Assembly: GCF_003667345.1 (NCBI RefSeq)
Contig: NZ_RCWF01000011.1
Coordinates: 17,951-49,950 of the forward strand
Origin: Poseidonibacter antarcticus
GTDB taxonomy: Bacteria; Campylobacterota; Campylobacteria; Campylobacterales; Arcobacteraceae
DNA length: 32,000 nt
Direction of reading: 5' to 3'
Shown here: positions 1-32,000 of the stretch, in pieces
Layout of the letters: each line of letters begins with the position of its first letter
Numbering within the stretch: the stretch's first letter is position 1
The notes under the pieces: generated by a model
The model's input: only the letters and a program-made list of their open reading frames with translations
The model's database searches: none
What the model was told of the DNA's origin: nothing
Translations under genes and position numbers: made by a program

Positions 1-366
1 ACATTATCAACAATGTTCGCATTTGATCTTGCAAGTACAGCAACAGCAGTTGGTGGTTCATTAGGAATTACAGCTGAAAGCATTGGAAAACAATTAACAG
101 ATATTGTTAAAGAAAAAGCACCAACTACTGCTGCACAAGCAAAAACTTATTGTACTCAAGCATCAACTTATAAATCATTTGTAGGAATTGCAGATGATGG
201 AATGATGGCTAAAGCTATTGATATTTGTGCAGAAAAATCAAGTGAAGGTTTAGAAGGTAAAGTTAATGATGCTAAAGATGCAGTTACATCTGAAGCGGCA
301 AAAGCTGTTACTTCTGACTCATCTTCATCTTTAATGGGTACTGCTTCAAAATTATTAGGAAACTAA
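1..366 (+). CDS. hypothetical Ala/Ser/Thr-rich protein, 3' part (frame is open to the window edge, so probably 5'-truncated)
   Basis: ORF 13..366; nt 1-12 in the same frame contain no stop; a clean terminator follows; no family recognised. Confidence 0.4.
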   Translation, partial: TLSTMFAFDLASTATAVGGSLGITAESIGKQLTDIVKEKAPTTAAQAKTYCTQASTYKSFVGIADDGMMAKAIDICAEKSSEGLEGKVNDAKDAVTSEAAKAVTSDSSSSLMGTASKLLGN

Positions 367-373
367 TTCTTAT

Positions 374-400
374 ATCAAACCCTTTATGGGTTTGATTTTC
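374..400 (+). terminator. rho-independent terminator
   Basis: ATCAAACCC-tttat-GGGTTTGAT perfect 9-bp stem followed by TTTTC, 8 nt after the stop codon. Confidence 0.75.
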
Positions 401-453
401 TCTTTCACTTTCTCTTTACAACAAGTAAATGATATAATTTATAAAAAACTAAA

Positions 454-1287
454 ATGGTTATAAATATGAATACAACAAATTTAATGAACACAGCACTAAA
501 ACTAGCACATCTAGACTCTATGCCCTATGATACAAATATTATAGTTGAAGGTGAAAATATCAAAAAAGTACTAATTGGTATTGATATGGAAACTCCAGAA
601 TTACTTCTGGCTAAACAGCTCGGATTTGATTGTGTAGTTTCACATCATCCCAAAGCAGACTCTTGCGTAGTTGATTTTGCAAAAGTAATGGATGTACAAA
701 TTGAGCGAATGGTAAAAAGTGGAGTACCCATAAATAAAGCACAAAAAGCCTTGAAAAAAATGCAAGCAAGTATCGACTTAGGAAGACATGCCTCTAACTA
801 TGACAGAGTAAGTTCAGCAGCAAGACTAATGAAAATGCCTTATTTAAATATCCATATTCCTGCTGATTTTATAACAGAAGAAATAGTTCAATCAAGACTT
901 GATATTGTATTTAATACTAAGCCAAAAACAAAACTTCAAGATATTATCGAAGAGTTAAACTCATGGGAATACTACATAGGAAAAGTTGCACAACCAGTTA
1001 TAAGAGTGGGATCACCAAGCGACTATGCAGGAAAAATAGAAGTTTTAATGGCGGGTGGAACAAACGGTGGCGTTGATGTTTATAAATCATATTTCGAAGC
1101 AGGAGTTGGAACTATTATAGCTATGCACGTTCCTGAAGATGTAAAAAGAGCAGTTGCTGAACAAAATATAGGAAATATAATCATTGCACCTCATATGCCA
1201 AGCGATAGTATTGGATTACTTGAAATTGTAAAAGCTTGGAGAGAACAAGGATTTGAAGTTACTTGTATGAGTGGGATTGTAGAATAA
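454..1287 (+). CDS. NIF3 (DUF34)-like metal-binding protein
   Basis: N-terminal IVEGENIKKVLIGIDMETPELLLAKQLGFDCVVSHHP resembles the YbgI/NIF3 block ending in the HHP metal-ligand motif; C-terminal IIAPHMPSDSIG resembles the second His block; typical length. Confidence 0.6.
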   Translation: MVINMNTTNLMNTALKLAHLDSMPYDTNIIVEGENIKKVLIGIDMETPELLLAKQLGFDCVVSHHPKADSCVVDFAKVMDVQIERMVKSGVPINKAQKALKKMQASIDLGRHASNYDRVSSAARLMKMPYLNIHIPADFITEEIVQSRLDIVFNTKPKTKLQDIIEELNSWEYYIGKVAQPVIRVGSPSDYAGKIEVLMAGGTNGGVDVYKSYFEAGVGTIIAMHVPEDVKRAVAEQNIGNIIIAPHMPSDSIGLLEIVKAWREQGFEVTCMSGIVE

Positions 1288-1311
1288 TTATAATTAATTA
1301 AAAGGATAGAA

Positions 1312-1785
1312 ATGAATACTAAAAAAAGACTACATATGCATATTACAGTTGATAATTTAGAAGAAAGCATACATTTTTATAATATACAGTTTGATGCAAA
1401 ACCTACTAAAGTAAAAGAAGACTATGCACAATGGTTACTAGAAGATATGTCTGTAAACTTTGCAATATCAACAAAAGGTGAAGAAAAAGGTCTTAATCAC
1501 TTAGGAATTCAATATGAAAGTGACGAAGCATTAGCTACTGCTCAAAAAAGTTTTGAAGATGCTGGAATCAAAGGTAAAGAAGAAGTTGGAGCAATATGCT
1601 GTTATAAAGAATCAAATAAATACTGGATAAATGACCCAAGTGGACTAATTTGGGAAAACTATCACTCAATGAATGATGTAGAACTATATGGAGGAAATGA
1701 ACATAGTGAATGTTGTACTCCAACATTTAATGATGGTAAAAAACCAGCTTTTTCTATTACAAAACCTGATAAGGGTTGTTGTTAA
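1312..1785 (+). CDS. ArsI/CadI-family glyoxalase-fold metalloenzyme (C-As lyase / cadmium-induced protein family)
   Basis: VOC-fold N-terminus (HITVDNLEESIHFY), vicinal Cys pair ICCY, Cys-rich tail (ECC..GCC), as in ArsI/CadI proteins. Confidence 0.75.
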   Translation: MNTKKRLHMHITVDNLEESIHFYNIQFDAKPTKVKEDYAQWLLEDMSVNFAISTKGEEKGLNHLGIQYESDEALATAQKSFEDAGIKGKEEVGAICCYKESNKYWINDPSGLIWENYHSMNDVELYGGNEHSECCTPTFNDGKKPAFSITKPDKGCC

Positions 1786-1850
1786 TAAAGTATTACAGAA
1801 TTTTGATACAATGATTTTAGATTTTTATTATCACAAATCAAGGAAAAAAT

Positions 1851-2219
1851 ATGCAAAAAAAGTTAAATGTACTAGGTGAGCCATTAGAACCTTGTAGTGT
1901 AAATCCACTTACTGGATATTATCGTGATGGTTGTTGTTTCTCTGGAAAAGATAATGATGGTGTTCACGCTGTTTGCATTTACGCAACTGAAGAGTTTTTA
2001 GCATATTCTAAAGAAGCAGGTAACGATCTTTCAACTCCAATCCCTGAATATAACTTCCCAGGTGTTAAACCAGGTGAGAGTTGGTGTTTAGGAGGATATA
2101 GTTTTGTCAAAGCACATCAAGAAGGTAAAGCACCTCAGATATTTATACATTCTACACATGAAAGAATGTTAGAACTTATTGATTTAGAGACATTGAAATC
2201 TTATGCTGTGGATTTATAA
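1851..2219 (+). CDS. DUF2237 family protein
   Basis: NVLGEPLEPCSVNPLTGYYRDGCC...GNDLSTP...PGVKPGESWCL matches the conserved DUF2237 signature; AAGGA RBS upstream. Confidence 0.8.
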   Translation: MQKKLNVLGEPLEPCSVNPLTGYYRDGCCFSGKDNDGVHAVCIYATEEFLAYSKEAGNDLSTPIPEYNFPGVKPGESWCLGGYSFVKAHQEGKAPQIFIHSTHERMLELIDLETLKSYAVDL

Positions 2220-2268
2220 GACAAGGTATATAAAAGGATATCAAATATTAACAACTAAAAATAAAAAA

Positions 2269-2475
2269 ATGTTAATTTCAGTACCACAAAACTTAGCAGA
2301 TGAAATTACACAATTTGCAGAAGATTTAAATCAAAATAAAAGTATCTTAGTTAATCAAGCACTAGAATTTTATTTTGATCATTTAGATTTACAAATTGCA
2401 AAAAAAAGAAGTATGGAAAAAAATGAATCTATAAGTTTAAGCCAAATGAGAAAATTATCTAAAGAGTCAGTATAG
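2269..2475 (+). CDS. ribbon-helix-helix (CopG/RelB/ParD-like) antitoxin-type DNA-binding protein
   Basis: MLISVPQNLADEITQFAEDLNQNKSILVNQALEFYF is a typical RHH beta-strand plus two helices; I prefer the internal ATG at 2269 because the 2203 start overlaps the upstream gene and encodes only a low-complexity extension. Confidence 0.6.
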   Translation: MLISVPQNLADEITQFAEDLNQNKSILVNQALEFYFDHLDLQIAKKRSMEKNESISLSQMRKLSKESV

Positions 2476-2518
2476 TTTAAATATTAATAAAAAGGCTTCT
2501 AAAGAAATTTTATTTTAG
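2468..2518 (+). pseudogene. possible remnant of a RelE/ParE-type toxin N-terminus (17 codons, no start codon, premature TAG)
   Basis: The frame overlapping the RHH stop reads QYSLNINKKASKEILF*. This resembles the Y-x-L-x-[IF]-x-x-x-A-x-K-[ED]-[IL] N-terminus of RelE/ParE toxins that normally follow RHH antitoxins. Confidence 0.25.
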
Positions 2519-2545
2519 ATAAATTAGTAAGGTGTCCCCTGAATT

Positions 2546-3334
2546 TTAATAATCATCTTTATTTATTTTATCAAAATCTAAAGCAAACTTTCCAGGAACT
2601 AATTTAGCTTTTTTAAATTCTACATGTTCAAAACCATTAGATTGACAAAGATTGATGATATTTTTTATTTTAGTTTTTTCTGCTTTATATCCAAAAATTA
2701 TTTCTTTTAAACATTTCTTATAAAATTTTTTACTTCCATATTCTTTACTTCCATTTAAAGATATCCTAGTAAACCTATATTCCTTTTCATATTTCCAGTC
2801 TTTCGATTTTATAGTAAAAAGCCGAGTTAATTCTTTTTCATAATCTTCATCTAATACGGAAATTAATTCATAATCCTCATTTTTTGAGTATTCTACTTTA
2901 ATACCTTCACTAGGAAGACTATTTTCTTGATTTTTTAATCCTTTAAAACCAAAACATAATCCTTTATGATTATTTGAATAATGAGACCACATTAAAATAT
3001 TGTTAGGAATAAGAGACAAAGATAAAATACCACTATTAGCTTTCCAAGATTTTATTTCCTTTTCTAAATTAGAAATAAAAATTTTATTAGATTTTGTTTT
3101 ATTTAGATCTTGTCTTATAGATTTTGTATTCTGTAAAACTTTTTTTTTAAATTTTTTAATTTCAGAAGAACTATATGAATTTATATTTCTAAATTGAAGA
3201 TTACAATCAAAAGGGTCATTAAAGAAATTTGGGGAGGCAAAATACAACTCTGAAAGTTTAATAATTTGATTAGTATGTTCTCCAAAGTCTCTATATTTAT
3301 AAAGTAATGTTTCATTCTTTATTTTCATAGACAT
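2546..3334 (-). CDS. DUF2971 domain-containing protein
   Basis: LLYKYRDF...SELYFASPNFFNDPFD and MWSHYSNNHKGLCFGF are the two hallmark DUF2971 blocks; the start is 8 nt after the stop of the upstream flavoprotein gene. Confidence 0.7.
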   Translation of the reverse strand: MSMKIKNETLLYKYRDFGEHTNQIIKLSELYFASPNFFNDPFDCNLQFRNINSYSSSEIKKFKKKVLQNTKSIRQDLNKTKSNKIFISNLEKEIKSWKANSGILSLSLIPNNILMWSHYSNNHKGLCFGFKGLKNQENSLPSEGIKVEYSKNEDYELISVLDEDYEKELTRLFTIKSKDWKYEKEYRFTRISLNGSKEYGSKKFYKKCLKEIIFGYKAEKTKIKNIINLCQSNGFEHVEFKKAKLVPGKFALDFDKINKDDY

Positions 3335-3342
3335 TCCATGTT

Positions 3343-4569
3343 TTATTTACCCAATGCCTTCCCAACTAAATACCCACTAGCCCACGCAAACTGTAGATTA
3401 AATCCACCTCTATTTCCAACAATATCTAAAACCTCTCCTGCAAAGTATAGGTTTTTGCACTTCTTACTTTCATAAGTTCGATTATCTATTTCATCTGTTC
3501 TTACACCACCACCACTGGCTTCTGCGTGTCCGAAGCCTTGTGTATCTGTGATTTTTAGTTTCCATTGATTAAGTTGATATGATATTGCTTTGATTTGTTT
3601 TGCGTTTACTTGTCCTGCTTTTGCTTCACTATCAATTTTACAGATTTCTAGTAAAACTGGTGCGATTTTATTTGATATCATTCCTGTTAAAATATCTAAG
3701 GCTTTTTGGTTTGGTGTAGTTTTGAATAAGCTTTGGATTTGGTCTGCTAAGTCATTTCTATGAAGCTTTGGGAAAAAATTTACTGCTATTTTTACATCTT
3801 GGTACATACTTAGATTATATGCTGCTACTTGCGAAACATCTAAAATAGCAAAACCTGAAACACCGTATTTTGTAAACAGTACATCTCCAAATATTTCTTG
3901 TTCAAGCTGTCCGTTTATATATAGTGATACATTACACTCTTTTTTAACTCCTTGCATACGAGAGTGATAGTTTACATCTGTATGAAGTCCTACAAGTGAT
4001 GGATAAGTTAGATTGAAACTATGCTCAAATTTTGAGGCGAAGTCTAGCCCTGATTCATTTGCATTTAGTTGTGGTGCAGCTCCTAGACCGTTTGATATTA
4101 GAACTTTATCATAGTCTTTATACTCTTTATCATTTGTTTTGATATTAAACTTGTTTTCAATCTTTTGAACATCTGAGATAAGTGATTCTAAATATATGTT
4201 AACACCTAAAGAATCGAGTGTTAACTCTAAAAGCTTAGTTACTGATTTTGCTTCATTTGATAATGGATATACTTTGTTAGTCTCTTTTATATCAAGAAGT
4301 AATCCAATACTTTTACAGAACTTTTCAAAAGATTTAAAATCAAACTCTTTTAAAGCATAGCTAACAAAATCAGGATTCTCTCCTAAATAGTTTTTAGCTG
4401 TCACTTGGCTATTTGAGATATTACATCTTCCATTTCCACTAGCTAATATCTTTTTACCAATACCTTTGTTTGCATCAAATAAATCTATTTGAATATCTTT
4501 GTTTAATCTTTTAGCAGTTATGGCTGCTATTATTCCAGCAGCTCCCGCTCCAATTATTGCTATTTTCAA
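3343..4569 (-). CDS. HI0933/BaiN-like NAD(P)/FAD-dependent oxidoreductase (aminoacetone oxidase family)
   Basis: KIAIIGAGAAGIIAA dinucleotide fold and GKKILASGNGRCNISN motif, with C-terminal GGFNLQFAWASG. I chose TTG at 4569 (AAGGTG RBS 4 nt upstream, no overlap with the cupin gene); the longest ORF would start at 4599. Confidence 0.8.
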   Translation of the reverse strand: MKIAIIGAGAAGIIAAITAKRLNKDIQIDLFDANKGIGKKILASGNGRCNISNSQVTAKNYLGENPDFVSYALKEFDFKSFEKFCKSIGLLLDIKETNKVYPLSNEAKSVTKLLELTLDSLGVNIYLESLISDVQKIENKFNIKTNDKEYKDYDKVLISNGLGAAPQLNANESGLDFASKFEHSFNLTYPSLVGLHTDVNYHSRMQGVKKECNVSLYINGQLEQEIFGDVLFTKYGVSGFAILDVSQVAAYNLSMYQDVKIAVNFFPKLHRNDLADQIQSLFKTTPNQKALDILTGMISNKIAPVLLEICKIDSEAKAGQVNAKQIKAISYQLNQWKLKITDTQGFGHAEASGGGVRTDEIDNRTYESKKCKNLYFAGEVLDIVGNRGGFNLQFAWASGYLVGKALGK

Positions 4570-4577
4570 ATCACACC

Positions 4578-4889
4578 TTAATAAAATATTGCAAGCCATA
4601 TTGTTGGCTGCATTTGATTTGTGTATTTTACCCTATGTTTTGTAAAAGCAGGAATATTTATAAAATCACCCTCTTTTAGAATCACTTCTTTATGTTCATA
4701 TTCTAAGATGGCATTTCCTTTTAATATAAGAACAAATTCATTTTCTTTTTGCTCATACCAAAAGTTTATGGGTGAGCTTTGTCCATTTGATACTATTTTT
4801 TCTATTCTTATATTGTCATTTTTGATTAATTCAAAGAATTGTTCTTGTTTTTTATCTATTATAATATTTTCAAATATATTATTCTTCAT
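4578..4889 (-). CDS. cupin domain protein
   Basis: 103 aa, beta-barrel pattern with GDFINIPAFTKHRV cupin motif 2; first gene of the cupin-flavoprotein-DUF2971 minus-strand operon. Confidence 0.65.
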   Translation of the reverse strand: MKNNIFENIIIDKKQEQFFELIKNDNIRIEKIVSNGQSSPINFWYEQKENEFVLILKGNAILEYEHKEVILKEGDFINIPAFTKHRVKYTNQMQPTIWLAIFY

Positions 4890-5178
4890 ATTTTAAGCCT
4901 TTTTATTAATAAAATTATAACTATTTTATACTATATTCCCTATTATTAAACTATAGTATTTTAATCAACTATTATATTTTAAGAAATTTATCAATAAATT
5001 TTGAAATTCTTTTTATCTTTATTACTTCTGAAATAAAAAATTATTCTTTATCTAAAAGTTACCATTATATAGGATTTATATACAATTATTTACTTGAAAA
5101 TGATTTAATAAATTAAACTATAATTCTTAATTACAAGTATTTTAATATAGATTATTCTATTAATTTTGATAAAATCAC

Positions 5179-5207
5179 TTGACATTGAAATAAAAATATT
5201 CTATAAT
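5179..5207 (+). promoter_or_regulatory. sigma70-type promoter of the metY-cys operon
   Basis: TTGACA (5179-5184), a 17-nt spacer, then TATAAT (5202-5207), 41 nt upstream of the metY ATG; AAGGA RBS at 5236-5240. Confidence 0.7.
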
Positions 5208-5247
5208 TTCACCATAATTAAAAAACGAAAGAAAGAAGGATTACACA

Positions 5248-6516
5248 ATGCATAACGAAACAATTGCAGTTCACGGGGGCTATAATAAGAAAGAGGGTTA
5301 TGGTTCAATGGCTGTACCAATTACTCAAACTACTGCATATGCCTTTAGAGATTCAGAACACGCTGCAAATTTATTTGCTTTAAAAGAATTAGGACCAATT
5401 TACACAAGATTAAATAATCCTACAACAGATGTACTAGAACAAAGATTTGCACAACTTGAAGGTGGAGCAGCAGCTTTATGTGTTTCAAGTGGTCAATCAT
5501 CAATTTTCTATGCCATTGCAAATGTTGCTCAGGCTGGAGATAATATTTTAATCTCTGATAAATTATATGGTGGTGCAGTTACTTTATTAACTCATACTAT
5601 TAGAAGATTTGGGATTCAAGCACATGTTTTTAAATCTGAAGATGCTTCAAATTTAGAAGAACAAATTAATGATAAAACAAAAGCGATTTTCTTTGAATCA
5701 TTATCAAATCCACAAATTGCAGTAGCAGATATTGAAAAAATAGTTGAAATAGCAAAAAGAAATGGTGTTTTAACAATTTGTGATAATACAGTTGCAACAG
5801 CAGCTTTATTTAACCCAATCAAATGGGGTGTTGATGTTGTAGTTCATTCAACTTCAAAATATACAAATGGTCAAGGTACTGTACTTGGTGGAATTATTGT
5901 AGAAAGAGATGGTTTAGCAGAATTCTTTAAAGAAAATGCAGAAAAATATACTGAATTTACAACACCAGATGATTCATACCATGGTTTAGTTTATGTTGAT
6001 GTTCCTCTTCCAAACTTTTGTTTAAGAGCTAGATTATCATTAGCACGAGATATTGGTGCAGTTCAAGCTCCGCTTAATTCTTGGTTATTAATTCAAACAT
6101 TAGAAACTCTGTCTTTAAGAGTTGATAAACATTCTGATAATGCTTTAGAAATTGCAGAATTTTTAAGTGCACATCCAAAAGTAAAAGCAGTAAATTATCC
6201 AGGTTTAAAAACTGATAAATATTATGATAAAGCTCAAAAATACTTTAAAGATGGAAAAGCATCTGGACTTATTTCTTTTGATGTTGAGTCATTTGATGAA
6301 GCAAAAAGAGTAATTGATAGTGCTAAATTATTTAGCGTTGTTGTAAATATTGGGGATAGTAAATCACTTATTGTTCATCCAGCATCTACAACTCACTCTC
6401 AATTAACAGAAGAAGAGTTAACAAAAGTTGGTGTTAAACCAGTTACAATTAGACTTTCAATTGGTTTAGAGAACACTGAAGATTTAAAAGCTGATTTAGA
6501 ACAAGCGTTAAATTAG
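5248..6516 (+). CDS. metY: O-acetylhomoserine (thiol)-lyase / aminocarboxypropyltransferase
   Basis: Cys/Met-metabolism PLP family; the STSKYTNGQG block carries the PLP lysine; 422 aa; strong similarity pattern to MetY/MetZ. Confidence 0.85.
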   Translation: MHNETIAVHGGYNKKEGYGSMAVPITQTTAYAFRDSEHAANLFALKELGPIYTRLNNPTTDVLEQRFAQLEGGAAALCVSSGQSSIFYAIANVAQAGDNILISDKLYGGAVTLLTHTIRRFGIQAHVFKSEDASNLEEQINDKTKAIFFESLSNPQIAVADIEKIVEIAKRNGVLTICDNTVATAALFNPIKWGVDVVVHSTSKYTNGQGTVLGGIIVERDGLAEFFKENAEKYTEFTTPDDSYHGLVYVDVPLPNFCLRARLSLARDIGAVQAPLNSWLLIQTLETLSLRVDKHSDNALEIAEFLSAHPKVKAVNYPGLKTDKYYDKAQKYFKDGKASGLISFDVESFDEAKRVIDSAKLFSVVVNIGDSKSLIVHPASTTHSQLTEEELTKVGVKPVTIRLSIGLENTEDLKADLEQALN

Positions 6517-6528
6517 GAATTTGAAGAA

Positions 6529-6942
6529 ATGCCATTAATTTCAACAAAAGGTGTATATGGTTTAACAGCCATGTACGAACTTAGTAAACATGAAGCAGAT
6601 ACTCCAATGCAAATCAAGGAAATCTCTTCAAATGCTAATATTCCTCAGAATTATTTAGAACAATTATTGAGTAAACTTAGACGTGCTGGACTTGTTAAAA
6701 GTATAAGAGGTGCTAAGGGTGGGTATGTTTTAGCATTTTTGCCTAAAGAAATTAAGGTAGTTGATATTTTAGTAGCACTAGAAGGTGATATTAAAGTTGT
6801 TGATGTGAAAGCTAAAAACCCGATATTAAATATATTCTTTGATGAGTCAAAAGAACAAATAAAAAAGATTTTTGATTTGAATCTATCTAATTTAGATGAT
6901 TATCAAGATAAATATAACGAATTTTTACATTACAGTATATAA
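6529..6942 (+). CDS. Rrf2 family transcriptional regulator (CymR/IscR-like, no Cys cluster)
   Basis: The N-terminus [16 protein letters not shown]...[41 protein letters not shown] is the Rrf2 wHTH; no three-Cys Fe-S ligand motif is visible. Confidence 0.85.
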
Positions 6943-6953
6943 AGGAAATTAAA

Positions 6954-7886
6954 ATGAAATATGCAAAAAATATAACAGAATTAATTGGTAATACACCTTT
7001 AGTAAAATTACAAGGTGCAAGTGAAGAAAGTGGTGCAACTGTTTTAGGGAAATGTGAGTTTATGAATCCATCACATTCTGTAAAAGATAGAATTGGTACA
7101 AATATGATTAATAAAGCTTTAGAGCAAGGGTTAATCAACAAAGACACAACAGTTATTGAACCAACATCTGGAAATACAGGTATTGCCTTAGCAAGTGTTT
7201 GTGCAGCTTTAGGAATCAAATTAGTTCTTACTATGCCTTCATCAATGAGTATTGAAAGAAGAAGATTATTAAAAGCTTTAGGTGCTGATTTAGTATTAAC
7301 AGAACCTGAAAAAGGAATGAAAGGTGCTATTGATAAAGCTCTTGAGTTAAGTGAAGAAAATTCAAATTCATTTATTCCACAACAATTTGCAAATGCAGCA
7401 AATCCTGAAATTCACAGATTAACAACTGCAAAAGAAATTATTGCAGATACAGATGGAAAAGTTGATATTTTCATCGCAGCAATTGGTACAGGTGGAACAA
7501 TTACAGGAACAGGTGAAGTTTTAAGAGAAAATAATCCAAATGTTCAAATTATTGCAGTTGAACCTGATGCTTCTCCTGTATTAAGTGGTGGTAAACCAGG
7601 TCCTCATAAAATCCAAGGTATTGGTGCTGGATTTGTTCCTGATGTTTTAAATACTGAACTTTATAACGAAGTTATCCAAGTATCAAATGAAGATGCAATT
7701 GCAACTTCAAGAGCATTAGCTAAAGAAGAAGGTTTATTAGTTGGTGTTTCAGCTGGTGCAAATGCATTTGTTGCAAAACAAGTTGCATCTAGACCTGAAA
7801 ACAAAGGTAAAACAATTGTAACTATTCTTTGTGATACAGGTGAAAGATATTTAAGTTCAGGACTATATGATTATGACGAAGAGTAA
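6954..7886 (+). CDS. cysK: cysteine synthase A (O-acetylserine sulfhydrylase)
   Basis: [20 protein letters not shown] (PLP lysine) and [10 protein letters not shown] motifs; 310 aa. Confidence 0.92.
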
Positions 7887-7932
7887 AATCTCTTCGCTCT
7901 CATATAAATAAAATAAGGTATGAGGTAGAAGA

Positions 7933-8163
7933 ATGCAGGAAAAAGCTTACAGATCAGTTGTCAAAAGCATATCTTGGCGTGTAATTGGGACTCTAGATAC
8001 AATAATAATCTCATATTTTATTACTGGTAATTTAAAAATGGCAGCCTCTATTGGATCAATAGAATTATTTACAAAAATGGCTTTATATTATTTTCATGAA
8101 AGAGCTTGGAATAAAATCAATTTAGGTAGAGTTAAACCATCAGCAAATGATTATCAAATATAA
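7933..8163 (+). CDS. DUF2061 small membrane protein
   Basis: RSVVKSISWRVIGTLDTIIISYFITG...ELFTKMALYYFHERAWN matches the DUF2061 signature; GAGGT RBS. Confidence 0.75.
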   Translation: MQEKAYRSVVKSISWRVIGTLDTIIISYFITGNLKMAASIGSIELFTKMALYYFHERAWNKINLGRVKPSANDYQI

Positions 8164-8172
8164 AGGCATTTT

Positions 8173-8877
8173 ATGAGTAAAGAGTTAGTAGAAAAATTAA
8201 ATTTAGAATTAAAAGATAAATCTACAAATGAAATATTAGAGTATTTTTTAAAGAATTATAAAAACACTTCAGCACTAAGTTCAAGCCTAGCTGCAGAAGA
8301 TCAAGTTTTAACAGATATTATTTTGAAAAAAGATAAAGATGCAAGAATCTTTACATTGGATACAGGTAGATTACATCCTGAAACTTATGATGTTATGGAT
8401 GCAACAAATCTAAAATATAATATCAAATTAGATGTATATTTTCCTAATGTTGATGATGTTCAAAATCTCTATAAAACACAAGGTGTAAATGGACAATATG
8501 AAAGTATTGAAAAAAGAAAAACTTGCTGTGGTATTAGGAAAATTGAACCTTTAAAAAGAGCCTTAAAAGGTTTAGATATTTGGTTTACAGGATTAAGAGC
8601 AGCTCAAAGTGTTACAAGAACCCAAATGAAACTTATCGAGTGGGATGAGGGATTTAATATAATAAAAGTAAATGCCTTAATAGATTGGAATGAAGATGAT
8701 GTATGGAGCTATATAAAAGAAAATAATGTTCCATATAATAAACTTCATGACCAAGGCTTCCCAAGTATTGGATGTGCACCCTGTACTAGAGCCGTTCAAG
8801 ACGGTGAAGATATTAGAGCAGGACGATGGTGGTGGGAAAACCCAGAACACAAAGAATGTGGTTTACACAGAAAATAA
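8173..8877 (+). CDS. cysH: adenylyl-sulfate (APS)/PAPS reductase, thioredoxin-dependent, Fe-S-cluster (APS-reductase) type
   Basis: PAPS_reduct fold; [10 protein letters not shown] and GCAPCT cysteine pairs plus C-terminal ECGLH catalytic motif. Confidence 0.88.
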
Positions 8878-8894
8878 TAAAAGAAAGGTATCAA

Positions 8895-9809
8895 ATGGAA
8901 ATAAGTCAAGATAGATTAACGCATTTAAAACAGCTAGAAGCAGAATCAATGCACATAATGAAAGAAGTAGTAGCAGAGTTTCAAAACCCTGGTATGCTTT
9001 ATAGTGTAGGGAAAGATTCATCTGTAATGCTACATATTTTACAAAAAGCATTTTACCCAGCACCACCACCATTACCTTTAATGCATGTAGATACAAAATG
9101 GAAATTCAAAGAAATGATTGAATTTAGAGATAAACGTGCAAAAGAAGTAGGAATGGAATTAATTGTTTACTCAAATCCAAAAGGAATTGAGATGAATATT
9201 TCTCCATTTGAACATGGAAGCTCAGTACATACAGATATTATGAAAACTGAGGGATTAAAAAATGCTTTAAATATCCATAAGTTTGATGCAGTATTTGGTG
9301 GAGCCCGACGTGATGAAGAAAAATCAAGAGCAAAAGAGAGAATTTATTCTTTTAGAGATAAAAACCATAGATGGGATCCAAAAAACCAAAGACCAGAACT
9401 TTGGAATATTTATAATGGAAGACATACTAAAGGTGAATCAATTAGAGTATTCCCATTATCTAACTGGACAGAATTAGATATTTGGCAATATATTTATCTT
9501 GAAAATATTTCTATTCCTGATTTATACTTCTCAAAAGAGCGTGAAGTAGTAGATTATATGGGTGCAAAAATCATGGTAGATGATGAAAGAATGCCTGAAG
9601 AACTTAGAAAAACAGCAAAAAAAGAAAAAGTAAGATTTAGAACACTTGGGTGTTATCCACTAACTGGTGCAGTTGAAAGTGAAGCTACAACATTACCTGA
9701 GATTATTCAAGAAATGCTTGTTTGTACAACAAGTGAAAGACAAGGTAGATTAATTGACTCTGATGGTGATGCATCAATGGAGAAAAAGAAACAAGAAGGG
9801 TATTTTTAA
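8895..9809 (+). CDS. cysD: sulfate adenylyltransferase subunit 2
   Basis: [18 protein letters not shown]...[13 protein letters not shown] (PP-loop) ...[16 protein letters not shown]...; I chose ATG 8895 with an AAGAAAGG RBS, since the longer ORF start at 8826 lies inside cysH. Confidence 0.9.
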
Positions 9810-9810
9810 G

Positions 9811-11265
9811 ATGGCACATCAATCAGATTTAATAGAAAAAGATATAGAACAATATTTACACGAACATGAGAATAAAGAAATATGTAGATTTATCACATGT
9901 GGTAGTGTAGATGATGGTAAAAGTACTTTAATTGGTAGACTACTTTATGATTCAAAAATGATTTTTGAAGATCAATTAGCAGCTATTGAACAAGATAGTA
10001 AGAAAAGTGGAACTACTGGTGATAAAATAGATTTAGCACTTTTAGTTGATGGTCTTGCAAGTGAAAGAGAACAAGGTATTACTATTGATGTAGCTTATAG
10101 ATTCTTCTCAACTGAGCGAAGAAAGTTTATCATAGCAGATACTCCAGGTCATGAACAATATACTAGAAATATGGCAACAGGTGCTAGTACTGCTGATATT
10201 GCTATTATTTTAATAGATGCAAGACAAGGTATTTTAACTCAAACTAAAAGACACTCTTATATTGCTTCATTATTAGGTATTAAAAACTTAGTAGTTGCTA
10301 TTAATAAAATGGATTTAGTTGATTTTTCACAAGAAGTATTTGAAAGTATTAAAGAAGATTATAAAAAGATTATTCCAAATCTTCCACATAATGAAGACTT
10401 AAATATTGAATTTATTCCTATTTCTGCATTAGATGGAGATAATATTTTAACAAATTCACCAAAAGCACCTTGGTATACAGATAAACCTTTAATGGAATTA
10501 CTAGATACTATTGATATTCATAAAGTAGCATCTAATTCATTTAGATTACCTGTTCAATATGTAATAAGACCACACTTAAACTTTAGAGGATTCTCTGGAA
10601 CAATTGCGAGTGGTTCAATTCAAGTTGGTGATGAAATTACAGTATTACCTTCAAGAAAAACATCTAAAGTAAAATCAATAGTATCAAATGATATTAAAGA
10701 TTTAAGACCAATTGGAAAAGATGAAACAGTAGAAACAATACCTAGAGCATTTGCACCAATGGCAACAACAATTACACTTGAAGATGAAATAGATATTTCA
10801 AGAGGTGATATGATTGTAAAATCAACTGATATTCCTAAAGTATCAAATCACTTATCAGCAATGATTGTATGGATGGATGAAACACCATTAGCTTTAAATC
10901 AAAACTATGTGATTAAAAGAGCAACATCTGTAATAAATGGATCATTTAATTCAATCGAATTTAAAAAGAATATTAATACATTTGAAGAAGTAAATGCAAC
11001 TACATTAGAATTAAATGATATAGCAAAATGTACTCTTTCTTTAGATAGAGAAATTGCAATAGATGCATATCATAAAAATAGATATACAGGAAGTTTTATA
11101 ATAATAGATAAATATACAAACTCAACTGTTGGTGCTGGTATGATTGTATCTTCAAATGAATCATCATCAAAAGAGCAAAGTATTAAAGAGTATACAAAAG
11201 CTGAGATTGAATTAAATCAATATATTAGAAACAATTATCCACAATGGAATTGTAAGGCGATATAA
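9811..11265 (+). CDS. cysN: sulfate adenylyltransferase subunit 1 (GTPase), no fused APS-kinase domain
   Basis: GSVDDGKST (G1), DTPGHEQY (G3), NKMD (G4); the ATG lies 1 nt after the cysD stop; ~484 aa, so no CysC domain. Confidence 0.9.
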   Translation: MAHQSDLIEKDIEQYLHEHENKEICRFITCGSVDDGKSTLIGRLLYDSKMIFEDQLAAIEQDSKKSGTTGDKIDLALLVDGLASEREQGITIDVAYRFFSTERRKFIIADTPGHEQYTRNMATGASTADIAIILIDARQGILTQTKRHSYIASLLGIKNLVVAINKMDLVDFSQEVFESIKEDYKKIIPNLPHNEDLNIEFIPISALDGDNILTNSPKAPWYTDKPLMELLDTIDIHKVASNSFRLPVQYVIRPHLNFRGFSGTIASGSIQVGDEITVLPSRKTSKVKSIVSNDIKDLRPIGKDETVETIPRAFAPMATTITLEDEIDISRGDMIVKSTDIPKVSNHLSAMIVWMDETPLALNQNYVIKRATSVINGSFNSIEFKKNINTFEEVNATTLELNDIAKCTLSLDREIAIDAYHKNRYTGSFIIIDKYTNSTVGAGMIVSSNESSSKEQSIKEYTKAEIELNQYIRNNYPQWNCKAI

Positions 11266-12359
11266 TGTCAAATAATTTAACTTTAAATATTGAACATATC
11301 AAAAAAGAAAAAGATGGAATAGATGTCTTAAGTGACATCTATATCTATGCTGTCCTAGGTGAAAGAGTTTCAGCTAAAGATTTAATTAGATTTCAATGGT
11401 ATGGAATTTATAAACAAGAAGATAATGAAAACTACTTTAAAGTAGTGATTCCTTTACCACTTGGAGAGTTAAATATTGAACAACTTAAAACCTTAGCTTT
11501 AATATCAAAAGAGTATGCACGAAATTCTTTGGATATTAATAGAGGTCAAAAAATCCAATTCAAATACTTGAAAATGCATGATTTACCACATATTTTCAAT
11601 CTTTTACATAATGTAAATTTAAGCACAATATTTGAAGCTGGACATACTGTAAGAAATATTATCACTTGTCCAATTAATACAGTTGATGGTAAACAATTAA
11701 TGGATGTAAGTACTATTGCTACTAAAATAAATGATACATTTATTGGAAATAAAAAATACTCAAATCTACCAAATAAATTACAAATAGCAATCAATGGATG
11801 TAAAGAAGAATGTTGTCATGTAGAAATACCTGATGTAAAATTTGATGCATGTACGTACAAAAGTAATAAAGTTTTATTTTCAGTAAAAATTATAGGTGAA
11901 CATATAGGTTATATTACACCTTCTCAAATTCTTCAAACATCAAAAGCTATTGTAAATATTTATAAAGAGTATGGAAATAGAACTGATATTAATAAAAGTA
12001 CTTTTGCTTCATTAGTTAAAACATGGGGATTAGCAGAGTTTAATGAAATTTTGGATTCATCTATTAATTTTAATCTAAAAAGAATTATCTTAGAAGCTGA
12101 TACAAGAGCAACTAAAGGTGAGCATTTTGGGATAAATAAAAGTACAATCGAAGGTCAAAGTTATATTGGCTGTAAAATAAAATCACAAAATTTAAAAGCT
12201 TCTGATTTTAATAGCTTAGCTGTAATTCTTGAAAAATATAATGCTTCAAAAGTAAAATTAACAAATAAAGGTAATATCATAATTTTAGATGCACCGTCAA
12301 CTAAAGCTGATGATTTAGCAAAAGATTTACAGAAAGTAAACTTTAACCCTTTTATCTAA
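11265..12359 (+). CDS. short nitrite/sulfite-reductase-like protein (single module, incomplete Cys motif)
   Basis: N-terminus DLIRFQWYGIYKQ...FKVVIPLPLGELNIEQLKTLALISKEY resembles the NIR_SIR ferredoxin-like half domain; GHTVRNIITCP and INGCKEEC resemble the siroheme/4Fe-4S Cys motifs; the ATG overlaps the cysN TAA (TAATG). Confidence 0.5.
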   Translation: MSNNLTLNIEHIKKEKDGIDVLSDIYIYAVLGERVSAKDLIRFQWYGIYKQEDNENYFKVVIPLPLGELNIEQLKTLALISKEYARNSLDINRGQKIQFKYLKMHDLPHIFNLLHNVNLSTIFEAGHTVRNIITCPINTVDGKQLMDVSTIATKINDTFIGNKKYSNLPNKLQIAINGCKEECCHVEIPDVKFDACTYKSNKVLFSVKIIGEHIGYITPSQILQTSKAIVNIYKEYGNRTDINKSTFASLVKTWGLAEFNEILDSSINFNLKRIILEADTRATKGEHFGINKSTIEGQSYIGCKIKSQNLKASDFNSLAVILEKYNASKVKLTNKGNIIILDAPSTKADDLAKDLQKVNFNPFI

Positions 12360-12450
12360 ACTTAAAATATGAAAGCTTATTTGTTCATACAAGCAAGCTT
12401 TTATATAAAATAACTTAAACTTATAGGTTAAATAAGTCCAACTAATTAAT

Positions 12451-13764
12451 ATGAGTAAAATAATGAATAATAAAATCTTTAAACCATTTCTAAACGAAAA
12501 TACAGATACCCTTAATTTTATAAGATACAACACAATTGGAAAAAATAAAAAAGAGTATTTTGATTATACTGCAACAGGTTTAGCCTTTAGACAAATAGAA
12601 AATAGAATTCATAATGTATTAGAAACTTATGCAAATACACACTCAAAAGAAGCTTCTAATGCTGATACTACAAGTAGTTATTATGAAATGGCAAGAGCTA
12701 AGCTAGCAAAAAACTTAGAAATTGATGAAAACTTTGCAATACTTCCTAATGGTTGTGGAACAACTGCTGCTATTAAACATTTTCAAGAGCTTTTAGGGCT
12801 ATATATACCACCTGCAACAAAAAAAAGATATAGTATTGAAGTTGATAAATCAAAGCTCCCCTTGGTCATTGTAGGACCTTATGAACATCATTCAAATGAA
12901 GTTTCTTTTAGAGAAGCATTATGTGAAATACAAAGAATAAATTTAAGCCAAAATGGCTTAATAGATTTAGAACATTTAAAAGAAGTCTTAGAAAAAAATA
13001 AACATAGAGAAATAATAGCTTCTTTTTGTATAGCCTCAAATGTTACAGGAATTATTACAAAATATGAAGAGATTTCAAAAATCTTACGAAAATATAATGC
13101 TATAGTTTGCTTTGATGCAGCAGCTTCATCTCCATATATAAATATTCCATCTCATCTTTATGATGCTATGTTTATGTCACCTCATAAGCTATTAGGTGGT
13201 CCTGGTTCATGTGGACTTTTAATAATTAGAAAATCCTTAGTTGATACCAATTTATCTCCAAGTTTTGCAGGTGGTGGAACAGTACAATATGTAAATAAAA
13301 AACATCAAATTTACGAAAAAGATATTCAAACAAGAGAAGATGCAGGAACACCTGGTATTTTGCAATTAATACGAGCAAGCTTAGCATATCAGTTAAGAAA
13401 TGAAATTGGTTTTGATTTTATAGCCAAAAGAAAAAAGATATTAAAAAAGATATTTTTAAATGGACTTTTAGAAATTCCTAATTGTAAAATTTATGGGAAT
13501 GCAAATGAAGATAATATTGGAATAATTTCTTTTAATATTGAAAATATAGACCCATATGAACTATGTTCTAAATTATCAAAATCAAAAGGTTTTCAAACAA
13601 GAGCAGGATGCTCATGTGCTGGACCTTATGGTCATGATTTACTAGGAATTGAAGAGTTAGATTTAGAGAATAAACCAGGATGGATTAGAGTTTCTATACA
13701 CTTCTCACAAACAAAAGAAGAAATTTTAGAACTAATCAAATCTATTAAGAGTATTGTTAACTAA
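12451..13764 (+). CDS. aminotransferase class V-fold PLP enzyme (cysteine desulfurase/selenocysteine lyase-like)
   Basis: ANTHSKEASNAD, FDAAASSPY and SPHKLLGGPGSCG (PLP lysine) blocks; C-terminal RAGCSCAGPYGH. Confidence 0.75.
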   Translation: MSKIMNNKIFKPFLNENTDTLNFIRYNTIGKNKKEYFDYTATGLAFRQIENRIHNVLETYANTHSKEASNADTTSSYYEMARAKLAKNLEIDENFAILPNGCGTTAAIKHFQELLGLYIPPATKKRYSIEVDKSKLPLVIVGPYEHHSNEVSFREALCEIQRINLSQNGLIDLEHLKEVLEKNKHREIIASFCIASNVTGIITKYEEISKILRKYNAIVCFDAAASSPYINIPSHLYDAMFMSPHKLLGGPGSCGLLIIRKSLVDTNLSPSFAGGGTVQYVNKKHQIYEKDIQTREDAGTPGILQLIRASLAYQLRNEIGFDFIAKRKKILKKIFLNGLLEIPNCKIYGNANEDNIGIISFNIENIDPYELCSKLSKSKGFQTRAGCSCAGPYGHDLLGIEELDLENKPGWIRVSIHFSQTKEEILELIKSIKSIVN

Positions 13765-13950
13765 TCTTAACCTTTTGTTTAAGATTCATTAATCATTTAG
13801 CTATATAATTTCTTTATGAATTTCATGACATTTATATCAGTTTATGTTCTATTTTTTTCAAATTAAATACATATTATCCAGACGAAACTGATTTATAAAC
13901 TTGATTTCAGACAAAAAGTAAAAGTATCCTAGCATTTATAATATAATTTT

Positions 13951-14097
13951 AGTGGTTTCCTCCTATCTCCACTTATGCAAGATACAAGCCAGTCGTCCCA
14001 AACTGGCTATACTTTCTCCTTTCCCTTTGCCAAAAGGGGATAATTTCTTTTTCATTCATTCAAACAATTTTTCGAGAAATTATCCCTTTTGGTTTTC
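13951..14097 (+). ncRNA. candidate structured CU-rich small RNA (possible antitoxin/antisense regulator)
   Basis: Two overlapping TATAAT boxes at 13937-13947. Hairpin AGTGG-(tttcctcctatct)-CCACT at 13951-13973 and hairpin AGCCAGT-(8 nt)-ACTGGCT at 13987-14008. Single-stranded ACTTTCTCCTTTCCC, then an 18-bp stem with one bulge (14030-14048 / 14075-14092) followed by TTTTC. No credible ORF. Confidence 0.3.
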
Positions 14098-14113
14098 ATA
14101 CAATCAAAATAAT

Positions 14114-14209
14114 TTATTTTATGATAAAAGCAAAACTTAAAGCAACTGCTATAAATTCAATCGCAACTACAATAATATAATCTTTGATATTTGTATTAAT
14201 ATTTTTCAT
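14114..14209 (-). CDS. 31-aa hydrophobic small protein (type I toxin-like candidate)
   Basis: My minus-strand translation is MKNINTNIKDYIIVVAIEFIAVALSFAFIIK*. AAGGAG SD 5 nt upstream of the ATG; a polar N-terminus followed by a ~20-residue hydrophobic helix; not in the supplied ORF track (too short). Confidence 0.35.
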   Translation of the reverse strand: MKNINTNIKDYIIVVAIEFIAVALSFAFIIK

Positions 14210-14223
14210 TTTTTCTCCTTTTT

Positions 14224-14254
14224 ATAGGAGAAAAAATCTCCTATTATTTTTTTG
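14224..14254 (+). terminator. plus-strand rho-independent terminator; on the minus strand the same hairpin is the 5' leader of the small ORF
   Basis: ATAGGAGA-aaaaa-TCTCCTAT 8-bp perfect stem followed by TATTTTTTTG. Confidence 0.5.
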
Positions 14255-14325
14255 TTTTATATAAATATTGTCTAATCCTAAATGCCATCATATCGGACAT
14301 ATAAACCCTTTTGTCTAAAAATTTT

Positions 14326-14365
14326 GTAAAAAAAAAGGGAAGAGCTAAGAAGCCCTTCCCTTTTT
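14326..14365. terminator. bidirectional terminator (ends typA on the minus strand)
   Basis: A-run, GGGAAGAGC-taagaa-GCCCTTCCC (9-bp stem, one mismatch), T-run; located 26 nt downstream of the typA stop. Confidence 0.8.
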
Positions 14366-14390
14366 AAAAATAGATAAAATCTAATTTTTA

Positions 14391-16205
14391 TTAAGCAAAT
14401 TTAGTCTTTTTAGCAGTTCTTTTTCTAATATTTGGATCAAGATCTCTTTTTCTTACTCTAATCGATACAGGTGTAACTTCAACAAGTTCATCTTCTTCAA
14501 TCCATTCTAATGCATTTTCAAGTGACATAACTCTTGGTGGAATTAATTTAATAGCTTCATCCGCACCCGAAGATCTAACGTTTGATTGTTGTTTAGCTTT
14601 AATTGGATTGATATCTAAATCATTCCCTTTAGCATGTTGACCAACTACCATTCCGTTATAAACTTTATCTTGAGGTTTAATAAACATAACCCCTCTATCT
14701 TGTAAGTTAAAGATTGAATAACCAACAGCTTCACCATTTTCCATAGAAACTAATGCTCCATATTTTCTAGATTCAACAGTTCCAGAATGAGGTCTGAATT
14801 CTAAGAATGAGTGGTTCATAACACCCTCACCTTTAGTTTCAGTTAAGAACTCAGTTCTAATACCAATTAATCCACGTGCAGGAATTTCAAACTCTAATCT
14901 TGTAGAACCAGCACCCATTGGTACCATGTTTGTCATATTAGCTTTTCTTTTCCCTAATTTTTCAATAATTGCACCTGAAAATTCATCTGGTGTATCAATT
15001 ACTAAATGCTCAAATGGCTCCATTTTAACACCATCAATAATTCTTACGATTACTTCTGGTCTACCAATAGAAAATTCAAACCCTTCTCTTCTCATATTTT
15101 CAGCAAGGATACAAATTTGTAATTCCCCTCTTCCGTTAACTTTGAATTTACCTTCACCAATTTGCTCATAATTCATAGCAATATTAGTATTCATTTCAGC
15201 AGTTAATCTTTCATCAATTTTATTTGATGTTACATATTTACCTTCAGTTCCAGCTAATGGAGAATCATTTACTGCAAATGTTACAGATAATGTAGGTTCT
15301 TCAATATGCATAGGGTCTAATGGCATTGGATCTACAGGATCACAAAGTGAATCACCAACATCAATAGTTTCAAAACCAGCAACAGCAACAATATCACCAG
15401 TACCAGCAGTTTGAATATCAAATCTATCAACACCTTTAAAACCAATAAGTTTAGTAACTCTACCTTTAACTTTTTCGCCATTTGATTTAACTAAAAGAAC
15501 AGTTTCACCCATTGAAATTGTTCCATTAAAGATTCTTGCAATACCAATTTTTCCAATGAAGTTATCGTAATCAAGTGTAAATACTTGTAATTGAAGACCA
15601 TTTTCATCTGCTCCAACTGGTTTTGGAACTTCGTTTAGAATAGTTGTAAATAATGGAATTAAATTCTCATTTGGATCTTCTAAAGCTAATTTAGCGTATC
15701 CATCTCTAGCAGCTGCATAAACAACTGGGAATTCTAATTGTTCTTCACTAGCACCCATTTGGTCAAATAGGTCAAATACTTCATCAACAACTCTATCAGC
15801 ATCTGAACCTGGTTTATCAATTTTGTTAATAACAACAATTGGTCTATGTCCTAATTGTAATGCTTTTTTAACAACAAATTTTGTTTGAGGCATAACACCT
15901 TCTTGAGCATCTACTAGTAAAAGTACACAGTCAACCATTTTAAGAACACGTTCAACTTCTCCACCAAAATCAGCATGGCCTGGAGTATCAATAATGTTAA
16001 TTCTTACACCTTCGTAATCAATAGCAGTATTTTTAGAAAGAATTGTAATTCCTCTTTCTTTTTCAATATCATTACTATCCATTACTCTTTCATCTACTTC
16101 TTGGTGAGCAGTAAAAGTTCCTGATTGTTTTAATAATTCATCTACTAATGTAGTTTTACCGTGGTCAACGTGCGCGATAACCGCAATATTTCTAATATCT
16201 CTCAT
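14391..16205 (-). CDS. typA: translational GTPase TypA/BipA
   Basis: [36 protein letters not shown] and NKIDK GTPase motifs; 604 aa; full-length BipA architecture. Confidence 0.95.
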
Positions 16206-16433
16206 TGAATCTCTTTATTATAGATTTTGCGAAAAAGTTCTTGCAAAGAAAAAACTTTTTCTATTAATTTCGCGGATTATACTAAATTTTTGCTTAAATA
16301 TACAAATTTATTTTAATAAATTCTTAAATAAGTAATAAATTTCTAATAAATGTCAAGAAGTTGTAAAGAAAGTATACATAAGTAATTGAAAATATTGTTT
16401 TATACTTTCATTATAAAACAAAAGGAGAAAAAG

Positions 16434-16835
16434 ATGAAATATTTAATTATTCTTGCAATGATTATAAACTTATCATACGCAGCAGTTGTTGACGATTATT
16501 TAAATTCTTTAAAACAAGAGGAAGTAAAAATTAATCCAAACTTTAAAGGTTTTGATTATAAAAGAGGTGAAGAAATCTTTACATCAAAACATATTGGAAA
16601 AAAAGGTAAAGAGATATCTTGCACCTCATGTCATACAGTTAATTTAAACAATACTGGTGAAAATTTCTTTACAGGTAAAGAGATTAAACCTTTATCACCA
16701 AAAGCAAATCCAAAAAGATTTACAAAAATAAAAACAATTAAAAAATGGCTAAAAAGAAATTTTAACGATGTTTATAACCGTGAGGGTACAGCAAAAGAAA
16801 AAGGTGATGTAGTAACTTACATGATTAATAAATAA
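16434..16835 (+). CDS. SHP-type monohaem cytochrome c (DUF1924 family)
   Basis: Signal peptide MKYLIILAMIINLSYA, a single CTSCH haem site, size and KKWLKRNFNDV tail as in SHP/DUF1924; AAGGAG RBS at 16422 selects ATG 16434 over the upstream TTG. Confidence 0.7.
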   Translation: MKYLIILAMIINLSYAAVVDDYLNSLKQEEVKINPNFKGFDYKRGEEIFTSKHIGKKGKEISCTSCHTVNLNNTGENFFTGKEIKPLSPKANPKRFTKIKTIKKWLKRNFNDVYNREGTAKEKGDVVTYMINK

Positions 16836-16844
16836 GGAGAACAG

Positions 16845-17363
16845 ATGAAATATTTAATTTTTTTAACAATGATACTAAGTTCATTATTTGCAGGTGATAA
16901 CTTTTTTTTCAAAAGTAGAACAGATGTTGCACCTGTTAATAATCAACTATATATTAACGAATGTAGTGCTTGTCACTTTGCATATCAACCAGGATTATTA
17001 CCAAGTAAGGCTTGGAGTAAAATAATGTCAAACTTGAGTGATCACTTTGATACTGATGCTTCACTAGATCCAGAAGATTTAGAGAAAATATCTAAGTACC
17101 TAAATGATAATAGTGCTGAAAAAAATATGCAGTATAAAAGAAGTAATAGAATTGTTTCGAGTTTATTACCAGGACAAATTCCTACTTCAATTTCTACAAC
17201 ACCGTATATAATCAAAAAACATAGAGATATAAGAAAAGATTTAATTACACAAAAAGAAGTAAAAGGATTATTCAATTGTATGGCTTGTCACACAACAGCA
17301 GACAAAGGAATATACAATGATGATGATGTAAATATTCCAAATTATGGAAGATGGGAAGATTAA
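16845..17363 (+). CDS. dihaem cytochrome c (DHC family)
   Basis: Signal peptide; two CxxCH sites (CSACH, CMACH); the ECSACHFAYQPGLLPSKAWSKIMSNLSDHF block is typical of DHC. Confidence 0.75.
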   Translation: MKYLIFLTMILSSLFAGDNFFFKSRTDVAPVNNQLYINECSACHFAYQPGLLPSKAWSKIMSNLSDHFDTDASLDPEDLEKISKYLNDNSAEKNMQYKRSNRIVSSLLPGQIPTSISTTPYIIKKHRDIRKDLITQKEVKGLFNCMACHTTADKGIYNDDDVNIPNYGRWED

Positions 17364-17373
17364 AGGATAAATC

Positions 17374-18493
17374 ATGAAAAAATCATATATTTGGTCCCTT
17401 CCCACGAGGGTCTTCCACTGGCTTTTTGTATTATTTATATTATTAGCTTTTTTAAGTGCACAAGAAGATAGATGGCTAGATTACCATGCAATAGTAGGTT
17501 ATGCTATTTTGATACTTTTAGTATTTAGAATAATTTGGGGAGTAATTGGACCTAAATACTCTTTATTTAAAGATTTTCCAATTGGGAAAAGCAATGTAAA
17601 AGAGTTCTTAAATAATATCTTTGAAAGTAAACAAAAATATATAGGACATAATCCCTTAGCTTCTTATGTAATGATTTCTATGTTTATAGTTGCTATATTG
17701 ATTATAATTACAGGAATATTAGCTTTTGGTATTCAAGAAGGAAAAGGAATTTTGTCTTTTTTAAATACTTCACTTTTTAAAAAAATGGAATTGTTTAAAG
17801 AAATACATGAAGTTCTAACTTCTTTATTTATAGCTTTGATTATTGCCCATTTAGCAGGTATATTATCAGATAGATTACTTCATAAAAAACATGAAACGTT
17901 AAACTCTATAATAAGTGGTTACAAAGTTACGCAAGAAGATAAAAGTATAAAACTAAATATTTATCAAAAGATATTTTCTATTTTGATGTTTTTATTTTTT
18001 GTAGGATTTTTGGTATTTAATTTTTATAAACCAGATAATATTTTAATTACTTCAAAATATGAACAAATCGATTATAATGTACAAAATGAACTTTTTGTTT
18101 CCGAGTGTGCATCGTGTCACACTCTGTATCCCTCCCAATCTTTTACCTAAAAAATCATGGGAATTACTTATGAGCGATTTAGAAAACCATTTTGGAGATG
18201 ATGCTTCAATAGATAAAGAATCAAACAAAGAAATATTAGCATTTTTAGTAAAAAATAGTGCCGAAAATTATACAATGGAAGATTCATGGAACTTTTTGAA
18301 TTCTATAGGAGATAAAGATATAATTGCAATGACTCAAACATCTTTTTGGAAAAAAACACATAAAGATATTCCAAAAAATATATTTGACAATAAAAAAATA
18401 AGAAGTAAAGCAAATTGTAAAGCTTGCCATACAGATATTGAAAAAGGATTAATTGAAGATGAAAATATTAAGAATCTTTCTACTTTTAACTAG
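17374..18493 (+). pseudogene. cytochrome b561-family membrane protein fused to a C-terminal DHC-like dihaem domain, interrupted by a 1-nt frameshift
   Basis: Frame A (17374..18150) has four TM helices with conserved His (FHW, HAIVGY, GHNPLA, IAHLAG) and ends ...ECASCHTLYPSQSFT*. The +1 frame continues ...PPNLLPKKSWELLMSDLENHFGDDAS...CKACH to 18493. Removing one nt in CCCTCCC (18130-18136) gives HTLYPPNLLPKKSW, parallel to HFAYQPGLLPSKAW of the neighbouring DHC. Confidence 0.6.
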
Positions 18494-18848
18494 TCTTATT
18501 ATTTTTGCAAATGCAGGAGATGGACATAAAAAACATAAGCATTTCTATAAAAATCTTGAATACTTAGACCTTAATAAAAAACAATTAAAAGAGATTAAAA
18601 ACGTACTCATAGAATTTAAACATAAATATAAAGATTTTTATGAATATAAAGATGATAAAGAAGATATTTTAGAAGATATAATGGAAGATGAAGATTTTGA
18701 TAAAGAACTATATTTTCAAACACTTATTGATTTAAAAACAAGAGCTACAAAACTGGAAGTTGAAAAAATGAGCAAAATTCATAAAATATTAAATGAAAAA
18801 CAAAGAGAGAAATTTGCTGATTATTTAGAGGATGGGGATATTGATTAA
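18459..18848 (+). CDS. periplasmic LTXXQ-motif protein (CpxP/Spy/ZraP-like)
   Basis: Signal peptide MKILRIFLLLTSLIIFANA, a His-rich GDGHKKHKH stretch, two LxxxQ motifs (LNKKQLKEI, LNEKQREKF), helical Lys/Glu-rich body; ATG 18459 lies 10 nt after AAGGA. Confidence 0.6.
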   Translation: MKILRIFLLLTSLIIFANAGDGHKKHKHFYKNLEYLDLNKKQLKEIKNVLIEFKHKYKDFYEYKDDKEDILEDIMEDEDFDKELYFQTLIDLKTRATKLEVEKMSKIHKILNEKQREKFADYLEDGDID

Positions 18849-19512
18849 AAAAGTTTTATTAATTGAAGATGACTTACAAATGCAAGAATTTATAATTGAA
18901 TATTTAAAAGATTATAATTTTGATTGTAAAGCTTTTGCACATCCCAAAGATGCCTTAAAAGAGTTAAAAAATCAAAATGATTACTTAATTATAATACTAG
19001 ATTTAATGCTCCCTGATATGGATGGTTTTGATTTATTTAAAAAACTAAAACAAATAAAAAAAAATATCCCAATTATCATCTCCTCAGCAAGAGGAGATAT
19101 AGGAAATAAAATACATGGCTTTGAGCTTGGAGCTGATGATTATTTAGCAAAGCCCTATGAACCAAGAGAATTAGTTTTAAGAATTGAACATATATTAAAA
19201 AAAACGCTTTCTAGTAAAATTATAATTTCTGATTTTTTAATTGATAAAGAAAATCATACTGTTTCTTTAGAAAATTTTCCAATTGATTTTACAAAAATAG
19301 AATTTGAAATTTTTATATTTTTAATTGATAATTTAAATAAAGTATCTTCAAGGGAACAAATACTTCATGCAACTTCCTTAGATGAAAATACAAAAAATAG
19401 AACAATAGATATGCATATTTCAAATATAAGATATAAAATTGGAGACGATTCAAAAAATCCAAAATATATTAAATCTGTTTGGGGTATTGGATATAAGTTT
19501 TTAGGAAAATAA
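18832..19512 (+). CDS. OmpR-family response regulator
   Basis: Receiver VLLIEDD...LDLMLPDMDG...KP and a winged-helix C-terminus (HISNIRYKI...SVWGIGYKF). The true start may be TTG 18841, 7 nt after GAGGA. Confidence 0.88.
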   Translation: MGILIKKVLLIEDDLQMQEFIIEYLKDYNFDCKAFAHPKDALKELKNQNDYLIIILDLMLPDMDGFDLFKKLKQIKKNIPIIISSARGDIGNKIHGFELGADDYLAKPYEPRELVLRIEHILKKTLSSKIIISDFLIDKENHTVSLENFPIDFTKIEFEIFIFLIDNLNKVSSREQILHATSLDENTKNRTIDMHISNIRYKIGDDSKNPKYIKSVWGIGYKFLGK

Positions 19513-20724
19513 ATGTCAATCTTTAAAAAAATGTCAATCTTATTTATCACAAGTTTAATATTAATGATTGTCATAGGCTCATGGATTGACACTATTAATT
19601 CAAAAAGAATTGATAATTTAATTAAAGAAAAATATATTAAAATTACAGATGAAATATTAAAGAATTTTGATAATAAAAACTATTTAGATCAACTATTCAC
19701 AAAGCAAAAATTTAAGGTTTTAAATAAAAACTTTACAATAAATGCCGAAATATTACATCATCAAAAAAATACTTTTAGTGAAATAACTATTTTAAAAGAA
19801 TCTTTTAGTGATGAACTTATAATCAAAATTAAATATCTAGATGAAGAGTATATTTTAAAAACAAAAGATGAAAAGAATTTAACTGATAAAATGATTTTAA
19901 ATATTTTAATTTTCTTAGATATCTTTGTTTTAATACTTATATTTTTATATATTTTAAAACTCTTATCTCCTCTAAAAATAATAAGTAAACAAATAACAAA
20001 CTTCTCAAATGGTGATTTAGCTAGTAGAATTAATATTAAATCAAATGATGAGATAGGAATACTATCAAACTCTTTTAATAAAATGGCAGAAAACTTAGAA
20101 AACCTGATAAAAACTAGAGAAGAATTACTAAGAGATATTGGTCATGAACTAAGAAGTCCTATTGCAAAAGGTAAATTTGCTATTGAAAAAATAGATGATT
20201 TCTCACAAAAAAAATTACTAAAAAAAATATTTAACGATTTAGAAACCCTAACAAATGAATTAATAGAATTAGAAAGACTAAACTCTACAAAATTAAATAT
20301 CACAGATTTTGATTGTGAAACTTTGATTATTGAATCTTTGGGAAAATTATACTTAGATGATGAATCAAAAATTAATGTAAAAATAGAAGACAATTTTAAA
20401 ATAAATGCAGATTTATATTATCTTACAAAAGTTTTAAAAAATCTAATTGATAATGCAATAAAATATACAAGCACTTACCCCATAAATATAATCTCCAAAA
20501 CAAATACCATTGAAGTTTCAAATAAAGGTAAAAAACTATCAAAAGAATTAGAGTATTATCTAAAACCATTTACACAAGAATTATCTCAAAGAGACGGATT
20601 TGGTTTAGGTTTAAGTATTGTAAAAAAAATTTTAGATAAACATAACTTTAAATTGGAATATGAATTTAAAAACCAAACAAATATATTTAGAATTGTATTT
20701 ATTAAGACTGATAATAGTAAATAA
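19513..20724 (+). CDS. HAMP-domain sensor histidine kinase
   Basis: Two TM segments, HAMP (DEIGILSNSFNKMAENL), H-box HELRSPI, N-box LIDNAIKYT, G-box GFGLGLSIV; the ATG directly follows the regulator stop. Confidence 0.88.
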   Translation: MSIFKKMSILFITSLILMIVIGSWIDTINSKRIDNLIKEKYIKITDEILKNFDNKNYLDQLFTKQKFKVLNKNFTINAEILHHQKNTFSEITILKESFSDELIIKIKYLDEEYILKTKDEKNLTDKMILNILIFLDIFVLILIFLYILKLLSPLKIISKQITNFSNGDLASRINIKSNDEIGILSNSFNKMAENLENLIKTREELLRDIGHELRSPIAKGKFAIEKIDDFSQKKLLKKIFNDLETLTNELIELERLNSTKLNITDFDCETLIIESLGKLYLDDESKINVKIEDNFKINADLYYLTKVLKNLIDNAIKYTSTYPINIISKTNTIEVSNKGKKLSKELEYYLKPFTQELSQRDGFGLGLSIVKKILDKHNFKLEYEFKNQTNIFRIVFIKTDNSK

Positions 20725-20904
20725 TATTTTACTATTTCAATTATTACTAAGTTATATTTAATTATTATTCCATCAGATTTGTGGTACAAATAGAGATTAT
20801 TGTTCAATCTTCAATCTCATCTTTTTAGGATACTTAAACTTTTAAAACAATAAAAGTTATATCCAAATTTTCAAAATTAAAACACATTGTTAGGAGAAAT
20901 TTGC

Positions 20905-22119
20905 ATGGAATATTTCAAGCAATTTAAGGAAAAATATCTGGTTGCATTCTGGCATCCTACGCCTGCTGTTATAGCATTGGGTGTACTTGCAGCTTATTAT
21001 TTTGGTATTACAGGAACGTATTGGGCAGTTACAGGAGAATTTACACGTTGGGGTGGACATATTTTACAATTAGCTGGTGTTGATATTAGCGATTGGGGCT
21101 ATTATAAAATTATGAATATGAATGGAAATAGTCTAACAAGAGTTGATGGTGTTATGATTATTGGTATGTTTGCTGGATGTATAGCTGCTGCTTTTTGGGG
21201 AAATAATGTAAAACTTAGAATGCCTGCTAGTAAAATACGTATTGCACAAGCACTTATTGGTGGTATAATTGCAGGATTTGGTGCAAGACTTGGTATGGGT
21301 TGTAACCTTGCTAGTTTATTTACAGGAATTCCTCAGTTTTCAGCACATGCATGGTTTTTTACACTTGCAATGATTATTGGTATTTATTTAGGTGTAAAAG
21401 TAACTGCCCTATCTTTTTTTAAATCTAAAATTAAATTAGAAAAAGTTTCTTGTAGTAAAGATTTAAATAAAGACTCAGATGAAAATAAACAAAAAGTTAA
21501 ATCGTTATTTACAATAGGTTCTTTTGTATTTGTAGCTATGATTATTTGGGCTTTATATTTAATTTTTATTGATAATAGTCAAAAACTTGGAATTGCAATG
21601 CTTTTTGGAGCTGCTTTTGGTTTATTAATCGCAAAAGCTCAGATTTGTTTTACATCTGCTTTTAGAGATATTTTTACAACAGGAAGAAGTGAATTAGCAG
21701 TTGCTATTGTAATTGGTATGGCTGTTTCAACTATTGGTGTTTTCTCTTATATTATGATTGGAACTCCTGCTAAAATTATGTGGCTTGGTCCTAATGCTAT
21801 TATAGGTGGTTTACTATTTGGTTTTGGTATTGTATTAGCTGGTGGTTGTGAATGTGGATGGATGTATAGAGCTGTTGAAGGTCAAGTTCATTTCTGGATT
21901 GTTGGTATTGGAAATGTAATTGGTGCTACTTTACTTGCATTTATGTGGGATAGTTTTTCTTTATCTTTAGCTACATCGTGGCCAAAAATAAATCTTCTTG
22001 AAACATTTGGTCAATATGGTGGTTTATTTATGAACTATATTTTCTTATTCTTATTATTTTTATTAATTCTAAAATTAGAAAAAAACTATAGAACAAAATT
22101 ACAACAAAAAGGAAAATAA
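20905..22119 (+). CDS. YeeE/YedE family sulfur-compound (thiosulfate) transporter
   Basis: Polytopic; the conserved GMGCNL and AGGCECGW cysteine loops are typical of YeeE/TsuA; TAGGAG RBS 8 nt before ATG 20905. Confidence 0.8.
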   Translation: MEYFKQFKEKYLVAFWHPTPAVIALGVLAAYYFGITGTYWAVTGEFTRWGGHILQLAGVDISDWGYYKIMNMNGNSLTRVDGVMIIGMFAGCIAAAFWGNNVKLRMPASKIRIAQALIGGIIAGFGARLGMGCNLASLFTGIPQFSAHAWFFTLAMIIGIYLGVKVTALSFFKSKIKLEKVSCSKDLNKDSDENKQKVKSLFTIGSFVFVAMIIWALYLIFIDNSQKLGIAMLFGAAFGLLIAKAQICFTSAFRDIFTTGRSELAVAIVIGMAVSTIGVFSYIMIGTPAKIMWLGPNAIIGGLLFGFGIVLAGGCECGWMYRAVEGQVHFWIVGIGNVIGATLLAFMWDSFSLSLATSWPKINLLETFGQYGGLFMNYIFLFLLFLLILKLEKNYRTKLQQKGK

Positions 22120-22120
22120 T

Positions 22121-22360
22121 ATGGATAAAAAAAATATAGTTCCAAATTATAGACTAGATATGCAAGGTGAACCTTGTCCATATCCTGCTGTTAAGACACT
22201 TGAAGCAATGCAAAGTTTAGAAGAAGGTGAAATCTTAGAAATTATTAGTGATTGTCCTCAAAGTATTAATAATATTCCAATTGATATGAAAAATCATGGA
22301 TATAAAGTATTAAGTATTGATAGTAGTGGTCCTACTATTCAATATATAATACAAAAATAA
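22121..22360 (+). CDS. TusA/YeeD-like sulfurtransferase
   Basis: 79 aa with the DMQGEPCPYPAVKT (CPxP active-site) motif; starts 1 nt after the yeeE stop. Confidence 0.85.
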   Translation: MDKKNIVPNYRLDMQGEPCPYPAVKTLEAMQSLEEGEILEIISDCPQSINNIPIDMKNHGYKVLSIDSSGPTIQYIIQK

Positions 22361-22361
22361 A

Positions 22362-22392
22362 AGAAGAGGATTAAATAATCCTCTTTTCTTTA
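22362..22392 (+). terminator. rho-independent terminator
   Basis: AAGAGGATT-aaat-AATCCTCTT stem followed by TTC TTT. Confidence 0.7.
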
Positions 22393-22441
22393 TGATTGTT
22401 TTTGTATAATCCTCTAAAATTATAACTTTAATAGAGAGCTA

Positions 22442-23359
22442 ATGAATTATCAAACAATCTTAGAAGAAATACAAAAAGAAATTCAACCTTATTTCAAAAA
22501 TGGTAAAGTAGCTGATTATATTCCAGCACTAGCAAAAGTAGATCCAAATCAGTTTGCAATGTCAATTCAATTATTTGATGGAAGTCAATATAATATTGGA
22601 ACTGTTGATAATAAATTTTCAATTCAAAGTATTTCAAAAGTTTTTGCTTTTACTTTAGCTTTAAACCATTATGGGAAAGGCTTATATAAAAGAGTTGGTC
22701 ATGAACCATCAGGCGATCCTTTTAACTCACTAGTACAACTGGAATATGAAAATGGTATTCCTAGAAATCCTTTTATAAATGCAGGTGCAATTGTAACTAT
22801 TGATAGCCTTGTTTCACTTCATAGAAAAAATAGTTTTGAATATATTTTAAATTTTATAAAAAAAGTTTCAAATGATGATTCAATCACTTACGATGAAGAG
22901 ATTTTTAAATCAGAATTAAATCATGGATTTAGAAACTTTGCATTAATAAATATGATTAAAAGTTATAATAATATTTATAATCCAATAGATGATGTAATAG
23001 ATGCATATTTTAAACAATGTTCAATTATGATGACTCCTTGTCAACTTGCAAAAGCAATGTTATTTTTAGCAAATCATGGAGTAAACCCCTTAAATAATGA
23101 AAGAATTATCACAAATGAAAAAGCAAAGAGAATAAATTCTGTTATGCTTACATGTGGTCACTACGATGCATCAGGTGATTTTGCATACAAAGTTGGACTT
23201 CCAGGGAAAAGTGGCGTTGGTGGAGGAATTGTTGCGATTGTTCCTCAAAAAATGGCTATTTGTGTCTACTCTCCAAAATTAAATGCTCAAAGTAATTCAT
23301 ATATTGGAACAAAAGCATTAGAATTATTTACAACAAAGACTGGCTTATCAATTTTTTAA
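22442..23359 (+). CDS. glsA: glutaminase A
   Basis: GKVADYIPALA, QSISKVF (Ser-x-x-Lys) and LPGKSGVGGGI blocks; 305 aa. Confidence 0.9.
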   Translation: MNYQTILEEIQKEIQPYFKNGKVADYIPALAKVDPNQFAMSIQLFDGSQYNIGTVDNKFSIQSISKVFAFTLALNHYGKGLYKRVGHEPSGDPFNSLVQLEYENGIPRNPFINAGAIVTIDSLVSLHRKNSFEYILNFIKKVSNDDSITYDEEIFKSELNHGFRNFALINMIKSYNNIYNPIDDVIDAYFKQCSIMMTPCQLAKAMLFLANHGVNPLNNERIITNEKAKRINSVMLTCGHYDASGDFAYKVGLPGKSGVGGGIVAIVPQKMAICVYSPKLNAQSNSYIGTKALELFTTKTGLSIF

Positions 23360-23414
23360 TAATACTTGATAGCTTTTTTAGTATAATAATAAAAAATTAT
23401 AATTAAGGTAAATA

Positions 23415-24026
23415 ATGACTGCATTGGAAATAGCTGATTTTATAGGAATAATATCTTTTGCTTTAAGTGGATTTTTAATTGCAGTACATTGTAAACTTGA
23501 TATTTTAGGAGTATTTATCTCTTCATTTTTAACAGCTCTTGGTGGTGGAATGATTAGAGATGTCCTTGCAGATAGGACTCCTTACGTTTTTACAGATACC
23601 CTTCCTGTTATTTTAGTAATAGCAACGGTATTAATAGCTTTGTTATTTAAACTTCATAAAAGTGATGATATAGAAAGTAAAACTGCTTTTATAGTCTCTG
23701 ATGCAGTAGGATTAGTTTCATTTTCAATAACAGGTTCAATTATTGCAATTCAAAATGAATATAACTTTTTAGGTGTATTGATTTTAGCCTTTTTAACAGC
23801 AGTTGGAGGTGGGACAATTAGAGATATTTTAATAAATAGAGTTCCATCAATTCTAATATCAGAATTTTATGCAACGGTTGCGCTAATTGTAGGATTTATA
23901 GTTTATACCTTAGATATATTTGAAATGAGAACATTATTTACAGTATTAATTGTTTTTGTATTTGGCGTAGCCTTACGATTATTAGCATATTATAGAAAGT
24001 GGCATCTACCAACTTTATCTAAATGA
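23415..24026 (+). CDS. trimeric intracellular cation channel (TRIC/UPF0126, YadS-like) membrane protein
   Basis: Internal duplication with GGGMIRDVL and GGGTIRDIL glycine motifs; 7 TM pattern. Confidence 0.85.
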   Translation: MTALEIADFIGIISFALSGFLIAVHCKLDILGVFISSFLTALGGGMIRDVLADRTPYVFTDTLPVILVIATVLIALLFKLHKSDDIESKTAFIVSDAVGLVSFSITGSIIAIQNEYNFLGVLILAFLTAVGGGTIRDILINRVPSILISEFYATVALIVGFIVYTLDIFEMRTLFTVLIVFVFGVALRLLAYYRKWHLPTLSK

Positions 24027-24103
24027 TAATTATTATTATTTGTTTAACTTTCTGTTTACTATTTATAGCTACAATTCATCAATTTTTAAAATTAGGAGAA
24101 AAA

Positions 24104-24556
24104 ATGAAAAAAATTTTATTTACAGTATTATTATTTGTTGCAACATTTGCAAACGCTTTAAGTATTGGTGATTCTACACCTACGTTTGATATAAAAGATC
24201 AATTTGAGAAAGCTCACAAAATTAGTCCAGACTCTAAAACTATTTTAGTTGCAGGAGATAAAGGTACTAGTGAAATATTAAGAGATTATTTACTTACAAA
24301 AGATAAAGGTTTCTTAGAATCAAATAAATCAAATTATGTAGCAGATATTTCAGGAATGCCAAGTTTAATCGCAAAATGGTTTGCATTACCAAAAATGAAA
24401 AAATATCCATTCTCAATTCTTTTAGTTGATGAAGAACAAACTAAATCATTTACTAAAAAAGAAGATACTATCACAGTTTATACTTTAACTGATGGTAAAG
24501 TTTCTGATATTAAGTTTATTAAAACAGCTGAAGAATTAGCAGCAGTATTTAAATAA
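24104..24556 (+). CDS. hypothetical secreted/periplasmic protein
   Basis: TAGGAG RBS at 24093; signal peptide MKKILFTVLLFVATFANA; no family recognised. The 24023 start in the ORF track adds an implausible hydrophobic extension. Confidence 0.55.
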   Translation: MKKILFTVLLFVATFANALSIGDSTPTFDIKDQFEKAHKISPDSKTILVAGDKGTSEILRDYLLTKDKGFLESNKSNYVADISGMPSLIAKWFALPKMKKYPFSILLVDEEQTKSFTKKEDTITVYTLTDGKVSDIKFIKTAEELAAVFK

Positions 24557-24561
24557 ATTCT

Positions 24562-24591
24562 ATCTAGTCTATTTTTAGAAATAGGCTAGAT
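24562..24591. terminator. bidirectional hairpin between convergent genes
   Basis: ATCTAGTCTAT-(8 nt)-ATAGGCTAGAT, an 11-bp stem with one G-U position. Confidence 0.5.
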
Positions 24592-25169
24592 TAAGCTAAA
24601 AGCTTAACAAATGCCTCAATAATAGCTATACTTTCAAGCTCTTTGATTCTGTTTTCTAAAGAATCAACACTTTCACCATTATTTATTTTAAGCTCTTTTT
24701 TTAAAATGATTCTACCATCATCATATTTCTCATTTACAAAATGAATCGTAACACCTGATTTAGGCTCGTTATTTTTAATAATTGCTTCATGTACAAATCT
24801 TCCATACATTCCTTTGCCTCCATAAATTGAAGGTAAAAGTGCAGGATGTGTATTTACTATTCTTTCAGGAAACTGTGATATTAAAATAGTTCCAATCATT
24901 TTCATATAACCAGAACAGAATATATAATCACAGTTAAACTCTTTTAATAAATTTGATATTTTTTCATCAATATTTTCATTAGGGTATTTTTTTTCATTTA
25001 TTACAAAATTAGGTATTTGCATATCATTTGCTATATTTAAAACATTCGCATTACTATTATTGGAAATTACTACAACAACTTGTGCATCTAAAATCTTCTC
25101 TTCTATGGCTTTTTGTATTTTTTGAAAACCACTTCCATTATATGAAGCTAAAATACCTATTCTTTTCAT
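24591..25169 (-). CDS. purN: phosphoribosylglycinamide formyltransferase
   Basis: MKRIGILASYNGSG, INTHPALLP and SGVTIHFVNEKYDDG motifs; 192 aa. Confidence 0.88.
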   Translation of the reverse strand: MKRIGILASYNGSGFQKIQKAIEEKILDAQVVVVISNNSNANVLNIANDMQIPNFVINEKKYPNENIDEKISNLLKEFNCDYIFCSGYMKMIGTILISQFPERIVNTHPALLPSIYGGKGMYGRFVHEAIIKNNEPKSGVTIHFVNEKYDDGRIILKKELKINNGESVDSLENRIKELESIAIIEAFVKLLA

Positions 25170-25231
25170 TTTTAATATCCTATTTAATAATTGCGCGTGA
25201 TTATAACAGATTAAATATAAAAAACAATGAT

Positions 25232-26113
25232 TTATTTATCTTTCTTATTAATTAAAAATACACCAAAAAATATAAAAATAGTAGCTATAAAATCTATCAT
25301 CTTAATATCTTCACCAACAATAAAAAACCCAATAATTAGAGCAACAACAGGAGGAATATATGTAATAGAAGAGGCTTTTAATACACCTAGCTTTTCAATC
25401 ATATAATAGTATAAGATATAAGCTAGTCCAGTACCTAAAATACCTAATCCTACAACCAATCCTATAAAACTATGAGTATCTTGCCAAATGTTATTTATAC
25501 CTTTAAAATCTACTATTAAAAATAGAATAATTAAAGCACTTCCTAATTGATAAGTTGTTAAAGCTACTACATTAATTTTTAATGGCATAATAAATTTTTT
25601 AGCATAAACAAAAGAAGAACCAACACTTAATGATGCAATAAGTAAGTATAAAACACCTTCTATATTTGTATTTTCTAAGTTACTTGAAAATACTCCACTT
25701 ATTATTAAAACACCTAGAAATCCTAATAATACACCCAATAAAGCGAGCTTTGTAACTTTTTCTTCTTTTAAAAATATGCTAGCCATTAAAAAAGAAAAAA
25801 GTGGTATCGCCCCACTTAAAGCACCTGCAATTCCAGATAATAATAATGAAGAACCTTTTACATAACCAAAAAAGTAAATAACAGCTGCTAATAAGGACAT
25901 AACAACAAAATGTATTATATATTTTAAATCTTCAAATTTTAAAGCTTTTATATATAAAGCATAAAAAAATACTGGAATAAAACCAAATAAAACTCTATAA
26001 AAAACAACTTGCATAGGTTCAATAAACTCTGCTGCCATCTTCATATAAATAAAATTACTTCCCCAAATAATACCTAAAGACCAAAAAGCTAATATAGGAA
26101 TATATTTCATCAT
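25232..26113 (-). CDS. DMT superfamily (EamA-like) transporter
   Basis: 10-TM pattern in two EamA halves; 293 aa. Confidence 0.8.
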   Translation of the reverse strand: MMKYIPILAFWSLGIIWGSNFIYMKMAAEFIEPMQVVFYRVLFGFIPVFFYALYIKALKFEDLKYIIHFVVMSLLAAVIYFFGYVKGSSLLLSGIAGALSGAIPLFSFLMASIFLKEEKVTKLALLGVLLGFLGVLIISGVFSSNLENTNIEGVLYLLIASLSVGSSFVYAKKFIMPLKINVVALTTYQLGSALIILFLIVDFKGINNIWQDTHSFIGLVVGLGILGTGLAYILYYYMIEKLGVLKASSITYIPPVVALIIGFFIVGEDIKMIDFIATIFIFFGVFLINKKDK

Positions 26114-26115
26114 TA

Positions 26116-26583
26116 TTATCTAATCCTTTGAGAGTGTGTAAGTGCAATTGCAATTGCATCTGTAATATCTAAGGGTTTTATCTCTTTTTTAATTCCAAGT
26201 AATTTTTTTACCATAAAAGCAACTTGAGTTTTATCCGCTTTTCCATTGCCCGTAACTGCTTTTTTAACTTGTAAAGGAGTATATTCAGCAAAATTTCCAA
26301 ATTTTTGTAAAATTTTTAATGATATAGCTCCTCTAAATTGAGCTAACTTAATTACTGTCTTTGGATTAAAGGCATAAAACATATCTTCAATTGAAACTTC
26401 ATTAATAACATGTTTGTCAAAAATAAGATCAAAACCTTCTGTCATTTCCACAATTTGTTCTTGTAAAATTTTTGTTTTTATTTTAATTAAACCAGCTTCA
26501 ATAAGTCTAGTTTGAGAACCATTTTTTTCAATTATTGCATAGCCACAATTTCTTGTTCCAGGGTCAATTCCTAATATTTTCAC
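26116..26583 (-). CDS. ruvC: crossover junction endodeoxyribonuclease RuvC
   Basis: [17 protein letters not shown] and [12 protein letters not shown] catalytic blocks; GTG start at 26583. Confidence 0.92.
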
Positions 26584-26695
26584 GTATATTCACTTTTAAT
26601 TTATTTTTTATTCACATCAGTATAATAGCCATATAATGGTATGTTTTAGATAAATTTTCACTTAATGTGAACAATCTATTCACTACTTATTCACT
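26576..26695. other. DnaA-box cluster (oriC1-like) next to ruvC
   Basis: Seven TTCAC-core 9-mers: ATTTTCACG 26576-84, ATATTCACT 26586-94, TTATTCACA 26608-16, ATTTTCACT 26654-62, TTGTTCACA (minus strand) 26666-74, CTATTCACT 26676-84, TTATTCACT 26687-95. Confidence 0.7.
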
Positions 26696-26757
26696 ATGTG
26701 TAAAACTAGTTCTTATTGAAAATCATAAATATTTTATAACTTATTAATTTACTAGTT

Positions 26758-26780
26758 TTTAAGATTTTTTTTGACATAAT
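26758..26780 (+). promoter_or_regulatory. promoter-like repeat copy 1 (T-tract + TG + CATAAT)
   Basis: TTTAAGATTTTTTTTGACATAAT, near-identical to copy 2 about 73 nt downstream; a TATAAT follows at 26784-26789. Confidence 0.4.
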
Positions 26781-26831
26781 TAGTATAATCTTTATATATT
26801 CATAATTTTATAAATCATTTATTTATTTTAA

Positions 26832-26853
26832 TTTAAGATTTTTTTGACATAAT
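26832..26853 (+). promoter_or_regulatory. promoter-like repeat copy 2, probable promoter of the 79-aa peptide gene
   Basis: TTTAAGATTTTTTTGACATAAT has a T-tract, TG and a -10-like CATAAT, as in Campylobacterota promoters; it lies 45 nt upstream of ATG 26898, followed by hairpin GAGTA-aaattc-TACTC and an AAAGGA RBS. Confidence 0.45.
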
Positions 26854-26897
26854 AACACAGAGTAAAATTCTACTCATAAAAAGTTAAAGGATGTAAA

Positions 26898-27137
26898 ATG
26901 TTAGGAAATCTTTTAGGTGGGTTATTAAGTCCATTATTAAGTGTTGTTTCTGGTTTACTTGGAACTGTTGTTAATTTAGTAAGTGGTATACTTGGTGGTG
27001 CTCTTGGTACTGTTGGTGACCTTGTTGGTGGATTAACTGATACTGTAGCTGACGTTGCAGACACTAATATTAATGTTAATATTGATATCAATGGTGTTCA
27101 ATCTCCTTCAGATGCTGATGTTGGTGGTTTAGCATAA
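26898..27137 (+). CDS. 79-aa glycine/leucine/valine-rich acidic peptide, candidate type I secretion substrate
   Basis: AAAGGA RBS 6 nt upstream; own terminator; 15 Gly, 15 Leu, 12 Val, 7 Asp; no Lys/Arg/His/Glu/Cys/aromatics; directly upstream of the T1SS genes. Confidence 0.6.
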   Translation: MLGNLLGGLLSPLLSVVSGLLGTVVNLVSGILGGALGTVGDLVGGLTDTVADVADTNINVNIDINGVQSPSDADVGGLA

Positions 27138-27140
27138 TTT

Positions 27141-27169
27141 AAAAAGTAAGTCTTAACGACTTACTTTTT
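27141..27169 (+). terminator. rho-independent terminator/attenuator after the peptide gene
   Basis: AAAAAGTAAGTC-ttaac-GACTTACTTTTT, perfect 12-bp complementarity including the A5/T5 flanks, 3 nt after the stop. Confidence 0.8.
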
Positions 27170-27196
27170 AATTGTTACTAAAATACAAGGGAAATT

Positions 27197-28906
27197 TTGT
27201 CACAAAATAAAAATACTTCTGAACTCAAAAGCGTACTCAAACAATCTAAAAAATTATTCTTTACTATAGGCTTATTTAGTTTTTTAATTAATATACTTAT
27301 GTTAGTACCTCCCATTTATATGCTTCAAATATACGATAGAGTTCTTTCAAGTAAGAGTAAAGATACACTTTTCATGTTAACACTTATTGTTGTAGTATTA
27401 TTTATTACAATGGCTTTATTAGAAATTATTAGATCAAAAATATTAATAAAAATTGGTAATAGAATTGATAATAATTTAAGTAATAGAATATTTGATTCTC
27501 TATTTCAATTAGAAAAAGTAAATCCTAATAAGGCTAGTTCTTCATATATAAGTAATTTAACTCAAATGAGACAATTTTTAACAGGTAGTGGTGTATTTGC
27601 ATTTTTTGATGCCCCATGGATTACAATTTATTTATTAATTCTTTTTTTATTCCATCCTATGTTCGGATATTTCGCACTATTTACAATATTTATTTTATTA
27701 ATAATCACCTTAGTAAATGAAATTACTACAAAACAAAAAATAAATATAGCAACAGTAGATAATCTTTCTTCAAATAATTATCTAGATTCTTCTTTAAAAA
27801 ATGCAGATGTTGTCAATACAATGGGAATGAAAAAAGATATTAAATACATATGGCAAAAAAAATATTATAGTTTTTTAAGAGCACAAAATGATGCAAGTGA
27901 TAGTGCTAGTGTTTGGACTAATCTTTCAAAAAATTTTAGATTATTAGCTCAATCTTTAATCCTAGGACTAGGTGCTTATCTTGCAATTGATCAAGAAATA
28001 ACTCCAGGTATGATGATAGCAGCATCTATAATATTAGGAAGAACCTTAGCACCACTTGATTTAATCATATCAAGTTGGAGACACTTTATTACTTATCGTT
28101 CTAGTTATAAAAGAATTGAATCTTTATTGCATGACTTTCCAAAAAAAGAGCAATTGACATCAATTCCTATTACAAAAGCAGAACTATTATTAGAAAATAT
28201 GGTACTTACTCCTCCTTTAGGTGATGCCCCAACAATAAAAGGTATATCTTTACAAATTAATGAAGGTGATGTTGTTGCAATTATTGGTAATAGTGGAGCA
28301 GGAAAATCAACTTTAGTAAAAGGTATTCTTGATATATGGCCTATTTCTGAAGGTAAAGTTAAAATTGATAATATAGATATACAATTATTAAATAAAGAAG
28401 AAATTGGCTCAAGTATTGGGTATCTTCCACAAGATATAGAACTTTTTGAAGGTACAATTAGTCAAAATATTTCAAGATTTAAAGAATTAAATTCTGATAA
28501 AGTTATTAAAGCAGCAAAAATTGCTGGTGTCCATGAAATGATAGTAAAATTTCCAAAAGGCTATGATAGTAGTATTGGAAGTGGAGGAACTAAACTTTCA
28601 GGAGGACAAAGACAAAGAATAGGTCTTGCTAGAGCAATTTATAATAATCCACGATTAATTATTTTAGATGAACCAAACTCAAATCTAGATAAAGCAGGAG
28701 AAGAAGCTTTGCTTAATTGTATAAAAGTTTTAAAAGAAAATTTAACAACTGTTTTAATAATTACACATAAAGAAAATATTTTAGAAATTACTAATAAAAT
28801 AGCAATACTTGAAGATGGGACATTAAAAGAATTTAATGAAACAAATATAATATTAAATAATATAGATTTTTTTAATTTAGATGATGGCAACAATGAAAGA
28901 AGTTAA
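27197..28906 (+). CDS. type I secretion system permease/ATPase (PrtD/HasD class, no C39 or CLD N-domain)
   Basis: TTG start. The N-terminus goes straight into the TM region (FSFLINILMLVPPIYMLQIYDRVL). Walker A GNSGAGKST, signature LSGGQRQRIGLARA, Walker B LIILDEPNSNLD. Confidence 0.9.
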   Translation: MSQNKNTSELKSVLKQSKKLFFTIGLFSFLINILMLVPPIYMLQIYDRVLSSKSKDTLFMLTLIVVVLFITMALLEIIRSKILIKIGNRIDNNLSNRIFDSLFQLEKVNPNKASSSYISNLTQMRQFLTGSGVFAFFDAPWITIYLLILFLFHPMFGYFALFTIFILLIITLVNEITTKQKINIATVDNLSSNNYLDSSLKNADVVNTMGMKKDIKYIWQKKYYSFLRAQNDASDSASVWTNLSKNFRLLAQSLILGLGAYLAIDQEITPGMMIAASIILGRTLAPLDLIISSWRHFITYRSSYKRIESLLHDFPKKEQLTSIPITKAELLLENMVLTPPLGDAPTIKGISLQINEGDVVAIIGNSGAGKSTLVKGILDIWPISEGKVKIDNIDIQLLNKEEIGSSIGYLPQDIELFEGTISQNISRFKELNSDKVIKAAKIAGVHEMIVKFPKGYDSSIGSGGTKLSGGQRQRIGLARAIYNNPRLIILDEPNSNLDKAGEEALLNCIKVLKENLTTVLIITHKENILEITNKIAILEDGTLKEFNETNIILNNIDFFNLDDGNNERS

Positions 28907-30185
28907 TAAAGCACCAGATGAGAATGCATCAAAAATAGTTAGATTTGGATTTACTCTTATATTAATTGTTTTTATTTTTTTAGGGGGTTGGATGTCTTAT
29001 GCACCTCTTGCCATCCATTCTGTAGCAATGGGAAAAGTTTCTGCTGATTATAATAAAAAAAGAATTCAACATTTAGAAAGTGGTATTATAAAAAAAATTT
29101 ATGTAAAAGATGGTGATTTAGTAGAAAAAGGACAAATACTTATACAACTTGATGATACACAAATAAAAGCTAAAATTGAATCATTAAAATTTCAATATGA
29201 AAGTATGCTAGCTTTACAATCAAGACTTTTTGCTCAAAAAAATAATAAAAAAGAACTTGTTTTAAATGAAGAAGTTAAGAATAAAAATATTATTAAAGAG
29301 CAAAAATACCTTTTTAAAACTATTACAGAGTCAATTAAAGAAAATAAAAAAGTTATTTCTAAACAAATTTTACAACTCAAAAATCAAATTGCAGGTTTAA
29401 ATTCTACATTAAAAAGTAAAAAATATATGCAAGTATCCATAACAGAAGAGATACGTGAACTTGAAAAATTATATGCAAAAAGATTAATTAACAAGATTAA
29501 TTTAAGAAAATTACAAAGAGAAGAGTCATCATTATTAGGTGAAATCATAAATATTGAAGAAGAAAAAACTAGACTAAAAGAAAAAATAAATGAGTTAAAA
29601 ACTAAAAATGTATTAATTGAAAAAGATTATAAAAAAGATACATTAAAAGAATTAACGACAATATCTCCAAAAATTTCTGAAGTAAGATTAAAAATTGATG
29701 CCCTAGAGGATACCCTAAATAAAACAACTATTTATTCTCCTGCAGATGGGCATATTGTAGGACTTACAAATTATACTCAAGATTCTATAATTAAAGCAGG
29801 TTCAGATATATTAGAAGTAGTTCCAAATGATTCAAATCTTATAATTCTTGCTCAAATAAAATCTACAGATATAGATAAAATTCGAACAGGTTTAACTGCA
29901 AGTATAAAATTCTCAGCATATAATACTCAAAAATCACATTCTATAGATGGAGAAATCACTTATGTTTCTGCTGATAGTTTTATTGACTCAAATACAAATG
30001 AATCTTTTTATGAAGTAAAAGCTAAATTAAGTAAAAAAGGTATTGAACAAATTAAATCTTATAATTTTAATTTAGTAGCTGGTATGCCAGCTGAAATGAT
30101 GATAAAAACAGGAGAAAGAACTGTATTAAGTTATATGCTTAAGCCTCTATTAGATAGGTTTAACAGGAGTTTTAATGAAGAATAA
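28881..30185 (+). CDS. HlyD-family type I secretion membrane fusion protein
   Basis: N-terminal TM, GKVSADYNKKRIQHLESGIIKKIYVKDGDLVEKGQILIQLDD lipoyl-like block, long coiled coil, C-terminal beta-barrel (PADGHIVGL...GMPAEMMIKTGERTVLSYMLKPL). Overlaps the ABC gene; the start could be 28893. Confidence 0.88.
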   Translation: MMATMKEVNKAPDENASKIVRFGFTLILIVFIFLGGWMSYAPLAIHSVAMGKVSADYNKKRIQHLESGIIKKIYVKDGDLVEKGQILIQLDDTQIKAKIESLKFQYESMLALQSRLFAQKNNKKELVLNEEVKNKNIIKEQKYLFKTITESIKENKKVISKQILQLKNQIAGLNSTLKSKKYMQVSITEEIRELEKLYAKRLINKINLRKLQREESSLLGEIINIEEEKTRLKEKINELKTKNVLIEKDYKKDTLKELTTISPKISEVRLKIDALEDTLNKTTIYSPADGHIVGLTNYTQDSIIKAGSDILEVVPNDSNLIILAQIKSTDIDKIRTGLTASIKFSAYNTQKSHSIDGEITYVSADSFIDSNTNESFYEVKAKLSKKGIEQIKSYNFNLVAGMPAEMMIKTGERTVLSYMLKPLLDRFNRSFNEE

Positions 30186-31497
30186 TTTTTTAATTTTATT
30201 CTCAATTTTTTTTATTCATTTAAACTTATATAGTAGCGAAACTTTAACTTTTTCTAAAGCATATAGCCTTTCTTTAAAAAATTCTGAAAAAGTAAAGTCT
30301 TTAGATTATAAATTAAAAGCAAGTTATGAAAATATTGTTCAAGCTAAATCGAAAAGATATCCTGAAATAAATCTTTATTCATCATATACTCAAAATGATT
30401 ATAAATTTGTAAATAAATCAATTAAACAAATGAAACAAAAAGTTAGAGATTATAGTGTTATATTACAACAACCTATTTTTGACAAAACAATTAATTCTCA
30501 AGTAAAGGTTGAAAACTCCAAATTCAAATCCCTTAATGCTGAAATAAAGGGAATGAAACAAGATTTGGCAAATGATATATTAAAAATTTACCTTTCACTA
30601 ATTGAATCTAAAAATAAAATAAAAATGTTATTGCTTTATAAACAAAACCTTAAATACAAAATAGATTTATTAGAAGAACAATATTCAATGAATTTATCTA
30701 CTCAAACTGAAGTTTTAGAAATAAAAATTGAATTAAATCAAGTAAATGTAGATTTAGAGAAAGAAAAACTTTTATATAAAGTAAATAAAAAAAAATTACA
30801 AACTTTAATGGGTGATAATCGAAATTTTAGAGTTCCTGATTTAAATAATTTAGAATATATATCAAATAATTTAGTAAAATTAAAAAAAATAGTAAATACA
30901 AACAATGAAATTTATTCAAATTTACAAATAAAAAAATTAATGAATATTGTTAAAATGTATAAATATCAAGTCAAGAGAAATAGATACAACCATTTACCAA
31001 AAATTAATTTAAGTCTAGAATATACAAAAAATGTTGCTGTAGATAATAATTTAAGTTTTGATTCTTCATTTGATGAAGATAAAGAAATAGGTTTAAATAT
31101 TGTTATACCCCTATTTAAAGGTGGTTATTATGATTCTTTAACAACTGCTTCAAAATTAAATGTAAAAGCATCACAAAAAGAATTAAATAGTTTAATAAAT
31201 CAATTAAAATCAGAATATAAAGAAAATAAAACAACATTATTATGGACTATTAAATCAGTAAAATTATATACAGAATCTTTAGAAACAGCTATTTTATCAA
31301 AAGATAGTATTCAAAAAGAATATAAATATGGTGTAAAGAGTATAATAGATTTATATGATGCAAAATATAAAATATTTAAAATAAAAGAGGAATATATTAA
31401 AAATATATTTACTTTAGTAGACACATATTTATCATTATTAATCCTAACAAATAATTTTGAAGATCTAAAATCTATAGATCTAATCTTAAAAGATTAA
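30175..31497 (+). CDS. TolC-family outer membrane channel
   Basis: Signal peptide, two OEP repeats (LTFSKAYSLSLKNSEKVKSL..., ...IIDLYDAKYKIFKIKEEYI); CAGGAG RBS; overlaps the HlyD gene by 11 nt. Confidence 0.8.
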   Translation: MKNNFLILFSIFFIHLNLYSSETLTFSKAYSLSLKNSEKVKSLDYKLKASYENIVQAKSKRYPEINLYSSYTQNDYKFVNKSIKQMKQKVRDYSVILQQPIFDKTINSQVKVENSKFKSLNAEIKGMKQDLANDILKIYLSLIESKNKIKMLLLYKQNLKYKIDLLEEQYSMNLSTQTEVLEIKIELNQVNVDLEKEKLLYKVNKKKLQTLMGDNRNFRVPDLNNLEYISNNLVKLKKIVNTNNEIYSNLQIKKLMNIVKMYKYQVKRNRYNHLPKINLSLEYTKNVAVDNNLSFDSSFDEDKEIGLNIVIPLFKGGYYDSLTTASKLNVKASQKELNSLINQLKSEYKENKTTLLWTIKSVKLYTESLETAILSKDSIQKEYKYGVKSIIDLYDAKYKIFKIKEEYIKNIFTLVDTYLSLLILTNNFEDLKSIDLILKD

Positions 31498-31514
31498 ATC
31501 AATTAAAAACTAGC

Positions 31515-31546
31515 TTATATCTAAATTTATAATTAATTAGATATAA
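31515..31546. repeat. perfect 10-bp inverted repeat between the TolC-like gene and dnaA
   Basis: TTATATCTAA-(12 nt)-TTAGATATAA; the right arm overlaps a TATAAT at 31542-31547 that could be the dnaA -10. Confidence 0.5.
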
Positions 31547-31582
31547 TATTTACTATTTATAAATAAAAAGAGTTAATAGTAT

Positions 31583-32000
31583 ATGACAAGTAAAGATTTC
31601 CTAACAATTATTCAAAAAGAGGCTACATCTATTGATTTCGATAGATATCTAAAGCAACTTGTGTATAAAAAGATATCATCTGATAATAATATTGCTATTT
31701 TTGAAGTTTCAAATAAATATATTGCTTCATGGATTAAAAGTAAGTATACAGGTGTAATACAACACTGTTTTGAAATATATGATGGAACAAAACCGACAAT
31801 TGAGATAAAAATTGCTGGTGAAAAAAAATCAAAAAGAGAGATTATTAAAGAACAAATTGAAAATAAAACTGCAGAAAGTACAATATTAAATCCATCATAT
31901 ACATTTGATTCATTTATTGTTGGACCTTCTAATCAAATGGCCTATAATGCCTCATTAGCAGTATCTAATAAACCAGGAATTCAATATAATCCTTTATTTA
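31583..32000 (+). CDS. dnaA: chromosomal replication initiator DnaA, N-terminal part (runs off the window)
   Basis: My translation from ATG 31583 is [26 protein letters not shown]...[37 protein letters not shown], the domain I/II and start of the AAA+ domain signature (YTFDxFVxGxSN...YNPLF). Confidence 0.9.

Follow-up and report, generated by a model that had tools for sequence, protein, structure and literature searches.

The 625-bp gap between two convergent genes of Poseidonibacter antarcticus, an aminotransferase gene (12451-13764, plus strand) and typA (14391-16205, minus strand), probably holds two elements that were inherited separately and were joined by an internal deletion within a third gene. 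On the minus strand is a gene for a small membrane protein; on the plus strand is the remnant of a metallophosphoesterase (MPE) gene. (Coordinates are those of the window, which is the whole 32,000-nucleotide stretch of DNA that we analyzed; loci from relatives are identified by L numbers.) The case is built from homology, coding selection, covariation, and the missing conserved adjacency between the two elements. An earlier note on this DNA had proposed that the gap is a type I toxin-antitoxin (TA) module, with a hydrophobic peptide on the minus strand facing a structured CU-rich RNA on the plus strand. Every statement that it made about the sequence matches the DNA. The small-protein half of the proposal holds up, as there is a conserved and selected gene with a leader that can sequester the SD, but what was taken for a structured CU-rich RNA is the 5' end of the MPE gene in decayed form. 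The note was right that neither flanking gene explains the region, but a third gene, now deleted, does.

The small gene (14114-14209, minus strand) is the ORF running from 14209 to 14114, and its product is MKNINTNIKDYIIVVAIEFIAVALSFAFIIK. This peptide of 31 amino acids has a polar head (NINTNxKDY) followed by one transmembrane helix of about 20 hydrophobic residues. As the earlier note had described, an SD (AAGGAG, 14220-14215) precedes the ATG with a spacer of 5 nt. We found 19 homologs, all from Arcobacteraceae and with lengths of 27-34 amino acids. Every indel among the homologs is in frame, the SD and the ATG are conserved, and pN is 0.02-0.27 as compared to pS of 0.28-0.66. This is also the only frame that is open throughout all 18 of the sequences that we tested. 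The exact peptide has been called as a protein on 8 metagenome contigs with the same gene context, and in an exhaustive search of representatives of 1.8 billion proteins, it appeared in just two near-identical clusters. When we compared three members of the family to Pfam and NCBIfam, there were no matches with E <= 10. The homologs and their pattern of substitutions indicate that the 31-codon ORF is a real, conserved, and previously unnamed gene for a protein with a single transmembrane helix. (Our searches of the literature for small proteins or TSS maps in Aliarcobacter, and for type I TA systems in Arcobacter, found nothing relevant.)

Just upstream of the small ORF, the leader can form either of two mutually exclusive helices. 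In leader helix 2 (14208-14237, minus strand), the anti-SD strand AUUUUUUCUCCU (14237-14226) pairs with AGGAGAAAAAAU (14219-14208), which occludes the SD as well as the AU of the AUG. Helix 2 is both the MFE structure and the RNAalifold consensus, and one of its pairs is U-A, A-U, or G-C in different lineages. In leader hairpin 1 (14224-14244, minus strand), the same anti-SD pairs instead with a pseudo-SD (AUAGGAGA/UCUCCUAU). Hairpin 1 has compensatory differences between genera: AUAGGAG/CUCCUAU in Poseidonibacter versus AAGAAGGA/UCCUUCUU in Aliarcobacter. Read on the plus strand, hairpin 1 resembles a terminator, with UAUUAUUUUUUU following it (to 14254). The Watson-Crick covariation of helix 2 and of hairpin 1 is equally compatible with a plus-strand RNA. 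We tentatively assign both helices to the minus strand given a handful of G-U pairs: as minus-strand RNA, helix 2 of L032 includes a U-G pair, and hairpin 1 has 8 G-U pairs, versus 2 as plus-strand RNA. The predicted stability of hairpin 1 favors the minus strand in 14 of 18 sequences.

The leader also contains the end of an upstream reading frame. In the window, this is an uORF of 18 codons (14244-14300, minus strand) that encodes MSDMMAFRIRQYLYKTKK and that stops (at 14246-14244) within the 5' arm of leader hairpin 1. All 11 of the Poseidonibacter-clade loci have such an uORF, with 11-18 amino acids from a conserved MSD or MLD start, and it invariably ends at the TAA of TAATAGG. At the 7 Aliarcobacter-type loci, the stop codon of hsp20 takes this position; altogether, an upstream frame stops inside hairpin 1 in 18 of 18 sequences. 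We considered whether the uORF could be a remnant of hsp20, but no such remnant turned up near the small ORF when hsp20 was compared to the window by tblastn.

This arrangement suggests a bistable leader. In one state, the pseudo-SD would pair with the anti-SD (hairpin 1) and the SD of the small ORF would be free. In the other state (helix 2), translation would be blocked, as the SD, an A-run, and the start codon's AU would be paired with the anti-SD and a U-run. Because the upstream frame always terminates in the 5' arm of hairpin 1, the ribosome that completes it (the 18-codon uORF here, or hsp20 in Aliarcobacter) would decide which helix forms. From this we infer both that upstream translation gates the synthesis of the small protein and the direction of that gating. 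Control by an upstream frame that ends before the small gene, within a structure that controls the SD, is reminiscent of the coupling in hok/mok/sok and of other uORF or leader systems that sequester the SD, and so is the competition of alternative helices for a single anti-SD strand. Unlike in hok/mok/sok, the uORF is separated from the small ORF by a gap of 34-48 nt, a full-size hsp20 serves as the upstream frame in Aliarcobacter, there is no fbi/tac long-range pairing, and a Sok-like antisense RNA is at most putative. The family of small membrane proteins defined here, which is new and unannotated in Arcobacteraceae, comes with a bistable and covariation-supported leader and an upstream ORF, and the gene, which is linked to hsp20 or to typA, is a concrete case in which gating at the level of translation can be tested for a small protein.

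Further upstream, a block of DNA (14261-14330, minus strand) between the typA terminator and the leader is nearly identical in 8 species, even though 4-fold sites are merely 56-80% identical among these species. The block carries two copies of a direct repeat, TTAGACAA. The block could hold the small gene's promoter, the beginning of the uORF, or both. It might be promoter DNA, with the uORF sitting upstream of the mRNA. The typA terminator itself (14330-14366) is a bidirectional intrinsic terminator by its sequence, and it gave partial matches to terminator-type families in Rfam. No Rfam family matched in a search of the whole window, and searches of the gap (with E <= 10) and of three related loci gave only terminator-type chance matches.

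On the plus strand, 13816-14099 corresponds to the initial ~95 codons, now decayed, of an MPE gene whose product is a membrane protein of the Metallophos family, as identified by tblastn and by alignment to L033. The gene in L033 is intact (63.8 bits to Pfam's Metallophos, PF00149) and is 76% identical to the remnant without gaps; by blastn, the two loci are 80% identical over 336 nt, including the promoter. With the MPE from L026, tblastn gave two HSPs, at 13816-13980 and 13977-14099. The remnant contains stop codons and one frameshift. Substitutions per codon position are flat in the remnants (.25/.22/.24) but not in the intact genes (.19/.11/.42). The remnant is also where the gene should be: at over 40 syntenic loci, the MPE gene directly follows the aminotransferase gene. 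With N-terminal homology, a syntenic position, and a broken frame, the remnant has the marks of a pseudogene.

Both ends of the deleted gene can be recognized. The region of the MPE promoter (13765-13815, plus strand) is retained and is 84-94% identical among all of the relatives with remnants and the intact gene of L033. Its -10 box, TATAAT (13804-13809), has the same spacing to the ATG in the intact orthologs, and because it ends 6 nt before the former ATG, the promoter looks leaderless. At the other end, 14100-14113 (plus strand) matches the last codon, the former stop, and the spacer of the MPE gene (the 3' end in L033 is TCATAAATCA and the window has TCATACAATCA). This alignment indicates that codons ~96-369 were deleted. 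We also considered whether a small peptide might be made from the retained ATG, but we rejected this idea: the length and sequence of the peptide vary, and the ATG is lost in L004.

All three of the plus-strand hairpins that the earlier note had described are present, and they lie within the remnant, along with both of the CU-rich runs. On the plus strand, 13950-14105 folds with -37.5 kcal/mol and z = -5.3 (0 of 200 shuffles were as stable); for the minus strand of the same region, z is just -2.7. In L033, the remnant's motifs are the codons for VLLYP, YFLLSLP, PIVPNW, and PIGIIF...HEIISFG. Plus-strand hairpin 1 (13951-13973) has an AGUGG/CCACU stem and a 13-nt loop, UUUCCUCCUAUCU, in the MFE fold; in L033 these bases encode GVLLYP (with GTC CTC CTA TAC), and across relatives 51% of its cells are paired. 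Plus-strand hairpin 2 (AGCCAGU...ACUGGCU, 13987-14008) corresponds to codons for P-(V/I)-V-P-N-W and is 87% paired among the remnants, where one pair switches between A-U and G-C. It is followed by a single-stranded CU-rich run, UACUUUCUCCUUUCCC (14009-14029, plus strand), which corresponds to codons for YFLLSLP; in the plus-strand fold, ACUUUCUCCUUUCCC is unpaired. This run is a peak of conservation among the remnants (0.82-0.92). In 33 intact genes, it is encoded with rare codons: CTC in 23/33 and TCC in 21/33, as compared to 1% and 2.5% across the genome.

Plus-strand hairpin 3 (14030-14097) has a stem of about 20 bp and a 24-nt loop and is followed by UUUU (UUUUC). Because of the stem's symmetry, the inner stem is followed by UUUU on either strand. 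Its outer extension, CCAAAAGG/CCUUUUGG, is specific to the window, and its core is conserved within the intact MPE genes (codons 73-93), where 93% of the cells are paired. There are 5 compensatory pairs in the intact genes, none of 500 shuffles reached the observed value, and G-U pairs assign the structure to the plus strand. Covariation in homologous intergenic regions, which the earlier note had suggested looking for, is found in leader helix 2 but is weak among the plus-strand remnants: their three 3' hairpins are 72% paired, versus 69% for shuffles, and compensatory changes are few.

The alignments to intact orthologs indicate that the plus-strand hairpins are inverted repeats that were already present in the MPE gene and that the CU-rich runs are former codons of transmembrane helices. 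The same holds for two overlapping TATAAT boxes (13937-13942 and 13942-13947, plus strand), which are former codons of the motif LILYIT. These boxes are where the earlier note had placed them, but we rejected them as a promoter: they lie in the trough of the conservation profile (mean pairwise identity of 0.47-0.52), and this least-conserved stretch is deleted in L003. Scans of a single sequence should be read with caution, as a strong fold, CU-rich loops, and complementarity to an SD can all be left over from codons for transmembrane helices in a gene that has since been deleted. It takes synteny in relatives to reveal such an origin.

The window's species and L031 are the only ones in which the remnant and the small ORF adjoin. 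Elsewhere the two are 0.5-3.5 kb apart, with intervening genes that vary: in L002-L005, L030, and L032, the remnant is beside the aminotransferase gene and the small ORF is beside typA, with different genes in between. Furthermore, 29 of the 38 loci with an intact MPE gene do not have the small ORF nearby. All 9 of the lineages with remnants do retain both elements. Given the apparent constraint on the remnant (see below), there may be a regulatory link between the two.

In the light of these observations, the type I TA proposal lacks support in its stated form, and we consider it very improbable that the peptide is a toxin with the plus-strand CU-rich RNA as its antitoxin, whether acting in trans at the SD or, in the manner of par/Fst, through 3' ends that overlap at a hairpin 3 common to both RNAs. 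By its shape, the peptide is a candidate toxin, as it is small (<60 amino acids), hydrophobic, and suited to target the membrane, and its SD is sequestered in the predicted, covariation-supported fold of the mRNA (helix 2). In the type I systems par/Fst (RNA I-RNA II of pAD1), txpA/RatA, and bsrG/SR4 (Bacillus subtilis), the two RNAs are convergent and overlap at their 3' ends. The gap resembles these systems in having a gene for a hydrophobic peptide of ~30 amino acids, an mRNA that can sequester its SD, an RNA-like structure on the opposite strand, a hairpin that could terminate transcription on both strands (hairpin 3, in the window and in L031), and a short complementarity to the SD region: UUUCUCCUUU is an exact 10-nt complement of AAAGGAGAAA. 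The apparent constraint on the remnant and the retention of both elements in all nine lineages also fit. But AAAGGAGAAA is a generic strong SD; the 10-mer occurs 3 times in the window, including at the SD of another gene (16421). Unlike in the known systems, the element on the opposite strand is a decayed gene fragment, and its CU motif and hairpins are ancestral coding sequence that is older than the juxtaposition (29 loci have them without the small ORF). Neither the adjacency nor a dedicated antitoxin promoter is conserved, the linkage of the candidate antitoxin region (the MPE remnant) to the small ORF does not hold across relatives, and plus-strand hairpin 1 is not conserved either. There is one copy of the small gene, at a syntenic site on the chromosome, and a tblastn search of plasmids with the peptide gave no match. 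Nor did the peptide match the family models in Pfam or NCBIfam for known type I toxins (Hok/Gef, Ldr, Fst, TisB, Ibs, or ShoB).

A rather unlikely alternative to gating by upstream translation is that cis-antisense transcription controls the small gene, either by the 3' UTR of a convergent gene or by a short antisense RNA that starts within the ORF; either transcript would cross the ORF and its SD and would end at 14224-14254. Ancestrally the source would be the 3' UTR of the MPE mRNA, and in the window it would be read-through from the MPE promoter, which has been kept. The sequence does agree with the earlier note's suggestion that antisense transcription across the entire ORF could stop at a plus-strand hairpin and T-run (14224-14254), and the terminator-like hairpin lies just past the SD. 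At the loci of L033, L023, and Aliarcobacter, just ~10-30 nt separate the stop codons of the MPE gene and the small ORF, so the MPE mRNA must traverse the small ORF; in three others (L002, L005, and L004), a different plus-strand gene ends 12-13 nt from the small ORF's stop codon. However, in L003 and L015 the gene downstream runs in the same direction, which leaves no convergent gene as a source of antisense RNA, and the T-run of L015 is weak. Also, it is as minus-strand RNA that leader hairpin 1 is more stable and carries most of its G-U pairs. In a plus-strand transcript, helix 2 would be the first to form and would compete with the terminator. As for a promoter within the locus, promoter-like hexamers are at the level expected by chance in AT-rich DNA (7 seen versus 6.9 expected).

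Although the remnant is a pseudogene by descent, it appears to be constrained and better conserved than junk DNA would be, and it may itself be a functional RNA. Within the species, the remnant has 4 differences in 285 nt (1.4%), as compared to dS of 0.07-0.12 in the flanking genes and to diversity of 3-6% in two other intergenic regions. A plausible but doubtful reading is that the remnant, between what used to be the ATG (13816) and hairpin 3, functions on its own as an RNA of ~285 nt. It would have been co-opted from an RNA element that already lay within the MPE gene's 5' coding region, and its function would not be specific to the small ORF. Possible roles include an sRNA with an anti-SD-like seed, or a 3' UTR and terminator for the aminotransferase mRNA. 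Nine lineages retain exactly the part from the promoter to hairpin 3, whatever the downstream cargo. The promoter is conserved, and conservation across species is uneven, with maxima at the promoter, at stem arms, at the CU run, and at the terminator arm of hairpin 3, and with variable loops in between. Furthermore, the intact MPE genes have a GC3 island, rare codons, and covariation of hairpin 3 at synonymous sites. Yet the rare codons and the hairpin of the intact genes could be a translation-pause signal for membrane targeting, and synonymous-site identity along these genes neither falls nor rises at codons 50-95; the GC3 island is the one feature that stands out. There is also no firm neutral baseline, as 4-fold identity is 0.56-0.65 for the aminotransferase gene and 0.74-0.80 for typA, with the remnant at 0.72-0.78, and recombination between species is evident for L002 and L005.

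As in sRNAs that arose from degraded genes or from the ends of mRNAs, the remnant has a retained promoter, ~285 nt of non-coding sequence, a terminator-like hairpin with a U-run, uneven conservation, and low diversity within the species. Unlike in those sRNAs, covariation among the remnants is weak (it is good for hairpin 3 of the intact genes), and the element was structured while the gene was still coding. Any residual function of the remnant is something that we infer from these comparisons. Given the apparent constraint, one can test whether an RNA element within coding sequence might outlive its host gene. A more elaborate version, which we regard as improbable, is that the first 285 nt of the MPE gene were selected within the coding sequence as a structured RNA with an anti-SD-like CU-rich seed (to which the rare codons and the covariation at synonymous sites would attest), that this RNA outlived the enzyme's gene, and that here it would share a bidirectional terminator with, and repress, the SD-sequestered small gene. 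If so, this would be a type I TA-like module, or an sRNA/small-protein module, born of a gene remnant.

Returning to the small protein, we propose that it has an accessory role in the membrane, linked to stress, rather than being a dedicated toxin. It resembles AcrZ, MgtS, KdpF, CydX, and CioY (of Campylobacter) in its size of ~30 amino acids, its single transmembrane helix, its conservation at the level of a family, its purifying selection, its linkage to a stress gene, and in being missed by standard annotation. Unlike these proteins, it is not similar to any named family, and it is not encoded adjacent to the genes of a partner complex. The conserved polar motif TNKKDY, together with the linkage to hsp20, which the small ORF adjoins in Aliarcobacter, fits a partner-binding small protein better than a pore-former.

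The minus-strand ORF at 14209->14114 encodes MKNINTNIKDYIIVVAIEFIAVALSFAFIIK, and AAGGAG lies ahead of its start at a spacing of 5 nt. We collected related loci with the aminotransferase protein (29 genome loci and 52 metagenome loci), and a profile search of all of their short ORFs gave 19 homologs of 27-34 amino acids. Every length difference among these is a multiple of three, pN is 0.02-0.27 (versus pS of 0.28-0.66), and this is the sole frame that is open in all 18 of the sequences tested. The Shine-Dalgarno sequence (SD) and the ATG are conserved as well, and the exact 31-amino-acid peptide was called on 8 metagenome contigs with identical context. Going by its sequence evolution, this small ORF is a genuine gene. 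Its product belongs to an unnamed family of small membrane proteins, with the consensus M-x(0-3)-[EK]-N-I-N-T-N-K-K-D-Y followed by one transmembrane helix. The peptide matched only two clusters among 1.8 billion representative proteins and no family in Pfam or NCBIfam, and no copy was found on plasmids. The small gene follows typA in the Poseidonibacter clade; in Aliarcobacter-type loci, it lies after hsp20 and is convergent on a phosphoesterase gene.

The plus strand of 13950-14105 is predicted to form three hairpins; a loop of 13 nt is CU-rich, and ACUUUCUCCUUUCCC is unpaired. The predicted fold has -37.5 kcal/mol (z = -5.3), while the fold of the minus strand is less exceptional (z = -2.7). 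A search of Rfam matched no family. The homolog of 13773-14092 in Aliarcobacter-type loci is the start and the first ~93 codons of a 372-amino-acid membrane protein with a calcineurin-like metallophosphoesterase domain (PF00149). When this protein was compared to the window with tblastn, there were two HSPs (13816-13980 and 13977-14099), which are interrupted by in-frame stops and a frameshift. The gene is intact in a metagenome relative, L033; its identity to the remnant in the window is 76% in an ungapped alignment and 80% over 336 nt, promoter included, by blastn. In L033, the CU-rich loop corresponds to the codons GTC CTC CTA TAC (VLLY) and the unpaired CU run to TAC TTC CTC CTT TCC TTA CC (YFLLSLP); hairpin 2 encodes PIVPNW and hairpin 3 encodes PIGIIF...HEIISFG. 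The window still has the -10 box at 13804-13809 and, at 13816, the former ATG, and the last codon and the stop are discernible at 14100-14110, so codons ~96-369 were deleted internally. Substitutions among the remnants are flat by codon position (.25/.22/.24, versus.19/.11/.42 for intact genes), which implies that the remnants evolved as non-coding DNA. Thus, the region that faces the small ORF is a remnant of a phosphoesterase gene. The remnant and every intact ortholog have a -10 box (TAYAAT) that ends 6 nt before the ATG, with no SD (window 13800-13818, L026 5430-5448, and equivalent sites in L015, L023, L043, and L067). These metallophosphoesterase genes look leaderless.

The remnant and the small ORF also have different histories. 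As judged by blastn of the 626-bp gap between the aminotransferase gene and typA against the collected loci, the gap comprises two parts that are inherited separately. Part 1 (13765 to ~14097) includes all three hairpins and always comes straight after the aminotransferase gene; part 2 (~14103 to 14390) includes the small ORF and adjoins typA. In L002, L003, L004, L005, L030, and L032, the two parts are separated by 0.5-3.5 kb of differing genes, and they abut only in the window's own species (L082-L087) and in L031. The small ORF and the remnant were juxtaposed by a deletion, and their adjacency is not conserved. Genes turn over at a hot spot between the small ORF and the phosphoesterase gene or remnant (L002-L005, L015, L030, L032, and L043). 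Its cargo is a sodium:solute symporter in L003, EamA and an AraC regulator in L002, L005, and L030, two other genes in L004, three genes in L015, and 0.5-0.9 kb of other DNA in L032 and L043. Also, the remnants of L002 (5315-5655) and L005 (2427-2767) are 96-97% identical, while the adjacent aminotransferase genes are 84% identical as proteins and 61% identical at 4-fold sites. This is indicative of recent interspecies recombination in this region.

An earlier note had interpreted the gap as a type I toxin mRNA that is opposed by a structured, CU-rich antitoxin sRNA, or as another small-protein/sRNA regulatory module. All of the sequence features that it listed are present in the window, and its interpretation is upheld in part. 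The small ORF is real, with an mRNA that is predicted to be able to block its own SD; but the motifs of the supposed sRNA are codons of the intact gene in L033. The overlapping TATAAT boxes at 13937-13947, the proposed promoter, fall where conservation is lowest (identity 0.47-0.52), and a deletion removes them in L003. The CU run does complement the SD of the small ORF (AAAGGAGAAA), but this complementarity is generic: it is to a strong SD that is also used at 16421. The intact phosphoesterase gene has at least 400 nt of sequence downstream of it in 38 loci, and 29 of these lack the small ORF; from this distribution, the CU run and the long hairpin do not appear to be tied to the small ORF. 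A type I toxin-antitoxin system is neither demonstrated nor favored, and we consider it very improbable. Alternatively, read-through from the retained phosphoesterase promoter could still cross the small ORF in the window and control it by antisense. The ancestral convergent phosphoesterase gene stops 10-30 nt from the stop of the small ORF, so its mRNA must traverse the ORF in antisense, and the leader hairpin of the small gene, if read on the plus strand, is a terminator-like hairpin with a T-run (14224-14244). A general antisense role fits less well, as the neighbors are co-directional in L003 and L015, the T-run is weak in L015, and promoter-like hexamers occur at chance frequency in this AT-rich DNA. 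What is left of interest is a small membrane-protein family with a covariation-backed leader switch and a possibly functional gene remnant.

The leader hairpin lies upstream of the SD, with an SD-like 5' arm (AUAGGAG) and an anti-SD 3' arm (CUCCUAU). There are compensatory changes between clades (AAGAAGGA/UCCUUCUU in Aliarcobacter). The stability of the hairpin favors the minus strand over the plus strand in 14 of 18 sequences, and its G-U pairs number 8 on the former and 2 on the latter. Poseidonibacter-clade leaders have an alternative: the U-rich loop and the anti-SD arm together can form a helix with the SD, the A-run, and the first two nucleotides of the AUG. This helix 2 has 12 bp and -13.7 kcal/mol (versus about -11 for the leader hairpin), and it is the RNAalifold consensus; one of its pairs is U-A, A-U, or G-C by lineage, and minus-strand U-G in L032. 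The folding models thus predict that the mRNA can block its own SD. All 11 of the Poseidonibacter-clade loci have an upstream ORF of 11-18 amino acids, counted from a conserved MSD/MLD start, which ends with a TAA inside the hairpin's 5' arm; in the window, it is MSDMMAFRIRQYLYKTKK (14300-14244, minus strand). In the Aliarcobacter-type loci (7/7), the stop codon of hsp20 is at this position. We infer a putative gating of the small gene, in which translation of the upstream reading frame would decide which helix forms; the direction of the effect and the placement of the upstream ORF on the mRNA are likewise putative. Between the leader and the typA terminator, a block of 70 nt (14261-14330, minus strand) hardly varies across 8 species that have 56-80% identity at synonymous sites. 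It could serve as a 5' UTR or as a regulated promoter. It holds the direct repeat TTAGACAA twice, as well as the start of the upstream ORF.

Several conservation results suggest that the remnant is under constraint. Between the window and a ~97% identical strain (L082, L083), dS is 0.12 for the aminotransferase gene and 0.07 for typA, two other intergenic regions diverge by 3-6%, and the remnant has 4 differences in 285 nt. Exactly the span from the promoter to hairpin 3 is kept in nine lineages, with varying cargo downstream. Conservation across species is uneven, with variable stretches between peaks at the promoter and first codons, the CU run (0.92), the 3' arm of hairpin 3, and the two arms of a long-range stem (ATCAGU/ACUGAU). 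This stem (13817-13841 with 13886-13910) has invariant UGAA..UCA/UGA.UUCA and AUCAGU/ACUGAU pairings that flank a poorly conserved apical region; it is common to all of the remnants and the intact L033 gene and is absent from more distant intact genes.

Part of this signal is already present in the intact genes. These have an island of high GC3 at codons ~51-80 (0.40-0.45, versus 0.16 for the whole gene), with the rare codons CTC (23/33 genes, 1% genome-wide) and TCC (21/33, 2.5% genome-wide) and also GTG, GGG, and ATC. The island and the hairpin region span codons ~51-93 in L026 (5575-5745) and 32 other intact genes, corresponding to 13960-14097 of the window. Hairpin 3 is 93% paired in the intact genes, with five compensatory pairs, including synonymous ATC/GAG replacing ATT/GAA; none of 500 shuffles matched this. 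Because of its G-U pairs, we place it on the mRNA (sense) strand. The signal in the intact genes could be a translation pause for membrane insertion, or it could be an RNA element that was embedded in the gene and outlived it. Covariation among the remnants is weak, the neutral baseline is uncertain, and recombination between species is evident, so the evidence for a function of the remnant is not decisive.

Across relatives, hairpin 1 is paired in just 51% of alignment cells, and the outer part of hairpin 3 is particular to the window. With its symmetric sequence (CCAAAAG...CUUUUGG), hairpin 3 (14030-14097; L031 2930-3002) has a U-run after its inner stem on either strand, and the tail of the L031 copy overlaps the small ORF's stop codon. 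Hence, hairpin 3 could be a shared bidirectional terminator in L031 and the window. Through a 3-nt insertion of its own, the window gains a second, canonical terminator-like hairpin at 14021-14040 (plus strand; UUCCCUUU-GCCA-AAAGGGGA, then UAAUUUCUUUUU), in competition with the 5' arm of hairpin 3.

Follow-up and report, generated by a model that had tools for sequence, protein, structure and literature searches.

The ruvC and dnaA genes in the window, the 32,000-nt stretch of DNA analysed here, from a marine bacterium of the Arcobacter family, are separated by a 4,999-bp interval holding four genes. The split of ruvC and its oriC1-type box array from dnaA by a peptide/type I secretion (T1SS) cassette is real: every feature that the original prediction described was present at its position (Table 1). 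We consider this cassette to be, with a probability of about 0.7, an old presence/absence polymorphism that is locked to the origin region and exchanged via conserved flanks by homologous recombination, the origin parts having been left whole. Specifically, an accessory chromosomal operon, comprising the gene for a small glycine-rich secreted peptide followed by a dedicated PrtD-type T1SS (ABC, HlyD, and TolC), would have entered the non-conserved ruvC-dnaA spacer, between the DnaA-box array and the proximal promoter of dnaA, in an Arcobacteraceae ancestor. Since then, lineages would have inherited it, lost it, or acquired it from one another. The flanks used for exchange would be, on the left side, ruvC with the box array and, on the right side, the promoter of dnaA with dnaA itself; the cassette would not itself be a self-mobile element.

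Table 1. Features of the ruvC-dnaA interval and its flanks (positions in the window).
Feature	Position	Strand	Remarks
ruvC	26116..26583	-	155 aa, GTG start; Pfam RuvC E 2.5e-56
DnaA-box array, oriC1-type	26579..26694	+	7 TTCAC cores (+ strand, 6; - strand, 1)
Near-palindromic conserved element CCATATAATGGTATG in box array	26629..26643	.	column conservation
Octamer AAAACTAG, left copy	26702..26709	+	judged chance
Cassette-specific DNA, without counterpart in empty-site relatives	26703..31521	+	blastn-short against empty L002
Promoter-like ~50-nt module, two copies	26731..26856	+	ATTTTATAA...TTTAAGATTTTTTTGACATAAT; predicted
Octamer, inverted copy CTAGTTTT	26752-26759		
79-aa peptide gene	26898..27137	+	glycine-rich, hydrophobic, C-terminal third acidic; presumed T1SS cargo
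Hairpin and T-run	27139..27171	+	between peptide and ABC genes; predicted terminator or attenuator
T1SS ABC permease/ATPase, PrtD type	27197..28906	+	TIGR01842; Pfam ABC_membrane, ABC_tran
HlyD-family T1SS periplasmic adaptor	28881..30185	+	TIGR01843
TolC-like outer-membrane factor	30175..31497	+	Pfam OEP E 1.1e-42
Octamer AAAACTAG, right copy	31506-31513	+	judged chance
dnaA proximal promoter, 5'UTR, and ribosome-binding site AAAGAGTTAATA	31522..31582	+	column conservation, 69 loci
dnaA, 5' part	31583..32000	+	Pfam DnaA_N, Bac_DnaA; window ends inside gene

Comparison with related loci established that the cassette is extra DNA with respect to the canonical arrangement. The RuvC of the window is 76-94% identical to that of 80 related loci. 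In 75 of the 78 such loci that hold both genes, ruvC and dnaA are directly adjacent, 101-325 bp apart. These include the closest relatives (RuvC 93-94% identical) and all Sulfurospirillum, Sulfurimonas, and Helicobacter outgroups. The relatives thus have the empty-site allele whose absence would have spoken against the original prediction. Using blastn-short, the gap of the empty locus L002 matched that of the window at offsets 44-119 and 4939-4995 only. The 4.8-kb cassette takes the place of a non-conserved spacer of ~103 bp, and no significant cassette remnants were found in the empty alleles.

On the left side, the DnaA-box array is a real cluster, since seven TTCAC cores occur in 116 bp versus ~0.2 expected (59 in the 32-kb window, both strands). 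The + strand cores start at 26579, 26589, 26611, 26657, 26679, and 26690, the first overlapping the GTG start codon of ruvC; the - strand core is at 26667. Their offsets from the ruvC start (6, 28, 74, 84 on the - strand, 96, and 107) match the conserved layout of the 75 empty-site relatives (about 4, 28, 74, 96, and 107). The array thus remained with ruvC, as had been proposed. The exact box register is also retained in most cassette-bearing lineages, so the array is probably still under selection, possibly regulatory. Within the array, the element CCATATAATGGTATG shows 70-90% column conservation across 69 Arcobacteraceae loci and could be the -10 box either of a leftward ruvC promoter or of a promoter directed rightward.

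On the right side, neither TTCAC nor GTGAA occurs in the 85 bp before dnaA (31498-31582). The original prediction treated this as an anomaly. However, boxes in the empty-site relatives also fill just the ruvC-proximal ~110 bp, and TTCAC is absent from the last ~170 bp before dnaA in the closest empty relatives, L002, L004, L006, and L032. Because these relatives show the same box-free dnaA-proximal part, the box-free 85 bp are normal. Homology to the empty allele resumes at the segment comprising the dnaA promoter, 5'UTR, and ribosome-binding site, which has a -10 box, GATATAAT, at 31540-31547 and 80-100% column conservation in 69 loci. As had been proposed for the array and ruvC, these parts were not separated: dnaA remained with its own proximal promoter and 5'UTR. 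The region beyond the window was read in the near-identical contig L081, which contains full-length dnaA, the dnaA-dnaN sub-origin, dnaN, and gyrB with the gene order dnaA-dnaN-gyrB intact. The sub-origin has two tail-to-tail groups of boxes, a trio-like run, CTACTACTnCCACTA, and an AT-rich stretch; in L081, GTGAA at 12760 and 12770 and TTCAC at 12843 are followed by CTACTACTGCCACTA and an A/T run. It looks alike in cassette and empty alleles, and its layout is conserved family-wide.

The cassette occupies the same ruvC-dnaA site in L005, L052, and L055. Further orthologous cassettes among the matches listed are those of L085, L110, L111, L112, L114, L115, and L116, each adjoining ruvC, dnaA, or both. 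The ABC proteins of the orthologous cassettes are 64-86% identical. Overall, same-site cassettes occur in eight or more lineages of the Arcobacteraceae, and close relatives of each have the empty site; such diverged orthologs at one site contradict the idea of a recent event specific to this genome. No orthologous cassette was found away from the origin among the metagenome matches listed and the genome loci found with RuvC, the genome collection having been queried with RuvC rather than with the ABC protein. The next-closest group of ABC proteins among the matches listed, with ~60% identity and a length of ~600 aa, is linked to SapC and lies away from the origin. A search for a plasmid copy of the cassette returned none.

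Phylogenetic and breakpoint data point to exchange. In an NJ tree based on RuvC, DnaA, DnaN, and GyrB, the four cassette-bearing loci having all four marker genes were spread over three distinct clades, and in each of these they had close relatives with the empty site. L005 is 97.2% identical to the empty L008 in these four markers. The sequences of L005, L052, and L055 agree with those of their empty siblings as far as the box array, and agreement resumes at the dnaA -10 box; between these matching flanks, the three have a cassette-type -35 region in common. In the empty siblings, a DnaA box lies over the -35 region, with a full inverted pair in several. Pairwise identities of ABC and RuvC are poorly correlated (Spearman 0.18), L111 and L005 being clearly discordant. 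The breakpoints and the discordant identities suggest homologous recombination as the likely route of exchange.

Two other histories were weighed against exchange via the flanks. A purely vertical one, with a single early entry into the Arcobacteraceae, many independent clean deletions, and no transfer between lineages, is in our view unlikely. For the window/L081, L005, and L052, three lineages compared by short flanking markers, cassette divergences do rank as host divergences (host-core identities of 85.0%, 83.4%, and 86.0%; ABC identities of 68.5%, 65.1%, and 74.7%). Similarly, the close pair L052/L055 is proportionally little diverged in both cassette and host core, and the fully native composition of the cassette also fits. 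However, this history requires roughly ten or more precise, remnant-free losses. It is also at odds with the common spacer of the empty L008, L013, L024, L031, and L001, which contains DnaA boxes (in L024 and L031, these form an inverted pair) and seems ancestral to these loci and not the product of separate deletions, with the discordance of L111 and L005, and with the dnaA -35 region of L005, which is unlike that of its 97%-identical siblings.

A recent insertion specific to this genome, transposon-like or site-specific, with AAAACTAG as an 8-bp target-site duplication, is very improbable and already largely refuted. The left octamer begins exactly at the end of the L002 homology (26702), 9 nt separate the right octamer from the point at which that homology resumes, and a post-hoc test of a 30 x 30-nt zone gave p ~0.05. 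However, only that zone gives such a p value. The octamer occurs five times on the + strand of the window, and the junction zones have five different 8-mers in common; mononucleotide shuffling gave at least one shared 8-mer in 98% of cases, and size-matched random window pairs did so in 56%. Flanking copies are absent from L005, L052, and L055 and, by eye, from L110 and L085. The octamers are thus consistent with chance rather than with the insertion scar originally suggested. As had been noted, the four cassette ORFs contain no integrase or transposase domain, and no terminal inverted repeats joining the cassette ends were found. GC3 and codon usage indicated a native composition: in both, the three transporter genes are unremarkable for the window, and the 80-codon peptide gene deviates most. 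Finally, cassettes diverged by 14-36% in the ABC protein hold the same site in many lineages; given this divergence, the insertion is much too old for an 8-bp scar in intergenic DNA of 20% GC to be expected to have stayed intact. Judged from sequence, the cassette is neither recent nor transposon-like.

The transporter genes were assigned using family models. The ABC protein scored 703.6 bits against TIGR01842 (cutoff 510.15) and matched only ABC_membrane and ABC_tran in Pfam, with no C39 peptidase domain. The HlyD adaptor scored 328.8 bits against TIGR01843 (cutoff 208.65). The outer-membrane factor scored 126.5 bits against TIGR01844, under the cutoff of 225.15, and is thus a diverged relative of TolC. 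The 79-aa peptide had no Pfam or NCBIfam match and no RTX repeats (HemolysinCabind), and only two relatives were found among 1.84 billion representative proteins. By these searches, it is a member of an unannotated family with almost no relatives. Homologous peptides hold the same position in most cassette loci read. The peptide begins MLGNLLGG, without a double-glycine leader, and the cassette peptides have an MLG/MFG-LLGG motif. The acidic C-terminal third is partly conserved (..NGVQ/NGVD..) and is compatible with a C-terminal secretion signal. From gene order alone, we infer that the peptide is secreted via the adjoining T1SS.

Upstream of the peptide gene, the two copies of the promoter-like module are 73-74 nt apart, and the best predicted sigma-70-like site (26771-26800, TTGACA-18-TATATT) has 11/12 consensus matches. 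The hairpin after the gene has an equivalent in six lineages, with 0 compensatory pairs scored in that alignment. It is the sole terminator-like site in the region scanned, 26400-32000, leaving none between the TolC gene and dnaA. No candidate immunity gene was seen: 26584-31582 contains no intergenic ORF of at least 40 aa, the sole ORFs being antisense, inside genes.

With respect to the origin, the high gene dosage originally proposed for the cassette would be expected on general grounds. With the cassette, about 6.3 kb separates the two box clusters, versus about 1.5 kb without. The sole structural change would be this spacing, together with ~4.6 kb more DNA transcribed towards the unwinding site. 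Because the box register, the dnaA promoter/UTR/RBS, and the dnaA-dnaN sub-origin were left whole, the origin appears to tolerate the cassette, and we infer that origin function continues despite it. The cassette had been described as co-directional with replication. However, if unwinding takes place in the dnaA-dnaN region, as shown in A. butzleri (PMC5043019), the cassette would be head-on to the leftward fork, because it would be situated to the left of the unwinding site, with transcription running in the direction of that site. Since the operon is at the exact same spot in at least eight related lineages and, among the matches listed, nowhere else, cassette-bearing genomes could serve as a natural test of the spacing tolerated by such an origin.

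How the array contributes to the origin bears on this tolerance. In A. butzleri, a ruvC-oriC1-dnaA-oriC2 model was put forward, with unwinding in oriC2, the dnaA-dnaN region; DnaA bound both clusters, and loops between them occurred in about one third of molecules (PMC5043019). The oriC of C. jejuni is monopartite: boxes upstream of dnaA are bound yet dispensable, the dnaA-dnaN region and two boxes in the dnaA 3' end sustain minichromosome replication, and looping by DnaA was not observed (Jaworski et al. 2018, PMC6052347). It is possible, if doubtful, that the window's origin is of the latter kind, with ruvC-proximal boxes that form no sub-origin and regulate ruvC/dnaA transcription only; the split would then leave replication unaffected. 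As upstream boxes are dispensable in C. jejuni, similar sufficiency of dnaA-dnaN would explain why the cassette is tolerated. The family-wide conservation of the dnaA-dnaN boxes, trio-like run, and AT-rich stretch, the displacement tolerated in at least eight lineages, and the decay of the L111 array to two boxes are in line with this. Against it, DnaA binds and loops both clusters in A. butzleri, the nearest studied relative (PMC5043019), and most cassette lineages retain the exact array register, though the selection could be regulatory. A monopartite origin would be compatible with our preferred reading of an old polymorphism exchanged via the flanks.

It is improbable that the position itself was selected, with the array and an internal promoter tying the peptide/T1SS genes to DnaA status and dosage and with read-through feeding dnaA. 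The cassette was seen only at the ruvC-dnaA site among the matches listed, the array contains a conserved TATAAT with three boxes downstream of it, most cassette alleles retain the boxes, and transcription from TolC would meet no terminator-like site before dnaA. However, duplicated promoter-like modules belonging to the peptide gene itself lie 70-150 bp past the array, dnaA retains its own promoter, the conserved TATAAT may instead be an opposite-strand element of ruvC, and recombination via conserved flanks explains the site-locking equally well. A bolder version, which we regard as quite improbable, casts the operon as an 'origin passenger': its residence would be selected for control by DnaA and replication status and for origin-level gene dosage, and the peptide would be a leaderless, C-terminally targeted derivative of a double-glycine microcin. 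Were this so, read-through and head-on transcription would modulate dnaA expression or initiation, and a microcin-like secreted peptide would be linked to the cell-cycle initiator.

The locus resembles several known systems. Bipartite origins of the Campylobacterota are arranged as oriC1-dnaA-oriC2 in H. pylori and ruvC-oriC1-dnaA-oriC2-dnaN in A. butzleri, Sulfurimonas denitrificans, and Wolinella succinogenes (Jaworski et al. 2016, PMC5043019). The locus likewise has TTCAC boxes beside ruvC, most of them pointing the same way, like those of A. butzleri oriC1. It also has a second cluster, between dnaA and dnaN, of two opposed groups with an AT-rich stretch before dnaN, and the same order, ruvC ... 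dnaA-dnaN-gyrB. This likeness is one of sequence, the data on DnaA binding, looping, and unwinding being those of A. butzleri. The difference is that here a 4.8-kb four-gene operon parts the upstream cluster from dnaA and its promoter. C. jejuni, unlike the window, has no operon inserted between ruvC and dnaA, and the nearer relative of the host family is A. butzleri, whose origin was proposed to be bipartite.

The transporter matches T1SSs of the PrtD/AprD/HasD type in its ABC protein (TIGR01842, no C39) and HlyD adaptor (TIGR01843) and in encoding the outer-membrane factor within the operon. Many RTX operons also have the cargo gene first, then a hairpin. The presumed cargo differs in being only 79 aa, in having no RTX repeats, and in belonging to an unannotated family; the C-terminal signal typical of PrtD-type systems is putative in this case. 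As for class II microcins, the glycine-rich hydrophobic core of the cassette peptides resembles what is predicted to be the mature portion of double-glycine peptides from betaproteobacteria. Over 41 aa, the peptide of L052 shares 71% identity with P0006, and the window's own peptide matches such peptides only weakly (E 0.02). However, the cassette peptide has no double-glycine leader, MLGNLLGG aligning to the post-leader core, and has an extra acidic C-terminal third. One of these betaproteobacterial peptides, P0001 from the Azonexus locus L083, adjoins HlyD, C39-ABC, and OEP genes, whereas the cassette exporter has no C39 domain, and the adjacent small immunity gene of class II microcins is not visible in the cassette. 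Finally, genomic islets swapped by homologous recombination via core-gene flanks are known from naturally transformable bacteria. The cassette is like them in its fixed site, native composition, lack of mobility genes, flank breakpoints, and patchy distribution; it differs in that its site is the origin region and its flanks are a DnaA-box array and the dnaA promoter.

The interval between ruvC and dnaA at the right end of the window is occupied by a gene for a glycine-rich peptide and three type I secretion system (T1SS) genes, together called the cassette. Searches against Pfam and NCBIfam detected no C39 peptidase domain in the cassette ABC protein, and domain searches of the cassette ORFs detected no transposase or integrase domain, bearing out the original prediction on the latter point. 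Beyond ruvC, the EamA gene is also variable: a 69-73% identical copy occupies the same position in nine related loci (L003, L007, L032, L036, L040, L045, L053, L058 and L070), and in most others purN directly adjoins ruvC. Thus, gene content is polymorphic on both sides of ruvC.

Features of the ruvC-dnaA region, in window coordinates
Feature	Position	Strand	Remarks
purN	24591-25169	-	
EamA transporter gene	25232-26113	-	between ruvC and purN
ruvC	26116-26583	-	
TTCAC cores of the box array	26579, 26589, 26611, 26657, 26679, 26690	+	
TTCAC core of the box array	26667	-	
TATAAT, candidate promoter element	26632-26637		inside the box array
Non-coding stretch, 314 bp			between ruvC and peptide gene
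Cassette-specific DNA	26703-31521		
Promoter-like module, copy 1	26731-26783		
TTGACA-18-TATATT	26771-26800		in the first module
Promoter-like module, copy 2	26805-26856		
Peptide gene	26898-27137	+	79 aa, glycine-rich
Hairpin and T-run	27139-27171		directly after peptide gene
ABC permease/ATPase gene, PrtD type	27197-28906		TIGR01842, 703.6 bits (cutoff 510)
HlyD adaptor gene	28881-30185		above TIGR01843 cutoff
TolC-like outer-membrane factor gene	30175-31497		Pfam OEP match; below TIGR01844 cutoff
Non-coding DNA, 85 bp	31498-31582		before dnaA; 0 TTCAC cores
AT-rich inverted repeat, 10 bp	31515-31546		right arm is the dnaA -10 region
dnaA proximal promoter GATATAAT	31540-31547		
dnaA	start 31583		

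The distribution of the cassette was evaluated by a RuvC scan of a collection containing one genome per species, from outside which the source species comes. The scan yielded 80 loci, mostly from Arcobacteraceae, the closest RuvC relatives being Poseidonibacter-like MAGs (93-94% identity). Based on tblastn of the window proteins against these loci, ruvC and dnaA were both present in 78 and lay 101-325 bp apart in 75 of them, so the empty-site alleles sought by the original prediction exist. Only three of the 78 carried the cassette, at the identical site: L005, an Arcobacteraceae MAG, and L052 and L055, both Halarcobacter MAGs. Exact look-ups with the RuvC of the window, aimed at empty alleles within the species, returned no record. 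Among the matches listed, a metagenome scan using the ABC alignment added L084, a contig of the same species, and L085, whose cassette is 74% identical, with ruvC and DnaA boxes just upstream. A search with the ABC protein delineated an orthologous group of 561-569 aa and at least 64% identity, followed by a large group of ~60% identity and ~600 aa. Every orthologous match whose contig was examined adjoins ruvC, dnaA or both; the ABC identities at the origin site were 86% (L110), 83% (L116), 74% (L114), 71% (L111), 69% (L115) and 64% (L112). From the ~60% group, two loci (L113 and L117) are SapC-linked T1SSs beside glycosyltransferase genes, away from the origin. Thus, among the matches listed and contigs examined, the 11 occurrences of the cassette, from at least eight lineages, are all at one site. 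Separately, in one locus labelled as a Sulfurospirillum MAG (L028 9394-10471, RuvC 88%), dnaA does not occur within 10 kb of ruvC, and ruvC has no adjoining TTCAC cluster; its neighbors there are instead a small ORF resembling cytochrome c and a gene for an ABC ATPase. This locus is either a genuine break of ruvC-dnaA synteny or a misassembly.

The boundaries of the cassette were defined by comparing the ruvC-dnaA gap of the window with that of an empty relative, L002. Homology was limited to offsets 44-119 and 4939-4995, which delimits the cassette-specific DNA. The cassette stands in place of ~103 bp of poorly conserved spacer, and no cassette remnants above noise were detected in the empty alleles. 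The conserved block on the right comprises the dnaA proximal promoter, the 5'UTR and the RBS AAAGAGTTAATA, and is 80-100% conserved in 69 loci. The octamer AAAACTAG, originally proposed as an insertion scar, is present at both reported flanking sites and in three further plus-strand copies in the window. Five 8-mers are common to the two junction zones, and shared 8-mers occurred in 56-98% of control comparisons; the octamer carries no information. These chance tests, together with its absence from the other cassette lineages checked, rule it out as a scar. No terminal inverted repeats joining the cassette ends were found. Foreign composition was likewise rejected, the three transporter genes (ABC, HlyD and TolC) falling within the range of other window genes in both GC3 (0.09) and codon-usage distance. 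The GC of the TolC gene is low, 0.19, and that of another native window gene is 0.205; by this comparison, which the original prediction had envisaged, the transporter genes are native in composition. Carriage on a plasmid was also dismissed: the best plasmid match covers 13% of the query at 68.5% identity and is a generic T1SS.

The predicted placement of the DnaA boxes was borne out by the TTCAC core positions, the cores lying by ruvC and the 85 bp before dnaA containing none. The whole window contains 59 cores, approximately the number in shuffles, and the array contains 7 in 116 bp, ~30 times the background density. In empty-site Arcobacteraceae, cores occur at near-fixed offsets of ~4, 28, 74, 96 and 107 from the ruvC start; those of the window are 6, 28, 74, 84 (minus strand), 96 and 107. 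Thus, the array is part of the ruvC-proximal ~110 bp throughout the family. The closest empty relatives (L002, L004, L006 and L032) have no cores in the last ~170 bp before dnaA, so the box-free 85 bp is neither a consequence of the insertion nor the anomaly it had been taken for. The register of the array is kept in most cassette-bearing lineages, L111 with two remaining cores being the exception, which argues that the array is still under selection. The selected role may be either that of a remote sub-origin or that of a regulator of ruvC or of a rightward promoter. In the same four empty alleles, the ruvC- and dnaA-proximal intergenic ends are inverted copies of a ~14-nt RBS context (GTATTAACTCTTT ... 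AAAGAGTTAATAC), so the 5'UTRs of the divergent ruvC and dnaA end in mirror image. The window differs on the ruvC side, where the copy is altered and now holds a TTCAC core.

The dnaA-dnaN region was analyzed in a near-identical strain, whose contig L081 covers dnaA, dnaN and gyrB. Its 169 bp contain two GTGAA cores, an opposed TTCAC, GCT-CTACTACTGCCACTA, an A/T-rich stretch and the dnaN RBS. This layout is almost invariant in cassette-bearing and empty genomes; hence, there is no compensating change in the former. After the last box (L081 12843-12880), the motif CTACTACTnCCACTA, which we take to resemble a DnaA-trio array, precedes an A/T-rich run; it is family-wide, including 18 other loci. 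Within the window, G-skew is higher in minus-strand genes than in plus-strand ones, the direction expected with an origin to their right, at a non-significant level (p 0.13-0.21).

For A. butzleri and two other Campylobacterota, DnaA was found to bind clusters on both sides of dnaA, with looping of the DNA and unwinding at the downstream cluster (PMC5043019). For replication in C. jejuni, the downstream region plus two boxes in the 3' end of dnaA is sufficient (PMC6052347). The order ruvC-dnaA-dnaN-gyrB is highly conserved in the class, several Helicobacter species excepted (PMC5043019, PMC6052347). By the A. butzleri model, neither the unwinding module nor the dnaA promoter would be affected by the cassette, whose only effect would be to shift the upstream cluster from ~1.5 kb to ~6.3 kb away. 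If unwinding occurs between dnaA and dnaN, transcription of the cassette would be head-on to the leftward fork, as the cassette lies left of the unwinding site and is transcribed towards it; the co-directionality with replication originally predicted then fails. The ~4.6 kb of extra transcription pointing at this site would represent a natural case of head-on transcription beside an origin. We found no publication describing this arrangement in the literature on Arcobacter type I secretion and bacteriocins. Pairs of cassette and empty alleles, such as L005 and L008, differ mainly by the 4.8-kb cluster spacing and by a box array that no longer adjoins the dnaA promoter. They provide direct test material for the role of the upstream cluster, and bear on why origins are split in two and whether this cluster must adjoin dnaA and lie near the unwinding site.

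The history of the cassette was evaluated using a neighbor-joining tree of RuvC, DnaA, DnaN and GyrB from 68 loci. Four cassette loci contained the complete set (L081, L005, L052 and L055); they fall into three separate clades, each with close empty relatives, and L005 and the empty L008 (Arcobacter sp. YIC-310) are 97.2% identical in these proteins. Every Sulfurospirillum, Sulfurimonas or Helicobacter outgroup that has both ruvC and dnaA is empty-site. This makes an empty site the ancestral condition of the wider group, with one or more insertions of the cassette. The cassettes are old: between lineages, identity is 64-86% for ABC and falls to ~50% for TolC. Across the contigs examined, they are also recurrent and site-locked. 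The proposed insertion is supported as to accessory DNA being lodged between the box array and the dnaA promoter, and not as to a recent or scarred event.

A largely vertical history with many losses of the cassette is possible, as cassette divergence has the same rank order as host divergence in the three lineages with full data. However, pairwise identities of ABC and RuvC show little correlation (Spearman 0.18): in L111, RuvC is Halarcobacter-like (90-91%) and the ABC protein is nearer the window group, and L005 has the reverse pattern. Moreover, the sequences of L005, L052 and L055 agree with those of their empty siblings as far as the box array and then once more from the dnaA -10 box. 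Between these points, the three share a cassette-type -35 region (AA-ATTTATAnT.AATTAGATATAAT), where the siblings have a DnaA box over the dnaA -35, several with a full inverted pair (TTCACATGTGAA or similar). Such sharp switches are the pattern expected from allele replacement by homologous recombination. Together, the discordant identities and the switches point to inter-lineage exchange beyond descent and loss, in which cassette alleles would have been swapped by homologous recombination through the conserved flanks. The -35 box itself occurs in empty alleles of two clades (L008, L013, L024, L031, L001, L043, L016, L007 and L040), in the ~60 nt that precede the dnaA -10 box; several of these have the complete inverted pair, TTCACATGTGAA or TTCACnGGTGAA. 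It is missing from L005, L052 and L055 and from Poseidonibacter-type empty alleles, and it looks like an autoregulatory operator.

The best promoter-like site of the region lies in the first of two ~50-nt modules, which end in TTTTTTTGACATAAT and are 73-74 nt apart, 5' of the peptide gene. Contig L084, which is 99% identical, has GTGTCATAAT at the second copy instead. The sole terminator-like structure is the hairpin following the peptide gene, which has equivalents in six lineages. The automatic alignment of these lineages scored no compensatory pairs; by eye, the inner stems vary yet remain complementary. This arrangement suggests strong expression of the peptide and partial read-through into the transporter genes. 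No terminator-like site was found between the TolC gene and dnaA. The inverted repeat over the dnaA -10 region has 12 bp in L110 (10983-11010), where a base change on one arm is compensated on the other. Because L116 has a disrupted version and L005 and L052 have none, a terminator or insulator hairpin was rejected as a consistent feature.

The peptide matched no Pfam or NCBIfam family, and no immunity gene is visible in the cassette; the product may be a bacteriocin, a signal or a surface factor. An exhaustive phmmer search of 1.84 billion representative proteins returned only two relatives, both from other cassettes. A profile of four family members gave six weak matches, all betaproteobacterial double-glycine peptides (leader MAIQEL...VSGG). 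Over 41 aa, the Halarcobacter peptide of L052 shares 71% identity with the post-leader core of one of these, P0006; the window peptide matches such cores weakly. In Azonexus sp. (L083, 7493-13274), three tandem genes of 68-71 aa lie beside HlyD, C39-peptidase ABC and OEP genes. The one of these peptides that was read, P0001, is among the six profile matches and has the double-glycine leader MAIQEL..VSGG and a glycine-rich core, and the three are likely class II microcin-like. In L111, the orthologous transporter (ABC 71%) is preceded by an unrelated 120-aa cargo with D-x-V-K/IKDG repeats (5050-5747). The cassette offers a very small unannotated peptide family with a putatively leader-independent T1SS and a core resembling microcin-like peptides that normally depend on a double-glycine leader, and may bear on how secretion signals are swapped. 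Class II microcins combine such a leader with a C39 exporter, whereas the cassette peptide is leaderless, its exporter is of the PrtD type without C39, and, compared with the betaproteobacterial peptides, it has an extra acidic C-terminal third. The family looks like microcin-type cargo that lost its leader, gained the acidic third and became matched to a leader-independent PrtD-type exporter.

Follow-up and report, generated by a model that had tools for sequence, protein, structure and literature searches.

The locus described here raises the question of what a type I secretion system (T1SS) would export when, apart from a small glycine-rich peptide encoded in front of it, no other cargo candidate is found between ruvC and dnaA, nor within 10 kb. 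The window, that is, the whole stretch of 32,000 nucleotides that was analysed, encodes an ABC transporter and a RuvC protein that match WP_205588719.1 and WP_121628443.1 in a protein collection, both from Poseidonibacter antarcticus, and an earlier note on this DNA had suggested that the peptide might represent an undescribed class of very small T1SS cargo. The features on which the argument depends are gathered in Table 1.

Table 1. Features of the peptide and exporter locus, in window positions.
Feature	Position	Strand	Description
Putative promoter region	26731..26858	+	Tandem ~74-bp duplication, copies 26731-26771 and 26805-26845
Putative 5′ UTR	26860..26897	+	Small conserved stem and RBS; transcription start placed from the -10 position
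Peptide structural gene	26898..27137	+	79 aa, 7.5 kDa; without RefSeq annotation
Core, residues 1-50	26898..27047	+	11-residue repeats of LLxPLLxVVSG type
Acidic tail, residues 51-79 (ADVADTNINVNIDINGVQSPSDADVGGLA)	27048..27134	+	Proposed type I secretion signal, C-terminal and left uncleaved
Hairpin followed by T-run	27139..27171	+	2 nt past the stop codon; 14 pairs
T1SS ABC permease/ATPase, PrtD type	27197..28906	+	TIGR01842, 703.6 bits; TTG start
HlyD/AprE-type periplasmic adaptor (MFP)	28881..30185	+	TIGR01843, 328.8 bits; 26-nt overlap with ABC
TolC-family outer-membrane factor (OMP)	30175..31497	+	Pfam OEP; 11-nt overlap with MFP gene

A conserved gene for a small peptide

The ORF is a real gene, though unannotated. 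A recount agrees exactly with the limits and the composition that the earlier note had given it: 15 Gly, 15 Leu, 12 Val and 7 Asp, with no Lys, Arg, His, Glu, Cys, Phe, Trp or Tyr among the 79 residues (computed mass, 7540 Da), and the stated lack of charge in residues 1-40 stands as well, D41 being the earliest acidic residue. In the family, the cation-free character has one exception, a single Arg in one orthologue. No curated family was found for the peptide, Pfam included, and its exact sequence has no entry in a collection of 15 billion proteins.

Seven distinct orthologues of 76-87 aa, each with an intact frame and RBS, are found in genomes and metagenomes of the Arcobacteraceae, and the order ruvC-peptide-ABC-HlyD-TolC-dnaA appears wherever the locus extends far enough to include its flanks (complete in the window, L001, L002, L081 and L168; partial in L082 and L088). 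The search for orthologues that had been proposed earlier has placed the peptide beside a PrtD-type T1SS in all the Arcobacteraceae loci with visible flanks; the relatives of the ABC protein (51-60% identity) in Sulfurimonas and Thiomicrospira have no peptide and lie among different neighbours.

The proposed measurement of selection gave a dN/dS of 0.17 between L001 and L002, two close Halarcobacter genomes (pS 0.187 versus pN 0.036), and the peptide gene is subject to purifying selection. Comparison of the window with L081 gives an identity of 51% for the peptide (dN 0.40) and of 85% for the ABC protein (dN 0.088), the peptide evolving some 4.5 times faster than the transporter, and among near-identical strains both differences in the peptide are non-synonymous and located in the tail. 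Such quick divergence is typical of secreted effectors.

An exporter of the PrtD type and the hairpin before it

Downstream, three genes make up a complete T1SS of the PrtD type, and the overlapping ABC, HlyD and TolC genes reported earlier are confirmed as such. The ABC protein (569 aa) covers positions 1-543 of the 544 of TIGR01842 (type_I_sec_PrtD), above the cut-off of 510.15, and its alignment with the models of HlyB, LssB and bacteriocin-ABC proteins begins only at positions 126-144 of those models; its best PDB match, Aquifex PrtD (5L22, E 7e-158), is collinear with it (residues 5-556 against 5-558). Pfam gives no match to Peptidase_C39 in this protein, and a C39-like domain ahead of the TM domain is likewise absent, so that the exporter is C39-less, as had been claimed. 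The kink motifs FxT and W-R have been described as specific to T1SS (PMC8277102), and here QFLTG aligns to the FLT of PrtD (FxT, TM3) and SSWRH to its GWRQ (W-R/Q, TM6). The non-ATG start of the ABC gene is conserved in L001, L002, L081 and L088. The adaptor, for which the TIGR01843 cut-off is 208.65, matches Pfam HlyD_3, and its L081 orthologue carries HH_AprE and Beta-barrel_AprE; the outer-membrane factor matches OEP in two stretches (E 1.1e-42) yet reaches 126.5 bits on TIGR01844, under the cut-off of 225.15, which points to a divergent member of the TolC family.

Upstream of the peptide gene, both copies of the duplication terminate in TTTTTTTGACATAAT (26766-26780 and 26839-26853). The proximal copy holds cATAAT (26848-26853) which, with the TGn before it, is likely to form an extended -10 box and whose ATAAT is invariant in the window, L088, L081 and L082; the distal copy scores 11/12 as TTGACA-18-TATATT. 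The ~74-bp duplication itself is found only in the window, L088 and L168 strains and is absent from L081. The 5′ UTR contains the stem GAGTA-AAATTC-TACTC (26860-26875) and a good RBS, as had been noted, AAAGGA at 26886-26891, 6 nt ahead of the ATG, and both this AAAGGA and the AGTAA..TACT element are kept in L088, L081 and L082.

The terminator reported after the peptide ORF corresponds to the sole terminator-like site within 26000-32000, a hairpin with an RNA fold of -16 kcal/mol (z = -6.2). The ABC start follows after only 25 nt, which leaves no space for a separate promoter past the hairpin. Counterparts with other stem sequences follow the stop codon in L081, L082, L001 and L002 (z -3.7 to -8.7), and the post-stop hairpin is in this way conserved in four lineages, with a clear U-tract absent from those of L082, L001 and L002; the window and L168 differ at three positions of the hairpin, all in the loop (27153-27157). 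In our reading this element attenuates transcription as a partial terminator, stabilises the 3′ end, or does both, and the fact that the stem sequences have changed and the hairpin has been kept supports the attenuator reading, as it does the layout of structural gene, hairpin and transporter genes that had been proposed for the locus. A hairpin placed between cargo and transporter genes would mean that cargo mRNA exceeds transporter mRNA.

Core, tail and the possible roles of the peptide

In the core, the repeats place Gly, Ser and Ala along one side of a long helix. The quasi-repeats that had been described here are real, and they are better put as an 11-residue periodicity (identity autocorrelation of 0.26 at lag 11 and 0.25 at lag 22, the 95th percentile of the shuffled maximum being 0.23); of the GxxxG and small-xx-small spacings attributed to them, few are strict GxxxGxxxG, and what does stand is a stripe of small residues with an 11/3 helical period, whose helical moment is maximal at 97 degrees and was equalled in 5 of 1000 shuffles. 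The N-terminal 40 residues have a GRAVY of 1.54. The AF2 model contains a helix at residues 2-58, with a pLDDT of 74-84 in the first 30 residues and 66.5 overall, a modest confidence.

The tail is different in nature: its acidic residues and Asn alternate with hydrophobic residues at 167-180 degrees, the period of a beta-strand, and AF2 predicts it to be disordered. The last 50 residues of the peptide are 68% LDAVTSIF with a single KHPMWC residue (68-78% and 0-3 across the family), the LDAVTSIF share of HlyA being 66% (PMC3417381). This composition, together with the predicted disorder, fits type I C-terminal signals, which take up ~30-60 residues and are acidic, unstructured, rich in LDAVTSIF and poor in KHPMWC, and the acidic tail, in which an (I/V)NGV(Q/D) motif is conserved across the family, is proposed to be the export signal read by the PrtD-type T1SS. 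The extreme C-terminus, which is important in characterised PrtD-type substrates, is not conserved among the orthologues (..DVGGLA, ..VDSIA, ..VELA, ..CGTCC), and this counts against the main reading.

The core also has relatives of another kind. By hhalign, residues 2-47 align to positions 21-65 of a family of betaproteobacterial peptides (Azonexus, Dechloromonas, Piscinibacter and other genera) that bear the leader MAIQELNxxEIxxVSGG (Prob 97.9%, E 3.9e-13), and HMM scoring gives 37-40 bits, where 1000 shuffles attain about 10 at most; pairwise composition-adjusted BLASTP is weak (E 0.02 to 3e-4, in several registers). The genes of these relatives adjoin MFP, Peptidase_C39-ABC and OEP genes in L086, L087 and L170, and UniRef names some of them “Bacteriocin.” The match of the core with the mature part of double-glycine-leader peptides strengthens the bacteriocin-like reading, although the similarity may be due to convergence, low-complexity 11-mer repeats being involved.

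It seems reasonably probable, from these data, that the locus is a self-contained unit whose four genes serve to make and export a small glycine-zipper peptide prone to aggregation, and the best reading would be that of a leaderless, microcin- or Cdz-like peptide that a dedicated PrtD-type T1SS exports uncleaved by recognition of a C-terminal signal. Its export by the T1SS, the lack of cleavage and any activity are what we infer from the sequence. The peptide mRNA would be plentiful and would end mainly at the hairpin, read-through providing a small supply of transporter. Having no Lys or Arg and being acidic, the peptide would be kept unfolded in the cytosol, where its C-terminal tail could be bound by the substrate-entry window of the ABC protein, which in PrtD, like the “bowl,” is highly basic (PMC8277102), and it would then pass through ABC-MFP-TolC uncleaved and in a single step. 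Outside the cell, the 50-residue helix would self-associate by its continuous Gly/Ser face, and subsequently either insert into the membranes of neighbours, in microcin- or Cdz-like antagonism, or remain as an aggregate held on the surface of the producer. [quoted passage not shown]

In agreement with the earlier note, which had seen no immunity gene, no immunity-like or small membrane ORF is conserved in the ruvC-dnaA interval in any lineage, and this is atypical for a self-toxic bacteriocin. For this reason a role in surface assembly is a serious rival to the bacteriocin role, even if we consider it rather unlikely: the peptide would be exported by the T1SS as a non-toxic, self-assembling surface or matrix component (a hydrophobic coat, an amyloid-like biofilm scaffold or a surfactant), and its producer would need no immunity. 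Such a role would suit a cassette found in several genera at a fixed chromosomal site by dnaA and not in a mobile, strain-variable island, as well as a continuous small-residue helix face, which favours self-association; and it has parallels in the Gly-rich microcin MccAB1, which doubles as an amyloid biofilm scaffold (PMC13188072), and in the surface aggregates of CdzC (PMC5380434). However, the peptide outpaces both the transporter and the housekeeping neighbours in its evolution, a behaviour seen more often in antagonistic effectors than in structural proteins; the double-glycine-leader relatives of the peptide belong to a bacteriocin-type export class; and immunity genes can be hidden, or this one might sit elsewhere in the genome.

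Two further explanations would remove the peptide from the role of cargo. It could be a membrane accessory or regulatory subunit, as AcrZ is for AcrB, or an unrelated neighbour of a T1SS whose real substrate lies elsewhere, and the N-terminal 40 residues are indeed hydrophobic enough for a membrane span; T1SS substrates are sometimes unlinked to their transporter, and the real one, for example an RTX protein, could lie beyond the genomic stretch of about 40 kb that was examined. This we hold to be improbable, because the peptide has no Lys or Arg for the positive-inside rule and an acidic tail predicted to be disordered, the ABC and MFP, its obligatory folding partners in such a role, evolve 4-5 times more slowly, its own hairpin implies a stoichiometric excess over the transporter, its core matches clear PCAT cargo peptides, and peptide and T1SS strictly co-occur, the closest relatives of the T1SS lacking the peptide. 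Far less probable still is that the ORF stays open merely by chance, in AT-rich DNA of a regulatory or origin-proximal spacer upstream of the T1SS operon. It is true that NCBI annotation leaves it uncalled, that its product is of low complexity, that a 73-aa antisense ORF is also present and that a cluster of DnaA boxes lies 200 bp upstream; but a frame of similar length, with its start context and RBS, is kept intact in seven versions whose amino-acid sequences diverge by about 50%, synonymous changes per site exceed non-synonymous ones between L001 and L002, the antisense ORF is missing from L001, the GC-rich codon pattern (GGT/GTT) contrasts with the flanking spacer of 25% GC, and metagenome gene callers did call the orthologues.

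Comparison with known systems

Class II microcins such as MccV, exported by CvaAB-TolC with a PCAT, carry a signal of 15-25 N-terminal residues that ends in G[GAS] and is cut during export. The peptide of the window resembles them, and the betaproteobacterial family, in being smaller than 10 kDa, Gly-rich and hydrophobic and in having its gene beside those of an ABC/MFP/OMP exporter, and it has the 11-residue repeat in common with the core of the latter. The leader-bearing peptides differ in their N-terminal leader, the peptide of the window beginning, with MLGNLLGG and no leader of the M..E(L/I)..(I/V)..(V)SGG type, where the mature peptides start; in the C39 domain of their exporter, which the neighbouring ABC protein lacks; and in having no counterpart of its acidic C-terminal tail of ~30 residues. 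The gene order is peptide-ABC-MFP-OMP in the window and peptide(s)-MFP-PCAT-OMP in the betaproteobacterial loci, and the immunity gene of class II microcins was not found at the window locus. Since microcin discovery pipelines rely on the N-terminal signal (PMC12219008), those keyed to a leader would miss this peptide.

CdzC and CdzD of Caulobacter crescentus (PMC5380434) are also close, as compared by their published description: they have 84-86 aa with a predominance of Gly and small hydrophobic residues, extended glycine-zipper regions, a polar or charged C-terminal end, a tendency to aggregate and dependence on the CdzAB T1SS. The Cdz toxin, however, consists of two proteins and comes with an immunity gene, cdzI, but with no linked TolC; at the window locus a single peptide has an OMP linked to it, and no immunity gene was found. 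The definition of Cdz-like proteins asks for a length of 60-151 residues and a leader that ends in G[G/A/S] (PMC5380434); the peptide and its family fall within that length, but the peptide of the window has no such leader. Its stripe of small residues has an 11/3 period with few strict GxxxGxxxG, an invariant P12 lies inside its hydrophobic region, and its charged C-terminal region has about 30 residues.

The PrtDEF, AprDEF and HasDEF systems have metalloproteases, lipases and HasA as their cargo, whose C-terminal signals stay uncleaved. With them the locus shares a full-length PrtD homologue with FxT and W-R motifs, an AprE-type adaptor, a dedicated OMP, a gene order in which the substrate precedes the transporter and, in the candidate cargo, an acidic, LDAVTSIF-rich C-terminus predicted to be disordered. 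The proteins known to be exported by these systems are folded, have a mass of roughly 19-60 kDa or above and in many cases contain RTX repeats (PMC8277102; PMC3034196). In contrast, the candidate is a 7.5-kDa repeat peptide without enzyme or binding domain, with no GG.G.D match that would point to the RTX nonapeptide GGxGxDxUx and no Pfam hit such as HemolysinCabind. Finally, in operons of the hlyCABD type a terminator separates the toxin gene from the export genes, and the window has in common with these, and with the terminators of bacteriocins, a stable hairpin just after the structural gene, with the transporter genes next.

Whether all this amounts to an unrecognised class of T1SS cargo, a leaderless glycine-zipper peptide of ~7.5 kDa with an acidic C-terminal signal of ~30 residues, appears to us evenly balanced. 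If so, it would be smaller than any other natural substrate of an appendix-less (PrtD-type) T1SS, and derived from a double-glycine-leader bacteriocin core by the exchange of leader and PCAT for a C-terminal signal and a PrtD-type exporter, and such peptides would escape genome annotation and all leader-based microcin pipelines. In any case, the elements of the earlier note that could be checked were borne out, among them a real gene, first in its unit and followed by a C39-less exporter; the gene is also conserved, and the system, to judge by its sequence, is a variation on the microcin and Cdz theme and has precedents.

A short gene in front of a PrtD-type exporter

The open reading frame in front of the type I secretion system (T1SS) genes encodes MLGNLLGGLLSPLLSVVSGLLGTVVNLVSGILGGALGTVGDLVGGLTDTVADVADTNINVNIDINGVQSPSDADVGGLA, a 79-residue peptide of 7540 Da with 15 Gly, 15 Leu, 12 Val and 7 Asp and with no Lys, Arg, His, Glu, Cys or aromatic residue, a composition given in the earlier note that our recount reproduced exactly; the first charged residue is D41. 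The exact sequence is absent among about 15 billion predicted proteins, though the flanking proteins carry WP_ accessions (the ABC protein is identical to WP_205588719.1 and RuvC to WP_121628443.1, both of Poseidonibacter antarcticus, Arcobacteraceae), and therefore the gene is unannotated in the RefSeq reference genome. With this one sequence as query, a word-indexed search returned no match, not even to the query; phmmer, run exhaustively on 1.84 billion cluster representatives, gave two relatives, a profile search gave a third, and further orthologues came from a scan of T1SS loci retrieved with the ABC protein. These sensitive searches, of the kind the earlier note had proposed, yield seven distinct versions of 76–87 residues in Arcobacteraceae: that of the window, a near-identical strain variant (L088/L168, with N57T and N59D), L081/P0001, L082-85/P0002, P0003 from an ‘Aliarcobacter sp.’ MAG, and two from the Halarcobacter MAGs L001 and L002. 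An AGGA-type ribosome binding site precedes each of them, each begins with the shared motif M(L/F)G(N/S)LLGxLLxP, and orthologues were called as genes by metagenome gene callers; judged from these comparisons, the reading frame is a real gene. Pfam and NCBIfam, searched with the peptide and its relatives at E values up to 10, gave only noise (HAP, YidB, E492 microcin at E 0.29), so that the peptide is covered by no curated family of either collection, and Rfam returned nothing over 26400-27400. An antisense frame of 73 codons was set aside as a by-product of GGT/GTT codons, being absent in L001.

Positions of the features discussed, each in the coordinates of its own locus
Feature	Locus	Position	Strand
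Peptide gene	window	26898-27137	+
ABC gene	window	27197-28906	+
Membrane fusion protein (MFP) gene, HlyD/AprE type	window	28881-30185	+
Outer membrane protein gene, TolC-like	window	30175-31497	+
Antisense 73-aa frame (rejected)	window	26870-27091	antisense to peptide gene
+1-frame mini-ORF (rejected)	window	27055-27132	
+1-frame mini-ORF	L081	6515-6631	
+1-frame mini-ORF	L001	5839-5928	
Extended -10 element (cATAAT preceded by TGn)	window	26845-26853	
Duplicated promoter segment	window	26731-26858	
TTTTTTTGACATAAT, two copies	window	26766-26780 and 26839-26853	
DnaA-box cluster	window	26576-26705	one strand
Five perfect DnaA-box matches	window	26586-26695	one strand
EamA-family transporter gene	window	25232-26113	-
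Stretch compared with L168	window	22442-31583	
Peptide gene, Halarcobacter	L001	5679-5918	
Peptide gene, Halarcobacter	L002	5700-5939	
Three tandem leader-type genes, Azonexus	L086	7409-8216	
Three tandem leader-type genes, Piscinibacter	L170	4984-6195	

The transporter had been described as an ABC protein devoid of a C39 domain with HlyD and TolC partners, and this description was confirmed. On TIGR01842 (type_I_sec_PrtD, cut-off 510) the ABC protein reaches 703.6 bits; it aligns with models bearing a C39 or C39-like domain only from about model position 135, and its alignment with the PrtD structure 5L22 of Aquifex aeolicus is collinear from residue 5 and includes the T1SS-specific FxT and W-R motifs; the adaptor scores 328.8 bits on TIGR01843 and the third gene encodes a TolC-family protein. 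These matches place the transporter firmly in the PrtD/AprD/HasD class, of which the known substrates are folded proteins several times larger than 7.5 kDa.

The linkage of peptide and transporter is tight. On its upstream side the cassette directly adjoins ruvC, which has the opposite orientation; on its downstream side dnaA begins 86 nt beyond the TolC gene and is followed by dnaN and gyrB. The four genes of the cassette therefore fill the ruvC-dnaA interval, and the order ruvC-peptide-ABC-MFP-OMP-dnaA recurs in every sufficiently long locus. Neither this interval nor the roughly 10 kb to each side of it yielded another candidate cargo. When the peptide was sought beside the 160 closest PrtD-type ABC proteins of genomes and metagenomes, it appeared only in Arcobacteraceae loci; the next-closest systems (Sulfurimonas, Thiomicrospira, Sulfuricurvum; 51-60% ABC identity) lack it and stand among quite different genes; around the Sulfurimonas, Thiomicrospira and betaproteobacterial relatives, which have no peptide either, these are SapC-like and others. 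Peptide and T1SS lineage therefore co-occur strictly. In the nearest relatives outside Arcobacteraceae (L003-L010 and L046, from Sulfurimonas, Thiomicrospira, Hydrogenovibrio and Sulfuricurvum, with that same range of ABC identity) the flanking genes encode conserved small proteins, namely one of about 150 residues, a SapC-like protein and one of 69-129 residues with the repeat ‘IDGxxYxxxDLSxxA..’, as well as a protein of about 470 residues.

That no immunity gene is evident, as stated at the outset, was borne out by a search of the cassette loci for hidden reading frames, which found none conserved in any lineage. The sole conceivable ‘hidden’ membrane peptide of the locus, a very hydrophobic mini-ORF of 25-38 aa (TTG/ATG start) that recurs in the +1 frame of the tail-coding region in the window, L081 and L001, has no ribosome binding site and is probably a by-product of GAT/GTT/AAT codons.

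Rate of evolution, expression signals and a possible replication origin

Between the two Halarcobacter loci the peptide gene shows a dN/dS of 0.17 (pS 0.187, pN 0.036), the comparison among orthologues that had been called for. Between the window and L081 the transporter proteins and RuvC are 85 (ABC), 81 (MFP), 73 (OMP) and 93% (RuvC) identical, with dN of 0.06-0.15 and dN/dS of 0.09-0.19, whereas the peptide is only 51% identical, with dN 0.40 and dN/dS about 0.8, its changes falling mostly beyond residue 28 or so. The window and the near-identical L168 differ in the peptide gene at two positions, both non-synonymous and both in the tail (residues 51-79), which are too few sites for a test of selection. 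The gene thus compared is constrained yet fast-evolving, as is common for secreted effectors, and the base composition (GC about 25% throughout) gives no sign of recent horizontal acquisition.

The ribosome binding site and terminator claimed for the gene are both there: the Shine-Dalgarno AAAGGA stands 6 nt before the ATG, and 2 nt past the stop begins a 14-bp hairpin with a T-run (-16 kcal/mol; z = -6.2 against shuffles), the sole terminator-like site in 26000-32000. A hairpin follows the stop in all four lineages (z from -3.7 to -8.7), with stems that differ between them (GTAAGTC/GACTTAC, GTAAGTAGG/CCTACTTAC, AGTAGGTCTAA/TTAGACCTACT), and the three substitutions that separate the window from L168 in the peptide-ABC spacer all fall within its loop. 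Since only the window and L081 have a clear U-tract, that of the other lineages being poor, the hairpin is read as a probable leaky terminator and/or 3′ stabiliser. The gap between hairpin and ABC start being only 25 nt, we infer that the transporter genes are expressed largely by read-through; the TTG start of the ABC gene in five loci and the overlaps of the three transporter frames would fit a low, coupled expression. Upstream, an extended -10 element is the sole promoter element conserved across lineages, and it fits better than a classical -35/-10 pair for the proximal copy, where TTGACA and TAAAAT are just 13 nt apart. The promoter segment of about 74 bp is tandemly duplicated in the window, L088 and L168 strains but not in L081, the relative with 85% ABC identity; the peptide gene may be served by a pair of tandem promoters there.

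The site of the cassette may touch on the replication origin. With the Arcobacter butzleri consensus HTWTTCACW, seven perfect DnaA-box matches are found in the 32-kb window, five of which lie together on one strand adjoining the ruvC start, within a cluster of six WTTCAC cores in 117 bp that is kept in L081, L082, L001 and L002. The usual arrangement in Epsilonproteobacteria is ruvC-oriC1-dnaA-oriC2-dnaN, dnaA as a rule following oriC1 directly (PMC5043019). In the window the 4.9-kb cassette sits between the oriC1-like cluster and dnaA, and therefore a bipartite origin would have to loop out about 6 kb and not about 1.3 kb. Against L168, a metagenomic near-relative, the cassette differs at 4-9 sites per kb and the housekeeping genes upstream of it, glutaminase and purN among them, at 14-43, so that the cassette is more conserved than its flank, possibly through recent recombination or a sweep. 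Between purN and ruvC the window and L168 carry a 293-aa EamA-family transporter gene. L081 lacks it at the corresponding position, where the Halarcobacter loci have another gene, of 410 aa. Upstream of ruvC the flank thus varies, and the cassette is fixed.

Anatomy of the peptide and its likeness to double-glycine-leader peptides

The core (residues 1-50) consists of 11-residue units (LLSPLLSVVSG / LLGTVVNLVSG / ILGGALGTVGD / LVGGLTDTVAD), and its identity autocorrelation has peaks at lags 4, 7, 11, 15 and 22 that exceed the maxima of shuffled sequences for the window peptide, and do so more strongly for Halarcobacter. The helical moment of Gly/Ser/Ala peaks at 97 degrees, the 11/3 period, a value matched 5, 1 and 7 times in 1000 shuffles for three of the four lineages, and AF2 with a four-sequence alignment predicts one long helix over residues 2-58 at low to moderate confidence (mean pLDDT 66.5; 74-84 for the first 30 residues). 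Together these features lead to a model of the core as one long, hydrophobic helix, along which small residues form an unbroken face. The glycine-zipper character first proposed thus stands in the broad sense of such a face; in the strict sense it does not, as GxxxGxxxG motifs are few.

The acidic tail alternates Asp/Asn with Val/Ile at a beta-strand period (167-180 degrees), is disordered in the AF2 prediction, holds a conserved (I/V)NGV(Q/D) motif and ends variably (..DVGGLA, ..VDSIA, ..VELA, ..CGTCC). Over the last 50 residues of the family, 68-78% are LDAVTSIF (66% in HlyA) and 0-3 are KHPMWC, which is the composition reported for type I C-terminal signals; the peptide has no RTX motif. 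Three of the final five residues of the Halarcobacter orthologues are Cys (..NGVDDCGTCC), a possible cross-linking or metal-binding site; Cys is absent in the other lineages, and many of the betaproteobacterial leader-type relatives end with one (..GGSCR, ..NSCQ).

These relatives are 69-73-aa peptides of Azonexus and others, also retrieved by the profile search, with a textbook double-glycine leader MAIQELNKTEIEAVSGG followed by LDLGGLLGGILNPVLGLVGGLLTPVVGLVxGLVGTVTGLLGGLLGG. A second profile search found at least 84 of them in Betaproteobacteria and a few other Proteobacteria, some named ‘Bacteriocin’ by UniRef. In three of the four loci examined the genes, often tandem paralogues, lie directly upstream of MFP, Peptidase_C39-ABC and OEP genes, the fourth copy being an orphan; in Azonexus and Piscinibacter three tandem glycine-zipper paralogues precede the MFP/C39-ABC/OEP genes. 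Pfam and NCBIfam do not cover this family either, and no obvious adjacent immunity gene is seen among the called genes of L086 and L170.

The Arcobacteraceae profile scores 37-40 bits on the leader-type peptides, against about 10 bits at most for 1000 composition-preserving shuffles, and when the alignments of the two families are compared by hhalign, the probability is 97.9% (E 3.9e-13, 45 columns), with window residues 2-47 aligned to precursor positions 21-65, starting four residues past the GG cleavage site. From these scores and this register, the window peptide is the counterpart of the mature part of a bacteriocin-like peptide of the leader type, from which it differs in having no leader, an added acidic tail of about 30 residues and a different exporter class. 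The likeness rests on profile comparisons with shuffle controls and not on BLASTP, and short repeats inflate such scores. The similarity is confined to short repeats, and composition-adjusted pairwise BLASTP against the peptides that bear a leader gives weak matches of ambiguous register, so that this similarity could also have arisen by convergence on one repeat. The functional analogy between core and leader-type peptide would stand with or without such convergence.

Proposed mechanism and comparison with known systems

From the locus, the peptide, the comparisons and established knowledge of PrtD-type systems, the following steps are proposed: (i) the peptide mRNA would be abundant and the transporter mRNA would arise from read-through; (ii) the acidic peptide, free of Lys and Arg, would stay unfolded; (iii) its C-terminal tail would engage the basic entry window of the ABC protein, which in PrtD-type systems is, with the ‘bowl’, highly basic, the channel being too narrow for folded substrates (PMC8277102); (iv) the peptide would be exported uncleaved in one step; (v) and finally, outside the cell, the glycine-faced helix would self-associate and either permeabilise neighbours or accumulate on the producer surface, behaviours with precedents in CdzC (PMC5380434) and MccAB1 (PMC13188072). 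That the peptide is a dedicated T1SS cargo with a C-terminal signal seems to us somewhat favoured. If it is, an antagonistic role would be modestly preferred to a structural one, the balance being roughly this close because an immunity gene is absent in every lineage and the cassette occupies a fixed site of the core genome.

If a natural 7.5-kDa peptide with a leader-type core is indeed paired with a PrtD-type exporter, cargo core and secretion signal would be exchangeable modules, and a minimal natural C-terminal signal of about 30 residues would be of use for studies of PrtD-type recognition and for the engineering of peptide secretion. Similar cargos before ‘orphan’ T1SS operons may be widely missed, because RefSeq lacks this gene and microcin mining depends on an N-terminal signal (PMC12219008). 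Given that no immunity gene was found, the locus would also be a test case for whether glycine-zipper peptides are mainly weapons or building blocks of surface and biofilm.

In the T1SS classification, peptides below 10 kDa go with a C39-peptidase ABC protein and an N-terminal leader, and C-terminal signals with much larger proteins (PMC8277102). In the literature searched on Arcobacter T1SS, on leaderless or C-terminal-signal microcins and on glycine-zipper T1SS cargo, no such system was found described. The known PrtD, AprD and HasD substrates are folded proteins several-fold larger than the window peptide (PMC8277102, PMC3034196), and class II microcins and Cdz are defined by a G[GAS]-terminated leader, a peptidase-containing ABC exporter (PCAT) and an adjacent immunity gene, none of which is present here; by analogy, the locus would nonetheless work like a class II microcin or Cdz system.
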